Shown here: positions 1 through 64,000 of the stretch, piece after piece | How positions within the stretch are numbered: the first letter of the stretch is position 1 | How the letters are laid out: each line of letters starts with the position of its first letter | Source: an uncultured delta proteobacterium | Lineage (GTDB): Bacteria; Desulfobacterota; Binatia; UBA9968 | Direction of reading: 5' to 3' | Length of the DNA: 64,000 bases | Assembly: GCA_963755715.1 (NCBI GenBank) | Contig: CAVWLW010000076.1 | Location: 49,413-113,412, forward strand | Notes under the pieces: model-generated | The model's database searches: none | What the model was told of the DNA's origin: nothing | The model's input: the letters and a program-made list of their open reading frames with translations, nothing else | Made by a program: the position numbers and the translations under genes

Positions 1-156
1 GACGTGCGTCAAAATTTCGCGGAGCACCTCTCGCGATTTCAGTTTCGCCCAAAACAAGATTCGCTCGATGGTGAGAGCGAGCGAGATTAAAGAACAAATC
101 AGGAGCGGTATCATGACGATCCCACCCTTGACGATGACGGCAACGACCTGCGCCAT
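1..156 (-). CDS. MotA/TolQ/ExbB proton channel protein, N-terminal part (runs off window; 1-nt frameshift near 125)
   Basis: Manual translation MAQVVAVIVK/GIVMIPLLICSLISLALTIERILFW matches the GGxvMxPLxxxSxxxxxxxxER start of the ExbB/TolQ family. Confidence 0.8.
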   Translation of the reverse strand, partial: MAQVVAVIVKGGIVMIPLLICSLISLALTIERILFWAKLKSREVLREILTHV

Positions 157-158
157 GA

Positions 159-359
159 CTAGTGCACCGATCCTTTCTTGACTTCTGCGTCGAGTCGCTC
201 GACGCTGTCCGCCACGCTCTGCAACGCCAGCCCCAGGGCGCGCAAATCATCGAGGGAGATATGCAGCACACAATTGCCGTAATGAAAGTGGACGGTATCT
301 CGACTGCAGTTGCACAGAGAGACCGACCATTTGCCTTCGCGCGATTTGATTCCATCCAT
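159..359 (-). CDS. Small Cys/His-rich hypothetical protein (66 aa)
   Basis: ATG at 359 with GGAGG RBS; MDGIKSREGKWSVSLCNCSRDTVHFHYGNCVLHI...; stop abuts the exbB start. Confidence 0.7.
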   Translation of the reverse strand: MDGIKSREGKWSVSLCNCSRDTVHFHYGNCVLHISLDDLRALGLALQSVADSVERLDAEVKKGSVH

Positions 360-372
360 TTTGACCTCCAAT

Positions 373-417
373 AAAAAAGCCCGAAGTCCCGCCGATTGTT
401 CCGGCGCGCATCGGGCT
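373..417 (-). terminator. Intrinsic terminator/attenuator in the 5' leader
   Basis: Minus-strand AGCCCGA (417-411) pairs with TCGGGCT (384-378), inner GCCG/CGGC stem, followed by a T-run before the RBS. Confidence 0.65.
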
Positions 418-443
418 CTGGATTCATGACCGCTGGCCGCTGA
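413..443 (-). promoter_or_regulatory. Conserved leader motif copy 1 (putative Com-like protein RNA target)
   Basis: TCAGCGGCCAGCGGTCATGAATCCAGAGCCC; 28/31 identical to 3912-3942. Confidence 0.75.
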
Positions 444-448
444 CTTAT

Positions 449-479
449 TTCGTATATTAAAATGAAAATTAGTTGTCAA
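449..479 (-). promoter_or_regulatory. Sigma-70 promoter TTGACA-N17-TATACG overlapped by a DtxR-type box
   Basis: -35 at 479-474, -10 at 456-451; same geometry as 8778-8806. Confidence 0.65.
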
Positions 480-494
480 CACTAATAAAAAAGA

Positions 495-508
495 TTAGTC
501 TATACGAA
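495..508. promoter_or_regulatory. Candidate DtxR/MntR operator TTAGTCTATACGAA
   Basis: 14-bp pseudo-palindrome resembling IdeR/DtxR-type TTAGGTTAGGCTAA and the 8776-8789 site. Confidence 0.55.
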
Positions 509-536
509 AGACTGGGCAAAAGGGCTCTAATCAGAG

Positions 537-716
537 TCAGCTAGTCGGTTTCGACACGGTTGGTCGGTCGGTTGCGGCCAACAACGGAATGACCCACCGT
601 CTTTTACAGCGACGACACTTGAGCTCCACTCCATCTGGCACTAAACGGGCCAGGAGATTGCCGCATTGACAGCGTAACGGCTCAGCGGGCGATTTTTTGG
701 CGGCTTCTTTTTCCAT
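537..716 (-). CDS. Com-like zinc-ribbon protein 1 (59 aa)
   Basis: LRCQCGNLLARLVPDGVELKCRRCKR: Cys pair + LLA...EIKCxRC pattern of the Mu Com family; start codon uncertain. Confidence 0.75.
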   Translation of the reverse strand: MEKEAAKKSPAEPLRCQCGNLLARLVPDGVELKCRRCKRRWVIPLLAATDRPTVSKPTS

Positions 717-777
717 CGAAAAACCAAGTAAATTTTCACGTTTGCTTCGACCGTGGCAGCAAGCAGACGCGAGCGAA

Positions 778-1338
778 TCAGGCGCGATTACGGCGGAACT
801 CTTTGTCTCGATGCCTTGCAGCCCTGCTGCGGGCGCTGTTCGAGGGCTTCTCAAGCTCGAGCAGCTTGGCGGTCCAGCCCCGCCCCGCCAGAATATGGGC
901 GCAGAGAAGCGGCAAAGCGATCAGACCGATCACCCAATGGATCGTGCTGCTAAATTCGCGCACGGCGTCATCGCTCACGTAGTAGAGCAGCCAGCCGGAT
1001 AGCACCAGCACGCCGTTCAGCGCGATCATCGTGAAGCCTGACAGACGGTTTGCCTTCAGAGCGGTGCCGCGCCGGATATGCGCGATGAGCGTGCCCAACA
1101 GCGCGAGGTAGACAAGCATGGTTGCGCCGTGAACTTTCATGCTGATCGTTTGCAGCAAAGTTCGCGCTACGCCAAGCTCCGGATCCTTGAACCACTCGAT
1201 AAGCAGCCACAAGCTTCCACTGCCCCACAAAACGCCGAATACAATATAGAAGAGCCGGCGGTGCCAAGGTTCGAGCCGCACCTTCTCCCGCAGCAAGGCG
1301 ACGATCTTGGCGGTGCGATCAGTGGCTTTATCGCTCAT
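778..1338 (-). CDS. 4-TM membrane protein with four His, cytochrome b-like partner of ApbE module
   Basis: Four hydrophobic helices with KVHG, IAHI, TIHW, CAHI; last gene of the apbE module. Confidence 0.6.
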   Translation of the reverse strand: MSDKATDRTAKIVALLREKVRLEPWHRRLFYIVFGVLWGSGSLWLLIEWFKDPELGVARTLLQTISMKVHGATMLVYLALLGTLIAHIRRGTALKANRLSGFTMIALNGVLVLSGWLLYYVSDDAVREFSSTIHWVIGLIALPLLCAHILAGRGWTAKLLELEKPSNSARSRAARHRDKEFRRNRA

Positions 1339-1354
1339 TGGATCTCGATCCCAC

Positions 1355-2284
1355 TCAGATTATCTCCTGCATCTGAGCGGGCCTAAACCGCGGTGGATTC
1401 CCGAGGCTTCGCCGTCGCGCCGATTGCGCAATGCAACGAACACCGCGCCCGTCGATGATAATCGCTTGTGCGCCGAATTGCGGCAAAATTTTTGCCGCGC
1501 GCCGCGGCGCCAGACGAACGACCTTGGTGAGCGCATCGGCAATCAGGCAACGCGGTGCGACGACGGTGACGCTCTGTTGCCAACGCATTGTGGTGTTTCG
1601 TCGCGGATCGACCAGTGGATCGGTGCTATCGCCATCTTCGCGGCGCTCGGTAAAGCAGCCGCTGGAGCTTGCGACCGCCGCGTCTGTGAGAGTGCCAAGA
1701 GAAAATAATCGCGACGCATCTTCGGGGTGACGAATATGGATTGGCTGAGGGGCGCCGAAGGCGTAGAGATCGCCACCGGCGTTCACAATGCCGCTGTCGA
1801 CGCCGTTGCATTTGAGCGTTGCAGCCGCTCGATCGACCGCATAGCCTTTGGCAATCCCGCCAAGATCAATCCAGGCGCGGCGTCGTAACAGCACGCGATT
1901 GTCGGAAAGCAAACTCAGGTCGCGGAAATTGGCTTCTTCAGACGGCCATTCAGCATCTTCCGGCTTGGGCAAAAACCCCGCAGCGACGAGCTTGCCTCCG
2001 ACCGTGATGTCGAACGCTCCGTCGGAGAGCGCGCTGATTTTTTGCGCCCAGGAAAGGACTTCATAGGTTCTCGGGTCAACTTGCTGCGCAGTCAGAAGCG
2101 GCGCGCGATTGAGGCGCGCTATATCGCTGTCGGTTTCGTGAAAACTCATCAGCCGATGGATGATTTCAATTTCACGAAAAGCCGCCTCGATGGCCGGCGC
2201 GGCGTTCTCGCCTGCGGCACCGACTTCGACGAGCGTACCCAGCAAGGGCCGGGCGCGGCGTATTTCATTTGAAAGCGACTTCAT
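1355..2284 (-). CDS. apbE: FAD:protein FMN transferase
   Basis: GAFDITVG, IDLGGIAKGYAVD, VNAGGDL, ADALTK motifs. Confidence 0.92.
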   Translation of the reverse strand: MKSLSNEIRRARPLLGTLVEVGAAGENAAPAIEAAFREIEIIHRLMSFHETDSDIARLNRAPLLTAQQVDPRTYEVLSWAQKISALSDGAFDITVGGKLVAAGFLPKPEDAEWPSEEANFRDLSLLSDNRVLLRRRAWIDLGGIAKGYAVDRAAATLKCNGVDSGIVNAGGDLYAFGAPQPIHIRHPEDASRLFSLGTLTDAAVASSSGCFTERREDGDSTDPLVDPRRNTTMRWQQSVTVVAPRCLIADALTKVVRLAPRRAAKILPQFGAQAIIIDGRGVRCIAQSARRRSLGNPPRFRPAQMQEII

Positions 2285-2796
2285 AGGTTGCCAAAACCCG
2301 TTTCACGCCGTCGGCGATGTGGCGGCACGAGAGCGTCGCGCCGCTGATGTTCTTGATGTCTTTATTGAGTTTGAGCGGCGCCGCCGCGTTCTTGCCGACA
2401 AACTGCGCGCGCCAGTCGGCGTTGCGCACTTCGTAGCCGTAGCTTTCCCGATAGGTCAGGATCTCGATTTGCTTAACCGTGCCGTCAGGCGTTGAGGCCG
2501 ACGGCGTAGGTGATGAATTCGTGTTTGCCCACCACCTCGTCGACTACGAAGAAGCCGCCGTTGGCCACTTTCCACAATTGTATTTCTTTGTGCCTGACGT
2601 TGGCGTCGCTGCGCCGCGCAATTTCACGCGCCTGCTCGTTAGTGAGCGTGATATTAGCCGGCGCGAGTTTTTCCCCAGGGAAAATCGCTTGTTGTGCTTG
2701 CTCCACGGTCAGATAAGTGGCGCCATACGCGGCTGGGGCCAGTATGGCGATGGGGATCTGTGCCGCCGGTAGCCATATCCATTTCGAGGTACGCAT
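2265..2796 (-). CDS. Exported FMN-binding protein (frameshift near 2490)
   Basis: N-terminal ORF 2485-2796 continues in another frame ...ILTYRESYG...NISGATLSCRHIADGVKRVL; SGAT flavinylation motif. Confidence 0.85.
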
Positions 2797-2888
2797 AGCT
2801 ATCCCTTACTAAGTGAAGCCGAAAGCGTCATTGCGGCGCGGATAAAAATCCGTAAGCATTGGCGTCTGCCCCGGAAGAATGCCGCTCT

Positions 2889-3766
2889 CTAAAACACCCA
2901 TGCAACCTTGAGACGAAATTCGTATCGTTCGTGCTCTTCCAATTCCAGGTTGCGGGTTCGTCCCGGTGTAGGCGGCGTGCCAGCCACCTGGTTCAAGAAG
3001 GTGAAAGTGAACCACCATTTTTCTGCGGCGTAGTGGATATTCGGCCCGAGAAAAAAAGCGCCCTCCTGGGGACCTTTAAATTCAGGATATGCCGCATGAT
3101 AGCGGCCCTCGAGACCGACAAACCACTTTGGTGCGAAGCGATAGGAAATGCCCAAGGTATGCTCTACCTCCAGCTCTCTTTCACGCTCTCCGCTGGATTT
3201 GAACTTCGCCCACTCGGGCTCCAATGTCAGATTGTAGCCGAGGGCCAGTTGATCGTCGAAGAAGTTTTTTTGCAAAATAATTTTGCTCTCCAAGCCGAAC
3301 TGATCCATGCGCTCGCCGGAGACCCTGTCAATTCGCGAATAGGACGGTTCCAAATACAGAGATAGTCCGAAAAGATCTTTGTAGACGCTCAACAGGTTGT
3401 ACTTGAAGGCGAAATTCACGCCATTAAACTCGAGCCCACGAGAAATGTCGCGGTCCGGATCGTCTTCGAGGGCGCCGCCGGAGATCTGGTGGGACCGGCC
3501 TTTCAGATAAAAAGACGCCTGAAAACGGTCCGTGAAACCGTGTTCCAACTCGAGCATCTCATCCCAACCTCGGTATGTGCCTTTACCTTTGCTAGCACGA
3601 AGGGTGAGCCAATTATAAAGTTCGGTGCCGCCCTTTGGCAGGGTATCGGTACCATAAAGATAACCCCAGAGATTTTCATCGGCGTGAGCCGGCGGCAGAA
3701 AAAACAGCGCGGCGATCCACAGCACCGCCGCCAGCGCTAGGGGAAATCAAATGATCGAAAAAACAT
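2889..3766 (-). CDS. Outer-membrane beta-barrel protein, DUF6662-like (indel in signal peptide)
   Basis: AHA-DENLWGYLYGTDTLPKG; alternating beta-strands; C-terminal aromatic (WVF); ATG 3766 with AAGGAG RBS. Confidence 0.75.
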
Positions 3767-3875
3767 GACTGCTCCTTTCAAAGATTAAAGTTGAGGCTTG
3801 CTCGCTTCGTTGGATTGCACATCGGTGACCAGCACTACCTTGCTTCGTGCACCCATCTGTACAAAAGAAATTCAT
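3747..3875 (-). CDS. Putative 42-aa leader ORF MNFFCTDGCTKQGSAGHRC...
   Basis: AAGGAG RBS and ATG at 3875; overlaps the start of the downstream gene. Confidence 0.35.
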   Translation of the reverse strand: MNFFCTDGCTKQGSAGHRCAIQRSEQASTLIFERSSHVFSII

Positions 3876-3911
3876 AGCCCGACTCCTTCCTTAGTTATTT
3901 TGCGAAGCACT

Positions 3912-3942
3912 GGGCTCTGGATTCTCGACCTCTGGCCGCTGA
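3912..3942 (-). promoter_or_regulatory. Conserved leader motif copy 2
   Basis: TCAGCGGCCAGAGGTCGAGAATCCAGAGCCC; its AGCCC can pair with GGGCT adjacent to ATG 3875. Confidence 0.75.
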
Positions 3943-3989
3943 AGGATCCTGTTGTACGAAGCTTTTTACACGACTTACACTGTCTATCC

Positions 3990-4125
3990 TCACGGTTCCT
4001 TTGGTATCGACGCGGAAGAATCGACGCGACGTTTGCAGCGCCGGCACTTGATTTCTACGCCTTGCGCTGACTAACCGCGCCAAAAGACTGCCGCAACAAC
4101 AGCGGAGGGCGTCCTCATCGCGCAT
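3990..4125 (-). CDS. Com-like zinc-ribbon protein 2 (frameshift near 4065)
   Basis: MRDEDALRCCCGSLLARLVS then shifted frame QGVEIKCRRCKRRV...; paralog of 537-716. Confidence 0.7.
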
Positions 4126-4175
4126 AGCTAGAACGGCATCCTGCCGCGATGTTTGATCCGGGCTTAAACTGCGAA

Positions 4176-6216
4176 CTAAGACTCCACAGGTCCTTTCTTT
4201 CCTGCGCCGACCCACAGGAAAGTCGCAAAAAACGCGCATAGCATAAGCGCTTGAGCCGCTAAACTTTCCAAGGTCGGATAAATTCCCAGCAGCGGAATCT
4301 GCGGCGGGAAACCAAGGGGGTTGTCGAAACCCAGCCCGCGGCCTGTAACTCTTTAATACCGTTACCGGCGAAAATGAACGCAATGATATAAAGGAAGGTT
4401 CCGGTGACGCCGAAGAAATATTTCAACGGAACTTTGAGGCCGAGCTTCAAAATGGCAAAGGTCAGCACGACAAGAACCGCCAGTCCGGCGATGAATCCCC
4501 AAAGAATCAGATGATGGTCGTTTTCGTTCTGCAGCCATAGCGCTTGGTAAAACAACACGACTTCAAAAGCCTCACGATAGACGGCAAAAAATGAAATTCC
4601 CACCAGTCCGAGAATCTTCTTGCCGTCGACCACGTTCTGTACCTTGTCGTGAATGAAGCTCTGCCACTTCTTGGCCTCGGACTTCGTATGCAGCCAATAG
4701 CCGACGTAGAACAAAGCTACGGCGGCAAAAACCGAGATAAAGCCCTCCATGCTTTCGCGATGTTGTCCGCTGAAAGTCAAAAACGTTTGAGTGGCGACCC
4801 AGGTGAGGCCGCCGGCGACGAGGGCGAGGACCCAGCCGATGATGGATGTAGCGAACGGCATGCGGTGGCGCCCATGACTTTGAGCATCGCCAGGATCGCG
4901 GCTAGAACCAAAGTCGCTTCCAGTCCTTCGCGCACAATGATCAGCGCGGAATTGAGGAAAAAATAGATGCCCGAGTAGTCGTCGTTGCGCGCGATGATTT
5001 CGCTGGCCCGATCGAGACCCGCTTCGATTTCACTGCGCCGTTTGTCGATCTCTTCCGGCCCAACTCCCTGTTTGATGGCGTTACGGTACGCGGTGAATAA
5101 GCCCTCGAGGCTGCGGCCGAAGGAGGCGTCTTTGGCGAATAAGGCGGGCTCGGCCAGCTCGTAGCCGTCGATGTAGGCATCGACGGCCTTTTGATAGGCT
5201 TTTTCTTTTTCTCCGGCGGCATAGAGCGCTGCGCTTTCGCGCACCAAGTTCCGAGTCAGCACCAGCGGGTCCGCCGGCTTTTGTTCCAACAGACCGCGGC
5301 GCAGATAAGCGAGGACATCGTTGACCTGATCTTCCTGATCGAAATAACTCTTAAGTTGTTCCGATAGCTGTTCATCGGAGTCGGTTGCGAGATTCGCCAC
5401 GGCGGTCAGCTCCGCCGGCAATTTTTTCTGCTGTATCAGCGCCGCGCCGCGATCGGCTTGTTCGCGCGAGAAACGCAAGGACATGACATAGAACGCGACC
5501 TGCCAGCGCTGCTCCTCGCTGAGCGCCGCAAACGAAGCCATCGCCGTTCCCTCCACGCCGAAGCTCGCCGTGTTGAAAGCCTTAAACGGCGACAATCCCG
5601 CCATTCGCTCAGGATCGGTGAAATTCGCCGGCGCGGGCGTCTTGGGATTCATCGAACTTCGCCCCGGTCCATCGCCCTTGCCGCTCTCGCCGTGGCATTG
5701 GGCGCAATTCTCCACGTAGAGTTTTTGGCCTGAGTCCAAAGACGGCAACTGTTTAGGATACGGAACGATTTTATATGCGGTGATCAGTTTTTCTTTGGCG
5801 TTCTGGGCGAGCTCGGCGACGATCTGGGGCTCGGCTTTTTTGTCGATCTGTGCGGCCAGTGATTTAATAGTCGATTCGATTCCGGCTCTGTCCGCCTTGT
5901 CGGCTTGTTTGAGCTGATTGAAAAGTTCTTGGCTGCGCTTGGAGAACTCCTGCATCTCGGCGTATTCGTCGGCGCTCAGGATCTTGCCGTCCTTGACGGC
6001 GTTTTTGTAGTCGCTGCCGAGATAGTCGAGTAGCGAGACCAGCCGCTTGGCGTCATCCGGTTGGGCGAAAGCCAGAGGCGCGGTGCTCAAGAGCGCAGCG
6101 ATTGCCAGGAAACAAAAGAAGAGACGGCGGATACCGGGAATTCGGTTAAGTCGGTTGTCTGAGAAGCTACGAAAGCAACGGGTCGAGGTGGTTTTATTAT
6201 GAGATGGAGGTTCCAT
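4176..6216 (-). CDS. Cytochrome c / FTR1-family iron permease fusion (frameshifts near 4860 and 4315)
   Basis: CAQCH heme motif; REGLE and REAFE motifs; C-terminal LLGIYPTLE; exact start uncertain. Confidence 0.9.
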
Positions 6217-6989
6217 AGATCACGATGCTGTGCGCCGCCAGAAGATAGCGCCTGTCGTAGCCAGGCGCTGATGCCGTCCATGACAAGCACGATCACCAAC
6301 ACCAATAATAAGATGGTTGCCAGCCGCTGATAGTCCAAACTCTGCAGATAGATTTGAATGACGAAGCCTAAGCCGCCGGCGCCGACGAAGCCGAGCACCG
6401 AGGAAGCGCGAATGTTGTACTCGAGCATGAACAGCACTTGGGCGAGAATCGCATTGGCGGCCTCGGGGACGATCACGAAGCGGACGAGTTGCAGCTTGGA
6501 AGCGCCGGTGCTTTGCACCGCCTCGATGATCTCCGGATCGGTGCCTTCGAATAAGTCGGCGTAGATCTTGGCGAGATAGCCGACGGTGTAAGCGGCGATG
6601 CCCAAGGTGCCGGCCAGCGGGCCGAGACCGACGAGGATGACGAAGATAATCGCCCACAGCAGCACGGGCACGGTGCGAATGCCCGCCGCGATAAAGCGCG
6701 CAAAGCTGGAAACCCACGACGAAAACAACCTGCGAGTGCCGAGAACGCTCAGCGGTAGCGACGCCAGGAAGCCGAGAAGGGTGCCGGCAAACGACATTTC
6801 AACGGTCTCCCACAAAGCGGCGCCGACGGTCGGCAGGATGCCGACGTCCGGCGGCAACATCTCCGAACCAAGAATGCCGAGATTGCGCACGCCGCGCGCG
6901 AGGCGCTCGAGATCGAAAAAGCCGAGGTGCGCCAGCACGGCCAACAAAAAAAAGCCGGTGGTGGCGGGGAGAACCAAGCTGGTCTTCAC
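6087..6989 (-). CDS. phnE: Phosphonate-type ABC transporter permease
   Basis: RTVPVLLWA, GLGPLAGTL, EYNIRASSVLGFVGAGGLG; 3' end probably frameshifted. Confidence 0.85.
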   Translation of the reverse strand: MKTSLVLPATTGFFLLAVLAHLGFFDLERLARGVRNLGILGSEMLPPDVGILPTVGAALWETVEMSFAGTLLGFLASLPLSVLGTRRLFSSWVSSFARFIAAGIRTVPVLLWAIIFVILVGLGPLAGTLGIAAYTVGYLAKIYADLFEGTDPEIIEAVQSTGASKLQLVRFVIVPEAANAILAQVLFMLEYNIRASSVLGFVGAGGLGFVIQIYLQSLDYQRLATILLLVLVIVLVMDGISAWLRQALSSGGAQHRDLWNLHLIIKPPRPVAFVASQTTDLTEFPVSAVSSFVSWQSLRS

Positions 6990-7736
6990 AGGCTGGCCTC
7001 GGCGCGCGCTGACTCGCGCAGTTGATTGCCGATATAGCCGGGCACGATCTCGCCGTCTTTGAGCGCGAGCACGTCGTCGCCGAATTGACGCGCCAGGCCG
7101 AGCCGATGCATGCTCATGACGAAGGTAATGTTTTCTTTATCGGCGGCGCGGCGGATGCGCATGAGAATCTCCGACGCCAGGGCGAGGTCCAAGTCGGACG
7201 CAAATTCGTCGGCGATCACGATGCGGGGATGTTGCAGCAGGGTGCGCGCGATGGCGACTCGCTGGCGCTCCCCGCCGCTCAGACGAAAAACCTGCTCGGA
7301 GCGCTTGTGGGCGATGCCCATCATATCGAGCGCGGCCTCGGCCCGATCCGTTTCGGCGCGCGGGAACAGGCTGAAGAGTGCTTTGCCGACGCCGATCCGG
7401 CCAAGTGAGCCCATCAAAACATTGTCGAGCGCTGAGAGACTTCTGACCAATCCCAATTGCTGCGGGATGTAGCCGATCACAGAACTGAGCCGGCGTTGGC
7501 CAAAGCCACTGGTCGGCTCGCCGAAAACCGCGACCCGCCCTTCGTTTGGTTTCAGAATTCCCGCCAACACCCGCAACAGCGTGGTCTTGCCGGTGCCGGA
7601 AGGGCCCATGATGACCGTGTGTTGACCGGCGGGAATCGACAGCGACACATCGCGCAGTACCCAATCGCGGCTGCGATAGGCGAACCAAACTCGGTCCGCT
7701 TGGAGAGCGGGTAGCGCTGTCGCTATTCGAGGTCAC
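6986..7736 (-). CDS. phnC: Phosphonate-type ABC transporter ATPase (frameshift near 7712)
   Basis: GPSGTGKTT Walker A, LSGGERQRV, IADE. Confidence 0.85.
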
Positions 7737-8664
7737 AGACGCTCCGTAAACTTTAGATTTGCCGCTTTCAGATATTTTTGCAGCGAGCCGAGATGCTCGC
7801 TTGCCGTAGTCGGCTTGAAGCCGACGAAGATGCTGGAAATAAACGTGCGCATGAGCTCGCGGTGCTCAGGCGCGCCGAGCTTGACGATGGTTTGCACTGC
7901 GCGGGTGCGCAGCGGGTCTTTCAACTCTTTGCTGAGCACGACGGCGTGGGAAGGGATCGGCCCTTGCTGCTCGATGGTGCGGCTGCCGGCTAGAACTTCA
8001 TTGTAAAGCTTCTCCGGCACGTCGCCGGCGATGATCGTGGTGTCGACTTGGCCCTGCTTCAAGCGCTTGCCAGCACTGGCCGTAGCCGCCGCCGAACAGC
8101 ACTTCTTTAAAATAGCCTTTGGGGTCGGCTTCTTTGCCTTCGCCCGGCTGCAACAGATTCATTTCGATCATGCGGCCCATCGGCGCGACGAATCCAGAGG
8201 TCGAAATCGGACTGGGGAAGCAAGCGCTCTTGCCCTTCAACGAAGGCAGGTCTTTGTACGGCGAGTCGGGAGCAACAACCCAATAAGAAAAATAGTGCGG
8301 CGCCTCGACTTTATCTTTGCCGTGCAGCACCTGCCGAATCTCCGCCAGGGCGACTTCGGCGCCGCCGAGCCGGACCGCGAGCTGCGCCGGCCATGCCGAC
8401 ATGAAGGCGAGGTGCGCGTGGCCGAAAGCGAAGCGATTCCACCACGGCGGCGTAACTGCTTGGCACGTAGATCTCGACTTTGGTTCGGCCACCCAAGCCT
8501 TTTTCCATAAACTGCTGCAACGGTTTGGCCTTGTTCAGCATCTCGTCGCTCGCCACCGTCGGTTGGATCGCAACCACGAGTTTATTTTGCGCAAAGCTCA
8601 AGCTCGGCACGAGCGCAGCCAGAGCTAAAGCGAGCACTAGGTGCTGGCGAAAATATCGCTTCAT
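7733..8664 (-). CDS. phnD: PhnD-family substrate-binding protein (several frameshifts)
   Basis: Signal peptide, VPSSYAAVVESL, YFSYWVV, STSGFVAP in pieces 8311-8694, 7998-8492, 7733-8062. Confidence 0.8.
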
Positions 8665-8727
8665 CGCGGGCTCCTTTTCGCTTGATCTAGACAACTATCT
8701 TTACTATAAGATGGTTGTGTGATGAAT

Positions 8728-8766
8728 TGTTCATACATTAATAATTTAATAGTAACCACATGTTAA
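8728..8766 (-). promoter_or_regulatory. Candidate Pho-box-like direct repeats at 11-bp period
   Basis: TTAACA-N5-TTACTA-N5-TTATTA-N5-TGAACA upstream of phnD; TATAGT -10-like at 8708-8703. Confidence 0.4.
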
Positions 8767-8775
8767 AGTCAAAAG

Positions 8776-8806
8776 TTCGTATAGGCGAAAGAAAAAAGTT
8801 TGTCAA
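8776..8806 (-). promoter_or_regulatory. Promoter TTGACA-N17-TATACG with overlapping DtxR-type operator TTCGTATAGGCGAA (8776-8789)
   Basis: Palindromic core between divergent phnD and the DtxR-family gene. Confidence 0.7.
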
Positions 8807-8816
8807 GGCTACGGAA

Positions 8817-9476
8817 GTGCCCCAAGTCAGCCACGCCTTGGAAGACTATCTGAAATCGATCTATCAGCTCGCCGAGGAATCCCAGCCAGTCATCGCCGCG
8901 CGCATCGCCGCCGAAACCGGCGTTTCGCCATCTACTATATTTACCACGCTGCAGCGTTTGGCCCGGGAAGGTTACGTGACGATTAACCGGCATAAGGAGA
9001 TCCATCTCACCCAGGATGGCAAGACGGTGGCGGAGAGAATCGTGCGCCGGCATTTTTTAACCGAACGCTTTCTCACCGACCTGCTCGGACTCGATTGGGT
9101 AAAGGCCCATCAGGAAGCACACCGTTTAGAGCACGCGATTTCTCAGGACGTGGAGGAGCGGCTGGCCAAGTTATTGAGTAATCCGACGACCTGTCCGCAC
9201 GGGAACCCTATCCCGGGGGCGCTAGCGGGGCCAGCACAGAAGACTATTCCGCTCAACGAAGCGTCGGATGGGCAGAGCGTCGAGCTCGATTTCATCACCG
9301 AAGGCGGTGAGCGCGACGTGCGCTTGCTGAGTTTTCTGCAGGAGCATGGCATGCGCCCCGGCGCCAAAGTCCATGTTCTCGACGTGGCCCCTTCGCTCGG
9401 CATGATGACTTTAAAAGTCGGCGCCGACGCGTTTTCTCTAGGGCTTGAAGCGGCGAAGAAAATCCGCGTTCACTAG
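8817..9476 (+). CDS. DtxR/MntR-family metal-dependent repressor with FeoA/SH3 domain
   Basis: EDYLKSIY, RRHFLTERFL, EAHRLEH, CPHGNPIP; GTG 8817 is the likely start (ORF track starts at 8760). Confidence 0.93.
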   Translation: MPQVSHALEDYLKSIYQLAEESQPVIAARIAAETGVSPSTIFTTLQRLAREGYVTINRHKEIHLTQDGKTVAERIVRRHFLTERFLTDLLGLDWVKAHQEAHRLEHAISQDVEERLAKLLSNPTTCPHGNPIPGALAGPAQKTIPLNEASDGQSVELDFITEGGERDVRLLSFLQEHGMRPGAKVHVLDVAPSLGMMTLKVGADAFSLGLEAAKKIRVH

Positions 9477-9647
9477 TGTCCTGACTCAGAAATTCGCAAT
9501 ATAATTCGATCGTCATTCCGGGCAAGCTGGCGCAGCTAGCGCGACCCAGAATCCAGGAATTTCAAAGGCATCTGGATATCGGCGTCCGCCGGTATGACGG
9601 ATAACCGTAAACAACTTGTTTAACGAACTTCCGGGCCAGGACACTAG
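9473..9647. mobile_element. MITE-like element with terminal inverted repeats, containing a GTCATTCC...ATGAC palindromic repeat
   Basis: CTAGTGTCCTGACTCAGAAATTCG ... CGAACTTCCGGGCCAGGACACTAG; no ORF. Confidence 0.7.
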
Positions 9648-9833
9648 CTAGTCTGGCGGGTTGCTGAGAAAAGATGAGGAATGCTTCGAGCGTCTCAGGG
9701 TGACGGAAAATTACCAGCGATATCAATCCCCCTTCTTTGTCCTTGACGGACTCAAAGGGTTCTGATGCCTGTCCAAAGACGCCGAGAGGATTTTGCGATT
9801 TTGCGGAACTGGCTAGGGATTAAGTAGTGAGGA

Positions 9834-10106
9834 CTAGTCCTCGCTGGACGGCACGGCGATGATTGATGATCCCGAGTCGGCCTGACGCTCGGCTAGCTCG
9901 CTGGTGAGAAATTCGATTTGATCGCTGAGACGGGCGTCACGATCGATCAGAATCAGGTCTCGTCCATTCACCCGGCAGCTACCGCTCTTGGCCCGATATC
10001 CTGCCTCGCGTAAGAGTTTCTCGGTGCGCACGTGGATGTTCATGCGTTTGGCGCTGAGGATGAGCTCCTGCAGGCGGGCTTCCTGTCTATTTTTTGGCGC
10101 GACCAT
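9834..10106 (-). CDS. Hypothetical protein (90 aa)
   Basis: ATG ORF divergent from usp; SGSCRVNG...ILIDR motif. Confidence 0.65.
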   Translation of the reverse strand: MVAPKNRQEARLQELILSAKRMNIHVRTEKLLREAGYRAKSGSCRVNGRDLILIDRDARLSDQIEFLTSELAERQADSGSSIIAVPSSED

Positions 10107-10268
10107 GACCTGAGCGGATTATCCATAATATTGCCGCAATTGTAAACCGCGAGGCCAATTTTCTCCTTGCAAAAACGTCCTTCCTTGTTATCGTAACTTT
10201 GCGGATTTGATTGGAAGTTCGAACGGCGCAGGGACGTTTGCGCGCTCGGCAAACGTCAGGAGGTCGGC

Positions 10269-11105
10269 ATGATCAAAAACATTCTTGTCCCTCTGGATGG
10301 TTCGGAACATTCCAAAGCAGCGCTCGATTATGCCATTTGGATTACCGAGAAATTTAATGGCACGCTTTTCGGCCAGCATATTATCGATACGATCTCGATC
10401 GAAGGCACTTTCTTTCACGATATCTCCGGTTCCCTCGGCTTCGAGCCGTATTTGGATTTCTCTAGCAAGATGCGAGAAATCCTCGAGGAGCGGGGCAAAA
10501 CCATTCTCGAAGATTTCGCCGCGCGCTGTGAAAAGAAAGGCATCCGTTACACCGCTCATCTCGATATGGGATTGATCGCCAATGAGATTTGCGAGCGCTC
10601 CAAAGTTGCGGATCTGGTGGTCCTCGGGCATCGCGGCGTCAATGAAGAATTCTCCACCGGACTTTTGGGCACCACCGCGGAAACGATCACGCGCAAGTGT
10701 CCGCGGCCGGTTTTTGTTTCGACAAGACAATTCAAACCGGTCGAAAGCCCGCTGTTGGCTTACGACGGCAGCCAACGCGCGAGTTCGGCGATGGAATCGG
10801 CGGCGGAATTTTGCACGGTGCTGCATTTGCCGCTGACCGTGCTGACGGTTTCCCGCGACGAGTCCGTGATTCGCGCCAATTTACAGCAAGCCAGAGGCTA
10901 TTTGGGCTCCTACCCGATTGATGTGACTTACGAGACCGCGAGCGGTTATCCGGAGCAGAAAATCGTCGAGCAACTGGTTAGCCGCAATCATGACCTGCTA
11001 TTCATCGGCGCGTACGGCCACCGGCGGATCATCGAAATGGTGCTCGGCAGCACGACCGAATACGTGCTGCGTAACGCGCCTTGTCCGGTATTCCTGAATA
11101 GATAG
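10269..11105 (+). CDS. Universal stress protein, tandem Usp domains
   Basis: ILVPLDGS, DLVVLGHRG, LAYDGS, GAYGH...LGSTT. Confidence 0.93.
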   Translation: MIKNILVPLDGSEHSKAALDYAIWITEKFNGTLFGQHIIDTISIEGTFFHDISGSLGFEPYLDFSSKMREILEERGKTILEDFAARCEKKGIRYTAHLDMGLIANEICERSKVADLVVLGHRGVNEEFSTGLLGTTAETITRKCPRPVFVSTRQFKPVESPLLAYDGSQRASSAMESAAEFCTVLHLPLTVLTVSRDESVIRANLQQARGYLGSYPIDVTYETASGYPEQKIVEQLVSRNHDLLFIGAYGHRRIIEMVLGSTTEYVLRNAPCPVFLNR

Positions 11106-11147
11106 GTCAACGGCTCAAAGATTTAAAAGTTCGAGGTTGCTTGACCC

Positions 11148-11954
11148 ATGAAGTTTCTTGCCGCAGCGATTCAGATGCTTGCCACCGACGACAAGGCGGC
11201 CAATCTCAAGGAAGCCAAACACTGGCTGCGCCGGGCCGCGGCCCAGGGCGCGCGCGTGGCCGCGCTGCCGGAGGTTTTTATCTGGCGTGGTAACAAGAAA
11301 TCCGAACGCGAGTCCGCCGAACCGATTCCCGGCCCGACGTCCAACGCGCTGGCCGAGTTGGCGCGTGACCTCGGCATCTATGTTTTAGCCGGCTCGATTC
11401 TCGAAGCGATTCCCGCCAGCCCAAAGGCCTACAATACGAGTTTGCTCTTCGAGCCATCGGGCAAAGTCCTGGCGGCGTATCGCAAGATTCATCTCTTCGA
11501 CGTCGATCTCGCCAACGGCACGTCGCTGCGGGAATCGGCTACACGCGAATTCGGCACTCGCGTCGCGGTCGCCGATATGGGTTTCTGCAAAGCTGGCTTG
11601 TCGGTGTGCTACGATCTGCGGTTTCCCGAGCTCTATCGAGACCTAGCCAAGCAAGACGTGGATTTGATCTTCGTTCCGTCCGCCTTCACGGCATATACTG
11701 GAGAAGCGCATTGGGAAACGCTGCTGCGCGCCCGCGCGATCGAAAACCAAGTCTACATAATCGCGCCGGATCAGTTTGGCAAGAGCGCCAAGAGCTTTGA
11801 AACCCACGGCCACAGCATGATCATCGACCCATGGGGACAGATATTAGCGGAACTTCCCGACGGTCCTGGCATAATTACCGCTGAAATCGACTTGGATTAT
11901 CTCGCCAAAGTGCGCGCCGAGTTGCCGGCGCTCAAACACCGCCGGCTGGTCTGA
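11148..11954 (+). CDS. Carbon-nitrogen hydrolase (Nit1-like deaminated-glutathione amidase)
   Basis: LPE, YRKIHLFD, CYDLRFPE triad motifs. Confidence 0.92.
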   Translation: MKFLAAAIQMLATDDKAANLKEAKHWLRRAAAQGARVAALPEVFIWRGNKKSERESAEPIPGPTSNALAELARDLGIYVLAGSILEAIPASPKAYNTSLLFEPSGKVLAAYRKIHLFDVDLANGTSLRESATREFGTRVAVADMGFCKAGLSVCYDLRFPELYRDLAKQDVDLIFVPSAFTAYTGEAHWETLLRARAIENQVYIIAPDQFGKSAKSFETHGHSMIIDPWGQILAELPDGPGIITAEIDLDYLAKVRAELPALKHRRLV

Positions 11955-11988
11955 GTTCCCATGCAAGTGACCCGCACGGCGCAAAGCC

Positions 11989-12816
11989 ATGATTGAATCT
12001 CTACTGGTGGCTGTAACCAGAGTTTCGACGATGTCGGCCGGGACGATGTTGACCGGCGCCACCGGTTTTTTTTTCGAGCGCGACGACCGGCTTTTTCTTA
12101 TTACGAGCCGTCACGTCGTGTTGGATGAGGCTAGTAATCACCGGCCGGATCGACTGGAAATCGAGCTGCACGTGGATCCGAAAAACATCGCGGTGGTGAC
12201 ACAGATGTCGATTCCGCTTTATCGTGACAACCAGCCGGTTTGGCGCCAGGGTGTCGATTCCGGCGGCAGCGTCGATATCGTCGCCGTGGAGTTGCAACGG
12301 GCGGCGCTGCCGGAGACGATGCTTCTGTCAAGCTTTACTCCGTATCATCTCGTCACCGAGTTCGATCAGATCGAAGTTGGAACTGCCGTGCTGATCGTCG
12401 GGTTTCCCTTGGGCTTTCATGACAACTTGCATCATTTGCCGGTGGCGCGCCAAGCCGTGATCGCGTCGGCATTCGGTATTCGTTTCCAGGGACAAGGATA
12501 TTTCTTGACGGACGCGAGAATGCACCGCGGCACCAGCGGGGCGCCGGTGGTCGCGCGCGTGACCACGGAGCGTTCCGGCCGCGCCGATTTCCCGTGGATG
12601 TTGCTCGGCGTGCACGCCGCGCGTATGGATGTGAGCAACCGCGATATCGACGAGGATGAACGTCTGGATCTGAATTGCGCTTGGTATGCCGACGTTCTTC
12701 TAACGCTGACTGATGAGTCTGGTGTGATGGCAAAGGAAAGACCGTCGGTTAATTTTCCGCGACAAGAAGTGGGCGCAATGAATTGCGCCCCTACGAGAAC
12801 GATGCCATTTCGGTAG
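11989..12816 (+). CDS. Trypsin-like serine protease domain protein
   Basis: TSRHV, D, GTSGAPV catalytic motifs. Confidence 0.8.
   Translation: MIESLLVAVTRVSTMSAGTMLTGATGFFFERDDRLFLITSRHVVLDEASNHRPDRLEIELHVDPKNIAVVTQMSIPLYRDNQPVWRQGVDSGGSVDIVAVELQRAALPETMLLSSFTPYHLVTEFDQIEVGTAVLIVGFPLGFHDNLHHLPVARQAVIASAFGIRFQGQGYFLTDARMHRGTSGAPVVARVTTERSGRADFPWMLLGVHAARMDVSNRDIDEDERLDLNCAWYADVLLTLTDESGVMAKERPSVNFPRQEVGAMNCAPTRTMPFR
12771..12794 (-). repeat. GTAG-type REP palindrome
   Basis: Minus strand GTAGGGGCGCAATTCATTGCGCCC. Confidence 0.65.
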
Positions 12817-13720
12817 TCTCTAGCGGTTCTACGGTCACTTTTACTTCCAGGGTTTGAACCCCGCCGCCGTTGATCACGCCGCGCAACGGCGTGATGTCGG
12901 AGAAATCGCGGCCCCAGCCGATGGTGATATGCTCCAAAGACGGGATCAGGTTATTGGTCGGATCGAGGTCGATCCAGCCACTGCCCGGGACGAATAGAGA
13001 TACCCACGCGTGGGAGACATCGGCGCCGACGCGGCGCGGCTTGCCGGGCGCCGGGCGCGTGAGCAGATAACCGCTCACGTAGCGGGCGGCGAGTCCGTTC
13101 GAGCGCAGGCATGAAATCATGAAATGGGCAAAATCCTGGCACACGCCGCGCTTCTGCGCGAAAAATTTCATCACCGGCGTGGTGACGGTGGTCGCGGCGG
13201 GATCGAATTTAAACTCGCCGTGAATTTTCGCCATCAGCGTCATGGCCGCTTCTAAGATAGGCCGATTGGGTTTGAAGCAATCACTGGCGTAACTACGCAG
13301 ATCTCGTTTGACCCGCGCGTGAGGCGATTCGAAGAGAAACTGCGTCGCTTCCAAAATTGACGGATCGGGACGCCAACCGGCGCGGTAGCGAAGCGCATCG
13401 CGAACCGTTTCCCACGCCGGCGTTTCTAAGGGTTCGATCGGGGTCGCCGCCGTTGTCTCGACGTTGGTGCGAGCGACGATCTCCAAGGCGTTATGAGCTG
13501 ACTCGATGGCAATTTCGATCAGCGGATTGCCGAACGGATCGGTGATTTCGTGCCGCAGGGTCGGCGTCGGCATGATGACGATTTCGTGCGTTTCACTGCG
13601 CTGGCGCGCAAGCGCTCGCGGTGTGAGATGAAGCTGCTGATGGGAGAGCAGCACCGGTTCCGAATAACGGTATGCGGTGTTGTGCTCGACCCGATAGCGG
13701 CGCGCGCCGTTTTGACTCAT
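12791..13720 (-). CDS. Transglutaminase-like protein
   Basis: GVCQDFAH, ARYVSGY, SHAWV, DPTN. Confidence 0.92.
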   Translation of the reverse strand: MSQNGARRYRVEHNTAYRYSEPVLLSHQQLHLTPRALARQRSETHEIVIMPTPTLRHEITDPFGNPLIEIAIESAHNALEIVARTNVETTAATPIEPLETPAWETVRDALRYRAGWRPDPSILEATQFLFESPHARVKRDLRSYASDCFKPNRPILEAAMTLMAKIHGEFKFDPAATTVTTPVMKFFAQKRGVCQDFAHFMISCLRSNGLAARYVSGYLLTRPAPGKPRRVGADVSHAWVSLFVPGSGWIDLDPTNNLIPSLEHITIGWGRDFSDITPLRGVINGGGVQTLEVKVTVEPLETTEMASFS

Positions 13721-16230
13721 GCCGCCACGCTCGTCTGCGGGCGCTCACCGGCGTGAACGAAAAATCGCTGGGTGAGCTCATCGGAAATGCCGTAGGCGGC
13801 GCGTTCGCACGCCGCAAGCAACGCGGAAAGCGGTTCCGCCTGGGATTCGCGCAGTTCTTCCAGATAAGAAAGATCGAAGCCGCGCAGCGCCTGGAGCAAC
13901 GAACGCGGATTGTTCAGCGGCTCGAAGCCGAGCCGTGTTTTGATCAGGTCGAGCTGGCCAGTGAGCGCCGCGAACTGGAAACAAATCGAATGCGGATTCA
14001 ACTCGTCGAGCAGCAGTAGGTCGAGGACCGGCAAGAGCTCGGGCTGGCGCTGGTAGCGCGCCCGGTAGGTCATGCTGATGTTGCCGATTTCCAGCAAGGC
14101 GCCGAGCACCGTTTCGCGATCTTCCTCGGCCAAGCCGAGGATCTGAATCGTGACCGAGCTTAAAAACGCCATGCGTTCAAGCTGTCTTCCGATGACGAGA
14201 AATTGCCAAGCATCGTCCCGCGTCATGTCATCGAATGCGTAGCCGGCAAGCGCGGTGCAGGCGGGAATCACGCTGTCGAGGATCGTCAAAGCCGCTTCCA
14301 AATTTTGCGGCACCGGCTCGTGCATGCGGGCGAGGCGCTGGACGGTGCGCCAATGATCGACCGACATACGATCGCGCAGCTGGGTGGCGCAGTAAAAAAG
14401 CCGCCCCGTGTTGGCTGGAATACCGTTCCGCAACGACGGATCGCCGGCCGCCGCGATCACCCATTCCGGGGTCGCGCCGGCGGGCGGTTTTCTCTTTGCC
14501 GCTTGGCCGGATGTCGGCGCCGATGCAACCTCGCGCAAACGCGCCTTGTCAGCCAAGGCCGTGAGAATCTTGACGATCGCCAAGTGCGACGGATCGCTTT
14601 CCGTTAGTCTTTGAGCGGTGGCGCGGAGCAAACGGCCGACGTTCTCGACGCGCGCGCCGTAGCGACCCATCCAAAACAGATTTTCCACGGCGCGTGACGG
14701 TGAATAAAAACCACCGCGAACGATGTGGCGCGCGCCGAGGCGCGGCAGCAGCAGCGATTGCCATGGCGTCGCGCCGTCGCCCAGGACCCAAACGTCTTTA
14801 CTCGAACCGCCGCGCTGCATGGTGATGACTTCGGTGGCCGATTCGGGCGCGATGCGCGCGAGACCGCCGGGCATGACTTCGTAGCCGTCGCCGTTGGCGG
14901 TGGCATAGAGTCGCAAACCGACCACACGCGGTTCGAACTGTTGCTTCTCGGTTGACCAGGTCGGCGCCTGGGAGAGCCGCACCCACTCCTGCGCCACGAA
15001 GGCGTGCGGCGTGGCGCGCATGCGTTCGGCCAGCGTTTCCTGGCCGGCGCGATCGAGAGTGTGGCCGAAAGTCGGTTCCAATTTCATCGAAGGAAAAGCC
15101 GGTTTGATCACCAGCTCGGGAAGGTGACTGATCGCGTGTTCCAGAGCCGGGGCTTCGCCGCACCACCAGGTCGCCACCGAGGGCAATCTCAACGGTTCGC
15201 CGAGCAATCTGTCGCAAATCGCCGGTAAGAAGCCGGACATCGCCGGTGACTCGAGCACCCCGGAGCCAAGGGCGTTGGCGATCACGATGTGGCCGGCGCG
15301 CGCCGCCGATAGGAGTCCCGCGACGCCGAGCGTCGAATCGGTGCGCAGCGCGGCGGGATCGCAGTATTCATCGTCCAGGCGGCGCAACAGAACATGCACG
15401 CGCTTCAATCCCTGCAAGGTCTTCAGATAGACGCGATTATCGCGCACGGTAAGATCCGAACCTTCGACGAGCGGGTAACCTAAATAACGGGCGAGCAAAA
15501 CATGCTCGAAATAAGTTTCGTTGTACGGACCCGCGGTCAAAAGGGCGACCATCGGCGGCTCGCCGTCGGTGGGCGCCAGCGCCGCCAGTTGTTGTTGTAG
15601 AGTGCGGAAAAAATTTGCCAGGCGTTGCACGCCGAGGGAGCGAAAAATGTTTTCGTACAAAGGCGTGACGATGAGCCGGTTTTGCAGCGCGTAGCCGGCG
15701 CCCGACGGGCCTTGGGTGCGATCGTTGATCACCCACCATCGGCCGTCGGGAGAGCGGGCGAGATCGCAGGCATACAAGTGAAGGTAAGTTTTGCCGTGTG
15801 GTTCGATGCCGCGGCACGGCCAAAGATAATTATTATGCCCATGAATAATCGCCGGCGGGATTAGCCCTTCACTCAGCAAGCGATTTTCACCGTATAAATC
15901 AGCCATCACCCGATTTAATACGCACGCCCGCTGCTCGATCGCGTTGGCGAGGAAATGCCATTCTTCCTTGCCGATCACGAACGGTAAGACATCGACTTCC
16001 CAAGGCCGATCGGCGCCCTGGGGATCGCCATAGATGTTGTAGGTGACGCCGTGCTGCTCGACGGCACGGCGGATGGTTTGCGCGCGGCGGGTGAGGGCGG
16101 CGCGGCTGGCTCGGTGCGCCGCCAGCGCCAGACGCTCCCAGTGGCCGCGCGGACGCCCTTCGGCATCGAAGGCTTCGTCGTAGCGGTCGGGCTTGGGAAC
16201 GTAATTCATAAATGCTGGTGCGCGCGCCAT
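13717..16230 (-). CDS. Circularly permuted type 2 ATP-grasp / alpha-E fusion
   Basis: RRLDDEYCDP, MPGGLAR, GGSSKDVWV then ENLFWMGRY...GRQLER. Confidence 0.92.
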   Translation of the reverse strand: MARAPAFMNYVPKPDRYDEAFDAEGRPRGHWERLALAAHRASRAALTRRAQTIRRAVEQHGVTYNIYGDPQGADRPWEVDVLPFVIGKEEWHFLANAIEQRACVLNRVMADLYGENRLLSEGLIPPAIIHGHNNYLWPCRGIEPHGKTYLHLYACDLARSPDGRWWVINDRTQGPSGAGYALQNRLIVTPLYENIFRSLGVQRLANFFRTLQQQLAALAPTDGEPPMVALLTAGPYNETYFEHVLLARYLGYPLVEGSDLTVRDNRVYLKTLQGLKRVHVLLRRLDDEYCDPAALRTDSTLGVAGLLSAARAGHIVIANALGSGVLESPAMSGFLPAICDRLLGEPLRLPSVATWWCGEAPALEHAISHLPELVIKPAFPSMKLEPTFGHTLDRAGQETLAERMRATPHAFVAQEWVRLSQAPTWSTEKQQFEPRVVGLRLYATANGDGYEVMPGGLARIAPESATEVITMQRGGSSKDVWVLGDGATPWQSLLLPRLGARHIVRGGFYSPSRAVENLFWMGRYGARVENVGRLLRATAQRLTESDPSHLAIVKILTALADKARLREVASAPTSGQAAKRKPPAGATPEWVIAAAGDPSLRNGIPANTGRLFYCATQLRDRMSVDHWRTVQRLARMHEPVPQNLEAALTILDSVIPACTALAGYAFDDMTRDDAWQFLVIGRQLERMAFLSSVTIQILGLAEEDRETVLGALLEIGNISMTYRARYQRQPELLPVLDLLLLDELNPHSICFQFAALTGQLDLIKTRLGFEPLNNPRSLLQALRGFDLSYLEELRESQAEPLSALLAACERAAYGISDELTQRFFVHAGERPQTSVAA

Positions 16231-16356
16231 CGAGAAGCAATTTTATCACATGTCTAGCGAATTTTTCGACGTGAGGTCCGGTGTGGGGCAGCTAAACAAT
16301 CGTCAATCGGCGTGTTAGTTGAAGTCTTCATCGAAGGCGTGCAGCGTAGGCGGCTA

Positions 16357-19300
16357 TTAGACTTTGCGTAGATCGAGGGTGAAGGGAAACTCCGGGTCGG
16401 TGCAGGCTACACCAACGTCCAATTCTCCGGGAGAGTGACCGAAGCGGAAAAAGCGTTCAAGGCGGCGACTTTCGGCCTCAAACGCGTTGACGGGAAAGAC
16501 CTCGTAGTGGCGTCCGCCAGGGTGCATGACGTGGTATTGGCAGCCGCCGAGACTGCGTTTCATCCAGCGGTCGACGATATCGAAGATGAGCGGCGTGTGC
16601 ACGCCGATCGTTGGGTGCAATGCCGAGGGCGGTTGCCACGCTCGATAGCGCACGCCTGCGACGAACTCGCCGACCGTCCCCGTCGATTGCATCGGTAGCG
16701 GCACCTCGTTGCACGTGATCGCGTATCGATCCGGCGGCAGTCCGTTTACTTTGACTTGGATTCTTTCCAGTGACGAGTCGACGTAGCGCGCGGTGCCGCC
16801 AGGGGCGCCCTCCTCGCCCAAGACATGCCAGGGCTCGAGAGCAGCACGCAACTCCAATTCGATGCCGCGCACGGCGTAGTCGCCGTATTTAGGGAAGCGG
16901 AATTCTAAGTGCGGCGCAAACCAGCCGCTATCGAAAGGGTAGCCTGCCTGATTGAGTTCAGTCACGACATCTTCGAAGTCCTGCCAGACGAAGTGCGGCA
17001 GGAGAAAGCGATCATGCAGCTCCGTTCCCCAGCGCACCAAACGTTGCGGCTGATAGGGTGTTTTCCAAAAACGCGAGATCAACGCGCGCAAGAGCAATTG
17101 CTGGGTGAGGCTCATGCGCGCGTGCGGCGGCATCTCGAAGGCGCGCATCTCAAGCAGCCCCAGACGCCCGGTGGCGCTGTCCGGCGAGTAAAGTTTGTCG
17201 ATGCAAAATTCGGCGCGGTGGGTGTTGCCGGTGACGTCGATCAGCAAATTTCTCAGCAGCCGGTCGACCAGCCAGGGCGGGCAACCGTCCGGATGTGAAT
17301 CGGCACGCCGCTCCATTTCGCCAAAGGCGACTTCAATTTCGCGCACCGAATCGTTGCGCGCTTCGTCGATGCGCGGCGCTTGCGAGGTCGGACCGATGAA
17401 GAGGCCGGTGAAGAGATAAGATAGCGAAGGATGGTTGTGCCAATAGCTCAAGAGGCTGCGCAGGAGATCCGGCCGCCTGAGCCAAAGGCGAGTCCGCGGG
17501 CGTGGCACCGCCGAGGGCGAAGTGGTTGCCGCCGCCGGTGCCGGTATGGCGACCGTCGAGCATGAATTTTTCCGTTGCGAGACGGGATTCGCGCGCCGCG
17601 TCGTAAAGAAACGTCGTCCGTTCGGCCAACTCTTCCCAACTCGACGCGGGGTGAATGTTGACCTCGATCACACCGGGGTCGGGCGTGATGCGGAAGTGAA
17701 GCAGACGGGGATCGCGCGGCGGCTCGTAGCCTTCAAACAAAATCGGCTGGTTCATCGCCTCGGCGGTTGCTTCCGCGGCGGCAGCCAGCTCGAGATAGTC
17801 CTCCAGCGCTTCGACGGGCGGCATGAAGACATAGAGAACGCCGTTTCGCGGCTCAGCGCACATGGTCGCACGGGTGATCCACGCCGCGCTTTCATGCCGG
17901 TTCGGCATCCGATCGGTTTTGTCGCCCTGGTCTACGCCGCCGCGACGCTGTGATAGTGCGGTGCTTACGGCTCGTGCCGGGTCGACCTGAAAGTGAATTT
18001 GCGCGTAGCTTGCCAGGGGCGGAAACTGCTGCGTTGGATCAGGCGGGAAGATAACTGGGTAATCACTGGGGCTGGCCCAAGGCTGCGAATCGAGGGGCAG
18101 CCGCAAGCCCATGGGTGAATCTCCGGGAACCAGATAGCAACGATCGGCGCGCAAAAACCAACGTCCACTGCGCCAATGTCCCGTGCGCAAATCGCGCACC
18201 ACCGGCAGCGCATAGCCAGCGACTTCCGTTAAGCCTTGGGTAAAAATGCGCATGAGACGCTCGCGTTCGAGCGGATCTTCGAGCCGCGAATCGAATGGAT
18301 CGACGTTGGCGGGCAAGCGCCGCTCGCGCCACATGTAATAGTAAAGATCTTCATAGCCGGGGAAGACAAAGCTCGGGTCCAAACCGAGCCGCTCGGCGAC
18401 ACCACGGAGAAACTCGCGCGCGGTAGCCTCGGTGGCATCGCCGGCGTGCGTTTCATCGGCGATCAACGCTTCGTCACGCCAGATCGGTTCGCCGTCGGCG
18501 CGCCAGAAACAGTTAAGCGACCAGCGCGGCAACTGCTCGCCCGGATACCATTTGCCCTGTCCGAAGTGAACGAGACTTTGAGCGCCGTACCGTTTGCGCA
18601 GACGATGGTAAAGGTCCGCGGCCAGCCTGCGCTTGCTTGGACCGAGGGCCGCCATATTCCATTCTTCGCCTTCTGGATCATCCATCGATACGAACGTTGG
18701 TTCGCCGCCCATCGTAAGCCTGACATCGTTACGCGTCAGTTCGGCGTCAACGGCGTGACCGAGTTGGTCGATGGCCTGCCACTGTTCCTCTGTGTAGGGT
18801 TTAGTGACGCGGGGCGCTTCCCAGATACGCGCGACCGACATCTCATGCGAAAAACTGACCTCGCACTTGTCGACGGCGCCGGTGACTGGGGATGCCGATC
18901 CCGGTTCCGGCGTGCAGGCAAGCGGCAAGTGGCCTTCGCCTGCGAATAAGCCCGACGTCGGATCGAGACCGATCCAACCCGCGCCAGGCAAGTAAACCTC
19001 AGCCCAGGCATGCAAATCCGTAAAATCTTTTTCCGGCCCGGACGGTCCGTCGAGCGACTTCACATCTGCAGTGAGCTGAATCAGATAGCCCGAGACAAAT
19101 CGCGCAGCCAGCCCCAGATGGCGCAGGAGTTGGACCAGCAGCCAGCCGGAATCGCGACAAGAACCCGAACGCTTGACCAGCGTTTCTTCCGGCGTCTGCA
19201 CGCCGGGTTCGAGCCGGATCAAGTATTTGATGTCCCGCGACAACTGCCGGTTGAGGTCCACGAGAAAATTATTGCTGCGCTTCTTCTCGCGCGAAATGCC

Positions 19301-19696
19301 GCGGAGATAACACTCGAAGAGCGGTGTCAGCGGCTGCCGCTTGAAATACGGTGCCAGCTCATCCCTTTGCCAGGACTCGTACTCGAATGGGAAATACTCA
19401 GCGTGCGGCTCGAGAAAAAAATCGAACGGATTGATGACCGCCATTTCGGCGACGAGGTCGACCTCGATGCGAAATTCATTGGTCGATTCGAGGAAAACCA
19501 AACGCGCCTGATAGTTTGCCTGGGGGTCTTGCTGCCAATTGATGAAGTGCTTCTCGGGAGCGATCCGCAGCGAGTAGCTTAAAATTCGCGAGCGGCAGTG
19601 CGGCGCCGGCCGTAAACGCAGAACTTGTGGACCAAGGTTTACTTGGCGGTCATAGCGATAGTGCGTAACGTGATGGAGCGCAACGTGAATCGACAT
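16357..19696 (-). CDS. Transglutaminase + DUF2126 putative amidoligase (frameshift near 17490)
   Basis: [37 protein letters not shown]; C-terminal ORF 16357-17508. Confidence 0.88.
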
Positions 19697-19897
19697 GATT
19701 TCAAATCCGCGAAACAGCGGCTTCTAATCTAGAGGAGGACTCCGGCACGGTCAAGCAAACGTTGAAGAGAAGGCTCCGGCAAAATTGCCACGAAGCATTG
19801 CACCATGACAAGCACCTTGGCCATCTTGTTCCATGTCGAGAGCACGTCGACGATCGATGAACGCCGGTTAGAGAGTTGGAGGACGCTTTAAGGCCGC

Positions 19898-21616
19898 TCA
19901 AGGTTCGACGCCCAAGTAGGCGTTGCGCACGTATTGCAAAACCATTCGTTGGGTGTGGAAGAACGAGCCGTTTAAAGCGATCGTCGAGCGTCTGATTTCC
20001 GTGAAGGCATCGGGCTTGCCGTAATACAGCGGCAGAATCGCGTGCTCGAGCTTATCGTAAAGGGCATTGGCTTCGACCGCGGCATCAGTTTCGCGATCAC
20101 CGTGGTTGCCGATCGCCCACCCTGTGACGCCTTCGACATGCCCCTCGATCCACCAACCATCGAGCACGCTAAGACTCGGCACGCCGTTCAGCGCCGCCTT
20201 CATGCCGCTGGTGCCGGATGCTTCCAGCGGCCGTTCCGGCGTATTCAGCCAGACATCCACACCGGCGCACAAAGTGCGGGCAAGATCCATGTCGTAGTTT
20301 TCCAGGTAGACTATTTTGAGTACTTCTCGCAACTTCTCCGATAATTCGAAAATCCGCCGAATAATCGTCTTGCCGCCTTCGTCCTTCGGATGGGCCTTGC
20401 CGCTATAAATGATCTGGAAGGGTCCCGCCTGATCGGCCACGCGCTTCAGGCGCTCGATGTCGGTAAACAATAAATCCGCTCGCTTGTAGGCGGCGGCCCG
20501 GCGTGCAAAACAAAGCGTGAGAACGTTTTCGGCGAGGTGCACTTGGGTCCGCTGGGCGATTTGCGCGATCATCTCGCGCTTGGCCAGGACATGGGCGCGG
20601 TGCACGTCGGCTAACGGCATCTTGATGGCGTAGCGCAAATAAAAATTATCGCGGCGCCACTCGGGAATATAGCGATCGTAAAGACTGCGAAACGGCGGCG
20701 CCGTCCAAGTGAAGGCGTGAACCCCGTTGGTAATTGAATCGATCGGGTAATGCGGAAACATGCCGCGCGAAATTTCGCCGTGGCGCATAGCGACGCCGTT
20801 GATATAGCGGGATAAGCGCAGCGCGAGATAGGTCATGTTCAATTTGCCGTTTTGCACGCACTGCATCGCTTCCAAAGCTGCCGCCCGCTCGTTTCCCAAG
20901 ACCGTCCGAACCAAATCGAGGGAAAATTCGTCATGCCCGGCCGGCACCGGCGTGTGCGTGGTGAACACGCTGCGTTGGCTGACGGCTTCGCGATCCGATT
21001 CCGTCACGGTTTCCAGATTGCCGCGCGTCGTTTCGCGTTCGAGTAGCGCGAGAGTCAGGAGCGCGGCATGGCCCTCGTTCATGTGGTAGGTGCTGATGTG
21101 CTTGTAACCGAGCGCCTCCAACATGGCGACACCACCCATGCCTAGAACAATCTCTTGACACAAACGATGCTGCGCGTCGCCGTTATAGAGCGCGTCGGTC
21201 AAGCTCTGTTCCCAGGGATTATTTTCGTCGCCGCCGGTGTCGAGAAAATATACCGGCACAACGTGCCCAAACACGCCGCGGACAACAGAGCGCCAGGCGC
21301 GAACCATGACGGCTTTGCCTGATATCGGCACGAATACGCACGGCACCATCGGCTCCAATGCTTGTTCGAAGTCCCAAGAGGCGGGGCTCTCGGTTTGATT
21401 ACCGGCGCTATCGAGGCGCTGGCGAAAATAACCCTTGCGATGGAGCAAAGTGATGCCGATCATGGGCAGGCCAAGGTCGGCGGCGGCTCGTAACGTATCA
21501 CCGGCTAGGATGCCGAGACCGCCACTATAGGTGGGCATGGTCGAGTCAAGGCCGACTTCCATGGAAAAATAGGCGATATAATCGGGCCGAATCTCTTTCG
21601 GGAGCATGGCTGTCAT
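19898..21616 (-). CDS. glgP: Alpha-glucan phosphorylase
   Basis: YSGGLG, NEGH, EASGTSGMKAALNG. Confidence 0.93.
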   Translation of the reverse strand: MTAMLPKEIRPDYIAYFSMEVGLDSTMPTYSGGLGILAGDTLRAAADLGLPMIGITLLHRKGYFRQRLDSAGNQTESPASWDFEQALEPMVPCVFVPISGKAVMVRAWRSVVRGVFGHVVPVYFLDTGGDENNPWEQSLTDALYNGDAQHRLCQEIVLGMGGVAMLEALGYKHISTYHMNEGHAALLTLALLERETTRGNLETVTESDREAVSQRSVFTTHTPVPAGHDEFSLDLVRTVLGNERAAALEAMQCVQNGKLNMTYLALRLSRYINGVAMRHGEISRGMFPHYPIDSITNGVHAFTWTAPPFRSLYDRYIPEWRRDNFYLRYAIKMPLADVHRAHVLAKREMIAQIAQRTQVHLAENVLTLCFARRAAAYKRADLLFTDIERLKRVADQAGPFQIIYSGKAHPKDEGGKTIIRRIFELSEKLREVLKIVYLENYDMDLARTLCAGVDVWLNTPERPLEASGTSGMKAALNGVPSLSVLDGWWIEGHVEGVTGWAIGNHGDRETDAAVEANALYDKLEHAILPLYYGKPDAFTEIRRSTIALNGSFFHTQRMVLQYVRNAYLGVEP

Positions 21617-21662
21617 CGAATCACATCAATCTCGAATGAGAGAAAATTCAACCTGGGGGTGG

Positions 21663-21678
21663 TGCAGGAAGTGTACCA
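21663..21678 (-). promoter_or_regulatory. Sigma-54-like promoter of glgP
   Basis: TGGTACACTTCCTGCA, GG-N10-GC. Confidence 0.45.
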
Positions 21679-21847
21679 AGAAAGCGAAGCAGGGTTATTC
21701 CAGAAATTCAAGCAATTGCCCGGCGATCGTTGGCTTAGCACGATGGCAAGTATTAAAAATTATGCAGGGCCCGCTTAAAAAAGCAGCGTCAATGTCGGTG
21801 AATCTCTATGGATCGATCGCGGCGAGCGCTCCGCCATGTACGATACT

Positions 21848-21863
21848 CGGCACCGAATTCGCA
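21848..21863 (+). promoter_or_regulatory. Sigma-54-like promoter of ppc
   Basis: CGGCACCGAATTCGCA, GG-N10-GC. Confidence 0.45.
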
Positions 21864-21898
21864 ATGAAGCTAGTCAGTGAAGTCGTGCGGCAGCGAAA

Positions 21899-24689
21899 GT
21901 GACTGACTCAGTCGGAGAAACCGTGGATCCTGCAGACAATCCTGAATCTCTCGACAAAGATCGGCCCCTGCGCGAAGACATTCGCCTGCTTGGGCGTTTG
22001 CTCGGCGACACTTTGCGCGAGCAAGAGGGCGCCGGGGTGTTTAATCTCGTCGAGAATGTCCGGCAGACGGCGGTGCGTTTTCGCCGCGACGGCGAGGCGC
22101 AAGCGCGGGCCGAGCTTCAGTCAACGCTCAGCGCTCTGAGCCTAGATGCGACCGTATCGGTGGCTCGGGCATTTACCTATTTTTCCCAGCTCAGCAATAT
22201 TGCCGAGGATTTGCATCGTAACCGGCGTCACCGCGCGCACCAATTTGCCGGTTCACCGCCACAGAAGGGTAGCTTGGAGCATTCCGTCCAGCGAGCGCTG
22301 GATAGCGGTATAACATGTCCGGCATTACGTGGATTTTTCAGCACTGCGCTTATCGTCCCGGTACTCACCGCGCATCCGACCGAGGTGCAGCGCAAGAGTA
22401 TTCTCGACTGCCAGCGTGACATCGCCGTCTTGCTCGAGGAGCGCGACCGGCTTCGGCTCACGCCGGCGGAGCAAGCGCGCCACGAGGACGCGCTGCGCCG
22501 GTCCGTTCTCACGCTTTGGCAGACGCGCATCTTGCGCGAGTTGACGTTATCCGTGCGCGATGAAGTCGACAACGGTTTATCTTATTTCGCCACGACCTTT
22601 CTCGAACAGATGCCGCGCCTTTATGGCGAGCTCGAAGATTTACTCGATAGCCGTTGCAGCCGCGCCGCTACTCCTCTGCCGGCGTTTTTAAAAATCGGCA
22701 ATTGGATCGGCGCCGACCGCGACGGCAACCCGCAGGTGAACGATGAAGCCTTACGGTACGCGCTGCATCGACAATCTGGCGTGGCGCTGAGCCACTATTT
22801 GACCGAACTAGAACGCTTGCGCCGAGAGCTCTCGCAGTCGCTTCGTCTCGTCAAAGTGACGACCGAGCTCGAGCAGCTCGCGCGTCTTTCGAACGACGCT
22901 TCGGCGCACCGGCGTGACGAGCCCTACCGTCTGGCTTTAAGCCATATTCGCGAGCGGCTCTTAGCGACGGCTTCGACTCTGGATCAATCGCCCCGCGGCG
23001 AGCCGAACGCAGGCAAGGTCACGCCTTATGTCAATCCGGCCGAGCTGGCACGCGATCTTCAGATCGTCTCGGCTTCGCTCGAACAACACGGTTCGGGCCG
23101 TGTCGCGCGCGGTCGTTTGCGCGGTTTGTGCCGCGCCGTCGAGGTGTTTGGCTTTCATCTCGCGCCGCTGGATTTGCGACAGCATAGCGCGGCGCATGAG
23201 CGTGTCGTCACCGAGCTGTTCCGAGTCGGCGCGCGGCGCGACGGCTATGATTTACTCGACGAGGCGGAGCGGCAGCGCTGGCTCCTGGAAGAGCTCACGC
23301 TGCCGCGTTTGCTGCGCTCGCCGCACGCGGTGTACAGCCGGGAAACCGAATCGGAGCTGAAGGTTTTTGACACGGCGGCGGAGATGCAAGGGCGCTATGG
23401 CCAAGACGCCATCGCCACGGTCATCGTCTCGATGACTGCGGCGGCGAGTGATTTGCTTGAAGCAACGCTGCTGCTCAAAGAAGCGGGATTGATGCAGCTA
23501 TCGCCGCAACCGCGCTTGGCGCTGAACGTCGTGCCGCTGTTCGAAACGATCGCGAGCCTGCGCGACTGCGCAAAGATCATCGACGCGCTGTTGAGCATGC
23601 CTGGCTACCGCCAGCTGTTGGCTGATCGCGGTGACGTGCAGGAAGTCATGCTCGGTTATTCCGACAGCAATAAGGATGGCGGCTATTTGACGTCGAGTTG
23701 GGAGCTTTACCAGGCGGCAGTGGCGCTCGTGCGCGTGGGCCGCGGCCACGGCATAAAGTTACGTTTGTTTCATGGCCGCGGCGGTACGGTCGGCCGCGGC
23801 GGCGGGCCGAGCTATGAAGCGATCTTGGCGCAACCGGCGGGCAGCGTTGCGGGGCAGATCCGGATAACCGAACAGGGCGAGGTGATCGCCAGCAAATATG
23901 CCGACCCGGAGATCGGCCGGCGCAATTTGGAAACGCTCGTGGCAGCGACTCTGGAAGCGACCCTGTTGTGTTCTGAAAACGAAGTGGAGGTCGGCTACCA
24001 GGAGGCGATGAACGAACTTTCCGCCGAAGCCTTCCGAGCGTATCGGGCGCTGGTTTATGAAACTCCGGGGTTCAGCGACTTCTTTCAAACCGCCACGCCG
24101 ATCAGTGAAATTGCCGATCTGCATGTGGGAAGCCGGCCCGCCTCGCGCAGCGGATCCAAGCGAATCGAAGATCTGCGCGCGATCCCATGGGTATTCAGTT
24201 GGTCGCTGGCGCGGATCATGCTGCCGGGCTGGTTTGGCTTCGGCGCCGCGGTCGACGCCTTCGTTTTACGCCGCAGCGCGCGCCGGTCTTGAGCTCTTGC
24301 GCGAAATGTATGCGCGCTGGCCATTTTTCAATACTTTGCTCTCGAATATGGACATGGTGCTGGCAAAAAGCGATCTCCACATCGCCTCGCGTTACGCCGA
24401 ATTGGTCGGCGACGTTGAGCTGCGTGACGATATCTTCGGCCGCATCCGGGACGAGCATGAGCGGACGGTTGCGCACTTGCTCGCGATCACCCGACAGACG
24501 GAGTTACTCGAGGGCAATCCGCTGTTGGCGCGCAGCTTTCGCAATCGCGTGCCTTATATCGACCCGCTCAATCATCTTCAGGTCGAAGCCCTGCGCCGCT
24601 ATCGCGCCGGCGAAACCGACGACCGCGTGAAACGCGCGATTTTGCTGACGATCAACGGCATCGCGGCGGGCCTGCGCAACAGCGGCTGA
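21899..24689 (+). CDS. ppc: Phosphoenolpyruvate carboxylase (frameshift near 24283)
   Basis: [32 protein letters not shown], terminal RNSG. Confidence 0.93.
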
Positions 24690-24886
24690 ACGGGACGATC
24701 CCGATTAAAGTAAGAGCAGATCCTCGGTTTCTTCCATTGCGTCGAAGCGCGCAAAGGATTAAAGCGTCGCTTAGCACAGCGGATAGGCGAAGACTCTGAT
24801 CAAAGCCGAGGCAATGGCTTGCTGAAAATTTAATCGTTCGCTTGTCAGTCGGGCACAGAACCATCACGATTCGGCTTATGGCCGCC

Positions 24887-24902
24887 TGGCATGCCGGTTG
24901 CG
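24887..24902 (+). promoter_or_regulatory. Sigma-54 promoter upstream of ATP-grasp/alpha-E pair
   Basis: TGGCATGCCGGTTGCG. Confidence 0.6.
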
Positions 24903-24978
24903 GGAGTAGCGGGCGAAACAATTTTGTGAGAAGCGTCGGTAGTGGTTCATTTTCAATGTGCTGTGAACCCTCAGATCG

Positions 24979-25057
24979 GGAAAGATTCCTCGCTTCGTGC
25001 TCGGAATGACAACCAATTAAGCCTTTGTCATCTCGAACGAAGTGAGAGATCTTTTCC
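24979..25057. repeat. Palindromic REP-like element (AGATTCCTCG...GGAATGAC / GTCATCTCG...AGATCT)
   Basis: Two inverted related units; same family as 55510-55561. Confidence 0.6.
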
Positions 25058-25124
25058 AAAACGGAACCACAATCGAAGCGTCGATGAACAGAGTAGTTTA
25101 GCGCAATGATCCGAAGGGCAGCCG

Positions 25125-26558
25125 ATGCAGTTTGCCACTTACGAGACCGCGAATTTTTATGACGAGATGTTTCTCGCCGATGGCTCGCCGCGCAGCGGCG
25201 CCCGCTTGCTGCAAGAGCGCATCGCCTCGCTGCCGGACGGCGAACTCCTAGCCCGCCAAGCGGCCGCCGAACGGCTGCTGCTGCAAAACGGCATCACCTT
25301 TAACGTCTACAGCGATAGCGCCGCGACCGAAAAGATTTTCCCTTTCGATATCATTCCGCGGATCGTCGAGGCCGCTGAGTGGGATTGGCTCGAAAAGGGC
25401 TTGAAGCAGCGGGTTTACGCGCTGAATTTGTTCATCGACGATATTTATCACGAGCAAAAGATCCTCAAAGACAAAGTCATTCCCGAAGCGTTAATTCAAT
25501 CGGCACGTTCCTTTAGAAAGGAATGCGTCGGCCTCAATCCACCGCAAAAGGTCTGGTGCCATATTACGGGGACCGATCTGGTGCGTGATCGTGACGGCCA
25601 GATTTACGTACTCGAAGACAACCTGCGTTGTCCCTCGGGCGTGTCCTATGTGCTCGAGAACCGCCGCATCTTGAAACGAACCTTTCCGCAAGTCTTTGAA
25701 GCTTTGCGGGTACGTCCGGTCGATGAATATCCGAGCCGTTTACTGTCCACCTTGCAGTCGCTTTTCCCCGCCGCCATGGAATCACCCAAGGTCGCGCTGC
25801 TGACTCCGGGAATTTTTAATTCCGCCTACTACGAACACACTTTTCTGGCCCAACAGATGGGTGTCGAACTGGTCGAAGGCAATGATCTCGTCGCTGCCAA
25901 TGGCCGGATCATGATGCGCACGACCAAGGGGTTTGAACCGGTCGATGTATTGTACCGCCGGATCGATGACGATTTTCTCGATCCCGAGGTCTTTCGTTCG
26001 GACTCGCTTTTGGGTGTGCCGGGATTGATGGAGATTTATAAAAAAGGCCGGGTTGCTTTGGCCAACGCGCCGGGCACCGGCATCGCCGACGATAAATGTA
26101 TTTACGCCTTCGTGCCGAAAATTATCGAATATTATCTCGGCGAAAAAATTATCATTCCCAATGTGCCGACCCATGTCTGCGCAGAGCCGAAAGAGCTGGC
26201 GTACGTGATCTCGAATCTAGACAAGTTGGTGGTGAAGGCAGTTAACGAATCGGGTGGTTATGGCATGCTCGTTGGGCCGCACGCGACTCCTGAGGAACGG
26301 TCGGAGTTCGCGCTCCGCATCCAAGAAAACCCGCGCAATTACATCGCTCAGCCGACTTTGGCCCTGTCGCGTGTGCCGGTCATCGTCAACGGTCAAGTTG
26401 CCGGTCGCCACGTCGATTTGCGACCCTACGTGCTCTACGGCACCGACATTTATGTGCTGCCCGGCGGCTTGACGCGGGTGGCGCTGAAACAGGGTTCTTT
26501 GGTCGTTAACTCGTCTCAAGGCGGCGGCAGTAAGGATACCTGGGTGCTGATGTCTTGA
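25125..26558 (+). CDS. Circularly permuted type 2 ATP-grasp protein
   Basis: EDNLRCPSGVSY, YRRIDDDFLDP, NSSQGGGSKDTWV. Confidence 0.93.
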   Translation: MQFATYETANFYDEMFLADGSPRSGARLLQERIASLPDGELLARQAAAERLLLQNGITFNVYSDSAATEKIFPFDIIPRIVEAAEWDWLEKGLKQRVYALNLFIDDIYHEQKILKDKVIPEALIQSARSFRKECVGLNPPQKVWCHITGTDLVRDRDGQIYVLEDNLRCPSGVSYVLENRRILKRTFPQVFEALRVRPVDEYPSRLLSTLQSLFPAAMESPKVALLTPGIFNSAYYEHTFLAQQMGVELVEGNDLVAANGRIMMRTTKGFEPVDVLYRRIDDDFLDPEVFRSDSLLGVPGLMEIYKKGRVALANAPGTGIADDKCIYAFVPKIIEYYLGEKIIIPNVPTHVCAEPKELAYVISNLDKLVVKAVNESGGYGMLVGPHATPEERSEFALRIQENPRNYIAQPTLALSRVPVIVNGQVAGRHVDLRPYVLYGTDIYVLPGGLTRVALKQGSLVVNSSQGGGSKDTWVLMS

Positions 26559-26607
26559 GGATCGGCTTTGGACCCGCCGGATCGTGGAATTTTGCTGAAA
26601 TAAGCCC

Positions 26608-27588
26608 ATGCTGAGCCGAGTTGCCAACTCGATTTACTGGTTGAGCCGTTACATGGAACGGGCCGAGAACGTTTCCCGATTCATCGACGTCAACTTGCAA
26701 ATGATGCTCGATCTTCCCTCCGGTTCCAATCAGCAATGGCGACCGCTTGTCAGCATTTCCGGCGATGATTCGGTTTTCACTTCGCGATACGCGACCGCCA
26801 CACGGGAAAACGTCATAAAATTTCTCGCCTTGGACATGGAGAACCCGAACTCTATTGTGTCTTGCTTGCGTGCGGCGCGCGAAAATTCACGCACGGTGCG
26901 CGAGGCGATTTCGTCGGAAATGTGGGAGCAGGTGAATACCAGCTACTTGGCGATTAACGCCGCGGCTTCGAACCCGCTGCTGATTCACTCGCCTTATAGT
27001 TTTTTTAACGAAGTCAAAAAAGCCAGCCAGTTATTCGACGGCGTGGCCGAGGCGACGATGTTGCGCGGCGAAGGCTGGCATTTTTTCCGAATGGGCCGCT
27101 TGGTCGAGCGCGCCGACAAGACCTCGCGTTTGTTGGACGTGAAATATTACATTTTGCTGCCTTCGCTCACCGACGTGGGTACGCCTTTGGATGATATTCA
27201 ATGGGCGGCGGTGTTGCGATCGGCGAGCGCGCTGGAAATGTATCGCAAGCGCCACGGCCATATCGCGCCGGAGCAGATCGTCGAGTTTCTCGTGCTCGAT
27301 CATGAATTTCCGCGTTCGATCCATCATTGCCTGACCGCGGCCAACGACTCGCTTCACTCGATCTCGGGTACGCCGGTCGGCATGTACCGCAATCCCGCCG
27401 AGCAACGGCTCGGCCAATTGCGCGCCGAGTTGGCCTACGCGGACACGGAACACATCATCAAGCGCGGCTTGCACGAATTTCTCGATGGCTTTCAAACGAA
27501 GCTGAATCTCGCCGACCAATGCATCTACGACACCTTTTTTGCGCTCCGCCCCATCGGCGCCAGTGCGCCCTATCGACCCAATCAATAG
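26608..27588 (+). CDS. Alpha-E domain protein
   Basis: MLSRVANSIYWLSRYMERAE, GRLVERAD. Confidence 0.92.
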   Translation: MLSRVANSIYWLSRYMERAENVSRFIDVNLQMMLDLPSGSNQQWRPLVSISGDDSVFTSRYATATRENVIKFLALDMENPNSIVSCLRAARENSRTVREAISSEMWEQVNTSYLAINAAASNPLLIHSPYSFFNEVKKASQLFDGVAEATMLRGEGWHFFRMGRLVERADKTSRLLDVKYYILLPSLTDVGTPLDDIQWAAVLRSASALEMYRKRHGHIAPEQIVEFLVLDHEFPRSIHHCLTAANDSLHSISGTPVGMYRNPAEQRLGQLRAELAYADTEHIIKRGLHEFLDGFQTKLNLADQCIYDTFFALRPIGASAPYRPNQ

Positions 27589-27681
27589 TCGTTCGTTTAG
27601 CGCGACGTTCTACGGCAGGCAATTCTCAGATTCAAAGAGCCGTTTAAATATGACTTGGTATCGAGGGGCCGCTATTTGACT

Positions 27682-29421
27682 CTACGCTCTGCTGGCAGCC
27701 GCTTTCTTGAAAACTTCGGCGCTCGTTATTTCGCTTGCCGCAATCAGCAACTGATCTCCACCCTCGAGTCGTGAGGAGCCACGCGGGAGTTGGATCTGCT
27801 GTTTGTGGATAATCGCTACGACAACGAGTTCGGGAAACTGGTCGAAAACCTCCGCGATACTGCGGCCAGCGAACTTTGAGTCGTCCGGCAAATTTACCGT
27901 CATCAAGATACCTTGCCCGCCATGAATGGGAACGGGCGTGCCGTGGCGCAGCAAAGAGGCTAAATGTGGCAACGTGACATTTCTGAGATCCACAAGAGGA
28001 CCACGCTCGAGCACCGCGAAGGTTGCCCGGAGCATAGTTTCCAGGTGGGTAGGTGAATCGGATCTTAGCTCTACCTGCGCCTCGTATAGTCGAGGATATT
28101 TGAACCCCGACGATACGGTTCGTTCTACGACAAATGCTATCGTCGTCGCGAGCATCGACGGAACGATCAATCCATAGCCGCCAGTCATCTCCGCGACCAT
28201 GATTAACGTGGCGATCGGAACGCGCGCCGTGCCGGCGAATACGGCAGCCATGCCGACGACCGCGAAGGCGGCGGTGTTAAAGCCGGCACCCGGGATGAAA
28301 TGGTCTGCGACAAAAGCAACCCACGCCCCCACCATACCGCCGATATACACATTGGGACCGAATACTCCGCCCGAGCCGCCGGAAGAGATCGTCAAAGACA
28401 TGGCCAATATTTTCGCGAGCGCAAGAAAGATCAGCGACCAGCCGATGTAATCTCCGGTCATTGCTTTCTGAACCCAGCCGTATCCGGTAGAGATTGTTTC
28501 GGGGACAACGAGGGCGAGCAACCCCATCAAAAGCCCGCCGATAGCCGGCTTTACATGATTGGGAATTTTTAAGGCTCGAAACAGATCCCTGATTCCGTAA
28601 AAGATCGGCGCTTCAATGGCGCCGACAATGCCAGCTACCACCCCGAGTATAGCGTAACCGACAAGCGCGATGGGCTGAGTAAAATGAACAGTTTGAGGAA
28701 AGAGAAAAATCGGCGACCATCCGACAAACAATCCGTTCACCGCGTATGCCACGACCGATGCGACGACAGTATAAATAAGGGCTTCGGTTTCAAAGGCCAT
28801 GCCCGAATAGAGAATTTCTACTGAAAAGATCGCCATCCCTAAAGGGGACCGAAAGATTGCGGCAAGTCCTGCGGCCATTCCAGCAAGAACCAAGATTCGC
28901 CGTTCCTCATCTGGCAATCGCAACAAGTCCGCGAGCATGGAACCGACGCCGACGCTGATCTGCGCGGTGGGTCCTTCACGTCCGGCCGCTCCGCCGGATC
29001 CGATTGTGATGGCGGAAGCGAAGACTTTTATCAGCGGAACAATCGGTCTGACTCTGCCGCCTTTGAAGTGAAATGCTTCCACCGCAGCGTCGGTACCGTG
29101 ACCTTCCGCCTCCGGGGCGAAAGTATAGACCAATATTCCTGAGAGAAGTCCGCCCAAGGTGGTTACCAGCGGGATCAGCCACAAACCCCAACTGCCGACA
29201 ATAGGCTGGGGATTCAGACTTCCCGGTTCGGGTGGCTGGTAGCCGGCGATGCCGACTAGGAGCAGATGCTCGGTGAAATTCAAAATCCAGACGAAAAGCT
29301 GTGCCCCCAATCCACCCGCAACACCGATCAAGGCCGAATAAAATAAAAGCCGATACTCGTTCCACGGAGACTTGGTCAATTGCGTGGCAGGTTTAGTTTG
29401 TGGCTCAGTGCTCCCAGTCAT
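27682..29421 (-). CDS. ClC chloride channel/antiporter with C-terminal RCK_C (TrkA-C) domain
   Basis: GHGTD, GREGP, GGVFGP motifs. Confidence 0.9.
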   Translation of the reverse strand: MTGSTEPQTKPATQLTKSPWNEYRLLFYSALIGVAGGLGAQLFVWILNFTEHLLLVGIAGYQPPEPGSLNPQPIVGSWGLWLIPLVTTLGGLLSGILVYTFAPEAEGHGTDAAVEAFHFKGGRVRPIVPLIKVFASAITIGSGGAAGREGPTAQISVGVGSMLADLLRLPDEERRILVLAGMAAGLAAIFRSPLGMAIFSVEILYSGMAFETEALIYTVVASVVAYAVNGLFVGWSPIFLFPQTVHFTQPIALVGYAILGVVAGIVGAIEAPIFYGIRDLFRALKIPNHVKPAIGGLLMGLLALVVPETISTGYGWVQKAMTGDYIGWSLIFLALAKILAMSLTISSGGSGGVFGPNVYIGGMVGAWVAFVADHFIPGAGFNTAAFAVVGMAAVFAGTARVPIATLIMVAEMTGGYGLIVPSMLATTIAFVVERTVSSGFKYPRLYEAQVELRSDSPTHLETMLRATFAVLERGPLVDLRNVTLPHLASLLRHGTPVPIHGGQGILMTVNLPDDSKFAGRSIAEVFDQFPELVVVAIIHKQQIQLPRGSSRLEGGDQLLIAASEITSAEVFKKAAASRA

Positions 29422-29916
29422 CTATTTTCATTACCCCGTTGCAAGATTTGGAGACACGAGCGATATGTACGCCTGTATTATTTGGTCGATCTCAATGATC
29501 ACAGCATTAGTTGCGACAAGCATTCTTTATCATTGCCGTAGGCGGCACGCGGTTCAAGGTAGCCGCCCGTGGCGCACGAGAGCCGTGAATGTGGATTGCC
29601 TAACGCGGATGTCGGACCCAGGCATCGATTTCGGTTTGGTTAATTAAGCAGAGTACATGCGAGATTTCGGTTGGAATTGGAAACTAGGTCTAAATACTCA
29701 TTTTGACGAAATAAAACCGTATTAATGGGATTTCAAAAAGTACGTCTGCGCACGAACCATTGCGGCAACGGAAGCGTTATTCTCCACACCCGCGATGCGG
29801 AATGAAACGAGCCAATTATAAATAATATCCATTTCCAACCTCTCGTGTACTTTTTCGGCACCTTCAGTATGAAGAGACGGAACGACATTCTCGTCGCATT
29901 AAAATAGTAAAGATGG

Positions 29917-30792
29917 CTATACGCCTGATCCCACTTTGGGACGCCACTTATCAAACCGGTGTTCGATTCGATCGAGAATTTCGGTTAGTACGATGCCGGA
30001 GATGGCAAAGATCAATACGCCGACAAAAACTTTATCGGTCTGGAAAGTCGCGCCGGCGACGGTGATCATAAAACCGATTCCCGCCGTGGCTGCATAGAGC
30101 TCGCCAACTAGCACCCCCACCAGCGCGCGCCCCACAGCGATTCGTAAACCGGTCAGAAGAAACGGCAGGGTGGAGGGGAAAACGACGCTCTTAAATACTT
30201 GCCATTCCGACGCGCCGAAACTCCTCGCGGCGTTGATCAAATTGAGTGGGGTGGTTTTAACGCCGTCTCGTGCGTTGATCAACATCGGGAAAACCGCGCC
30301 GAGAAAAATAATTCCCACCTTGGAAAGAATTCCAATGCCCAACCAGATGATCACCAAAGGCAGAAGGGCCACACGCGGGGTAGCGTTCATGGCATTGACG
30401 AAGGGATCAAAAACGTAGCTAAGCCGCTTATACCAACCTGTCAGAATGCCGAAAGGAACAGCGACGACGACCGCGAGCACATATCCCCAAAAGAACTCGA
30501 TGCTGCTGATCTTGAGGTCGTGATAAATCTCTCCCGACGAGAATAGGCCGACCGCCGCCTTGAAGATGAGCGACGGCGCGCTCATGAACATGGGGTTGAT
30601 GCGCAAAATCGGGATGGGATTGTAAACGCTCAGGGCGCCGCCCATAAACTCCCACAGCAGCAGGAATACGATCACCGCCGAGGTACCCAAGATCTTGCTC
30701 TCCTGATTGAGGTAGAACTTGTAGAGTCTCGACGCGTCGGCGACGCTTACATCTAGAAGCACATCTTGCGGAGCAACTTTTTCATTGGCCAT
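29917..30792 (-). CDS. ABC transporter permease (SsuC/TauC type)
   Basis: PRVALLP, AARSFGA, GELYAATAGIG. Confidence 0.88.
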   Translation of the reverse strand: MANEKVAPQDVLLDVSVADASRLYKFYLNQESKILGTSAVIVFLLLWEFMGGALSVYNPIPILRINPMFMSAPSLIFKAAVGLFSSGEIYHDLKISSIEFFWGYVLAVVVAVPFGILTGWYKRLSYVFDPFVNAMNATPRVALLPLVIIWLGIGILSKVGIIFLGAVFPMLINARDGVKTTPLNLINAARSFGASEWQVFKSVVFPSTLPFLLTGLRIAVGRALVGVLVGELYAATAGIGFMITVAGATFQTDKVFVGVLIFAISGIVLTEILDRIEHRFDKWRPKVGSGV

Positions 30793-30846
30793 AGTAAATC
30801 CCTCCGCGTTTTTTCGCTCGTGGCGCTCTCCTTGTTGTTCTCGTAG

Positions 30847-31394
30847 TCATGTCGTCGGAACGTTTTTCACGACAAACCGATCGTGGCGGTTTTTCTGCCA
30901 GCATTCCTCGTCTGTGCTCCTGGCAAACCGGAAGCTCTTTCCCATAGCTGATCGTGGTGATCCGGCTCAGCCGGAATTCCCAACGTCACGAGATAGTCTT
31001 TGGCCGTTTGCGCCCGCTTTGCGCCGAGAGCCAAGTTATACTCGCCGGTGCCTCTCTCATCGCAGTGTCCTTCGATTTCCACTTGGGCCGAAGCACTGTT
31101 CTTCAGCCATCCCGAATGGGACTTGAGCACGTCTCGGGCGTCTGTCCTTAGGTTATATTGATCAAAATCAAAGTAGATATCCTTTAAAGGTCCCGAGGCA
31201 GGGGCTTTTCCCTCACGATGTGCATCCAAACTAGAGCCGGAGTTGGAGGCTGCCGTCTTGATTTGTTTTGCAGTAGCCACCTTTTGTTGTGGTTGCATCG
31301 TCGTGGTATCCGGCGGCTTCGTTGATGATTTCGTAGAACAAGCCACCAACGCCAAGAAATAGCAAAGCGATGAGAAAGCTCTTGCCAGCCACAC
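30847..31394 (-). CDS. pal: Peptidoglycan-associated lipoprotein (frameshifts at 3' end)
   Basis: LVAC lipobox, IYFDFD, EGHCDERGTGEYNLALG. Confidence 0.85.
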
Positions 31395-31438
31395 CAGACT
31401 CGATATGCCGTCTATCTCTCATTGTGACGTCTCCTTTT

Positions 31439-31792
31439 TTAGAACCAGTTTAAATGCTTCTCTAATTCTCGCGTCGTCATGACGGTCGCGTTCGAAACCA
31501 AGCTCGCGAGAGTCTCCTTGGGAACCGCGCTTTTAACTGTGTTCGCCCGATCAGACACTATAATGAGTTCCATTGAGCCGCTGATATCCCTTAGATTTAA
31601 AACGGTCTCCGCCAGATCCATCTCTTCGCCGGTCGAGATCAGTATTGCCGCATCAAACATCTCGTGTTGCGCGCGCGATACTGCCATCTTTCCGTCTGGG
31701 ATATGTGTCACTCTAGAAGTCGCAGCCCGAAATATAGCGTTTAATGACTGTGGAATTTCCGAACCGATAACCATGATTTTCTCGAGCGTCAT
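31439..31792 (-). CDS. Stand-alone receiver-like protein lacking the phosphoacceptor Asp
   Basis: KIMVIG...FDAAILIST...LIIVS alternating alpha/beta pattern. Confidence 0.5.
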   Translation of the reverse strand: MTLEKIMVIGSEIPQSLNAIFRAATSRVTHIPDGKMAVSRAQHEMFDAAILISTGEEMDLAETVLNLRDISGSMELIIVSDRANTVKSAVPKETLASLVSNATVMTTRELEKHLNWF

Positions 31793-31884
31793 CGAAAATG
31801 ACCGATCTCGCCGCTGTCAGCGGACGGATCTCACAGTTGCTTCATCTAAATCGTAACAGAGAACAGATTATTCGAAGGAGCACG

Positions 31885-31900
31885 AGCAACCGAGATGCCA
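31885..31900 (-). promoter_or_regulatory. Sigma-54 promoter with upstream paired sites at 31973-31991 and 32013-32031
   Basis: TGGCATCTCGGTTGCT; GTGTGCGGATTTTATACAC / ATGAGCGAAAATTTTACAC. Confidence 0.65.
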
Positions 31901-32094
31901 GGTCGCTACTTCCGCAGGAAATCAGGAAGTTTCAGCAAACATGAAATAGCGATTCGGCGCACACGAAGAAGTGTGTGCGGATTTTATACACTGAGAGCCA
32001 AGCTCGGAGCAAATGAGCGAAAATTTTACACGGCACCGATAGGCGTGCACGTAGGCAAGTTTTCAGCTTAGAGGAAATCTTTCCTGCTCTGTAA

Positions 32095-33110
32095 CTACAA
32101 CAGGTGGTGTCTCTTGAGTTTGTCGTAAAGGGTGCGGCGGCTAATACCCAGAGTCGACGCGGCTTTTTTCTTGTTTCCTGCCGCAGAGGCTAGAGTCATC
32201 GCGATAAATTCCTTTTCCGCAGCTTCGAGGGTCATGCCGATATGGATCGGAAAGCTTGCCAAGAGCGACTCGCGATCGGACTCTCCAGCATTTCTGATTC
32301 TCGCCGGAAGAAGATCGGAGGTGAGCTCGTTCATCTTCCGCTACCAGGACCGCACGCTGGATAACATTCTTAAGCTCGCGCACATTGCCGGGCCAGGAAT
32401 AACTTTCGAGACATCGGAGCGCATCCGCGGAAACTGAGCGCAAATCTTTTTTATACATCCGACCAAATTGAGCCAGGAAATGTTGGGAGAGAACCCTGAG
32501 CCCGCCCGGTCTGTCTCGCAAGCGGGGGTAAATTGATGCGAAAAACATCGAATCTATAGTAGAGATCTTCGCGAAATCTATTGTTTTTAATCGCCGCTTC
32601 GAGATTTTCGTTAGTTGCGCCGATGACCCGAACGTCGACACGAATGTCCCTCTCACCGCCAAGCCGACGAAACGTTTTTGTTTCTAGCACGCGAAGCAAA
32701 GACACCTGGCATTTCTCATCCATCGTGCTGATTTCGTCGAGGAAGATCGTCCCGCCGTCGGCGAGTTCGAAACTGCCTTTGCGCGCAGCCATGGCGCCGG
32801 TGTACGCTCCCTTCTCATGTCCGAAGAGCTCACTGGCGATCAATTCTGCAGGCATCGCTCCCGTGTTAACGGCGACAAACGGCTTGTCTTTCCGCCTGCT
32901 TCGATTGTGAATCGCGCCGGCAACGAGGTCCTTCCCCGTTCCTGTTTCGCCCGTGATCAACACAGGAATATCTGCCGAAGCGGCGTCGATAATGCTTTGG
33001 AATACTTCGAGCATTGGCAGACTGACTCCAAGCATCCCTTCGAACTGATTGGGAACAGAGGTTTGCGCAGAGGAGGTGCGCTTAGTTTCGGATTGAGATT
33101 GTTTTGACAT
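32095..33110 (-). CDS. Sigma-54 enhancer-binding protein without N-terminal sensor (frameshifts)
   Basis: GETGTGKD, GAYTGA, FLDEI, WPGNVREL, Fis HTH. Confidence 0.88.
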
Positions 33111-33441
33111 AATGCCCGTTCGGTAGCGAAGCGCTGTACGAATATCAGTAACGGATTAATTTGTCTATTTCTAACTACTTGCGAGCGCTCAAGAAACATC
33201 GTCGGTCACACGCAATTCAACTTCTAGACAACCTGATCCGTTGGCGACGTCGAAATCGTTGCAGTTTGGCGATGCAAAATTTGTCTTGGAAGGTCATATA
33301 AGCAGGCGCGCTCCGTGCGATTGGGAGCCTGCAGCTTAGACCCCTGATATTGGCTTTAGGTATTCCAGAGTATAAAAACCAGCTGGGTATGATTCACGAA
33401 ATTTCTTGCGGTGTCTTGGCGTTGGCGGAAGCGACAAGTCG

Positions 33442-34734
33442 ATGAAGATAAAAACACTCGTATTTTTCGTGATTCTCGCTTCAGTCGTATTCGCGGGCGC
33501 GCAAGGTCACGGAGATGCGATCAACGATCTTCTGCTGGCTCTCGTTATTCTTTTGCCGGTCGCAAAGCTGGCCGGGATGTTGGCCGAAAAATTGGCGCAA
33601 CCTGCCGTCATGGGAGAGCTGCTGGCGGGCTTGATTCTCGGTAACCTGAGCCTACTAGGGATGGACGGCCTGATTTTCTTAAAGACCGACACTGGACTGG
33701 AAATTCTCGCCCAACTGGGAGTCATCCTCCTGCTCTTTGAGATCGGTCTCGACGCCAGCTTGGCCGATCTCATGAAAGTCGGCGTTTCATCGCTGCTCGT
33801 CGCCGCCGTCGGCGTGGTCTTGCCGTTCGTATTGGGTTGGTCGGTGAGCGCTTGGCTGCTGCCCGATCGTTCGTTCTACGTACACACATTTATTGGCGCG
33901 ACGCTTTGCGCAACCAGCGTCGGGATCACGGCACGGGTGCTCCAAGACATCGACGCCATGCGCACGCAGGAGGCGAGAATAATTCTCGGCGCGTCGGTGA
34001 TCGATGATGTGCTTGGCCTGCTCATCCTGGCTGTGGTCTCCGGTATGATTGTCGGAGCTGATCGAGGAACACCGGTCTCAGTTGGATCGATTAGCTATCT
34101 GATCGGCACCGCCATAGTATTTTTGGCGGGCTCCTTGTTTGTCGGTATCCGGCTTGTGCCGCATATTTTTCGCCACGCGGCGAAAACCCCGTCGCGCGGC
34201 GTGCTCTTCACCTTGTCGCTGAGCTTGTGTTTCCTTTGTCTTATTTGTCGGCGACGATAGGGCTGGCGCCGATCGTCGGCGCCTTTGCTGCGGGATTGAT
34301 TTTAGAATCTGTGCCCATGGAGAAATATTTACAAGCGGAGGAGCTGTCGCCCGATAAAATGCTTCATCCCTTGTCCGCATTTCTTGTGCCGTTATTTTTC
34401 GTCCAGATGGGTTTAAAAATTGATTTTGGCAGCTTGTTTCGCATTGAAGTATTGGCACTGGCGACTGCGCTGACCGTGGCGGCTATCGTCGGGAAGCAGG
34501 CATGCGGGTTGGGCGCTCTGGACAAAAATCTGAACCGGATTTCGATCGGCATTGGCATGATTCCCGCGCGGCGAAGTCGGATTGATCTTCGCCGGCATCG
34601 GGCTCACTCTCGCGGTCAAGGGCGAAAGGATCCTCGATGACGCGGTGTTTTCCGCGATCCTCGTCATGGTGATGGTGACGACGATCATAACTCCGCCGCT
34701 TTTGCAGTGGAGTTTTACGCGCCATGGAAAATAG
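33442..34734 (+). CDS. Cation:proton antiporter CPA2/NapA-like (frameshifts)
   Basis: GELLAG, ATSVGIT, VIDDVLG, GMIPR. Confidence 0.87.
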
Positions 34735-34871
34735 GGAACCTCTTGCAATTCCCCCATACTTTTATCGAGCTTTAACATTGTGAACTGATCCCGAGTTTTC
34801 ACCACACACTCCAGCGGTTGGACAAAAATTTCTGCGGCGCCAATTCACGTCGACTGTTGTTTGACTTCAAT

Positions 34872-34908
34872 TGCTTAGAATTTAGGCTTCCCGCCTAATT
34901 GCTAGGCA
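34872..34908. promoter_or_regulatory. Tandem NtrC-like enhancer sites (TGCCTA-N5-TAGGCA type)
   Basis: TGCTTAGAATTTAGGCT and CGCCTAATTGCTAGGCA about 100 bp upstream of a sigma-54 site. Confidence 0.65.
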
Positions 34909-35005
34909 TATAATTCCCTCGCCGACGACAGCTCTGGGCCATCGTTCCAAACAATTTATAAGGATTCCAAGAACTAGCACGTTGTCCAGCGTTGCTATTT
35001 AGCTA

Positions 35006-35021
35006 TGGCATCACGGTTGCT
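35006..35021 (+). promoter_or_regulatory. Sigma-54 promoter of glnK-amtB
   Basis: TGGCATCACGGTTGCT. Confidence 0.8.
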
Positions 35022-35076
35022 CTAGCCCAAATGAAACGAAAAATTTTTCTGTTCAATCTTAATGGCCAGGTTTTGA

Positions 35077-35430
<354 letters not shown>

Positions 35431-35461
35431 GAACACGCACACGATATAAAGGGGGGAAATC

Positions 35462-37318
35462 ATGAAACGAAAAATCTTTGGCTACGTGTTTGCGTTCATG
35501 GCGATGCTGCTGTGGGCGAGTTTGTCTGATCGGGTTTCTTTCGCGGCCGATGAAAGCAAGGAAGGGGCGCCAGCAGCGGAGGCGCCTAAAGCTGAAGCTC
35601 CGTCCGCTGCGCCTGCTGCACCGGCGGCGGCAGCGCCGGCGCCGAAATTACCGCCGTATTTCACAGCGACGAGTCCGGATCCGAAAACGCCCGCACCTTG
35701 GCCCGATCCGACGGGCTCTGCCTCTGGTGTGTGGGCAACTCCAGCCGGTGACGGGAAGGGTGATGTTCCTGATAAGCTGTCGATGCAAGATCTCTATGAT
35801 CGGATGGCGCACAACCTATATTCTATTAATTACGTTTGGGCTCTGGTCGCCGGTTTTCTAGTCATGTTCATGCAGGCTGGCTTCATGCTCGTTGAGACCG
35901 GGCTTTGCCGCGCGAAAAATGCGTCGCATACCGCAGCCATGAATCTCATGATTTATCCGCTAGGCTGTCTCGCGTTTTGGGTCTACGGGTTCGCCATCGG
36001 GTGGGGCAACTGGTGGAATGGTCCCGTCGCTCCAGGTTGGTACCCGTCTCTAGGTCCAGGCCTGTCACTGCTCAATGAGGGTTGGGGCTTGGGTGCGGCT
36101 GTCGATGCGGCGGGAAAGGCAACAGGTGCGTTTACTTATGGCCTAATCGGTTTGAAGGGTTGGTTTTTGACCGGTGCTGTAGGCGATACCGCAGTTTTGG
36201 TGTTGTTCTTTTTCATGATGGTTTTTATGGATACCACCGCAACGATTCCCACCGGTGCGATGGCCGAACGCTGGGCCTGGAAGAATTACTGCCTGTTCGG
36301 ATTGTGGATTGCGCTGCCTTATTGCCTCTACGGCAATTGGGTGTGGGGTGGGGGTTGGCTAGCCCAAGGCGGCGTAAATTGGGGACTTGGTCATGGAGCG
36401 GTCGATTTCGCCGGTTCTGGTGTTGTTCACGCAATGGGTGGCGTGATCGCGCTCGCGGGAGCCATGGTTCTCGGGCCGCGCATTGGCAAATTCAATGCAC
36501 AGGGTAGACCGAATGCCATGCCTGGTCACGACGTGCCGATGGTCGCGTTGGGAACGTTCATCTTAGCTTTCGGTTGGTTCGGTTTTAATCCGGGCTCGAC
36601 ACTCGCGGGCACCGATTTGCGAATCAGCTACGTCGTTGTGAACACGATGCTCGCCGGCATCGTTGGTGCGCTCGCTGCAATGGTGACACTCATGATGAAG
36701 GGGCTTAAACCGGATACCACGATGATGTGCAACGGCATGCTTGCTGGCTTGGTCGCGATCACGGCGCCATGTGCGTTCGTCGATCCGTGGGCGGCGGCTG
36801 TCATCGGTTTGGTGGCTGGCTGGCTCGTGGTGGTAAGCGTGTTCTTCTGGGAAGCTCGGGGCATCGACGATCCTGTCGGTGCGATCTCCGTTCACGGAGT
36901 CAACGGGTTGTGGGGCGTTATTTCAGTAGGCATATTCGCGACCGGCCAATATGGCGCCGGCTGGAACGGTGTCGTGCGCGATGGGATGGTGAAGCTGTAC
37001 GGTTCAGACGGTGTCCGCGGTCTGCTTTACGGCGATTTCTCACAGTTCATCATGCAAGTGATCGACGCAGGCACTGTGGCGGTCTTCGGTTTCGTGATGG
37101 CATTCGTATGGTTCAAAGTCAGTGATCTCATCACACCGATTCGCGTCAGCAAAGAAATTGAGATCGAAGGTCTTGATGGTCCGGAAATGGGTGTGCTTGG
37201 TTACCCAGATTTCCAGCTTCATCCATCGGCATCGGGAGGCAGTGCAGCTATCGACGTCGGCAGTGCAGCCGCGTCTGCACCTTTGGGTGTGCAAGTAAGA
37301 AAGGTTGTTACCGACTAG
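35462..37318 (+). CDS. amtB: Ammonium transporter with long N-terminal extension
   Basis: MQAGF, DFAGSGVVH, GWFGFNPGS, DDPVGAISVHG. Confidence 0.95.
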   Translation: MKRKIFGYVFAFMAMLLWASLSDRVSFAADESKEGAPAAEAPKAEAPSAAPAAPAAAAPAPKLPPYFTATSPDPKTPAPWPDPTGSASGVWATPAGDGKGDVPDKLSMQDLYDRMAHNLYSINYVWALVAGFLVMFMQAGFMLVETGLCRAKNASHTAAMNLMIYPLGCLAFWVYGFAIGWGNWWNGPVAPGWYPSLGPGLSLLNEGWGLGAAVDAAGKATGAFTYGLIGLKGWFLTGAVGDTAVLVLFFFMMVFMDTTATIPTGAMAERWAWKNYCLFGLWIALPYCLYGNWVWGGGWLAQGGVNWGLGHGAVDFAGSGVVHAMGGVIALAGAMVLGPRIGKFNAQGRPNAMPGHDVPMVALGTFILAFGWFGFNPGSTLAGTDLRISYVVVNTMLAGIVGALAAMVTLMMKGLKPDTTMMCNGMLAGLVAITAPCAFVDPWAAAVIGLVAGWLVVVSVFFWEARGIDDPVGAISVHGVNGLWGVISVGIFATGQYGAGWNGVVRDGMVKLYGSDGVRGLLYGDFSQFIMQVIDAGTVAVFGFVMAFVWFKVSDLITPIRVSKEIEIEGLDGPEMGVLGYPDFQLHPSASGGSAAIDVGSAAASAPLGVQVRKVVTD

Positions 37319-37347
37319 ATGCAAGTTTCGAAGTAAAGCGCAAAACT

Positions 37348-37374
37348 GCCGGGATCGCTGTCAGCGATCCCGGC
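37348..37374. repeat. Perfect GC-rich hairpin after amtB
   Basis: GCCGGGATCGCTG-T-CAGCGATCCCGGC; no T-run on + strand. Confidence 0.6.
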
Positions 37375-37469
37375 GGGGGCGCTTACGGTAGATTCCCGCC
37401 AGTTCTCTCTTGTGGACATTTCAACCGCCAGCAACTTCGCCGATTTCGGAGTGAAGCTTTAATGCCTAC

Positions 37470-37506
37470 TGCTCAGAAGTTAGGCTTCACGATTAATCAT
37501 TAGGCA
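37470..37506. promoter_or_regulatory. Tandem NtrC-like enhancer sites upstream of glnA
   Basis: TGCTCAGAAGTTAGGCT and CGATTAATCATTAGGCA, same 20-bp spacing as 34872. Confidence 0.65.
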
Positions 37507-37599
37507 ACCCTCGCATTAAACAGGCGGTCTGATCGTTCTCCAAGCAAAAATTTCTTTTTGTTTTTGGCGGTGAGCCGAAGGTCGCGGAAATAATGTTTG

Positions 37600-37615
37600 T
37601 GGCATTGAGCTTGCT
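37600..37615 (+). promoter_or_regulatory. Sigma-54 promoter of glnA
   Basis: TGGCATTGAGCTTGCT. Confidence 0.8.
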
Positions 37616-37680
37616 CATAGATTTTGGCGGCGGGCGATTCACGCGAACATTTCTACGGGGCTCTAAATCGAGGAGTTTTT

Positions 37681-37791
37681 ATGAAGATGGTTAAAGCGAT
37701 CATAGAGTCCTTCGAATCGGACGAAGTGAAGCACGCGCTCACCACGGCCGATATTGGTTCATTTCTCCAGCCGTCTAAGCGGCTGGGATAA
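37681..37791 (+). pseudogene. Truncated P-II (glnB/glnK) relic, 36 codons
   Basis: MKMVKAIIESFESDEVKHALTTA vs Gln[24 protein letters not shown]; retains GAGGAG RBS. Confidence 0.8.
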
Positions 37792-37837
37792 TTTTTTCAC
37801 TGGATTCAAACGCGACTTCACTTAAGGAGGCAAATAC

Positions 37838-39256
37838 ATGTCAGTGAAAGACGCCTTAGAGATGGCGAAGAAGAATAAGGTCGAGATCGTGGATTTGAAG
37901 TTTGTCGATTTTCCCGGGTTATGGCAGCACTTTTCGATCCCGGCAGCCGAGTTATCCGCCGAGCTGTTCGAAGAAGGATTGGGGTTTGACGGTTCCAGCA
38001 TACGCGGATTTCAATCGATCAATGAATCCGACATGATTTTGCTGCCCGACGCCGACACCGCCATGATGGACCCGTTCACCGAACACTCCACCATCAGCTT
38101 TATCTGCAACGTCCTCGACGCCATCACCCGCGAGTCCTACACCCGAGACCCGAGATACATCACCCAGAAAGCCGAGAAGTATTTAAAGTCCACCGGCCTA
38201 GCCGACACCAGCTACTGGGGCCCCGAGATCGAGTTTTTTATCTTCGACAGCGTGCGCTTCGACCAAAACCATCATGAGGGCTACTACCATATTGACTCGG
38301 TCGAAGGCTTTTGGAACTCCGGCAAAGGCGGAGACCAGCCCAATCTCGGCAACAAGATTCGATACAAAGAAGGCTACTTCCCCGTCCCCCCCATGGACCA
38401 GTACCAGGATCTAAGATCCGAGATGGTGTTAAATTTAGAGAAATGCGGAGTCAAGATCGAAGTCCATCACCACGAAGTCGCCACCGGCGGCCAGACTGAA
38501 ATCGACATGCGCTTTGACACCATGACCAAGATGGCCGACAAGGTGCTGACGTATAAGTACGTGGTCAAGAACACCGCCAGGAAGAGAGGCAAAGTGGTCA
38601 CGGTCATGCCCAAGCCCTTGTTTCAAGACAACGGCTCCGGCATGCACTGCCACCAGAGTCTGTGGAAAGCCGGGAAGAATATCTTCTACGACAAGAAAGG
38701 CTACGGGTTGATCAGCGACACCGCCCGATACTACATCGGCGGGTTGATTAAACACGCCCACGCGCTCTGCGCCTTCATCGCCCCCACGACCAACTCCTAT
38801 CGAAGACTGGTCCCCGGCTATGAAGCGCCGATCAATTTAGTCTACTCGGCCAGAAACCGCAGTGCCTGCGTGCGTATACCCATGTACTCCACCAGTGAGA
38901 AGGCCAAGAGACTAGAGTTTAGGACCCCCGATCCCAGTGCCAATCCGTACTTTGCCTTCCCCGCCATGCTGATGGCGGGACTGGATGGGATCAGAAACAA
39001 GACTGAGCCGCCCAAGCCGATCGACAAGAACTTATATGAGCTAGAGCCCGAAGAGGCGGCCAAGGTGAAATCGATGCCGGGGTCGTTGGATCAGGCGCTG
39101 GATGCTTTGGAGAAGGATCATGAGTTTCTGCTCAGAGGGGATGTATTCACCAAGGACGTGATCGAGACCTGGCTGGAGTACAAGAGAAAGGCTGAGGTCG
39201 ATGCCATCCGTCTGCGTCCCCATCCTTGGGAGTTCGCTCTGTACTTCGATATCTGA
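37838..39256 (+). CDS. glnA: Glutamine synthetase type I
   Basis: FDGSSI, HHEVA, NGSGMHCH, NLYEL adenylylation site. Confidence 0.97.
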   Translation: MSVKDALEMAKKNKVEIVDLKFVDFPGLWQHFSIPAAELSAELFEEGLGFDGSSIRGFQSINESDMILLPDADTAMMDPFTEHSTISFICNVLDAITRESYTRDPRYITQKAEKYLKSTGLADTSYWGPEIEFFIFDSVRFDQNHHEGYYHIDSVEGFWNSGKGGDQPNLGNKIRYKEGYFPVPPMDQYQDLRSEMVLNLEKCGVKIEVHHHEVATGGQTEIDMRFDTMTKMADKVLTYKYVVKNTARKRGKVVTVMPKPLFQDNGSGMHCHQSLWKAGKNIFYDKKGYGLISDTARYYIGGLIKHAHALCAFIAPTTNSYRRLVPGYEAPINLVYSARNRSACVRIPMYSTSEKAKRLEFRTPDPSANPYFAFPAMLMAGLDGIRNKTEPPKPIDKNLYELEPEEAAKVKSMPGSLDQALDALEKDHEFLLRGDVFTKDVIETWLEYKRKAEVDAIRLRPHPWEFALYFDI

Positions 39257-39260
39257 TGGC

Positions 39261-39353
39261 AAGGACTGAGGACTGAGTAACGAGGACTGCGCAAGGAACA
39301 AACGTGACTCGCGCCGCCTAGCCGACAACTCAGTCCTCAGCGACTCAGCACTA
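39261..39353. repeat. Heptamer repeats (GGACTGA-like) with an inverted set
   Basis: ggactgaggactgagtaacgaggactg ... ctcagtcctcagcgactcagcact. Confidence 0.6.
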
Positions 39354-39372
39354 AGCCGCGTGAGGGACCGTT

Positions 39373-40119
39373 ATGGAAGAGGTCCTGGTTTTCCAGCATG
39401 ATCCGTTCGAAGACTTAGGATTTTTCGCCGAGGTTTTAGAAAAGCAAGGATCGGATTATCGAGTTGTTCGTTTGTTTCACGGCGAAATGCCGGCGGAGGA
39501 ATGGGAACATGTAAGCGCGCTGATCGTTCTCGGCGGGCCGATGAACGTCGATGAGGAGGAAAATTTTTCTTTTCTCCGCTGGGAGAAAAGAATTATTCGC
39601 GCCGCGATCGACGAGGCAGTGCCCGTATTGGGCATCTGCTTGGGGGCGCAGCTAATCGCCTCCGCGCTTGGCACGGCAGTCTTTCATGGTCCCGTCAAAG
39701 AAATCGGTTGGAGCCCAATTTCCATCACGCCGCATGGCCAGGTGGATTCGCTGCTCGGTTATTTGCCCGAGAGCGCGACGGTTTTTCAATGGCACAGCGA
39801 TGGCTTCGAATTACCCGCCGGCGCGATCCGGCTCGCGTCGTCGGCCCATTACAGCACCCAAGCTTTTCGCCTCGGCAAAACGATTTACGGCTTGCAGTTT
39901 CATCTCGAAGTGACGCCGCGCATGATCGAGCGCTGGCTCGACGAGCGTTCGAAAGATTTGGCGCTCGCACCCTACGTCCTACCCGACAAAATTCGCGCCG
40001 ATACGCAGAGCTACGCGCCGACCTTGAAATACTACGCGGAGCGATTTTTATCCGAGTTCGTTCGGCGCATGTCGCGTTCACGCAATCGCAAAGTGGATGG
40101 AGGCCAGGCGACTGAATGA
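39373..40119 (+). CDS. Class I glutamine amidotransferase-like protein
   Basis: LGGP, GICLGAQ, QFHLE triad. Confidence 0.9.
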   Translation: MEEVLVFQHDPFEDLGFFAEVLEKQGSDYRVVRLFHGEMPAEEWEHVSALIVLGGPMNVDEEENFSFLRWEKRIIRAAIDEAVPVLGICLGAQLIASALGTAVFHGPVKEIGWSPISITPHGQVDSLLGYLPESATVFQWHSDGFELPAGAIRLASSAHYSTQAFRLGKTIYGLQFHLEVTPRMIERWLDERSKDLALAPYVLPDKIRADTQSYAPTLKYYAERFLSEFVRRMSRSRNRKVDGGQATE

Positions 40120-40703
40120 GACGCGTCCTGGTCATCGACGATCATGAGTCCTCGCGCAAGCAAATCCTTGCGACATTAAAAGACGGCGGATACGAGATCG
40201 CCGGCGAGGGGACCAGTGGAAAACTGGCCGTGGCCTTGGCACGGACGGCGCTGCCGGACGTGCTTTTGATGGCCGTCGGTCTGCCCGACCTCGACGGGAT
40301 CGAGGCGGCCCGCGACGTGATGCTCGCACAGCCGCTGCCGATCGTTCTAGTGACCAGTCACTTCGACAGCGCAACGGTAGAGCGCGCGAAATCGGCGGGC
40401 ATCAGAGGATATCTGGTCAAGCCGCTGCGGGCTGCGGAACTCAGTCCGGCGATCGAGCTCGCCATCGCGCAGTTCCGCGACTTTGTCTCGCTCAGAGCTG
40501 AAAACTCAACGCTCAAAGAAACTCTCGAAGCGCGCAAGCTCATCGAGCGCGCCAAGGGCTTGTTGATGGAGCAAAGGCGTATTTCGGAAGAACAGGCCTA
40601 TACCTTGATCAAGAAAACCAGCATGAACATGCGCAAGCCCATGGCGGACGTCGCTCAGGCGATCATTCTGGCCGGCGGCTTTTTCAAGGGCGAGAAGAGT
40701 TAG
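40116..40703 (+). CDS. ANTAR-domain antiterminator with pseudo-receiver (NasT/AmiR-like)
   Basis: RKLIERAKGLLM ANTAR; DVLLMAV has Ala at the phosphoacceptor position. Confidence 0.9.
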   Translation: MRRVLVIDDHESSRKQILATLKDGGYEIAGEGTSGKLAVALARTALPDVLLMAVGLPDLDGIEAARDVMLAQPLPIVLVTSHFDSATVERAKSAGIRGYLVKPLRAAELSPAIELAIAQFRDFVSLRAENSTLKETLEARKLIERAKGLLMEQRRISEEQAYTLIKKTSMNMRKPMADVAQAIILAGGFFKGEKS

Positions 40704-40825
40704 ATAATTCCACACAGACTCGACCGCTGCCATGTCTCTAGGCAGACCCTGACTTCCACATGTGCAACAGCGGCGCAGCCCTGATCGGCAGCGCTGAAAT
40801 TGCAACGATTTCTCTCGCGCGATTA

Positions 40826-40841
40826 TGGCATAACGATTGCT
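40826..40841 (+). promoter_or_regulatory. Sigma-54 promoter of nitrate-assimilation operon; enhancer TGCCATGTCTCTAGGCA at 40728-40744
   Basis: TGGCATAACGATTGCT. Confidence 0.8.
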
Positions 40842-40853
40842 CATAAAATCAAC

Positions 40854-40920
40854 GAGGGCAACGACGCTTTCTTTGAGCAAAGGCGCTCATCGGGAATCCG
40901 ATGGAGCGCCTTTTTATTTT
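40854..40920 (+). ncRNA. ANTAR dual-hairpin leader RNA overlapping an intrinsic terminator
   Basis: GC-AACGAC-GC and TGAGC-AAAGGC-GCTCA hexaloops; GGCGCTC...GAGCGCC-TTTTT terminator. Confidence 0.85.
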
Positions 40921-40935
40921 ACGAAGGAGGGTGGG

Positions 40936-41136
40936 ATGACCAGAGCGCGGCAAAAAAGTCCGACCGGCAGGATCTTCGACAATATTCTTTTTTTGGCGGA
41001 AGTGTTCGGCGATCAGGCGGACCAAGATATCCCGAAGATGCCGGTGTTGGAGATGGCGCAGTGCTTCGACCTGCAAGCCCCGAGAGTCAGCCCTCCGAGC
41101 CGGCGTCGTAGCAAAGCCTGGGCGTTATGGAAATGA
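40936..41136 (+). CDS. Hypothetical protein (66 aa), first gene after the ANTAR leader
   Basis: AAGGAGG RBS, ATG 40936. Confidence 0.55.
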   Translation: MTRARQKSPTGRIFDNILFLAEVFGDQADQDIPKMPVLEMAQCFDLQAPRVSPPSRRRSKAWALWK

Positions 41137-41142
41137 ACGTAG

Positions 41143-41481
41143 TTGAAGTATCGGGTCAGCGACACAGCCGGCTGGGTCATCATCAGACCGTCCGGCAAGG
41201 CTCAAAACAACGAGCCGCTGCGGGTTAGATATCTGTTTCGACGCTGGTTATCGCGTGACGGTGTGCGCGTGATCGTCGACTTGAAAGAGCTGGATCAGTT
41301 CGGCGTTTGGGAAGTCGGATTGCTGACTTCATTCAAAAGAGAAGTCGATCAACGCACCGGGGTCCTTCGTATCTGCAGCCTAGATCCAAACCTGGAAGGC
41401 TATTTTAAAAAAGATCGCTTTGCGTGCCAGTTCGATATCTACCAAGACCTCGAAAGCGCGATGACGCCGGAAAGGAAGTAG
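41143..41481 (+). CDS. STAS-domain protein
   Basis: VIVDLKELDQF...GVLRIC...FDIYQDLESA. Confidence 0.75.
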   Translation: MKYRVSDTAGWVIIRPSGKAQNNEPLRVRYLFRRWLSRDGVRVIVDLKELDQFGVWEVGLLTSFKREVDQRTGVLRICSLDPNLEGYFKKDRFACQFDIYQDLESAMTPERK

Positions 41482-41484
41482 GAG

Positions 41485-42219
41485 ATGGGAGCTTGCAGCA
41501 CCGCTGTGACTGAGCTCAATCCGGGCATTTTTCAGATCCGCGGCCTGGGCGGGAGCAGCCACAGCTATGTAATCAAGGGCGATTACATGAACGTGATGAT
41601 CGATTCGGGTTCGGATCAAAATTTTCCAGTGCTTGAACGCGGGTTGCGCCACATCGGGATAAAGGTCCGCGACGTCAACCTGGTGATCAATTCGCACGAG
41701 CACTGCGATCACATCGGTGCCAATCGTTATTTTCAAGACTGCGCGATGATCGCCGCCTATCGTCTCGCCGCATCCAAGATAATCACGGGCGATTACTACG
41801 TGACCATGTACAAGGGTAACGACTTGAACGAAATTCCGCTGCGCGTGCACCTGTGGCTCGAAAACATGACGCGCATCGATCTGGGCAATTACAGCCTGCG
41901 TGTGTTTCACACGCCCGGTCATACGTCCGGTTGCATCTCGATCATCGAGGCGCGATGCGGCCTGCTCTTTTCCGCTGACAGCGTGTTCGCCGGCGGCACG
42001 CTTTCCTATATCGCCGAGTCGGGAAGCATCGGCGACTATTTGGATTCTTTGACTCGTCTGCGCTGTTTTGGTTTGCGCGCGCTGTATCCGGGACACGGCA
42101 GGATTTCGACGACGCCGATCGAAGACATCGACCAAGCGATTGCCAATGCCGAGAAAATGCTCGACGAGCGGAGCCAAACCAGCCCCGAGATCTTCTATCA
42201 AAAGGGCGCGGAAAGTTAA
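41485..42219 (+). CDS. MBL-fold metallohydrolase
   Basis: HEHCDH, HTPGHT, YPGHG. Confidence 0.88.
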   Translation: MGACSTAVTELNPGIFQIRGLGGSSHSYVIKGDYMNVMIDSGSDQNFPVLERGLRHIGIKVRDVNLVINSHEHCDHIGANRYFQDCAMIAAYRLAASKIITGDYYVTMYKGNDLNEIPLRVHLWLENMTRIDLGNYSLRVFHTPGHTSGCISIIEARCGLLFSADSVFAGGTLSYIAESGSIGDYLDSLTRLRCFGLRALYPGHGRISTTPIEDIDQAIANAEKMLDERSQTSPEIFYQKGAES

Positions 42220-42252
42220 TCGGCAATGCGGCCGCTCTAGGAATCGCCTCGG

Positions 42253-44100
42253 ATGAACAAGATTGAAGAATACAAACAAGAGAAAGACGGGCTGGATATT
42301 CTTCAAGACATTCCGCGTTATGCCGCCGAAGGCTGGGAGAAAATCACCGACGGTGACAAGGAGCGTCTGAAGTGGGCCGGCGTATTTTTCCGCCGCCAGA
42401 CGCCTGGCCGCTTTATGATGCGTTTGCGCGTTCCCAACGGTTTCATGACGGCGATACAGCTCCGCACCATCGGTGAAATCAGCGGTGAATTTGGCAAGGG
42501 CTTCGCTGATATCACGACACGCCAACAGATGCAGCTGCGCTGGTTTACTATCAACGAGGTTCCGGAAATCTGGAATCGACTGAGGGGCGTCAATCTAATC
42601 TCGCTGCAAACCGGCATGGATAACATTCGCGGCGTGATCGGTTGTCCGGTCGCCGGGCTCACGCCTAACGAGCTTTTCGACGCCTCGGCGGTGGTGCGTG
42701 ATTTCACGCAAATGTTTCTCGGCAACAAGGACTACACAAATTTGCCGCGAAAATTCAATGTGACCATTACCGGTTGCAAGGAAGCCTGCACCCACGCCGA
42801 AGCGCAAGACATCGCCATGACGCCGGCGCTAAAAACAATCGGTGGCGCCGAGGTCCTTGGATTCAACGTCGCCGTCGGCGGAAAGATGGGCTCGGGCGGC
42901 TATCGGATCGCCTCGCCCTTGAATTTGTTTGTCACGGTCGACGAGGCCGCGGCGGTCTGCAGCCAGATCGTTCTTATTTTCCGCGACCATGGCGCGCGCG
43001 AGTTGCGCACCAAAACGCGTTTGGCCTTTCTCATCGAAGCCTGGGGCGTCGAAAAATTTCGCAAAGAATTGGAACGTCGCGTTGATCGACCGCTTGCCTC
43101 CGCGGGAATTGACCAACGGACGCCGAAGCACACCGACCATGTCGGTGTGCTTCGCCAGAAACAGGCGGGCCTCAACTATGTTGGGCTCACGGTGCCCGTC
43201 GGACGCATGACCTCGGAACAAATGCTTCAAGTGGCGGACCTGGCCGAAAATTACGGCAACGGCCAGATCCGACTGACCGTCGGGCAGAATTTGATTATTC
43301 CCAACGTGCCCGACCGCATGATCGGCGAGCTCACGAGCGAGCCCGTGCTCCAGGAGCTACGTTACGATCCTTCCGAGGTCATGCGCGGTCTGGTGAGCTG
43401 TACCGGCATGGACTACTGCCATTTCGCTTTGATCGAGACCAAGGGGTGGGCGCTGAAGACCGCGCGCGCTCTGGAAGCGAAGCTCGGCAAGACCCAGCCG
43501 CTGCGCATGCATTGGTCCGGCTGTCCGGCGGGTTGCGGCAACCACACAGCCGCGGACATCGGCCTGCTCGGCAAAAATATCAAAGTCAACGGTGAAATCA
43601 TCGAAGCGGTCGACGTGTTTGCCGGCGGCGCTACCGGATGCGAGGCCAACGTGCCGGTAAAAATCATGGAAGACGTGCCGTGTGAGGATTTGGCCGGCGT
43701 CGTCGGCGGTTTAGTCAAGCACGGCGCATTCAAAGCGATGCGCCAGCAGTTGCGAAAGATTCCTCTAGCCGTAGCTGTGCCGTCCAAGCCTGCAGCCGAA
43801 GTGGAGCGGCCCATAATAAAATCTCAAGAGCTCGCAGAAGGCAGCGCGAAGTTAGTGCGCGCACGAGGTGAAGAAATGGCTGTATTCAAAAACAACGGAC
43901 AACTTTATGGCATTCAAAACATCTGTCCGCACGAGGGCGGCCAGCTTTGTAACGGTTGGATCGAAGGTGGTGAAGTCGTGTGCCCTCTGCATGGATACAA
44001 ATTCGATCTCAAGACCGGGGCGTGCTCGACGGATCCCAAATTGAAAGTCAGGGTTTTCAAGCTGGTGGCACAAGGGGACCAATTTTTATTGGAAGGATGA
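42253..44100 (+). CDS. nirA: Ferredoxin-type nitrite reductase fused to a Rieske [2Fe-2S] domain
   Basis: ITTRQ, NLPRKFN, CTGMDYC/GCPAGC; C-terminal CPHEG...CPLHG. Confidence 0.9.
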   Translation: MNKIEEYKQEKDGLDILQDIPRYAAEGWEKITDGDKERLKWAGVFFRRQTPGRFMMRLRVPNGFMTAIQLRTIGEISGEFGKGFADITTRQQMQLRWFTINEVPEIWNRLRGVNLISLQTGMDNIRGVIGCPVAGLTPNELFDASAVVRDFTQMFLGNKDYTNLPRKFNVTITGCKEACTHAEAQDIAMTPALKTIGGAEVLGFNVAVGGKMGSGGYRIASPLNLFVTVDEAAAVCSQIVLIFRDHGARELRTKTRLAFLIEAWGVEKFRKELERRVDRPLASAGIDQRTPKHTDHVGVLRQKQAGLNYVGLTVPVGRMTSEQMLQVADLAENYGNGQIRLTVGQNLIIPNVPDRMIGELTSEPVLQELRYDPSEVMRGLVSCTGMDYCHFALIETKGWALKTARALEAKLGKTQPLRMHWSGCPAGCGNHTAADIGLLGKNIKVNGEIIEAVDVFAGGATGCEANVPVKIMEDVPCEDLAGVVGGLVKHGAFKAMRQQLRKIPLAVAVPSKPAAEVERPIIKSQELAEGSAKLVRARGEEMAVFKNNGQLYGIQNICPHEGGQLCNGWIEGGEVVCPLHGYKFDLKTGACSTDPKLKVRVFKLVAQGDQFLLEG

Positions 44101-44104
44101 TGAC

Positions 44105-45376
44105 GTGGCTCAAGTGAAAAAAAAGCAAAGCCAAGATTTGACTCGGCGAAATTTTCTAAAACTGTCTGGCGGCGCGTTAGGTACCCTGTTGGCCGGAATG
44201 CCAAAGGGCTGGATTGGCGGCGCGTACGCCGCGGACGGTCCAGAGACGACGAGCATCCGGATTGGCATCATTGCCTTGACCGATTGTTCGTCGATCGTGA
44301 TGGCGCACGAATTGGGACTGTTCAAAAAATACGGCATCGAGTCAACGATCTCTAAGGAAGCATCCTGGGCCGCGATCCGCGACAAAATCAATCTCGGCGA
44401 AAACCAGGCAACGCACATGCTTCTCGGCATGCCTTACGCGTCGACCATGGGACTTCTCGGCTCGCCGCAAAAGCCGATGATCGTCCCTTTCTATCTCAAC
44501 CGTAACGGTCAGGCGATCACGCTCGACAAAGAATTGCTCGCCAAAGGCGTAAAAACGCCGCAGCAACTCAAGCCGGTTGTTATGGAAGCCAAAGCGAAGG
44601 GCGAACCGATGAGCTTTGCCATGACTTTTCCGCCGGGAACCCACGCTATGTGGATGCGCTATTGGCTGGCGTCAGGCGGTATTCATCCCGACAAGGATGT
44701 TTCGTTGATTACGATCCCGCCGCCGCAAATGGTGGCGAATATGAAAGTCGGTAAGATGGACGGCTTCTGCGTCGGCGAGCCGTGGAACGCGCGCGCTATC
44801 GCTGACGGCATCGGTTTCACCGCGATCACGACGCAGCAAATCTGGAAGGATCATCCGGAAAAAGTTTTAGCGTTTACCGCCGACTTCGCCGACAAGAACC
44901 CGAAAACCGTCAAAGCGATTCTGCGCGCGGTGACGGAGTCGAGCCAGTACATCGACAAACTGGAAAATCGCGCGCACATGGCCGAGGTGGTGTCGAAACC
45001 GCAATATATCAACACCCAGAAAGAAGTGATTCTCGGGCGCATGCTCGGCGATTACGATTACGGCGACGGTCGCAAGGAAAAGGATCCTTTGTACATGACT
45101 TTCTTCGATCGCAATACGAATTTCCCGTGGAAATCGCATGGCGTGTGGTGGCTCTCACAATTCCGCCGCTGGGGCATGGTGAAAAGCGCGCCGGATTACA
45201 CGGGCATCGTCAATAAAGTTCATCGGCCCGATCTCTACCGTGAAGTCGCCAAGGAGATGGGCATTACCGTACCGAAAGAAGACATGAAAAAGGAAACACT
45301 CTTTGACAAGATCGAGTTCGATCCCGCCAAACCGGAAGATTACGTAAAGAAATTCTCGATCAACAACCTGGCGTAG
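44105..45376 (+). CDS. nrtA: NrtA/CmpA-family substrate-binding protein (Tat)
   Basis: RRNFLK, IALTDC, NGQAIT, GFCVGEPW. Confidence 0.9.
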   Translation: MAQVKKKQSQDLTRRNFLKLSGGALGTLLAGMPKGWIGGAYAADGPETTSIRIGIIALTDCSSIVMAHELGLFKKYGIESTISKEASWAAIRDKINLGENQATHMLLGMPYASTMGLLGSPQKPMIVPFYLNRNGQAITLDKELLAKGVKTPQQLKPVVMEAKAKGEPMSFAMTFPPGTHAMWMRYWLASGGIHPDKDVSLITIPPPQMVANMKVGKMDGFCVGEPWNARAIADGIGFTAITTQQIWKDHPEKVLAFTADFADKNPKTVKAILRAVTESSQYIDKLENRAHMAEVVSKPQYINTQKEVILGRMLGDYDYGDGRKEKDPLYMTFFDRNTNFPWKSHGVWWLSQFRRWGMVKSAPDYTGIVNKVHRPDLYREVAKEMGITVPKEDMKKETLFDKIEFDPAKPEDYVKKFSINNLA

Positions 45377-45390
45377 AGGAAAGTCGCAAA

Positions 45391-46164
45391 ATGGAAAAAC
45401 GCATGGACTCCGCCGCGATGATCTTGCCGATGTTCGGTATCGGCCTAGTGTTGATTATCTGGACGGCTCTCAGCCTCAAGGTGGCGCCCGATTTGCCGTC
45501 GCCGCTGCGCACCTGGCAAGAAAGCCAGAACTATATCCTCAATCCGTTTTTTAAAGATGGCGAGATGAACCAAGGCATTCTCCGCTTCGCGTTTTTAAGT
45601 CTTATTCGCGTGGCAAAGGGTTTTCTCTTGGCAATCGCGATCGGCACGCCATTGGGTTTTTTGCTCGGCCTCTCGGCGAATTTTCACCGAGCTTTCGATC
45701 CGGTGATTCAAGTGCTCCGACCGATTTCGCCGTTGGCTTGGCTGCCGTTAGGTCTGGTCATCTTCAAGCAGTCGGAACCGGCGGCGCTGTTCACGATCGC
45801 GCTCTGCGCTATGTGGCCGACGGTGATCAATACGGCGATGGGCGTGCGCAGCATCAGCAGCGAATATCTCAACGTCGGTCGGGTGCTGAAACTCTCGCCG
45901 CTCAAGAAGCTCAGCAAGATTATGATCCCCGCGACGTTGCCCTACATGTTCACCGGCTATCGTCTGAGCCTCGGCATGGCTTGGCTGGTGATCGTCGCCG
46001 CCGAAATGCTGACCGGTTCGCCCGGTCTGGGAGGTTTTCTCTGGCAGGAATACAATAGTCTCGTCTACTCGCATATTCTCCTGTCCGTCATTTCCATCGG
46101 GCTCATCGGCTTTGCTCTCGACCGGCTCATGAGCGTGGTCGAGCGACGTTTCAAAACCGCGTGA
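45391..46164 (+). CDS. nrtB: Nitrate ABC transporter permease
   Basis: RPISPLAWLP, WLVIVAAEML. Confidence 0.9.
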   Translation: MEKRMDSAAMILPMFGIGLVLIIWTALSLKVAPDLPSPLRTWQESQNYILNPFFKDGEMNQGILRFAFLSLIRVAKGFLLAIAIGTPLGFLLGLSANFHRAFDPVIQVLRPISPLAWLPLGLVIFKQSEPAALFTIALCAMWPTVINTAMGVRSISSEYLNVGRVLKLSPLKKLSKIMIPATLPYMFTGYRLSLGMAWLVIVAAEMLTGSPGLGGFLWQEYNSLVYSHILLSVISIGLIGFALDRLMSVVERRFKTA

Positions 46165-46172
46165 GACACGCG

Positions 46173-47024
46173 ATGGCCTATCTTGAAATCAAGGGAGTTG
46201 GCAAAAGTTATCGGCGCAACGCGACTGGCGCGTCGGCAGATAGCGCCAGGCTGGCGGTGTTAAGCGACATCAATTTGGCGATCGACGAAAACGAATTTGT
46301 TTGTATTGTCGGCCGGTCCGGGTCGGGTAAGACGACGTTGATTTCATTGATCGCCGGACTGTTGGAGCCCGACCGTGGCGAAATTCTTCTCGATGGACGG
46401 TCGATCGACGGGCCGGGTCCCGACCGCGGCGTAGTGTTTCAAAATTATTCCTTGCTGCCTTGGATGAACGTTTTCGAAAACGTCTATCTCGCTGTTGACG
46501 CCGTGGCACCTCATCTTGCCGAGGCGGAGAAACGGGAGCGTGCTGAGCGCTATATCAACTTGGTCAATCTCGGCGCGGCGATGAAGAAAGTGCCGCGGGA
46601 ACTTTCCGGCGGCATGCGCCAGCGCGTCGCGGTGGCGCGCGGTTTAGCGATGGACCCCAAGGTGCTTCTGATGGACGAGCCGTTCAGCGCCCTCGACGCG
46701 CTCACCCGCGCGACTTTGCAGGAAGAGTTGGCGCGCATCTGGATAGAAACGCGGAAAACCGTCGTGATGATCACCAATGACATCGATGAAGCGATTTTAC
46801 TCGCTGACTCAATCTACACGCTGACATCCGGACCGGGAGCGACTCTCGGACCCGCCGTCCGCGTCGAAACGCCCCATCCGCGATCGCGCTCCCAGTTAAT
46901 CGACGAGCCCGCTTATCAGCGGGTGCGACGAGATACCGTGAATGTTCTTATGTCCGGCAGAAAGCGCGGCGCCACAGACTCAGCCGTGGAAAAAAATTGC
47001 TTCACTGAACGGAGAAACCATTAG
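46173..47024 (+). CDS. Nitrate ABC transporter ATPase
   Basis: GRSGSGKTT, FQNYSLLPW, LSGGMRQR. Confidence 0.88.
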   Translation: MAYLEIKGVGKSYRRNATGASADSARLAVLSDINLAIDENEFVCIVGRSGSGKTTLISLIAGLLEPDRGEILLDGRSIDGPGPDRGVVFQNYSLLPWMNVFENVYLAVDAVAPHLAEAEKRERAERYINLVNLGAAMKKVPRELSGGMRQRVAVARGLAMDPKVLLMDEPFSALDALTRATLQEELARIWIETRKTVVMITNDIDEAILLADSIYTLTSGPGATLGPAVRVETPHPRSRSQLIDEPAYQRVRRDTVNVLMSGRKRGATDSAVEKNCFTERRNH

Positions 47025-47025
47025 G

Positions 47026-47958
47026 ATGATTCCGTTTCTCGAATTGACAGGCCTGGGCAAAAGTTACGCTACCGAGCACGGCCCTTCCGTCATCGTCAAG
47101 GACTTCAATTTGCGCGTCGGTGAAGGCGAATTCGTATGTATCGTCGGCCACTCGGGCTGCGGTAAATCCACGGTGTTGTCGATCGCCATGGGCCTCAACG
47201 ACGCCACCGAAGGCGGAGTGATCGTGGCCGGCCGCGAAGTGGTTGGGCCGGGATTGGACCGCGGCGTGGTGTTTCAATCTCCGGCGTTGCTGCCGTGGTT
47301 GACCGCGCGGGAGAACGTATTGCTCGCGCTCGAACAGGTCAGCCATCATAGCAAACCCGACGAGCGCTTAAAGCGCGCTGATAAGTTCCTCGCTTCAGTG
47401 GGCCTTAACGATGTTGCCGATTGTTACCCGGAGCAGCTTTCCGCCGGCATGCGTCAGCGCGTCGGCATCGCCCGCGCCTTTGCGTTGGAGCCCAAGGTGC
47501 TTTTGCTCGACGAGCCTTTCAGTCTGCTCGACGTGGTGACCCGCATGGAGCTGCAGGACCAATTGATTCGGCTCTGCGCCGAAACGCATAAAACGGTACT
47601 CATGGTCACCCACGATGTTGACGAGGCGTTGTTGCTCGCCGACCGCATCGTGCTGATGACCAACGGCCCGGCCGCCACGGTCGGCGAAATCGTCACGGTG
47701 CCGTTTGAACGACCGCGCGATCGACTCATGATCATCGACGATCCCCAATATCATCAGGCACGCAAGCAGCTTCTAAGCTTTCTCGAAGAACGGGCGGCGC
47801 GAAACAGTGACATGATTGTTGCTGTCGAAGCGCAGCCGATGGCTGTTGCCGCGCGCGGTGATGCCGGAAGAGCTTTTCCTGAACGAGTAATTCACTGGTT
47901 TCAATCGTTTCCTTCCAAATTATCGCAAACTACGAGCCCTGGACGAGTACGTCGATAA
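47026..47958 (+). CDS. Nitrate ABC transporter ATPase
   Basis: GHSGCGKST, MTNGPAA. Confidence 0.88.
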   Translation: MIPFLELTGLGKSYATEHGPSVIVKDFNLRVGEGEFVCIVGHSGCGKSTVLSIAMGLNDATEGGVIVAGREVVGPGLDRGVVFQSPALLPWLTARENVLLALEQVSHHSKPDERLKRADKFLASVGLNDVADCYPEQLSAGMRQRVGIARAFALEPKVLLLDEPFSLLDVVTRMELQDQLIRLCAETHKTVLMVTHDVDEALLLADRIVLMTNGPAATVGEIVTVPFERPRDRLMIIDDPQYHQARKQLLSFLEERAARNSDMIVAVEAQPMAVAARGDAGRAFPERVIHWFQSFPSKLSQTTSPGRVRR

Positions 47959-48024
47959 TCTGAGACATGCGGAAGCCAAAGCGCTGTCGCACTTCGATTC
48001 AATACCCAGCGGATCTCGCACGAC

Positions 48025-50175
48025 GTGGAAACGATACAACCTAACGGCAGCGAGCGCTGGGAAAAATCTTACTGTCCCTATTGCGGCGTCGGCTGCGGTC
48101 TGCTGGCAAAAATTCGCGGTGGTGCGGTGACTAGAATCAAAGGTGATCCTAATCATCCGTCGAGTTTGGGCGATCTTTGCCTCAAAGCGATCTATTTGCC
48201 GGAAGTTATCCAGACCCATGATCGGTTAGTCTATCCTCAGCTGCGCCAATGTCAGGACAGCCCTTTCAAGCGGGTTTCCTGGCAGCAGGTCATGACCTAT
48301 TTGGCGAAACGGTTTCGTGCGATCATCGACGAGCACGGCCCGGATGCCGTCGCTTTTTACGGTTCGGGCCAGCTGACGACGGAGGAGTATTATGTTGCCA
48401 ATAAACTGGCGAAAGGTTTTCTCGGCACCAATAACTTTGACACCAACTCGCGCCTTTGCATGGCCTCGGCGGTGGCCGGGTACAAAACCTCGCTCGGTTC
48501 CGATGGCCCGCCGAACTCGTATGCCGATATCGACGAGGCCAACTGTCTGTTGCTCATCGGCACCAACACCGCAGATTGCCACCCGGTCATCTTCAAAAGG
48601 ATCAAAAAGCGCAAGCAAAGCGATCCGAAGAGAGTGACCGTCATCAGCGTGGACCCGCGCCGCACCGAAACCGCGGACTTCGCCGATCTGCACCTGCCGC
48701 TTAAACCGGGCAGCGACGTCGCGTTGCTGAACAGCATGCTTTGGGTTCTCATCCATGAGAACTTGATCGACAGCGAATTCGTTGCCCAACACACCAATGG
48801 TTTTCGCGAGCTCAAGGAAATCGTCGAGCGATATCCGCCGAAGGTAGCCGAAGAGATTTGCGGCGTGCCGGAGTGTCTGATCGTCGAAGCGGCGTTGATA
48901 TTCGGCATGGCGCAAAGCGCGCTCACGCTCTGGAGCATGGGCGTGAATCAGAGCTCCGTCGGCGTGCAGAAGAACAATGCGATTATCAATCTCCACCTTG
49001 CTAGCGGAAAGATCGGCAAGCCGGGTTCAGGACCGTTTTCTTTGACCGGCCAACCCAATGCAATGGGCGGCCGGGAAGTCGGCGGCCTATCCAACATGTT
49101 GCCCGGTTACCGCAGCGTGGAAGATCCGCAGCATCGAGCAAAGGTCGAACGTCACTGGGCGGTGCCGCGCGGCAGCATCGCTCCGAAGCCGGGCCTCGCC
49201 GCCTTAGAGCAGTTTGAAGCATTGGCGCAGGGCAAGCTGAAGGCGATTTGGATTCTCTGCACCAACCCGGCTGCTTCTGCACCGGACATCGACCTGATCG
49301 AAAAAGCGCTGCGCCAAGCAGAGCTCGTGGTGGTTCAAGACGCCTATCATCCGACAGCTACCAGCCGTCTCGCTCATGTCATCTTGCCCGCGGCCCAGTG
49401 GAGCGAAAAAGAGGGCGTGATGACCAATTCCGAGCGGCGCGTCACTTATATGCCGAAGCTCGCCGAGCCGCCCGGCGAGGCGCTGCCGGATTGGAAAATT
49501 ATTTCCCTGTTCGCCTACGCGCTGGGATTCGGCGCCAACTTTATGTATCAGTCGGCGGAAGAAATCTTTGCCGAGTTCGTGGCGCTCACGGAAGGGACTT
49601 TGTGCGACATCTCCGGCGCGAGTTACACGCGTCTCAAAAGCCGTGGACCGGTGCAGTGGCCGTATCCTAAATCCAAACCGACAAAAAGGGCGAGGCTGTA
49701 TGAAAACGGGCGCTTCGCGACGGCCGACGGCAAGGCCGCTTTCATCGCAGTGGAACATGCGCCGCCGGTCGAGAGCCCGGACGACGACTATCCACTGATT
49801 TTAACCACGGGGCGGCTCAAGCATCACTGGCATACGATGACGCGCACGGGAAAAAATGCGGCGCTGCGGCGCCGCGCGCCCGATCCGGTTTTAGAGATCA
49901 ACCGCGCCGATGCGCGCCGCGGCAATATACAAGACGCCGACTTCGTCGAGATTATTTCGCGCCGCGGCAAAGTGATGGCGCAGGCGAGAGTCACCGAAGA
50001 GATCGTCCAGGGCACATGTTTTCTGCCGTTTCATTGGAGCAGGGACGAAGGCTTTTTCAAAGCGGCGAATAACTTGACGATCAGCGCACGCGATCCGGTT
50101 TCGCGTCAGCCCGAGCTTAAGGCATGCGCGGTGCGGGTGCGTAAAGTTGCCGATTTTCCGCTTGAGGATAATTGA
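48025..50175 (+). CDS. Assimilatory nitrate reductase catalytic subunit (NarB/NasA type)
   Basis: CPYCGVGC, NSRLCMAS, TGQPNAMGGRE, QPELK. Confidence 0.92.
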   Translation: METIQPNGSERWEKSYCPYCGVGCGLLAKIRGGAVTRIKGDPNHPSSLGDLCLKAIYLPEVIQTHDRLVYPQLRQCQDSPFKRVSWQQVMTYLAKRFRAIIDEHGPDAVAFYGSGQLTTEEYYVANKLAKGFLGTNNFDTNSRLCMASAVAGYKTSLGSDGPPNSYADIDEANCLLLIGTNTADCHPVIFKRIKKRKQSDPKRVTVISVDPRRTETADFADLHLPLKPGSDVALLNSMLWVLIHENLIDSEFVAQHTNGFRELKEIVERYPPKVAEEICGVPECLIVEAALIFGMAQSALTLWSMGVNQSSVGVQKNNAIINLHLASGKIGKPGSGPFSLTGQPNAMGGREVGGLSNMLPGYRSVEDPQHRAKVERHWAVPRGSIAPKPGLAALEQFEALAQGKLKAIWILCTNPAASAPDIDLIEKALRQAELVVVQDAYHPTATSRLAHVILPAAQWSEKEGVMTNSERRVTYMPKLAEPPGEALPDWKIISLFAYALGFGANFMYQSAEEIFAEFVALTEGTLCDISGASYTRLKSRGPVQWPYPKSKPTKRARLYENGRFATADGKAAFIAVEHAPPVESPDDDYPLILTTGRLKHHWHTMTRTGKNAALRRRAPDPVLEINRADARRGNIQDADFVEIISRRGKVMAQARVTEEIVQGTCFLPFHWSRDEGFFKAANNLTISARDPVSRQPELKACAVRVRKVADFPLEDN

Positions 50176-50187
50176 GATCGCTGAACT

Positions 50188-50375
50188 ATGACCAAGAGCC
50201 TGATGGCAATGTTTATCTCGTCGGCGCAGGGCCGGGCATCTCAAGCTCATCACTTTGAAGGGCAGCGGATATCTTCACTGAAGATGTGATTTTCTACGAG
50301 TTAATTAACCGCGAGCTGCTCGATTACCGAGTGCGGAATGCGGAGTGTTTCTATGTCAGCAAACGGTCGGTTGGT
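50188..50375 (+). pseudogene. Uroporphyrinogen-III C-methyltransferase (cysG/cobA) N-terminal relic
   Basis: Fragments GNVYLVGAGPG, KLITLKG, DVIFY, ELLDY, FYVSKR across frameshifts/stops. Confidence 0.7.
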
Positions 50376-50765
50376 GTATTGCATGAATCAACAACCCATA
50401 TTTTTATTGCGAGACCGTAAATTTGGGCCGACATTTGCATTGATTCGGGACTGTTTTGTTAAATTCCGGTTCAGTTCCGTAGCAGTAATGAAAAATCAGG
50501 GGAATTGAGCATTAGGTGATTCACTGCTGGGATCGTAGCTGAGAGGTGCTGCCCAAAAGCTAGGCGCCATCGTGACTAAGATTTGAGCGATCGCAATTAT
50601 TGCAGGCGTGGGTTTCTCGGGAAATTGATCCCATTGAGCGTGAAGTCTAGGACTGAAGTTAGATTTCAAGAATTTTGAGATCCAAAAGATAGACTCTCAG
50701 GTTATGAGCATGGTAAAAGCTAGTGACTTATTTTAGTGCTTTGAAATTACGAGGAGGTTGAGACG

Positions 50766-52016
50766 ATGAAAAGGGGATTGGCAGCGTTACTCATCTTGCT
50801 GGGAAGCTCTGTGTTGCCACCGATGGCCATTCACGCGGCAGAGGAACCAACACCTGCTCCGGCAGAGGAAAAACCTCTCGGTCCGGGGTGGCTCAGTTTA
50901 GACTGTTGCGTCGGCGTATTGGATGGCAAGATCGCTGACGGCAAGGGTGCGGTAGAGAAAGCAATAGGCATTGGCATTAGCGGGTACTTTGACACGAGTT
51001 ACACTTGGAGTTCGAATTATCCGAAAAGTCCCCCCAAGATCAGCGGTCGATATTTTGAAATGGACCAAAATAAAATCGATTTTAACGATTTTCATATAGC
51101 GTTGGACAAGCCCGAGAAGGATTGGGGCGTCGGTTTTCACCTCTCCGGTGATTTCGGCCGCACTGGAGAGCTGTTGAGGGAAGCGACGCTGTGGGGGAAA
51201 AGGTTTCACAAGGAACCTTCAGCCGAGGTGCGCGAGTCATATGTTACCACCACGATCCCCGTCGGTGAAGGTATTCAATTCAAGGGTGGTTTGTTTGTGA
51301 CACCCCTGGGAACGGAAATCCTTCTAAACCCAGGAAACTACAACGATGAAATTACCCGCTCGTTTGCTTTTAACTACGCCATCCCTTTACGTCACCTGGG
51401 GACTCTTTTTACTTATCCGGCTCTCAAGACGCTCAGCGTGAGCGGTGGACTCGTGACCGGCTGGGATGATCCTCGTGACAACAACGGCTCGCCGTCGTTT
51501 TTGGGCGGAGTTAATTTTACCCCGTCCGATACCTTCGGGTTGGCGAGCAATATCGTTGCCGGGCCGGAACAGACGCGTAACACCCACAATCAGCGTATTA
51601 CCTGGAGCAACGTAGCCACGATCAAGCCGATGGACCCTCTCACCGTTCTTCTAGAATACACCTTTGGTACTGAGCACCAGGCGTCGACCCCGACGGGACT
51701 TCGGAATGCACAGTGGTACGCCTTTGCCGCTGTTGGATCTTGGGCCTGGACTGACCGGTTCAGCACGGCAGTCCGAACGGAGCTATTTTTAGACCAGGGG
51801 GCGTCGAGAACACAAGGTTTTGCGGCCAGCACTCCCGTGCACAACGTTTCCCTAGGCGAAGTGACGTTGGCGGGAACCTACAAATTCACCAAAATGCTCC
51901 TTGGACGAGCGGAGCTTAGGCAAGACTGGGCCAATCGACCCGTCTATAAAAAAGGGGCTAACGGTGCCGATTCAAATCAGACGACTTTAGCCGTGCAGTT
52001 GCTTTATCAATACTAG
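50766..52016 (+). CDS. Putative outer-membrane beta-barrel porin (bbp2/OmpL-like)
   Basis: Signal peptide, ISGYFDTSY, GLFVTPLGTE, RAELRQD, terminal Y. Confidence 0.75.
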   Translation: MKRGLAALLILLGSSVLPPMAIHAAEEPTPAPAEEKPLGPGWLSLDCCVGVLDGKIADGKGAVEKAIGIGISGYFDTSYTWSSNYPKSPPKISGRYFEMDQNKIDFNDFHIALDKPEKDWGVGFHLSGDFGRTGELLREATLWGKRFHKEPSAEVRESYVTTTIPVGEGIQFKGGLFVTPLGTEILLNPGNYNDEITRSFAFNYAIPLRHLGTLFTYPALKTLSVSGGLVTGWDDPRDNNGSPSFLGGVNFTPSDTFGLASNIVAGPEQTRNTHNQRITWSNVATIKPMDPLTVLLEYTFGTEHQASTPTGLRNAQWYAFAAVGSWAWTDRFSTAVRTELFLDQGASRTQGFAASTPVHNVSLGEVTLAGTYKFTKMLLGRAELRQDWANRPVYKKGANGADSNQTTLAVQLLYQY

Positions 52017-52040
52017 GACAATTGTCGACTAGTTTCGCAG

Positions 52041-52080
52041 GCGGGGAGGGAGACAGAACGTTTTCCTCCCCGTTTTTTTT
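52041..52080 (+). terminator. Intrinsic terminator
   Basis: GCGGGGAGG...CCTCCCCG followed by T-run. Confidence 0.8.
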
Positions 52081-52179
52081 AGCTTGAGAATTCGCTTGTC
52101 TGTGCCGTATTACGGATACGGTATGTCGTCGTTGGTGTCGTAGGACGGGTCATGTATAAGAACAAGTTATCTCTGTCCA

Positions 52180-53829
52180 GTGACAAAACCTTCGATGTCT
52201 TTCCCATCATCAGCGCCTAGTCCGGACACGCAAAAGCTTTACCCGCTTTATCTCTGCCTCCTATGTTTCATGCTCTATATCTCTGCCCTTGGCATGCGGG
52301 ATTTCTGGGCGCCCGTCGAGCCACGCTATGCCGAGATCGCTCGCGTCATGTTCAGCAAAAACGAATGGATCGTGCCGACGATCAATGGCGATCTCTATAC
52401 CGATAAACCAATTCTTTATTTCTGGTTGGCGCTGATTGGCGCGCGAGTTTTTGGCGCCGTCAACGAATGGACGGTGCGCTTGCCCGCTGCCTTGGGCGGC
52501 GTCGGGTTTGTTTTGGCAACCTACTTATTGGGTCGAGATTTTCTCAACGCCCGAGACGGGATTTATTGGCGCGGCGGTACTGGCGACCAGCATGCGGGTG
52601 GTCTGGGAAGCGCGCTGGGCGCATGTCGACATGGTGTTTTGCGCTTTTTTCGTCTTTGCCGTCTACTTCGGCGCTCGCTCGCTTTTCCACAAAGGCCAGC
52701 CGCACGAGATATTGTTCACTTACCTGTTTCATAGCCCTGGCGACTTTAACCAAGGGGCTGATCGGCGTTGTCCTGCCCGGACTCCTGTTCCTCGCAGTAA
52801 TGCTGGTTCGGCGCGAATGGCGGCTGATTTTTGTGCTAAAGCTCCACCTCGGCTTGCCGCTGTTTTTTTTGATCGCGGCTCCCTGGTTTTACTTAGTAAC
52901 GCGCGCGACCGATGGAAAATGGCTCGCCGACTTTATCTATATTCATCATATCCAGCGCTACACCGCGGGCGCCGGGCATCGCCAACCGTTCTACTATTAT
53001 TTGACCACGCTGCCGGCGGATTTCCTGCCCTGGACGATTTTTCTGATTCCCGCGCTTTTTGCTTTTCGGCCGTATCGCCGTCGATGGGCCGACCCGGTCG
53101 TGCAGTTTTTTGTGCTGTGGTTTTTCTCGGTATTCTTATTTTTTACTTTTTCCGATACGAAGCGCGATTTATATCTGTTGCCCCTGATGCCGACATTGGC
53201 TCTGTTCGTCGGCAGATATTTCGATGATCTGGCGACCGGAAAGATCGCGCTAAGCGCTGCCTATCAAGGACTGACGATCGCTTTCTTTGGCCTCGTCGTC
53301 ATCGCCGGCTTCGCTGTTCCCTGCGCGGCATGGTTCGTCAGGCGCGACGCCTTCGCAGCGGTGTTGCCGACGAGCCTAGTGCTCCTGCTCGGTGGAAGCG
53401 GCGCTGTGTTGTTTTTATGGCGTCGCCGGCCGCTCCAAGCTGCCGGCGTCGATCGCAGCGATGATGGCATTGACTGTGCTTTGCGCCGCGATTTGGCTCA
53501 TGCCCTATTTGGAAAATTTCAAATCGCCGCGCTTGTTCTCCCAGCAAGTGAATCAAATCGTCCCGGCCACGGTTCCGGTTTACGTCTACGCCGACACCAT
53601 GAATGACTTTAATTTCTATACGGCGCGGGACGTTATGCCGATCCTATCGACGCCACTTGCGCTCGATGCCTTGCTCGCACGGGGACAAGGCGGCTATTTA
53701 TTGATCAAGGAACGCGATCTACAGCGCTTACCGAAGCTGCCGCGCAAGTGGATCATCACTTCCGAAGCGAAGAGTAGTACGACCTGGCATCTGGTTGAAA
53801 TCCGCGCGCCAACACCGGAGCATAAATGA
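52180..53829 (+). CDS. ArnT-like GT39/83 glycosyltransferase (frameshifts)
   Basis: EPRYAEIAR, DKPILYFW, LTKG, KRDLYLLP. Confidence 0.85.
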
Positions 53830-53848
53830 ACCCATAGGGTGGTGGTGA

Positions 53849-54289
53849 ATGAAAGGCTTTACGATGATGAAATCGCTCCTTTGGATCGGCGCCGGAGCTT
53901 TGGCAGCCTATTTGGCATGGTGGATTTTGCCGGGTTACTTAGCAAAGAAAGAAGATCCGCGCTCGGCTGCCTACCTCGGCAAAATCGCCGCCGAGATCAA
54001 TCGTTCGGTGCCGGTCATGATCGATAAGGAAACAGAGCTCATGCCGGCCGAAGGACATCAGGGCATGCTAATTTATAATTATCGCTTGGTGGGGTATTCG
54101 GTGAGCCAAGTGAATCCGCAAAAATTTGCTGCTGGGGCCAAGCAAAAGATCGCCCAGGGAGCGTGCAACCAGCCCGAGACACGCGACGACTTTCTCAAAA
54201 AAGGCGTGACCTTGCGCTACGCCTACTATGACAAAGACAAACGACATATTGTGACAGTGGATGTCACGCCTGCTGATTGCGGTTTTTGA
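53849..54289 (+). CDS. Membrane-anchored hypothetical protein, QSregVF/GspS2-like
   Basis: N-terminal TM, PVMIDKET...YNY...C...YxYYD...C pattern. Confidence 0.55.
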   Translation: MKGFTMMKSLLWIGAGALAAYLAWWILPGYLAKKEDPRSAAYLGKIAAEINRSVPVMIDKETELMPAEGHQGMLIYNYRLVGYSVSQVNPQKFAAGAKQKIAQGACNQPETRDDFLKKGVTLRYAYYDKDKRHIVTVDVTPADCGF

Positions 54290-54379
54290 CTGTCCGGACA
54301 TTTTTGCGCGATGGACATTTTTGTCGGCCGTCCGCGGTAAATTTTCCTATGCAAGCACAGAAATCTACGCTCGCCTTAC

Positions 54380-55519
54380 GTGGTATTGATCGTGCGTTTA
54401 CGGCCGGCTGTGACGACGCGAGAGAAAAGCTGGCTGCGCATAATTTTCCTCGGTTTCCTGCTTGTTTTCATCTATATGAGCGGCCTTGTGATACCTGCGT
54501 TCAGTATCGACGCGCTCGACGATGATTGCGCCAATAGCTCGCTTTGGACCGCGACCGATGTCGATCCGCAGGAATCATCGTCGCCGGAAACCGTATCGAA
54601 CGTTATCCTGGTCATGTTGGACGGTGTGCGCTGGCAGGAAATCGCGGCGACGCAAAACCAAAACGCGCCGATATTTTCTTATCTCCACTCCACTTTGTCG
54701 GGCGATGGCCACCTGTTCATGAACGACCGCGTGGCGAATCCTTACAGAGTCAGCTTGCCGGCGTATCAAAGTATCTTCGCCGGCGCGGTTCAGGACTGCG
54801 CTCACAACAAGTGTGGCCGGGTTTCGACCGAGACCTTTCCCGAACGGTTCGTGCGCGAGTTCAAGCTCCATCCCAAAAAAGTTGCGACACTGGCATCTTG
54901 GAACCGGATTGCGTGCGCGGTCGAGAGCAAAGCGAAGACGACGTTCGTCAACGCCGGCGACGAGCCCTTGTTCGATGGTCCGATGGACAGCGAACAGCGC
55001 AACAACAATATGTTGCAAGGAGACAAACAATGGGAGTCGGAACACTATCGTAAAGCAGGTCGGCTGGACGAGCATACCTATCGGCACGCCATAACTTACC
55101 TGCACCGGCATCGGCCGAATTTTATGTTTATCTCGTTTGTCGACGCGGATTTTTACGGTCACCAACGGAATTTTCCCGGTTACACAGAAACGCTGCACCG
55201 GTACGATCAATGGCTCGAAGAATTAATCGAAACGCTGAATACGATGGGGGAGTACGGCCGAAAGACCACCGTGATCATGACCACCGACCATGGCCGCGGT
55301 GCTACTTCTCAGTCATGGGGCGAACACGGTGTCAAAGTTCCCGAGTCGGCGCGGATCTGGACGTACATTCGCCTGCCCCAGGATAGTTCGTTTCACATCG
55401 TTAACAAAACAAAACGTCACACCCACGTCGATCTCCGCCCGACTATCGAGGCATTGCTTGGCTTGCAGCCTCTAGCTTGTGGCGGTTGCGGCGTGAGCTT
55501 CGTAGAAAAGTCATCCTGA
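54380..55519 (+). CDS. Alkaline-phosphatase superfamily protein
   Basis: LDGVRWQE, SLPAY, DFYGH, TDHG; true start probably downstream. Confidence 0.8.
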   Translation: MVLIVRLRPAVTTREKSWLRIIFLGFLLVFIYMSGLVIPAFSIDALDDDCANSSLWTATDVDPQESSSPETVSNVILVMLDGVRWQEIAATQNQNAPIFSYLHSTLSGDGHLFMNDRVANPYRVSLPAYQSIFAGAVQDCAHNKCGRVSTETFPERFVREFKLHPKKVATLASWNRIACAVESKAKTTFVNAGDEPLFDGPMDSEQRNNNMLQGDKQWESEHYRKAGRLDEHTYRHAITYLHRHRPNFMFISFVDADFYGHQRNFPGYTETLHRYDQWLEELIETLNTMGEYGRKTTVIMTTDHGRGATSQSWGEHGVKVPESARIWTYIRLPQDSSFHIVNKTKRHTHVDLRPTIEALLGLQPLACGGCGVSFVEKSS

Positions 55520-55561
55520 AGACGACAATTGGGCGAGATCCTTCACTGCGTTCAGGATGAC
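55510..55561. repeat. REP-like inverted repeat
   Basis: GTCATCCTGAA...TTCAGGATGAC; supplies the stop codon of the upstream gene. Confidence 0.6.
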
Positions 55562-55577
55562 GGTCTCTGCGCGACCG

Positions 55578-56601
55578 TCATTTCAAAATTTCTTTGGCGC
55601 GTGGAATTAGCGCGGGGTCGAGATTGAAGACTTCTTTCACGTTCTTCTCCAGCTCGGCGCCGTCGAGCGGGTTGATGTCGAGCTTTGCTTTGTTCGCGTC
55701 GGCGAGAAATTCGGGATCCTTCATAGTGTCCATGAATGCTTTACGCAGAATCTGCACTCGATCCTTCGGTGTGCCCGGGGGCAGCACATAGGGACGTGCG
55801 GTTGGGCCGACGCTATGAACTAAGGCTTTGATAAGTTTTTGACCCTCGTCAGTTTTGGCATAGTTGATTGCCAGCGGCAATTTTGATTGTTCGGGGTGCG
55901 GTTTGGCGACGTTTTGCAACACGATAACCACGTCGCCCGAACTTAAGCTCCTTGCTCCACGTCGCTTTGAACGATTCCCACGAATTGCAGACCCCCAAAA
56001 TTTCTTGGCTATCAAAGGCGAGGCGAACATCGGCAGTGCCCTTGTAGCCGCTGAGACCAATTGCACCGGCAGGCCGATCGCGACGGCGAGAACTTTTGGA
56101 ATATCATCGGTGGCAGAGCCGGCGCCGACGCCGCCGAGCTTGACCACAGTCTTGGAATTGAGCCATTGCTCGATGCTGGTGATGCCGGTGCTCTTGTGCA
56201 CGCCGAGCATATAGTTGTCCTGCGCCGGCACGCCGATGTATTCAAATTTTCGCGCGTCGAACTCGACGCCGGGCTTGCCGAGCAGTTGCTGTAGGAAAAG
56301 CCCGCCAATGAAATGACCGATGGTCAAGCCGTCGGGTTTGGCGACTTTGTACATATAATTCGCGGAAATCAAAAATCCCGCGCCGGGCATATTATCGACG
56401 ATCAAGACCGGGATTTCCGGGAATGTGTTTGCCCATGTGGCGCGCGATCGTGCGCGAGTACGTGTCGTAGCCGCCGCCTGCGGAAGCGCCGACGATGATG
56501 CGCACCGTTTTGCCCTTATAAAATCCGTCCTGGGCCATGGCCGAAGCGAAATGCAGGAGCGAGAAAAGCGCGCTCAACACTACGCCGATGATTGCCTTCA
56601 T
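55578..56601 (-). CDS. Bug/TctC tripartite transporter substrate-binding protein (frameshifts)
   Basis: GGGYDTYSR, NMPGAG, KPDGLTI, PPGTP. Confidence 0.88.
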
Positions 56602-56640
56602 AGGATCTCCTGAGAACTTTGCCGCTATTTATTTGTCACG

Positions 56641-57663
56641 CTAATTTAGGATTTCTTTCAACTGGTTCACCAGGGATGCATTCATCTTAAAAAGTTGCCC
56701 GACGATCTTTTCGATTTCTTCGCCGGTCAGCGGGTCGGTATCGAGACGCGATTTTTTGGCATCCGCGATAAATTCCGGATCTTTCAAACTGTCGACAAAC
56801 GCTTTGCGCAGCATCTGTACCCGGTCTTTCGCCGTACCCGGTGCGACCGCGTAGGGCCGAGTGATGGCCGACGGATCATGGCCGCCGAACTTGAGCAACA
56901 ATTTGCTGTTCTCGTTGGTTGCGAAATCGATAGCGTTGGGCACCTTGGCTAATTCGGGATGAGGTTGAGCGTTGACCTGCAGCACGACCGCAACGTTGCC
57001 GGAGTCGAGCCCCTGGCGCCAAATCGATTTAATCGACTCCCACTGCCAGCAGCCGCCCGCCACTTCGCCCGCCTCGGCGGCGAGGCGGATTTCAGCCGTG
57101 CCTTTATAGCCGGCGACGAGTTGGATCGGCAGCTTGAGAGCCGCGATCAAAAGCTTCGCCGTGTTGTAGGTTGTATCACCCGGCGCGACGCCGCCGAGCT
57201 TCACCGGGGTCTTGGCGTTTTTCAGGCTATCGAACGTGGTAATGCCGCTGGCTTTGTTGAAGGCGCAGGCGACGTTGTCTTGGGTCGGGATGCCGATATA
57301 TTCGAACTTGCGCGCATCGAACTCGATGCCCGGCTTGCCGATCACCTGATTGATCACTTGGTTGCCGTGAAAGTTGAGAATTGTAAGTCCATCGGGTTTG
57401 GCCACATTATAGACATGATTGGCGGCGACGAGGCTGGCGGCGCCAGGCATGTTTTCGACGACGATCGCCGGGCCGCCTGGAATATGTTTGCCTAGATGGC
57501 GCGCGATCAGACGGGAATAGGTATCAAAGCCGCCGCCCGCGGAAAAGCCGACGATAATTCTAACCGTCTTGCCTTCATAATAGGGCGCGGCCGCATAGGC
57601 CGGTAAGGCAAGCGCAAATGATAACGCGAGCGCGGGCCAGGATCGGAAAAGACTTTGCGCCAT
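56641..57663 (-). CDS. Bug/TctC tripartite transporter substrate-binding protein
   Basis: GGGFDTYSR, ENMPGA, GYKGT; tandem paralog. Confidence 0.9.
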   Translation of the reverse strand: MAQSLFRSWPALALSFALALPAYAAAPYYEGKTVRIIVGFSAGGGFDTYSRLIARHLGKHIPGGPAIVVENMPGAASLVAANHVYNVAKPDGLTILNFHGNQVINQVIGKPGIEFDARKFEYIGIPTQDNVACAFNKASGITTFDSLKNAKTPVKLGGVAPGDTTYNTAKLLIAALKLPIQLVAGYKGTAEIRLAAEAGEVAGGCWQWESIKSIWRQGLDSGNVAVVLQVNAQPHPELAKVPNAIDFATNENSKLLLKFGGHDPSAITRPYAVAPGTAKDRVQMLRKAFVDSLKDPEFIADAKKSRLDTDPLTGEEIEKIVGQLFKMNASLVNQLKEILN

Positions 57664-57725
57664 TCATTACTCCTTATTAACCGGTCGCGGAATTTCCCGC
57701 AATTAACTATCAAATTCACTTTGTG

Positions 57726-58517
57726 TCAACGGTCGCGCAGCAGCTCTGCGCGGAGCTCATCTTCCCACGCACGCGAGCCGTCCGGCGACCAATTGATCTT
57801 AAGATCGCGGATCTCGCCGGGGCGCGCGAATTGTTCTAGCTCGGCCAAAGCTTTGGCTAATACCAGTTCGTGACGCGCCCGTTCGTGCGGCGGCCCGAAA
57901 GTTCTGCCGACCGGATGATCGACGAAGGCCGCCCGCGGCGGCGTGACTTGAGTCATGATATCGTGCGCCGTGCCGATGACCAGAGTCGGAATGCCTTGGC
58001 CTTCGATCACGTGGGCGATGAGACCGACGGTCTCATGGCAAAAAGGTCAATAGGGAACGAGCAAAGCCAAGTCGACCCCGGCTTGCTGCAGTTCTCGGGC
58101 GAGCGCCGGCGCGAGTGCGTTTTCAATTTCTTCATGGCGCCGCACGCCGCCCATGAAAGAGAAGTGAAAGGGCGATAGCGCGCCGATGATTCCTTGCGCG
58201 GCCAGCTTTGCCAAAGCGGCGCGCGGAAACACGATCTCGGGGTCCTGCCTCGGCACTTGGCCGATTCCCGAATGGTGGTCGATAATGATCGCGCCGGCAC
58301 CCGGATCCGCAGGCAAACGGCGATAGCTCAGGTCTTCGCGCGGAATGAAAGGCGCTTGGTCGACCAACCGCAATGCCGCGCTGCTCAGTAAAGCGATGCG
58401 CGATTCGCGCGCCGGTTTACTGAGTCCACACCAGGCCGGCTTCGACGGCGCTGCCAGCACGCGCGGCGGCTTGGGCGCCGAGTGTTGCGCCATGATCGGC
58501 AGGTATTCGAACGGCAT
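57726..58517 (-). CDS. PrdB/GrdB-like selenoprotein B; Sec at TGA 58047-58049
   Basis: RIALLSSA...VDLALLVPY-U-PFCHETVGLIAHVIEGQGIPT...PPRAAFVDHPVG; both ORFs in one frame; SECIS-like hairpin follows. Confidence 0.88.
58018..58036 (-). promoter_or_regulatory. Bacterial SECIS-like hairpin
   Basis: ATGAGACC-GTC-GGTCTCAT starting 11 nt after the UGA, apical G. Confidence 0.75.
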
Positions 58518-58622
58518 GATTTTTTCTCTCCGTGCCGAGACTACTACGCGACTCGGCGGCGCCAATCAAGCGCCGCCGCCGAGAGTGAATTATCAATCCT
58601 ATTATGGTAAGCAATTGCCCTC

Positions 58623-59312
58623 ATGGCCGACGTCGGCGGTAATTATCGAAAGCTCGTCGAGCGCATAGACGAGGCAGCCGCGAAAAGCGGGCGCGACGCG
58701 CGCGCGATCAAATTGCTTGCTGCTGCTAAATCGCAGAGTATTGAGGCGATTCGCGCCGCGCTAGCGGCCGGGGTTACGCTCATCGGCGAGAACTATGTGC
58801 AGGAAGCCGGCGAGAAAAAAAGCGAAATTTCAACGCTGGTCGAATGGCATATGATCGGCCATCTGCAGCGCAACAAAGTCAGGCTCGCGGTCGAGCTGTT
58901 CGACGTGATTGAGTCGCTGGATAATCTAGCGCTGGCGCGAGAGCTCGATAAAGAAGGACGGCGGCGTGGGCAAATCATCCGAGCTTTTGTGGAAATCAAT
59001 CTCGGCGGCGAGGAAAGCAAGAGCGGCATCGCCAAAAATCACGTGGCATCGTTGCTGGAAAGCGTCGCAAAGCTGGCCAATTTGCGAGTCGAGGGACTGA
59101 TGACGGTGCCGCCGTTCAGGCAGGATCCTGAACAAGTGCGGCCGTATTTTCGCGAGCTGCGCGAGCTGAAGGAAAAACTCAGCGAGTCAGGCTTCCCCAA
59201 CGTCGACCTAAAAGAGCTGTCGATGGGCATGACGCACGATTACCCCGTCGCCGTCGAAGAAGGCGCGACGATCGTGCGCATCGGCACAGCGCTCTTTGGC
59301 CCGCGCACGTGA
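58623..59312 (+). CDS. yggS: PLP homeostasis protein
   Basis: GENYVQE, HMIGHLQRNK, LSMGMT, VRIGTALFG. Confidence 0.95.
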   Translation: MADVGGNYRKLVERIDEAAAKSGRDARAIKLLAAAKSQSIEAIRAALAAGVTLIGENYVQEAGEKKSEISTLVEWHMIGHLQRNKVRLAVELFDVIESLDNLALARELDKEGRRRGQIIRAFVEINLGGEESKSGIAKNHVASLLESVAKLANLRVEGLMTVPPFRQDPEQVRPYFRELRELKEKLSESGFPNVDLKELSMGMTHDYPVAVEEGATIVRIGTALFGPRT

Positions 59313-59316
59313 TCGG

Positions 59317-59616
59317 ATGTTTATTTTTACCAATCTGCTGTTCGCTGTGGCTCAGGTTCTCGACTATGTTCTGTGGGCCTATGTCTGGATACTCATCGGC
59401 CGCATCGTGATCTCGTTTGTGCAGGCGGATCACAACAATCCGATTGTGCGCTTTCTCTACAGCGCGACCGAACCGGTGTTGGAGCGAGTGCGCGCGCGCT
59501 TACCGGTGATCGTCGGCGGCTTCGATCTCTCGCCGATCGTTGTTTGGATCGCCGTGATGTTTTTGCAGCATTTTTTGGTCCGCTCGCTTTATGATCTGGC
59601 TCAGACATTAAGATAA
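59317..59616 (+). CDS. yggT: YggT family membrane protein
   Basis: NPIV...TEPVL...FDLSPI. Confidence 0.9.
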   Translation: MFIFTNLLFAVAQVLDYVLWAYVWILIGRIVISFVQADHNNPIVRFLYSATEPVLERVRARLPVIVGGFDLSPIVVWIAVMFLQHFLVRSLYDLAQTLR

Positions 59617-59635
59617 TGCCTTGGAGGGCCGTGAC

Positions 59636-60598
59636 ATGAAATCTCTCTACGCCGCCGATATTCGCGAAAATCAGCCGATCGACGATCTGTTTTTGGTCGC
59701 TCAGAAAAATCACGGCGTCACCAAGGGCGGCAGCAGTTACTTGACTCTCAAGCTGCTCGATCGCAGCGGCGAAATCGAAGCGCGGATATGGGACCGCGCC
59801 GATGATCTGGGACGGGGATTTGAACGCAATGATTTTGTCCGGGTGCGCGGCCAGGCGACGCTGTATCAAGGGAAAATGCAGATCCGGGTGCAGGACGTGA
59901 TGCGCGTCGAAGAATCAAAAGTCGCGGCCGAAGATTTCTTGCCGAAGAGCGCTTTCGAGCCTGACGCCATGCTGGAAGAGCTTCAGTCGATTCTCCGCGC
60001 GATCAAGAATCCGCACCTGCTGGCTCTTGCCGAAGCTTTTTTTGCCGATGCGGAGCTGATGAATCTTTTGAAGCAGGCGCCCGGCGCAAAAACGATCCAT
60101 CATCCTTATTTAAGCGGTTTGCTCGAGCATACGCTCTCGCTGCTCAAGCTGATCCTCAAAGTCGTCGAGAACTATCGCGGCATCGACGTCGATCTCTTGC
60201 TGATCGGCGGCTTTCTTCATGACATAGGCAAAGTCTATGAGTTTTCCTTTGAGCGGGCGGTCGATTACACCGACGCGGGCCAGCTCTTGGGTCATTTGGT
60301 GATGGAAGTCGAGTTGGTCGACCAGAAAATTGCCACGATTCCTGATTTTCCGACGGAACTGGCGCTGCTGGTGAAGCACCTGCTGGTCAGCCATCACGGC
60401 GCCTATGAATTCGGCTCACCCAAGTTGCCGCAGACGGTCGAAGCCGTTATTCTTCATTCACTGGACGATCTTGACGGCAAGATCCAAGCGATTCAAAACT
60501 TGCCGGCAAAGGAGCCGGGCTCGAAATGGACGGTATTTCACCGCGCTTATGGCCGGAGTTTTTATCGCGGCAATTCCGGCGAAAATGGCAGCGAGTAG
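59636..60598 (+). CDS. YhaM-like OB-fold/HD 3'-5' exoribonuclease
   Basis: HHPYLSGLLEH, HDIGK, SHHG. Confidence 0.88.
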   Translation: MKSLYAADIRENQPIDDLFLVAQKNHGVTKGGSSYLTLKLLDRSGEIEARIWDRADDLGRGFERNDFVRVRGQATLYQGKMQIRVQDVMRVEESKVAAEDFLPKSAFEPDAMLEELQSILRAIKNPHLLALAEAFFADAELMNLLKQAPGAKTIHHPYLSGLLEHTLSLLKLILKVVENYRGIDVDLLLIGGFLHDIGKVYEFSFERAVDYTDAGQLLGHLVMEVELVDQKIATIPDFPTELALLVKHLLVSHHGAYEFGSPKLPQTVEAVILHSLDDLDGKIQAIQNLPAKEPGSKWTVFHRAYGRSFYRGNSGENGSE

Positions 60599-60658
60599 AA
60601 ATTGTCAGCTTGTAAAAATTTGCTCTGAAACCGGAGCGTGAATTGGAGGTTCGTTGTC

Positions 60659-62077
60659 GTGAAGAACTTTATCGCCGGGCAATGGATCGATAAGGCGAAA
60701 AAAATCGAAGTGCGCAATCCGTTCGACGATTCGATCATCGACACGGTGCCGAAAGCCGATGCCTGCGATCTGGAGAAGGCTTTGGCCTACGCCGAACGCG
60801 GTGCCAAGGTGATGGCGAAGCTGTCGAGCTACGAGCGCTGGAAGATTTTGCGCAAAGCCGCCGATCTGCTGGCGGCGCGCAACGAGGACTTGGGACAAAC
60901 CATTTCCAAGGAAGAAGGAAAAGTGATCGCCGAGGGACGCGGCGAAGCTAGCCGGGCCGTAGAAACCATGATGGGCTCGGCGGAAGAGGCCAAACGCATC
61001 CACGGCGAGACCGTGCCACTGGACGCGGATCCGACCGGCAGTAAAAAATTCGGCTTCACGTTGCGCGTGCCGTGCGGTGTGGTGGCGGCGATCGCGCCGT
61101 TTAATTTTCCGCTCAATTTAGTCTGCCACAAAGTCGGGCCGGCATTGGCCGCAGGTAATACGGTCATCGTCAAGCCGGCCTCGGATACGCCGCTGTCGGC
61201 GCTCAAGCTCACCGAGATTTTGCTTGAATCGGGCTTGCCGCCGGAAGGGATCCAGTGCATCACCGGATCGGGGGGTGAGATCGGCGACGCTCTGGTCGCG
61301 GACCGCCGCGTGCGCAAAGTAACGTTCACCGGGAGCCGGGAAGTCGGCGATCGCATCTGTCGCACCGCCGGGATCAAAAAAGTCACTATGGAGCTCGGCT
61401 CGAACAGCCCAGTTATTATTATGTCGGACGCCGACCTGGATAAAGTGGCGAACGTCGTGTCCATGACCGGCTATGGCAACGCCGGTCAGACCTGTATCTC
61501 GACGCAGCGAGTTTTGGCGGCAAAAAAAGTATATGGTGATTTTCTCGGCCTGTTGAAACCCAAAGTCGAAGCATTGAGCACAGGCAATCAACTGGACGAG
61601 AAATCGAAAGTCGGACCGATGGTCAAAGAGAGCGAAGCTGTGCGGGTCGATCAGTGGATCAACGAAGCCGTCGGCTCGGGAGCACGCCTGGTTGCCGGTG
61701 GCGGCAGGCGTGGCGCGATTTATCTACCGGCGATCGTCGCCGACGTGCACCCGGATATGCGCATTTCTCGCGACGAATTGTTCGGGCCGGCGGTGGCGGT
61801 GACGCCGTTCGATACCATCGAGGACGCTATAGCTCTAGCAAACGACAGCATCTATGGACTGGCCGCCGGCATATTCACCGAGAACGTCGAATGGGCGATG
61901 AAATTTGCCCGTGAAGCGGAAGCCGGCAACCTGCACGTCAATTGGGGCTCTCAATGGCGCGTCGATCTCATGCCCTACGGTGGTTTGAAAGACTCCGGTT
62001 TTGGCAAAGAAGGCCCGAAGTACGCCGTGCAGGAAATGACGGAATTAAAGATGGTGGTGTTTCATTTGAATGGTTGA
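60659..62077 (+). CDS. Aldehyde dehydrogenase
   Basis: PFNFP, FTGS, ELG, GQTCIS, ELFGP. Confidence 0.93.
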   Translation: MKNFIAGQWIDKAKKIEVRNPFDDSIIDTVPKADACDLEKALAYAERGAKVMAKLSSYERWKILRKAADLLAARNEDLGQTISKEEGKVIAEGRGEASRAVETMMGSAEEAKRIHGETVPLDADPTGSKKFGFTLRVPCGVVAAIAPFNFPLNLVCHKVGPALAAGNTVIVKPASDTPLSALKLTEILLESGLPPEGIQCITGSGGEIGDALVADRRVRKVTFTGSREVGDRICRTAGIKKVTMELGSNSPVIIMSDADLDKVANVVSMTGYGNAGQTCISTQRVLAAKKVYGDFLGLLKPKVEALSTGNQLDEKSKVGPMVKESEAVRVDQWINEAVGSGARLVAGGGRRGAIYLPAIVADVHPDMRISRDELFGPAVAVTPFDTIEDAIALANDSIYGLAAGIFTENVEWAMKFAREAEAGNLHVNWGSQWRVDLMPYGGLKDSGFGKEGPKYAVQEMTELKMVVFHLNG

Positions 62078-62131
62078 GTAAGACAGTAAGAGTTAGAAAC
62101 CTGACATTACGAGGAATGGATTGGACGCTGA

Positions 62132-62854
62132 ATGAGATCTGACGGAAGAAAACCGAGCCAACTTAGACCGCTAAAGATCACGCCGAGCTACATCAAGACC
62201 GCCGACGGTTCGGTATTGATCGAGATGGGCGATACCCGAGTAATCTGCACAGCCAAACTGGAAGAGCGGGTGCCGCCGTTTTTGCGGAACAGCGGCAAGG
62301 GCTGGATCACCGCCGAGTACGGCATGTTGCCGGGCTCGTCCCAGCAGCGCATCGGCCGCGAATCGTCGCGCGGCAAGGTTGGCGGACGAACGCACGAAAT
62401 CCAACGGCTGATCGGGCGTAGCCTGCGCTCCGTCGCTGATCTCAAGAGTCTCGGCGAGCGCTCTGTATGGATCGATTGCGATGTAATTCAAGCCGATGGC
62501 GGCACCCGCACGGCATCGATTACCGGAGCTTATATCGCCTTGATGGAAGCCGTACGTGTCTGGCGTGAGCGCGGCATTCTCAGCGCCGATCCGGTCAAGG
62601 ATGCGGTGGCCGCGGTGAGCATCGGTATTGTCGACGGCAAGATTCTTTTGGATCTTTGCTATGAAGAGGACAGCAAAGCCGATGTCGATATGAATTTTGT
62701 GATGACCGGGTCCGGAAAGTTCATCGAGGTCCAGGGTACGGCTGAGAGCGCGCCTTTTACCAAGAAACAGATGGAACGCATGGCGGAAATCGCCCACCAA
62801 GGCATCAAAGAGCTGCTCCAGGCGCAAAAAAAAGTCATCGCTGCGCTCAGCTGA
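62132..62854 (+). CDS. rph: Ribonuclease PH
   Basis: [19 protein letters not shown]. Confidence 0.96.
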
Positions 62855-62866
62855 ACCGATTTTGAC

Positions 62867-63487
62867 GTGATCGAGCTTTTAGTCGCTACCACCAACTCGG
62901 GAAAGTTTGCCGAAGTGCGGGCGTTCTTGAGCAAGCTTCCCCTCAAAATTCTCTCGCTGAAGGATCTAACCGAGCCGCCGACGGTGATCGAAGACGGCGC
63001 GACGTTCGAAGCCAACGCGTGCAAAAAAGCTCGCGCCTTGGCGGAATTTTCCGGCTTGCTCACCTTAGCCGATGATTCGGGATTAGAGGTCGACGCCTTA
63101 AACGGGGCGCCGGGAATCTTTTCGGCACGCTACGCGGGGGAGGAGGGCGATGACGAGCGGAATAATCAAAAGCTGCTGCGCGAATTAGAAAATGTTCCGG
63201 ATGAAAAACGTACGGCGCGCTTTGTCTGCGCCCTGGCGCTGTGCGGGCCCCGATCGAAGAGTGCTCTAGAATGGACCGCGCGCGACTGCTGCGAAGGGCG
63301 GATCGCTTATGCGCTCGCCGGATCGAACGGCTTTGGCTACGATCCGCTATTTTTTTATCCACCATTCAATAAAACTTTTGGCGAGATAGAGCTCGCTATC
63401 AAAGCCACGGTGAGTCATCGCGGCAAAGCGCTGGCGAGCTTGGCCGAGGCACTGCCGTCTTTGATTGATTTGCGCGCAAAACCTTGA
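62867..63487 (+). CDS. rdgB: Non-canonical purine NTP pyrophosphatase
   Basis: ATTNSGK, DDSGL, GFGYDP, SHRG. Confidence 0.95.
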
Positions 63488-63527
63488 TTTCATAGGCTTC
63501 GCGTGTAAAATGACTTCGGTCATTTGA

Positions 63528-63604
63528 CGGGGCGTAGCGCAGCCTGGTAGCGCACCTGCCTTGGGCGCAGGGGGTCGGAAGTTCGAATCTTCTCGCCCCG
63601 ACCA
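63528..63604 (+). tRNA. tRNA-Pro(TGG)
   Basis: Cloverleaf, anticodon TGG, encoded CCA. Confidence 0.93.
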
Positions 63605-63607
63605 TCG

Positions 63608-63688
63608 AGTAGTACTGAGTTATGAGCGCTGAGTGCTGAGGGTTTCAGAGCGGATGGCATTTTTCTCCTCTCGGCACTCAGCACTCGT
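63608..63688. repeat. Heptamer repeats (GTGCTGA-like) with inverted set in tRNA spacer
   Basis: gtactgagttatgagcgctgagtgctgag ... ctcggcactcagcactc. Confidence 0.55.
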
Positions 63689-63699
63689 TATCTTTTTTG

Positions 63700-63776
63700 G
63701 CGCCAGTAGCTCAGTTGGATAGAGCAACGGCCTTCTAAGCCGTAGGTCAGGGGTTCGAATCCCTTCTGGCGCGCCA
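63700..63776 (+). tRNA. tRNA-Arg(TCT)
   Basis: Cloverleaf, anticodon TCT, CCA. Confidence 0.95.
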
Positions 63777-63791
63777 GAATAGTTTGTTTAC

Positions 63792-63869
63792 GGTGAGTGT
63801 AGCTCAACTGGTTAGAGCACTGGGTTGTGGTCCCAGGGGTTGAGGGTTCAAGTCCCTTCACTCACCCCA
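63792..63869 (+). tRNA. tRNA-His(GTG)
   Basis: G-1, anticodon GTG, CCA. Confidence 0.95.
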
Positions 63870-63964
63870 GTTTTGCAAAAGTCTGAAGGATGAGGGATAA
63901 AGGCAGAAGAGCACGCAATGCTTTCTGATTCATCCCGCTGCCTTCCTACTTCGTCCTTTGTGTC

Positions 63965-64000
63965 GGGCCGCTAGCTCAGTTGGTAGAGCAGCTGACTCTT
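63965..64000 (+). tRNA. tRNA-Lys(CTT), truncated by window end
   Basis: GGGCCGCTAGCTCAGTTGGTAGAGCAGCTGACTCTT. Confidence 0.8.

Follow-up and report, generated by a model that had tools for sequence, protein, structure and literature searches.

What decides whether the TonB energizer operon at this locus of an uncultured Binatia-type bacterium is transcribed? We analyzed a window of 64,000 nt (contig CAVWLW010000076.1, positions 49,413 to 113,412), at the edge of which the minus strand carries a small ORF and the 5′ part of exbB; past the window edge the operon continues with exbD, tonB, a TonB-dependent receptor gene and a gene for a PiuC-like hydroxylase. A short leader precedes the small ORF, and a gene for a small zinc ribbon that resembles Com of phage Mu lies upstream of it. 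The first-pass annotation had read this arrangement as a transcription attenuator, relieved when the Com-like protein binds the 5′ end of the RNA. We conclude that the leader is very probably a real, cis-acting terminator leader. A Com-like-protein-dependent attenuator that works by antitermination is the best reading of leader copy 1, although taken as a whole it is a tentative one.

Layout of the leader and its place in the genome

Leader copy 1 consists of a promoter-like element, a conserved 31-nt motif, a hairpin, a U-run and a Shine-Dalgarno (SD) sequence in immediate succession (Table 1). Promoter and motif, the latter on the 3′ side of the former, are present as the first-pass annotation described them, and transcription would start near position 444, ~7 nt past the −10 element. 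The motif contains two CCAG(A/C)G half-sites, GGCCAGCGGUC and AUCCAGAGCCC, and a strong hairpin (419–377) takes its 5′ arm from the last 7–9 bases of the motif. In the computed fold, GAGCCCGA (418–411) pairs with UCGGGCUU (384–377), with all eight pairs at a probability of 0.82–1.0, confirming the claimed pairing followed by the U-run and GGAGG; a terminated transcript is expected to end at about 371–375. The 102-nt leader folds at −36.6 kcal/mol (z = −2.04, with an equally good fold in 7 of 200 shuffles) and the GCCC...GGGC hairpin of the window at −22.9 kcal/mol, with UUUUUUAUUG as its tail. A simple consensus scan of the window for promoters and terminators flagged neither of the two elements of copy 1, because the −10 ends without the T of the consensus, and the stem is bulged with a long interior. 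The palindrome just upstream of the −35 is, by its sequence, a candidate operator for a DNA-binding regulator. RNA contigs from three libraries cover pieces of 481–1042 at 95–99% identity, and none of the contigs of four runs covers 244–480.

Table 1 Features of the locus, in window coordinates
Feature	Position	Strand	Remarks
Palindrome CTAAT-N7-ATTAG	482–498	−	Just 5′ of the −35; columns conserved among 13 aligned sigma70-class leaders
Promoter-like element TTGACA-N17-TATACG	451–479	−	TTGACA 479–474, 17-nt spacer, TATACG 456–451
Conserved motif copy 1, 31 nt, TCAGCGGCCAGCGGTCATGAATCCAGAGCCC	413–443	−	Covariance-model match, 80.4 bits
Predicted terminator hairpin	377–419	−	5′ arm AGAGCCCGA overlaps the motif; 3′ arm UCGGGCU(U)
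U-run UUUUUUAUU	370–378	−	7 T among 8 nt after GGGC
Shine-Dalgarno GGAGG	365–369	−	By sequence
Small ORF, 66 aa, MDGIKSREGKWSVSLCNCS...HFHYGN	159–359	−	ATG at 359; conserved in relatives
exbB, 5′ part	1–156	−	Follows the small ORF
Com-like zinc-ribbon gene 1, 59 aa, LRCQCGNLLARLVPDGVELKCRRCKRR	537–716	−	Two cysteine knuckles
Com-like gene 2	3990–4127	−	Split over two reading frames between ...LLARLV and GVEIKCRRCKRR
Motif copy 2	3865–3943	−	Degenerate hairpin, upstream of a DUF6662 gene; model match 54.1 bits

The small ORF has no Pfam family match, and an Atlas search with it returned only hypothetical clusters with scores <0.9. In one relative (L005) it is fused to ExbB in a 274-aa protein whose MotA_ExbB domain occupies residues 140–257.

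The 9-mer CCAGAGCCC alone matches 14 times with at most one mismatch, at chance level (12.8 expected). A third exact copy of this 9-mer, at 35838, was dropped, as it lies inside a coding sequence and lacks the longer motif. The full 31-nt motif matches the window twice (443–413 and 3942–3912), compared with no match in 100 shuffles, and the 7.4-Mb genome contains only these two copies, both at this locus. Likewise, only two Com-like genes are found in the genome, each just upstream of one motif copy. Together with the conservation described below, this genome-wide uniqueness rules out a plain terminator next to a chance motif. The second copy looks decayed, since its Com-like gene is frame-split, its inner stem is weak (−2.6 kcal/mol, z = −0.7) and its U-tract is poor. 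Apparent frame splits also occur near 4830 and in the receptor gene past the window edge.

Conservation, contexts and output of the element

The element was compared across related loci. One of them, L004, belongs to the unpublished genome G005; it is a single row of a large comparison, and none of the claims depends on it alone. In 19 of 21 related loci, the motif follows the Com-like gene within ~230 nt (not so in L016 and L017; the L010 locus ends at a contig end). The block AGCGGCCAGnGrUCnnGAAyCCAGAGCCC is nearly invariant across 22 instances, with variable flanks, and each of them folds into a hairpin (−19 to −33 kcal/mol) with a U-run behind it. These 22 instances served to build a covariance model, which finds the element in 34 of the 79 named loci that encode a Com-like protein, and all 39 matches of at least 40 bits in these 79 loci lie on the strand of the Com-like gene. 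Counting all loci, 50 unique instances were obtained; 48 of them have a GCCC...GGGC-closed hairpin, and in 41 of these 48 at least five T are found in the next 8 nt.

The hairpin has two parts that differ in their conservation. Its nine-pair base helix shows 97.1% pairing across 57 sequences, while controls with slid positions reach at most 71%, and 13 cells of this helix are changed on both sides, a number reached by none of 500 shuffles. The 3′ arm GGGCU(C/U)U is as well conserved as the 5′ arm. The inner stems are variable and could not be aligned with MAFFT; they were thus analyzed sequence by sequence. All 57 are different, with a mean identity of 53% compared with 83% for the motif columns, and 45 of 57 nevertheless fold with z < −1.64. 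As the inner stems vary and yet fold, and the motif columns are conserved, selection acts on the fold of the hairpin and on the sequence of the 5′ block. The element is thus conserved as a unit and does not occur by chance.

Three promoter contexts can be told apart. In the first, the motif directly follows the Com-like gene, ~45 nt past the stop codon and without a promoter of its own, the stem lying 24–109 nt from the start codon; among the genes downstream are those for DUF6662, a cupredoxin, a porin-like protein, DUF4198, a MauG-like protein and a multicopper oxidase. The hairpin could here be the terminator of the Com-like gene itself. The second context, the sigma70 class to which copy 1 belongs, has an AT-rich spacer with a promoter, and the small ORF and ExbB downstream. 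In all 13 unique leaders of this class TTGACA is invariant, the spacer length fixed and the −10 of the form TA-n-AC; the motif begins 6–10 nt after the −10, and at least six T are found among the 8 nt after the stem. The output platform of this class is, by sequence, a canonical terminator. In 12 of the 13, the stem and the start codon are 19–29 nt apart, leaving no room for a further promoter. In the third context, copies are 4–13 kb away from the Com-like gene or on a different contig, with a sigma54-type TGGCACG-N4-TGCT ~20 nt upstream, a ferritin gene downstream and a weak U-tract (3–4 T of 8).

More distant versions keep the motif and change what follows it. A diverged motif, GCGGCCCGAGGCC..UUGAGCCCAGCGCCC, was found in all seven loci inspected in the genera Myxococcus, Corallococcus and Pyxidicoccus; GC-rich hairpins without a U-run abut the SD after the motif, in front of a TonB-dependent receptor gene. 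Myxococcus xanthus has this diverged version before such a receptor gene. Structures adjoining the SD and lacking a U-run likewise follow the motif in G136, whereas L103 and L109 have the motif and no hairpin. With terminator, SD-proximal and hairpin-less copies in existence, the motif and the Com-like gene are the constant part and the output platform varies.

These comparisons bear on whether copy 1 acts on transcription or on translation. In the MFE structure of the window, the CCAG of the motif pairs with UUGG of the ribosome-binding site (RBS) UUGGAGG, and a hairpin extended in this way might hide the RBS until the protein frees it, termination being secondary. That the homolog Mu Com acts on translation, as stated in the available part of PMC6483171, speaks for such a mechanism, and so do the SD-adjacent structures without U-run that follow the motif in Myxococcaceae, G136 and L103/L109. 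The CCAG:UUGG pairing, however, has been retained by no more than a minority of the sigma70-class leaders, being absent, for example, where the RBS reads ACGGAGG or GCGGAGG, which argues against RBS occlusion in the manner of Mu in copy 1; the U-runs in 13 of 13 leaders of this class and the distance of 24–109 nt between stem and start codon where the motif directly follows the Com-like gene point in the same direction. Translational control of copy 1 is therefore very improbable, in line with the first-pass annotation, which had set it aside.

A terminated RNA of ~70 nt might also be a product in its own right. Promoter, conserved single-stranded 5′ region and intrinsic terminator are the classic layout of a small RNA (sRNA) gene, and multicopy small regulatory RNAs such as PrrF and Qrr offer parallels. 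The element could accordingly represent a multicopy sRNA gene, or an sRNA derived from a leader or 3′ UTR, its conserved 5′ segment serving as base-pairing seed and the Com-like protein as chaperone or partner, with read-through being incidental. The sigma54-type copies far from the Com-like gene and the presence of one to four copies per genome are consistent with this idea. We nevertheless consider it improbable. A same-strand gene with an SD lies shortly downstream in 51 of 59 instances (not de-duplicated; the eight others include contig-end loci) and in five of seven further remote copies, and motifs right after the Com-like gene have no promoter of their own. In the sigma70 class, given the short distance from stem to start codon, the operon would be left without any other promoter. 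Furthermore, the downstream genes are functionally coherent: ExbB/TonB, DUF6662, cupredoxin, porin-like protein, DUF4198, MauG-like protein, multicopper oxidase, ferritin and, in Myxococcus, the TonB-dependent receptor. Terminated leaders can act in trans as well, and the sRNA and attenuator readings are hence compatible. The presence of several motif copies per locus, in front of one gene after another, agrees with an antitermination regulon.

The Com-like protein as probable partner of the leader

By sequence, the 59-aa protein is a distant homolog of Mu Com. Alignment of the Com-like profile A3 with Mu Com by hhalign yields a probability of 95.2% (E 2.7e-8) over 33 columns spanning both knuckles, and BLASTP against Mu Com 39% identity (E 1e-6). 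Several relatives of the protein are annotated by JGI as “phage FluMu protein Com”. The first zinc knuckle of the family reads CxC instead of CxxC, and none of 26 family members matches the Pfam model PF10122 (Zn_ribbon_Com) at E ≤1, while Mu Com itself scores 36.8 bits. NCBIfam likewise yields no Com match for the 59-aa protein, and a search by sequence for a solved Com structure gave no useful match.

The distribution of protein and motif was compared in 61 related genomes. A protein search finds a Com-like gene in 24 of them, 22 at E ≤2e-11. Motif and strong Com-like match occur together in 21 genomes and both are missing in 36, counts that overstate the support because kin are not independent; presence and absence of the pair are both seen within one genus. 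The four discordant genomes comprise one with a strong Com-like match only (G027, where the motif is degenerate), two with a weak Com-like match only and one with a weak motif only (G008). In an evenly drawn, phylum-wide sample of 150 other genomes, the covariance model has no match and the Com-like protein is found in four, two of which keep a recognizable diverged motif after the gene.

Adjacency, near-perfect co-occurrence and homology to Mu Com thus link the Com-like protein to the leader, as the first-pass annotation had it, and we consider the protein its likely partner. Alternatively, the ligand of the motif might be another protein or, in a riboswitch-like manner, a metal ion or a metabolite, the Com-like gene merely being a co-member of the same metal regulon; the failure of the family to match the Com model of Pfam and the discordant genomes (G027, G008 and the four distant ones) would agree with that. 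The 5′ motif alone, however, folds at only −4.8 kcal/mol, and its 4-bp mini-hairpin GGCC/GGUC is broken in about half of the instances, among them the GAUC variants. A motif without conserved fold argues against a ligand-binding aptamer. The tight adjacency and the 21 genomes with both partners and 36 with neither among 61 also speak against a different binder, as do the resemblance of the motif to the Com site of Mu and the covariation of protein and motif in Myxococcaceae, where CHRT in the second knuckle accompanies CCCGAGGCC...CCAGCGCCC in the motif. Binding by something other than the Com-like protein is for these reasons quite doubtful.

Proposed mechanism, sign of control and biological meaning

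From the layout we infer a transcription start, termination, binding of the protein and a direction of its effect, which together would give the following mechanism. A sigma70-type promoter (479–451) would start an RNA whose first ~30 nt are the conserved, mostly unstructured motif with its two half-sites. As the 3′ end of the motif, AGAGCCCGA, doubles as the 5′ arm of the terminator, the RNA would by default end after ~70 nt, before the RBS of the operon, and the operon (small ORF-exbB-exbD-tonB-receptor) would be kept off. The neighboring Com-like zinc ribbon would bind the motif, by analogy with Mu Com and its site immediately 5′ of the inhibitory hairpin of mom. Bound protein would keep the 5′ arm (AGAGCCC) single-stranded and RNA polymerase would read into the TonB operon. 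The upstream FTR1/ApbE iron operon ends with Com-like gene 1, and read-through would presumably couple the TonB energizer to expression of that operon. No mutually exclusive helix of the kind expected in an antiterminator made of RNA only was found in the leader folds.

Folding with the motif held single-stranded, as the first-pass annotation had suggested, bears out the proposed effect in part. With CCAGAGCCC blocked in silico, the MFE of the leader rises to −21.9 kcal/mol, compared with −34.3 kcal/mol unblocked, and the part of the stem base adjoining the U-run is lost; however, a blocked core still leaves an inner hairpin of about −12 kcal/mol (class averages −10.8 to −13.4), separated from the U-run by 4 nt. 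This residual hairpin might still terminate transcription, and loss of termination is therefore plausible, not certain. The order of promoter, motif, terminator and RBS, found in 13 of 13 sigma70-class leaders, supports the attenuator claim as such; the inner hairpin that persists when the core is blocked weakens the argument for antitermination.

This remaining hairpin also leaves room for the opposite sign of control, in which the Com-like protein recognizes the single-stranded 5′ half-site along with the base of the folded stem, and so stabilizes the terminator. It would then be an attenuating repressor, of a kind comparable to TRAP and PyrR, and if its Cys4 site needs metal to fold, the uptake genes would be off when metal is replete. 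Repression by a metal-loaded protein suits the logic of iron-uptake control. Moreover, the second half-site lies within the stem base, and the 3′ arm is conserved to the same degree as the 5′ arm. Mu Com binds its motif preferentially when a hairpin displays it, but it is an activator that melts the adjacent hairpin, according to the available part of PMC6483171. The hairpins of the element are already strong (−19 to −33 kcal/mol) and have good U-runs, so that unaided termination is expected, and the order Com-like gene, motif, terminator, target would silence the target permanently unless it had a promoter of its own. Taken together, stabilization of the terminator by the protein is unlikely as a full account, and we lean towards the view that protein binding prevents termination rather than promoting it.

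The preferred reading, antitermination by the Com-like protein, can be compared with the Com/mom system of Mu. According to the available part of PMC6483171, Mu Com recognizes CC(N)2-3GAG shown in a hairpin next to an inhibitory structure, and SELEX with Mu Com gave a bipartite motif; the motif described here likewise has two CC-N-GAG-like half-sites. In Mu, the junction CUGAAUGCCUGCGAGCAUC lies directly 5′ of the TIS hairpin that holds the GUG of mom. The core GAAUCCAGAGCCC of the present element shares GAAU-CC-N-GAGC with this junction and has the same topology, and in both systems a small Cys4 zinc ribbon is encoded immediately upstream of the regulated gene. Unlike Mu, the element is chromosomal and located in metal-uptake loci of Binatia-type and Myxococcota genomes. 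Its hairpin is an apparent intrinsic terminator 19–109 nt from the start codon, whereas the stem in Mu hides the start codon, and its site consists of two largely unpaired half-sites, whereas the site in Mu is a 6-nt loop. The CxC of the first knuckle and the missing match to PF10122 set the protein apart from Mu Com, and several target sites per genome, some 4–13 kb from the Com-like gene, further distinguish the system.

Antitermination by proteins whose RNA sites overlap a terminator is known from BglG/SacY/LicT with their RAT sites, from HutP and from ANTAR regulators (EutV). The present leader resembles these systems in that a conserved RNA site overlaps the 5′ arm of the terminator, that several sites precede successive genes of a regulon and that the regulator is encoded in the same locus. 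It differs in its putative regulator, a Com-type zinc ribbon of ~60 aa in place of a CAT/PRD, HutP or ANTAR domain, and in its site, which is neither RAT-like nor a dual-hexaloop hairpin and has no evident alternative antiterminator helix.

Com-like genes outside Mu have been noted before: in Pseudomonas they precede genes for bacteriocins, lysis and levansucrase, and PMC6240691 states that their role there “remains to be explored”. As in these cases, a short Com-like gene is found here before a presumably controlled gene in a non-Mu context; the Pseudomonas proteins match PF10122, and in the available part of PMC6240691 no conserved RNA motif, terminator or link to metal uptake is described for them. 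A Com homolog acting on a terminator or on metal uptake is undescribed in the literature searched as full text, which excluded subscription-journal papers and supplements. Searched against Rfam, the window yields only tRNAs at gathering thresholds, and four loci searched at E ≤1 yield only two sub-threshold chance matches. These results suggest that the element is a real, conserved and previously undescribed regulatory unit, in which a Com-type RNA-binding regulator is combined with protein-controlled attenuation.

A further, rather improbable extension is that the Com-like Cys4 ribbon is itself a metal sensor which folds and binds RNA only when loaded with Fe or Zn, and thereby sets read-through, or translation where the terminator is replaced, in a regulon of iron and copper uptake and storage. 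If so, this regulon would include TonB-ExbBD, FTR1-associated genes, DUF6662, cupredoxins, multicopper oxidase and ferritin in Binatia-type bacteria and Myxococcota, and a phage-derived RNA-binding module would have been domesticated as a Fur-independent layer of metal homeostasis.

If the antitermination mechanism holds, a Com-type zinc ribbon of ~60 aa would join the short list of protein-dependent attenuation regulators. This would be the first cellular role for Com homologs, whose function outside Mu “remains to be explored” in the words of the available part of PMC6240691, and would define a ~70-nt RNA element absent from Rfam as well as a metal-uptake regulon in the little-studied Binatia lineage. 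It would also be a case of one sensor module joined to more than one kind of expression platform, with a terminator in the present leader and hairpins close to the SD in Myxococcus. The 59-aa protein and its 30-nt site could serve as a small orthogonal control part, and since Myxococcus xanthus carries a diverged version of the element, the system is open to study in a tractable organism.

Sequences flanking the leader

The palindrome CTAAT-N7-ATTAG is kept in the alignment of the sigma70-class leaders, those with a TTGACA promoter before the motif (the conserved 31-nt RNA block), and is located in an AT-rich island. It is a candidate operator for some DNA-binding regulator, possibly a metal-responsive one. 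On the other side of the leader lies a conserved small ORF, for which a Pfam search returned no matching family. In one relative this ORF is joined to the N-terminus of ExbB, and its product probably acts together with the ExbB-ExbD-TonB motor.

Features in the window and in related loci
Feature	Position	Strand	Remark
Palindrome CTAAT-N7-ATTAG	482-498	minus	immediately 5' of the -35 element
Small ORF, 66-70 aa	159-359	minus	3' of the leader; …GRWSVSLCNCS..HFHYGN..LHI…
Small ORF-ExbB fusion	L005 416-1237		one relative
Com-like gene 2	3990-4127		frame-split
Cytochrome c-FTR1 permease	about 4777-4861		frame-split
TonB-dependent receptor	L119 760-2965		frame-split; beyond the window edge
Three consecutive tRNA genes	63528-63866	plus	

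Integrity of genes and labels

Three genes within a 10-kb stretch are each broken across two reading frames, pointing to either assembly indel errors or genuine decay of the locus. Among the related loci, L057, labelled Comamonas sp., carries a Com-like zinc-ribbon gene and a motif almost identical to the Myxococcus versions; the label may be wrong.

Variants and repeats of the motif

Four remote motif copies (L111-L114, in genomes G014, G004, G020, and G003) precede a ferritin gene, with a sigma54-type promoter, TGGCACG-N4-TGCT, ~20 nt 5' of the motif. A conserved TTCAACAATGACAAT block, which could be an enhancer-binding site, is found ~60 nt further upstream than this promoter. At the diverged locus L123 (genome G136), the motif opens with an 8-nt stretch, CGAGCGGC, that is fully complementary to GCCGCUCG, positioned just 5' of the Shine-Dalgarno sequence. 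This complementarity, seen in one example only, hints that a platform for long-range pairing replaces the terminator there. Two or three motif-hairpin units stand ahead of successive genes at L031, L033, L040, L041, L074, and L085. At L040, one of these units is located 5' of the Com-like gene itself, an arrangement predicted to permit autoregulation.

Follow-up and report, generated by a model that had tools for sequence, protein, structure and literature searches.

Do two small genes for Cys4 proteins, each followed by the same short non-coding sequence and set among genes of metal uptake, make up a regulatory system of the kind known from the Com protein of phage Mu? The question is raised by the window, i.e., the whole 64,000-nucleotide stretch of DNA from an uncultured delta proteobacterium of the Binatia that was analyzed here. 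The first-pass annotation of this DNA had described both genes and both motifs, and had proposed that the protein binds the leader RNA and controls the genes that follow. All features are located on the (-) strand unless otherwise indicated.

Results

The com-like gene copy 1 (537-716) is an intact open reading frame of 59 amino acids, the product of which has the Cys4 core C-x-C ... C-x-x-C and two variable ends that are probably disordered. The AF2 model consists of three strands with a pLDDT of 91-93 in the core and below 50 at both ends; a Foldseek search with the predicted structure gave no match at E up to 0.001. Copy 2 (approximately 3990-4125) has the same core out of frame. Reading of the sequence indicated at least two frame breaks, the whole-genome search returned the gene in two pieces, and copy 2 is either a pseudogene or the result of an assembly error. 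The region of this gene (3907-4188), frameshifts included, is nearly uncovered by independent contigs at 90% likeness. Around copy 1, positions 145-683 show no differences from a contig of an independent run (X1) and positions 100-796 show three differences from a contig of another study. We found 49 homologues of the copy 1 protein; an alignment of 36 family sequences has 16 invariant core residues, and the family occurs in at least 310 species-level genomes. The com-like gene is coding: core differences among 80 distinct sequences, picked by protein pattern and thus biasing the count, numbered 42,630 at third codon positions versus 14,580 at first and 6,851 at second positions.

The kinship with Com that had been suggested for these proteins held in profile comparisons and failed with the Pfam model. 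The 36-sequence profile aligned by hhalign with Mu Com at 92.1% (E 6.3e-7, 32 columns) and with a Mu-like Com at 94.4% (E 8.4e-8). The best of 38,880 PHROGs was phrog_13819, "gpCom control of modification" (E 4.4e-4), and 13 of the 49 homologues carry the JGI name "phage FluMu protein Com". The best phage matches of a tblastn search fell in a Mu-like region, with an E value no better than 2. Pfam Zn_ribbon_Com (PF10122) did not match the window protein at E up to 0.1 and hit one of the 36 family members at E 1.7, without reaching the gathering threshold, while the positive controls Mu Com and Mu-like Com scored 36.8 and 48.1 bits; an NCBIfam scan of the com-like protein returned nothing. The four Cys are invariant, and the first pair is C-x-C as opposed to the C-x2-C of the Com finger. 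By profile comparison, the com-like family is a remote, divergent relative of Mu Com.

The leader motifs are located at 413-443 (copy 1, 45.3 bits with covariance model R1) and 3912-3942 (copy 2, 45.2 bits), at distances of 93 nt and about 47 nt, respectively, from the stop codon of the com-like gene. As the first-pass annotation had it, 28 of their 31 bases are identical and the flanks do not align. No other copy exists in the organism's own genome (7,407,624 bases), and none of 100 dinucleotide shuffles of the window matched the motif with up to three mismatches. Copy 1 consists of a CC-N-G-M-G box, a 3-bp covarying hairpin and a CC-N-GAG-CCC box. In two separate sequence sets the inner helix is paired in 99.1% and 99.3%, with 29 and 14 cells of both-sided changes compared with 8.3 and 4.6 after shuffling (values reached in 0 of 500 shuffles each), and sliding the partner strand makes the pairing collapse. 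The loop of the hairpin is variable in length, with 3 nt at the lower end and 8 nt or more at the upper. Covariation is a property of this inner stem; the outer GGC/GCC helix, which as a putative antiterminator would compete with the terminator, is invariant in both sets except for one A-U and one G-U pair. The motif is an RNA element that is conserved, has its short covarying hairpin between two CC-N-GAG boxes, and has a fold energy of about −5 kcal/mol when taken alone. None of the 4227 covariance models of Rfam 15 matched either copy at E up to 10 (positions 1-6000), and at gathering score the whole window yielded three tRNAs only. Literature searches and Rfam gave no account of such a system.

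The distribution of the element follows that of the protein. Strong protein matches were found in the genome of origin and in 15 of 24 genomes of the same genus; none came from the 16 genomes that belong to other families. The motif occurs in exactly those 16 of 41 genomes that have the protein and in none of the remaining 25. In a sample of 101 Myxococcales genomes the protein is present in 28 and the motif in 24, all 24 of them among the 28, and none of the 73 genomes lacking the protein has the motif. The agreement is not perfect: four of the 28 protein-bearing Myxococcales genomes lack the motif (E up to 0.01, strict filters), as do three of five in the phylum sample, in which one weak match (E 0.003) came from a genome without the protein. 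Overall, covariance model matches of the leader are almost confined to genomes encoding the com-like protein. The two parts are also adjacent. The motif lies 19-161 nt (median 49) after the stop codon, on the same strand, in 76 of 94 com-like open reading frames; 13 of the 94, including all five Sorangium loci, have no motif in the locus. In 100 loci, all matches with an E value of at most 0.002 are on the gene strand (94/94), and metagenome loci gave the same picture (motif in 76 of 80, 83/83 matches on the gene strand). Two complete genomes of 9.5 and 10.1 Mb have one motif each, beside the com-like gene. Genomes carry up to five target sites, and four genomes have the motif on one contig and the gene on another.

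The 3′-end of the motif is the 5′ arm of a hairpin in both copies, as had been noted, and the kind of hairpin differs. In leader 1, GAGCCCGA at 418-411, which includes the 3′ GAGCCC of the motif, pairs with UCGGGCUU to form an intrinsic terminator (373-418; stem 418-377, T run 373-378, −26.7 kcal/mol). A Shine-Dalgarno (SD) sequence at 365-369 and then the gene come after the T run, so that leader 1 has the GC-rich stem and T run before the first gene that characterize an intrinsic-terminator attenuator. The hairpin of leader 2 (3876-3916) is weaker (−14.0 kcal/mol). In it, GCCC of the motif pairs with GGGC located directly 5′ of the AUG at 3875-3873; the loop has a purine-rich, SD-like run, there is no clear T run, and the folding z-score of the whole leader is only −0.92. 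A stem plus at least five T was found in 48 of 85 folded motif instances. The folded Myxococcaceae instances have no terminator. In these, a helix is predicted that hides the start codon of a TonB-dependent receptor gene and has the 3′ bases of the motif as one of its strands: the consensus of 16 leaders pairs GCCC plus four bases with the AUG region. Both-sided changes occur at two pairs, and in 5 of the 16 rows the same two pairs are broken or contain gaps. A translational block of the Mu type is seen in the Myxococcaceae helix and not in copy 1, where the block is a transcription terminator. The terminators and start-codon helices are stable unaided (−20 to −40 kcal/mol).

Between com-like copy 1 and leader 1 there is a promoter-like site (451-479) consisting of TTGACA (474-479), a 17-nt spacer and TATACG (451-456). 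It is absent from the consensus-scan list because the last base of the −10 hexamer is G. Judging from its sequence, transcripts from this site would begin no more than about 10 nt from the motif. In 13 related loci, TTGACA and an A/T-rich −10 region occur in the same register. An AT-rich inverted repeat (6 + 7 + 6; 481-499, no strand assigned) abuts the −35 hexamer and is a candidate operator, and similar repeats are found upstream of the −35 hexamer in related loci. The first gene after leader 1 (159-359) encodes a conserved protein of 66 amino acids without a Pfam family; a member of this family comes after the motif in 18 of the 74 instances scanned. Next comes the start of exbB (1-156), and the operon continues outside the window with TonB, a TonB-dependent receptor, a PKHD-type hydroxylase, DUF3016, PepSY_TM, flavodoxin and DUF4198. 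The operon behind leader 2 (778-3766) encodes a DUF6662 outer-membrane barrel (2889-3766, frame broken near 3740), an open reading frame at about 2303-2796 (frame broken near 2487), ApbE (1355-2284) and a membrane protein (778-1338), and com-like copy 1 is its last gene. Independent contigs show 1-nt indels at 2487/2490 and 3748. The open reading frame at about 2303-2796 has no family match, and the FMN-binding label given to it found no support. Com-like copy 2 comes after a cytochrome c / FTR1 iron permease gene (4259-6216, frame broken at 4777-4861), an order that is conserved in related loci. Contigs from RNA libraries touch the cluster in part only and carry no weight as expression evidence.

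The metal-uptake role predicted for the regulated genes was borne out, the metal being iron: the genes downstream of the motif are TonB/ExbB systems, TonB-dependent receptors, other outer-membrane proteins and ferritin-like genes. The same leader is found in front of uptake genes and of a ferritin-like gene, a poor fit to a simple starvation-ON logic. Of 17 Myxococcota loci checked, 16 have Fur-box-like sites (12-16 of 19 positions) upstream of the com-like gene. At some loci (L027 and L038), the motif and a terminator also precede the com-like gene itself. The neighbors in the loci read are iron-uptake genes, and no phage genes were seen there.

Discussion

These observations suggest that many soil bacteria control iron acquisition by a protein-RNA switch of which we found no description. 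We infer, with moderate confidence, that the leader is bound by an activator of the Com type and that this binding relieves either termination or the masking of translation. The module would have two parts, a Cys4 zinc-ribbon protein and an RNA element of about 31 nt that starts iron-acquisition transcripts. In the unbound RNA, GAGCCC would form the 5′ arm of the terminator (in the window and most lineages) or, in Myxococcaceae, the same bases would enter the long-range helix that buries the start codon, and in both cases the default state would be OFF. The protein may bind the short hairpin and the two flanking CC-N-GAG boxes, holding the 3′ box so that the terminator or masking helix could not form, and the TonB/ExbB, receptor, outer-membrane and ferritin-like genes would then be transcribed or translated. 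An element of about −5 kcal/mol faces a terminator of −26.7 kcal/mol, and therefore the ON state needs a factor. Since the com-like gene lies behind Fur-box-like promoters or ends the preceding iron operon, we propose that the protein could provide a protein-dependent second gate, or an operon-to-operon relay, on top of Fur. A bolder version is speculative and rather improbable: a domesticated Com-family regulator that acts after initiation and has gone unnoticed although spread over Myxococcota, Binatia and several other phyla, in which the Cys4 site is a sensor and its occupancy by Fe or Zn decides leader binding. If it were true, TonB systems, receptors and ferritin-like genes would be gated by a metal-dependent antiterminator or translational switch above Fur.

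Other explanations accommodate part of the data. The covarying stem bases, which change yet stay complementary, and the variable loop length speak against the motif being a DNA operator for a com-like DNA-binding transcription factor, a very unlikely reading to which the position of type-A motifs, at about +1 to +30 of the promoter-like site as is usual for repressors, lends some appeal. In some annotation pipelines, relatives of Com carry the label of DNA-binding regulator. All copies, however, are found on the coding strand, no promoter lies near those of type B and of Myxococcus, and the motif overlaps RNA structures. The same type-A arrangement, with a strong promoter-like site directly upstream and a terminator directly downstream, could produce a short stable RNA of about 75 nt, or an RNA derived from the 3′-end of the com-like mRNA, either of which would act in trans as an sRNA under iron stress and use the conserved single-stranded boxes as seed; terminated leaders would accumulate. 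Such an RNA as the purpose of the element has a very low probability, because the next SD sequence is 5-20 nt after the T run, which leaves no room for another promoter and means that read-through must feed the gene, the Myxococcaceae copies have no terminator, and every motif lies in cis to an iron gene. Such an sRNA is compatible with a Com-type activator.

Alternatively, the element could be a riboswitch-like sensor or the site of another factor, such as a metal, a small molecule or a general RNA-binding protein, with the com-like gene merely co-regulated in the iron regulon. Conserved internal-loop bases beside interchangeable platforms are also found in riboswitches, and this idea fits the com-like genomes without a motif and for the four in which motif and gene are on different contigs. 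We nevertheless consider it unlikely. An aptamer of 31 nt with 3 + 3 pairs would be very small, a riboswitch that stands on its own does not require the link seen in the 0 of 73 and 0 of 25 protein-less genomes that have the motif, and the same polarity before uptake and ferritin-like genes argues against iron as the ligand. Furthermore, the boxes resemble the published Com recognition motif (PMC6483171). The positive direction is our deduction, and the protein might instead bind and act negatively or neutrally by stabilizing the OFF state, protecting or processing the transcript end, or autoregulating, as the motif and terminator before the com-like gene in L027 and L038 could suggest. We judge this decidedly improbable: the OFF helices are stable enough for a repressor to add little, and the one studied relative is an activator (PMC6483171).

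The Com-type activator reading can be placed among known systems. With riboswitch attenuators the leaders share a conserved sensor segment joined to a lineage-specific platform, either a terminator or a translation-masking helix; they differ in that the sensor is only about 31 nt, has no Rfam match and is almost confined to protein-encoding genomes. In BglG/SacY-RAT systems, the protein binds an RNA site of about 30 nt that shares bases with the 5′ arm of a terminator, and so stabilizes a weak alternative hairpin that leads to read-through. These proteins have CAT/PRD domains, are regulated by phosphorylation and control sugar operons. The likeness is a conserved site of about 30 nt overlapping the 5′ arm of an intrinsic terminator, whereas the com-like protein has no homology to them and the alternative outer helix of the leader is invariant, without covariation. 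HemP/HmuP/ChuP proteins are similar in logic: in the available text of PMC9131926, the small-protein gene is first in a Fur-regulated operon, a conserved RNA element (HPRE) lies between it and a TonB-dependent receptor gene, and positive post-transcriptional control is proposed, with further targets elsewhere in the genome. In contrast, that family is unrelated, lacks cysteines and binds haem, its RNA element is different, and the HPRE features described in that text do not include a terminator or a start-codon helix (PMC9131926). For none of the 36 com-like family members was hemP (PF10636) among the Pfam matches at E up to 10.

The closest comparison is with Com/mom of phage Mu (PF10122, phrog_13819). 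The com-like genes differ in being chromosomal and without phage neighbors, in having iron-acquisition operons rather than a DNA-modification gene as presumed targets, with up to five sites per genome, in a usual output through an intrinsic terminator, i.e., transcription, in the first knuckle (C-x-C) and in a Pfam score below threshold. In addition, CC-N1-GAG flanks the stem here, while in the Mu target CC-N2-3-GAG is within a loop. On the other hand, both systems have a protein of about 60 amino acids that carries an N-terminal Cys4 finger, in the com-like family a putative one, ahead of a variable tail; the two are similar in sequence at the profile level and encoded directly upstream of the actual or presumed target in the same direction. 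According to PMC6483171, Com recognizes CC(N)2-3GAG with an exposed GA, its SELEX motif is bipartite, on both sides of a variable stem of 3-4 nucleotides, and it binds beside, and melts, the structure holding the start codon. The leader element, the presumed target, likewise is a short hairpin with CC..GAG boxes beside such a block, and its layout is that of the SELEX-type bipartite boxes around a stem (PMC6483171).

Organization of the Iron-Acquisition Cluster

The two com-like genes, which code for small Cys4 zinc-ribbon proteins, are located in an iron-acquisition cluster, all features of which are on the minus strand of the window. In transcription order, a cytochrome c/FTR1 iron-permease gene (4259-6216) is followed by an out-of-frame com-like copy 2 (about 3990-4125), leader motif 2 (3912-3942), a hairpin that ends at an AUG (3876-3916) and a group of genes (778-3766) for a DUF6662 outer-membrane barrel, a product that matched no family, ApbE and a membrane protein. 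Com-like copy 1 (537-716) comes next, and behind it are a promoter-like site (TTGACA at 474-479, a 17-nt spacer and TATACG at 451-456), leader motif 1 (413-443) and its intrinsic terminator (373-418), an SD with a 66-aa gene (159-359), and exbB, which starts at 156. Beyond the window the exbB operon includes TonB, a TonB-dependent receptor, a PKHD-type hydroxylase, DUF3016, PepSY_TM, flavodoxin and DUF4198. A com-like gene closes each sub-operon and a leader opens the next one.

An independent assembly showed 0 differences from the window at 145-683. Other assemblies have 1-nt indels at 2487/2490 and 3748, which are frameshift sites in the window, and therefore at least some of its broken frames stem from errors of assembly or from differences between strains; at least the breaks at these two places look like one or the other rather than decay. 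Within the cluster, frame breaks occur in the ORF at about 2303-2796 (2487-2490), the start of the DUF6662 gene (about 3740-3750), the cytochrome c/FTR1 gene (4777-4861) and the TonB-dependent receptor gene beyond the window (4750-4817 in L133). RNA-library contigs reach parts of 703-3580 and neither leader. In the four sequencing runs compared, the region of the copy-2 gene was almost uncovered. At its other end, the window has a cluster of three tRNA genes (63528-63866, plus strand).

The first-pass annotation described the two leader motifs as near-identical elements within unrelated flanks, and this description was accurate: they are identical at 28 of 31 positions and their flanks do not align. 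Shuffled sequences contained no match to the motif (0/100), and the 7.4-Mb source genome has two motif copies and two com-like genes, only those of the window. A scan with consensus rules for promoters and terminators missed the promoter-like site before leader 1 and the terminator after it because the rules call for T as the final base of the -10 element and for a loop of 3-8. The -35 element of the promoter-like site before leader 1 is adjoined by an AT-rich inverted repeat (6-7-6) at 481-499. AT-rich inverted repeats also occur at the -35 of promoters in Binatia-type loci with a promoter-like site directly before the motif and a terminator directly after it. As a candidate operator, the repeat at 481-499 would perhaps be bound by a repressor of the Fur family.

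The Com-like Protein

Sixteen core residues, including R-C-x-C-G and K-C-R-R-C-K-R, are invariant in 36 sequences. Among 80 distinct gene cores, a set chosen by its protein pattern, the differences are mainly at third codon positions. The AF2 model has a three-stranded core (pLDDT 91-93) with disordered ends. The kinship to the Com family proposed at first held in part: the Pfam Com model did not recognize the protein, but the family profile aligned to Mu Com (NC_000929) with 92.1% probability and to a Mu-like Com with 94.4%, with a one-residue gap in the first knuckle. The best PHROG match of the family is gpCom. Pfam and NCBIfam searches with the window protein returned only generic zinc-ribbon matches below threshold, a sequence-profile search of the PDB gave zinc-finger matches at chance level (best E 0.23), and Foldseek found no PDB structure at E ≤0.001 for the AF2 model. 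By these comparisons the com-like protein is a remote relative of Com that falls outside the family by Pfam's threshold.

A large protein collection held 49 relatives, 13 of them named 'phage FluMu protein Com' by JGI. Relatives were also encoded in at least 310 stretches of species-representative genomes; titles among the best 80 of these 310 include Candidatus Binatia, Myxococcus, Corallococcus, Pyxidicoccus, Sorangium, Anaeromyxobacter, Haliangium, Acidiferrales, Eisenbacteria and Thermodesulfobacteriota, among others. At least 513 metagenome stretches encode the protein.

Association of the RNA Element with the Com-like Gene

R1, a covariance model of the leader motif, gave 94 matches at E ≤0.002 in 100 loci. 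Of 80 metagenome loci (the best 80 of at least 513), 76 contained the motif, with 83 matches in all. In both sets every match is on the strand of the gene. The motif was located 19-161 nt past the stop codon (median 49) in 76 of 94 com-like ORFs; in the others it overlapped the end of the called ORF (2), lay about 1 kb away (3) or was not found (13). When the filters of the search were turned off, 15 loci without a hit yielded one plausible long-loop variant (L039, E 0.28), and the Sorangium loci yielded no motif. The Sorangium homologues (L051, L085, L087, L090 and L093) have an extra N-terminal C-x-x-C-G segment; within 3 kb of these genes there is no detectable motif, and a Fur-box-like site is still found upstream. 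These homologues may use a diverged target.

The co-occurrence that the first-pass annotation proposed to look for in related genomes was found, as the motif is present in exactly the 16 genomes with a strong protein match. These are the source genome and 15 of 24 genomes of the same genus; none of 16 genomes from other families had such a match. One weak protein match among the relatives (E 9e-4, with an in-frame stop) was left uncounted. The unpublished genome G005 is one of the 16 and contributes one row to each of alignments A3 and A4 of motif instances; no result rests on it alone. Of 101 genomes sampled from the order to which a Myxococcus genome belongs, 24 had the motif, and all of these were among the 28 that have the protein; the motif was found in 0 of the 73 without it. 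A 151-genome phylum sample included six genomes with the protein and four with the motif (both in three, protein only in three, a weak motif only in one). Two complete Myxococcaceae genomes have one motif copy each and complete Binatia-labelled genomes have 2-5; in complete genomes the copies are within about 25 kb of the gene, except for a weak match (E 0.03) at a distance of about 160 kb. In Myxococcus xanthus a genome has a single com-like gene and a single motif. The same protein-motif pattern occurs in two distant lineages, although related genomes are not independent. That the association of the com-like protein with the RNA element is real is nearly certain.

Structure of the RNA Element

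The motif has the consensus G-M-G-G-C-C-N-G-M-G, a hairpin, and C-C-N-G-A-G-C-C-C. The stem of the hairpin consists of 3-4 bp that vary in sequence while pairing is kept (G-C, A-U, G-U, U-A, C-G and U-G), and the loop ranges from 3 to at least 8 nt. The rows of A3, the first covariance-model alignment, had been pre-selected for at least three stem pairs, so its 100% pairing is by construction, and the selection dropped two likely true rows (L036:2818-2848 and L098:3238-3268). The decisive pairing counts come from alignments A4 and A7, which include rows of that kind. In the model-made alignments without a pre-filter, the inner helix was paired at 99.1% (73 distinct rows) and 99.3% (48 distinct rows), values favored by the fitting of the alignments to the model. 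Inner-helix cells changed on both sides numbered 29 and 14, compared with 8.3 ± 2.2 and 4.6 ± 1.6 in shuffles (0/500 each), and sliding the partner by one or more columns lowered the pairing to 63% or less. Covariation had been anticipated in the stems; the inner helix displays it, but the outer GGC/GCC helix is invariant except for one A-U and one G-U. For this reason an outer helix of GGC with GCC that competes with the terminator is a possibility kept as a hypothesis. RNAfold applied to the 31-mers alone did not predict the proposed hairpin, and the energies were no better than those of shuffles (z +0.29 and -0.65). Rfam searches at E ≤10 over 1-6000, and at the gathering score over the window, gave no match at the motifs.

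Expression Platforms and Downstream Genes

In 48 of 85 folded instances, the GAGCCC with which the motif ends supplies the 5′ strand of a stable stem, and five or more T are found in the 9 nt behind that stem. The SD of the next gene lies a few nucleotides past the terminator stem or T run. The high-GC Myxococcaceae leaders lack a T run. In the consensus fold of 16 of them, GCCC and the next four bases form a helix with the start codon and a further eight bases on its 3′ side; two pairs of this helix are changed on both sides in four rows each and broken or gapped in five each. A single conserved sensor joined to either of two types of expression platform is what marks a cis-acting switch. Each platform is stable alone and the motif hairpin is not, so the default state would be OFF, with the terminator or the start-codon helix forming unaided. 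If the default is OFF, the absent factor should be an activator needed for the ON state, and we propose the com-like protein for this role. The mechanism as a whole, in which this protein would act on the leader, is put forward with moderate confidence. In L027 / L038 (about 1345-1375 and 2872-2902), a leader and terminator are found directly upstream of the com-like gene itself, by which the protein may control its own synthesis.

The 87 distinct motif instances provided 74 first downstream ORFs for scanning (five had no ORF call and eight short or wrong-frame-looking ones were dropped). The Pfam tally, which agrees with the metal-uptake targets proposed initially, was as listed here: Plug domain (19 of 74), TonB-dependent receptor barrel (18), DUF6662 (5), Cupredoxin_1 (5), ExbB (3) and Porin_O_P (3). 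The unnamed 64-71-aa family of window 159-359 (minus strand) is the first ORF in 18 of the 74. This family, called the commonest first gene behind the leader, directly precedes exbB and conserves a Trp and the stretches L-C-N-C-S and H-x-H-Y-G-N. It belongs to no Pfam or NCBIfam family, and the 66-aa protein matched only unnamed ESM Atlas clusters (best score 0.88), in which Binatota, Myxococcota and Pseudomonadota are the most frequent phyla. Its role may be that of another regulatory component or of a part of the TonB system.

Four same-genus genomes (L125, L126, L128 and L130; about 1505-1531 in each) have extra motif copies preceding a gene judged by eye from its sequence to be ferritin/Dps-like, so that one leader type serves both uptake and storage-type genes. 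These copies are 9-13 kb from the com-like gene and have an AT-rich Fur-box-like stretch upstream. Of 17 Myxococcota loci scored against the 19-bp E. coli Fur-box consensus, 16 have an AT-rich Fur-box-like site upstream of the com-like gene, with 12-16 matching positions; the score on the scored strand was at, or one below, the both-strand maximum of each locus.

Comparison with Known Systems

To our knowledge, Com has so far stood alone as an oddity of phages, a single protein that turns on a single phage gene. The literature searched described no chromosomal Com-type regulator of iron genes, and other papers or supplements could hold one; the leader RNA belongs to no Rfam family. If the proposal is correct, bacterial chromosomes have recruited a Com-type RNA-binding finger at large scale (at least 310 species-level genomes and at least 513 metagenome stretches), the leader is a new cis-regulatory RNA that works by termination or start-codon masking, and the pair supplies a missing post-transcriptional layer of iron regulation both in the tractable model organism Myxococcus xanthus and in Binatia, a soil lineage that is abundant and uncultured. 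At about 35 residues and about 31 nt, such a protein-RNA pair would be compact and could find use as a genetic switch. The terminator form of the module resembles RAT-type antitermination, and in its mode of working the module may be likened to Mu Com/mom. According to one study of the Com-RNA interaction, the sequence recognized by Com is CC(N)2-3GAG, in which the GA is exposed; SELEX yielded two such boxes flanking a variable stem 3-4 nucleotides long, and Com binds next to, and presumably melts, a structure containing the mom start codon (PMC6483171). The leader element resembles the target published there in its layout, except that its spacer is one base instead of two or three. The module is also arranged like HmuP/ChuP-HPRE of proteobacterial haem receptors, as described in PMC9131926.
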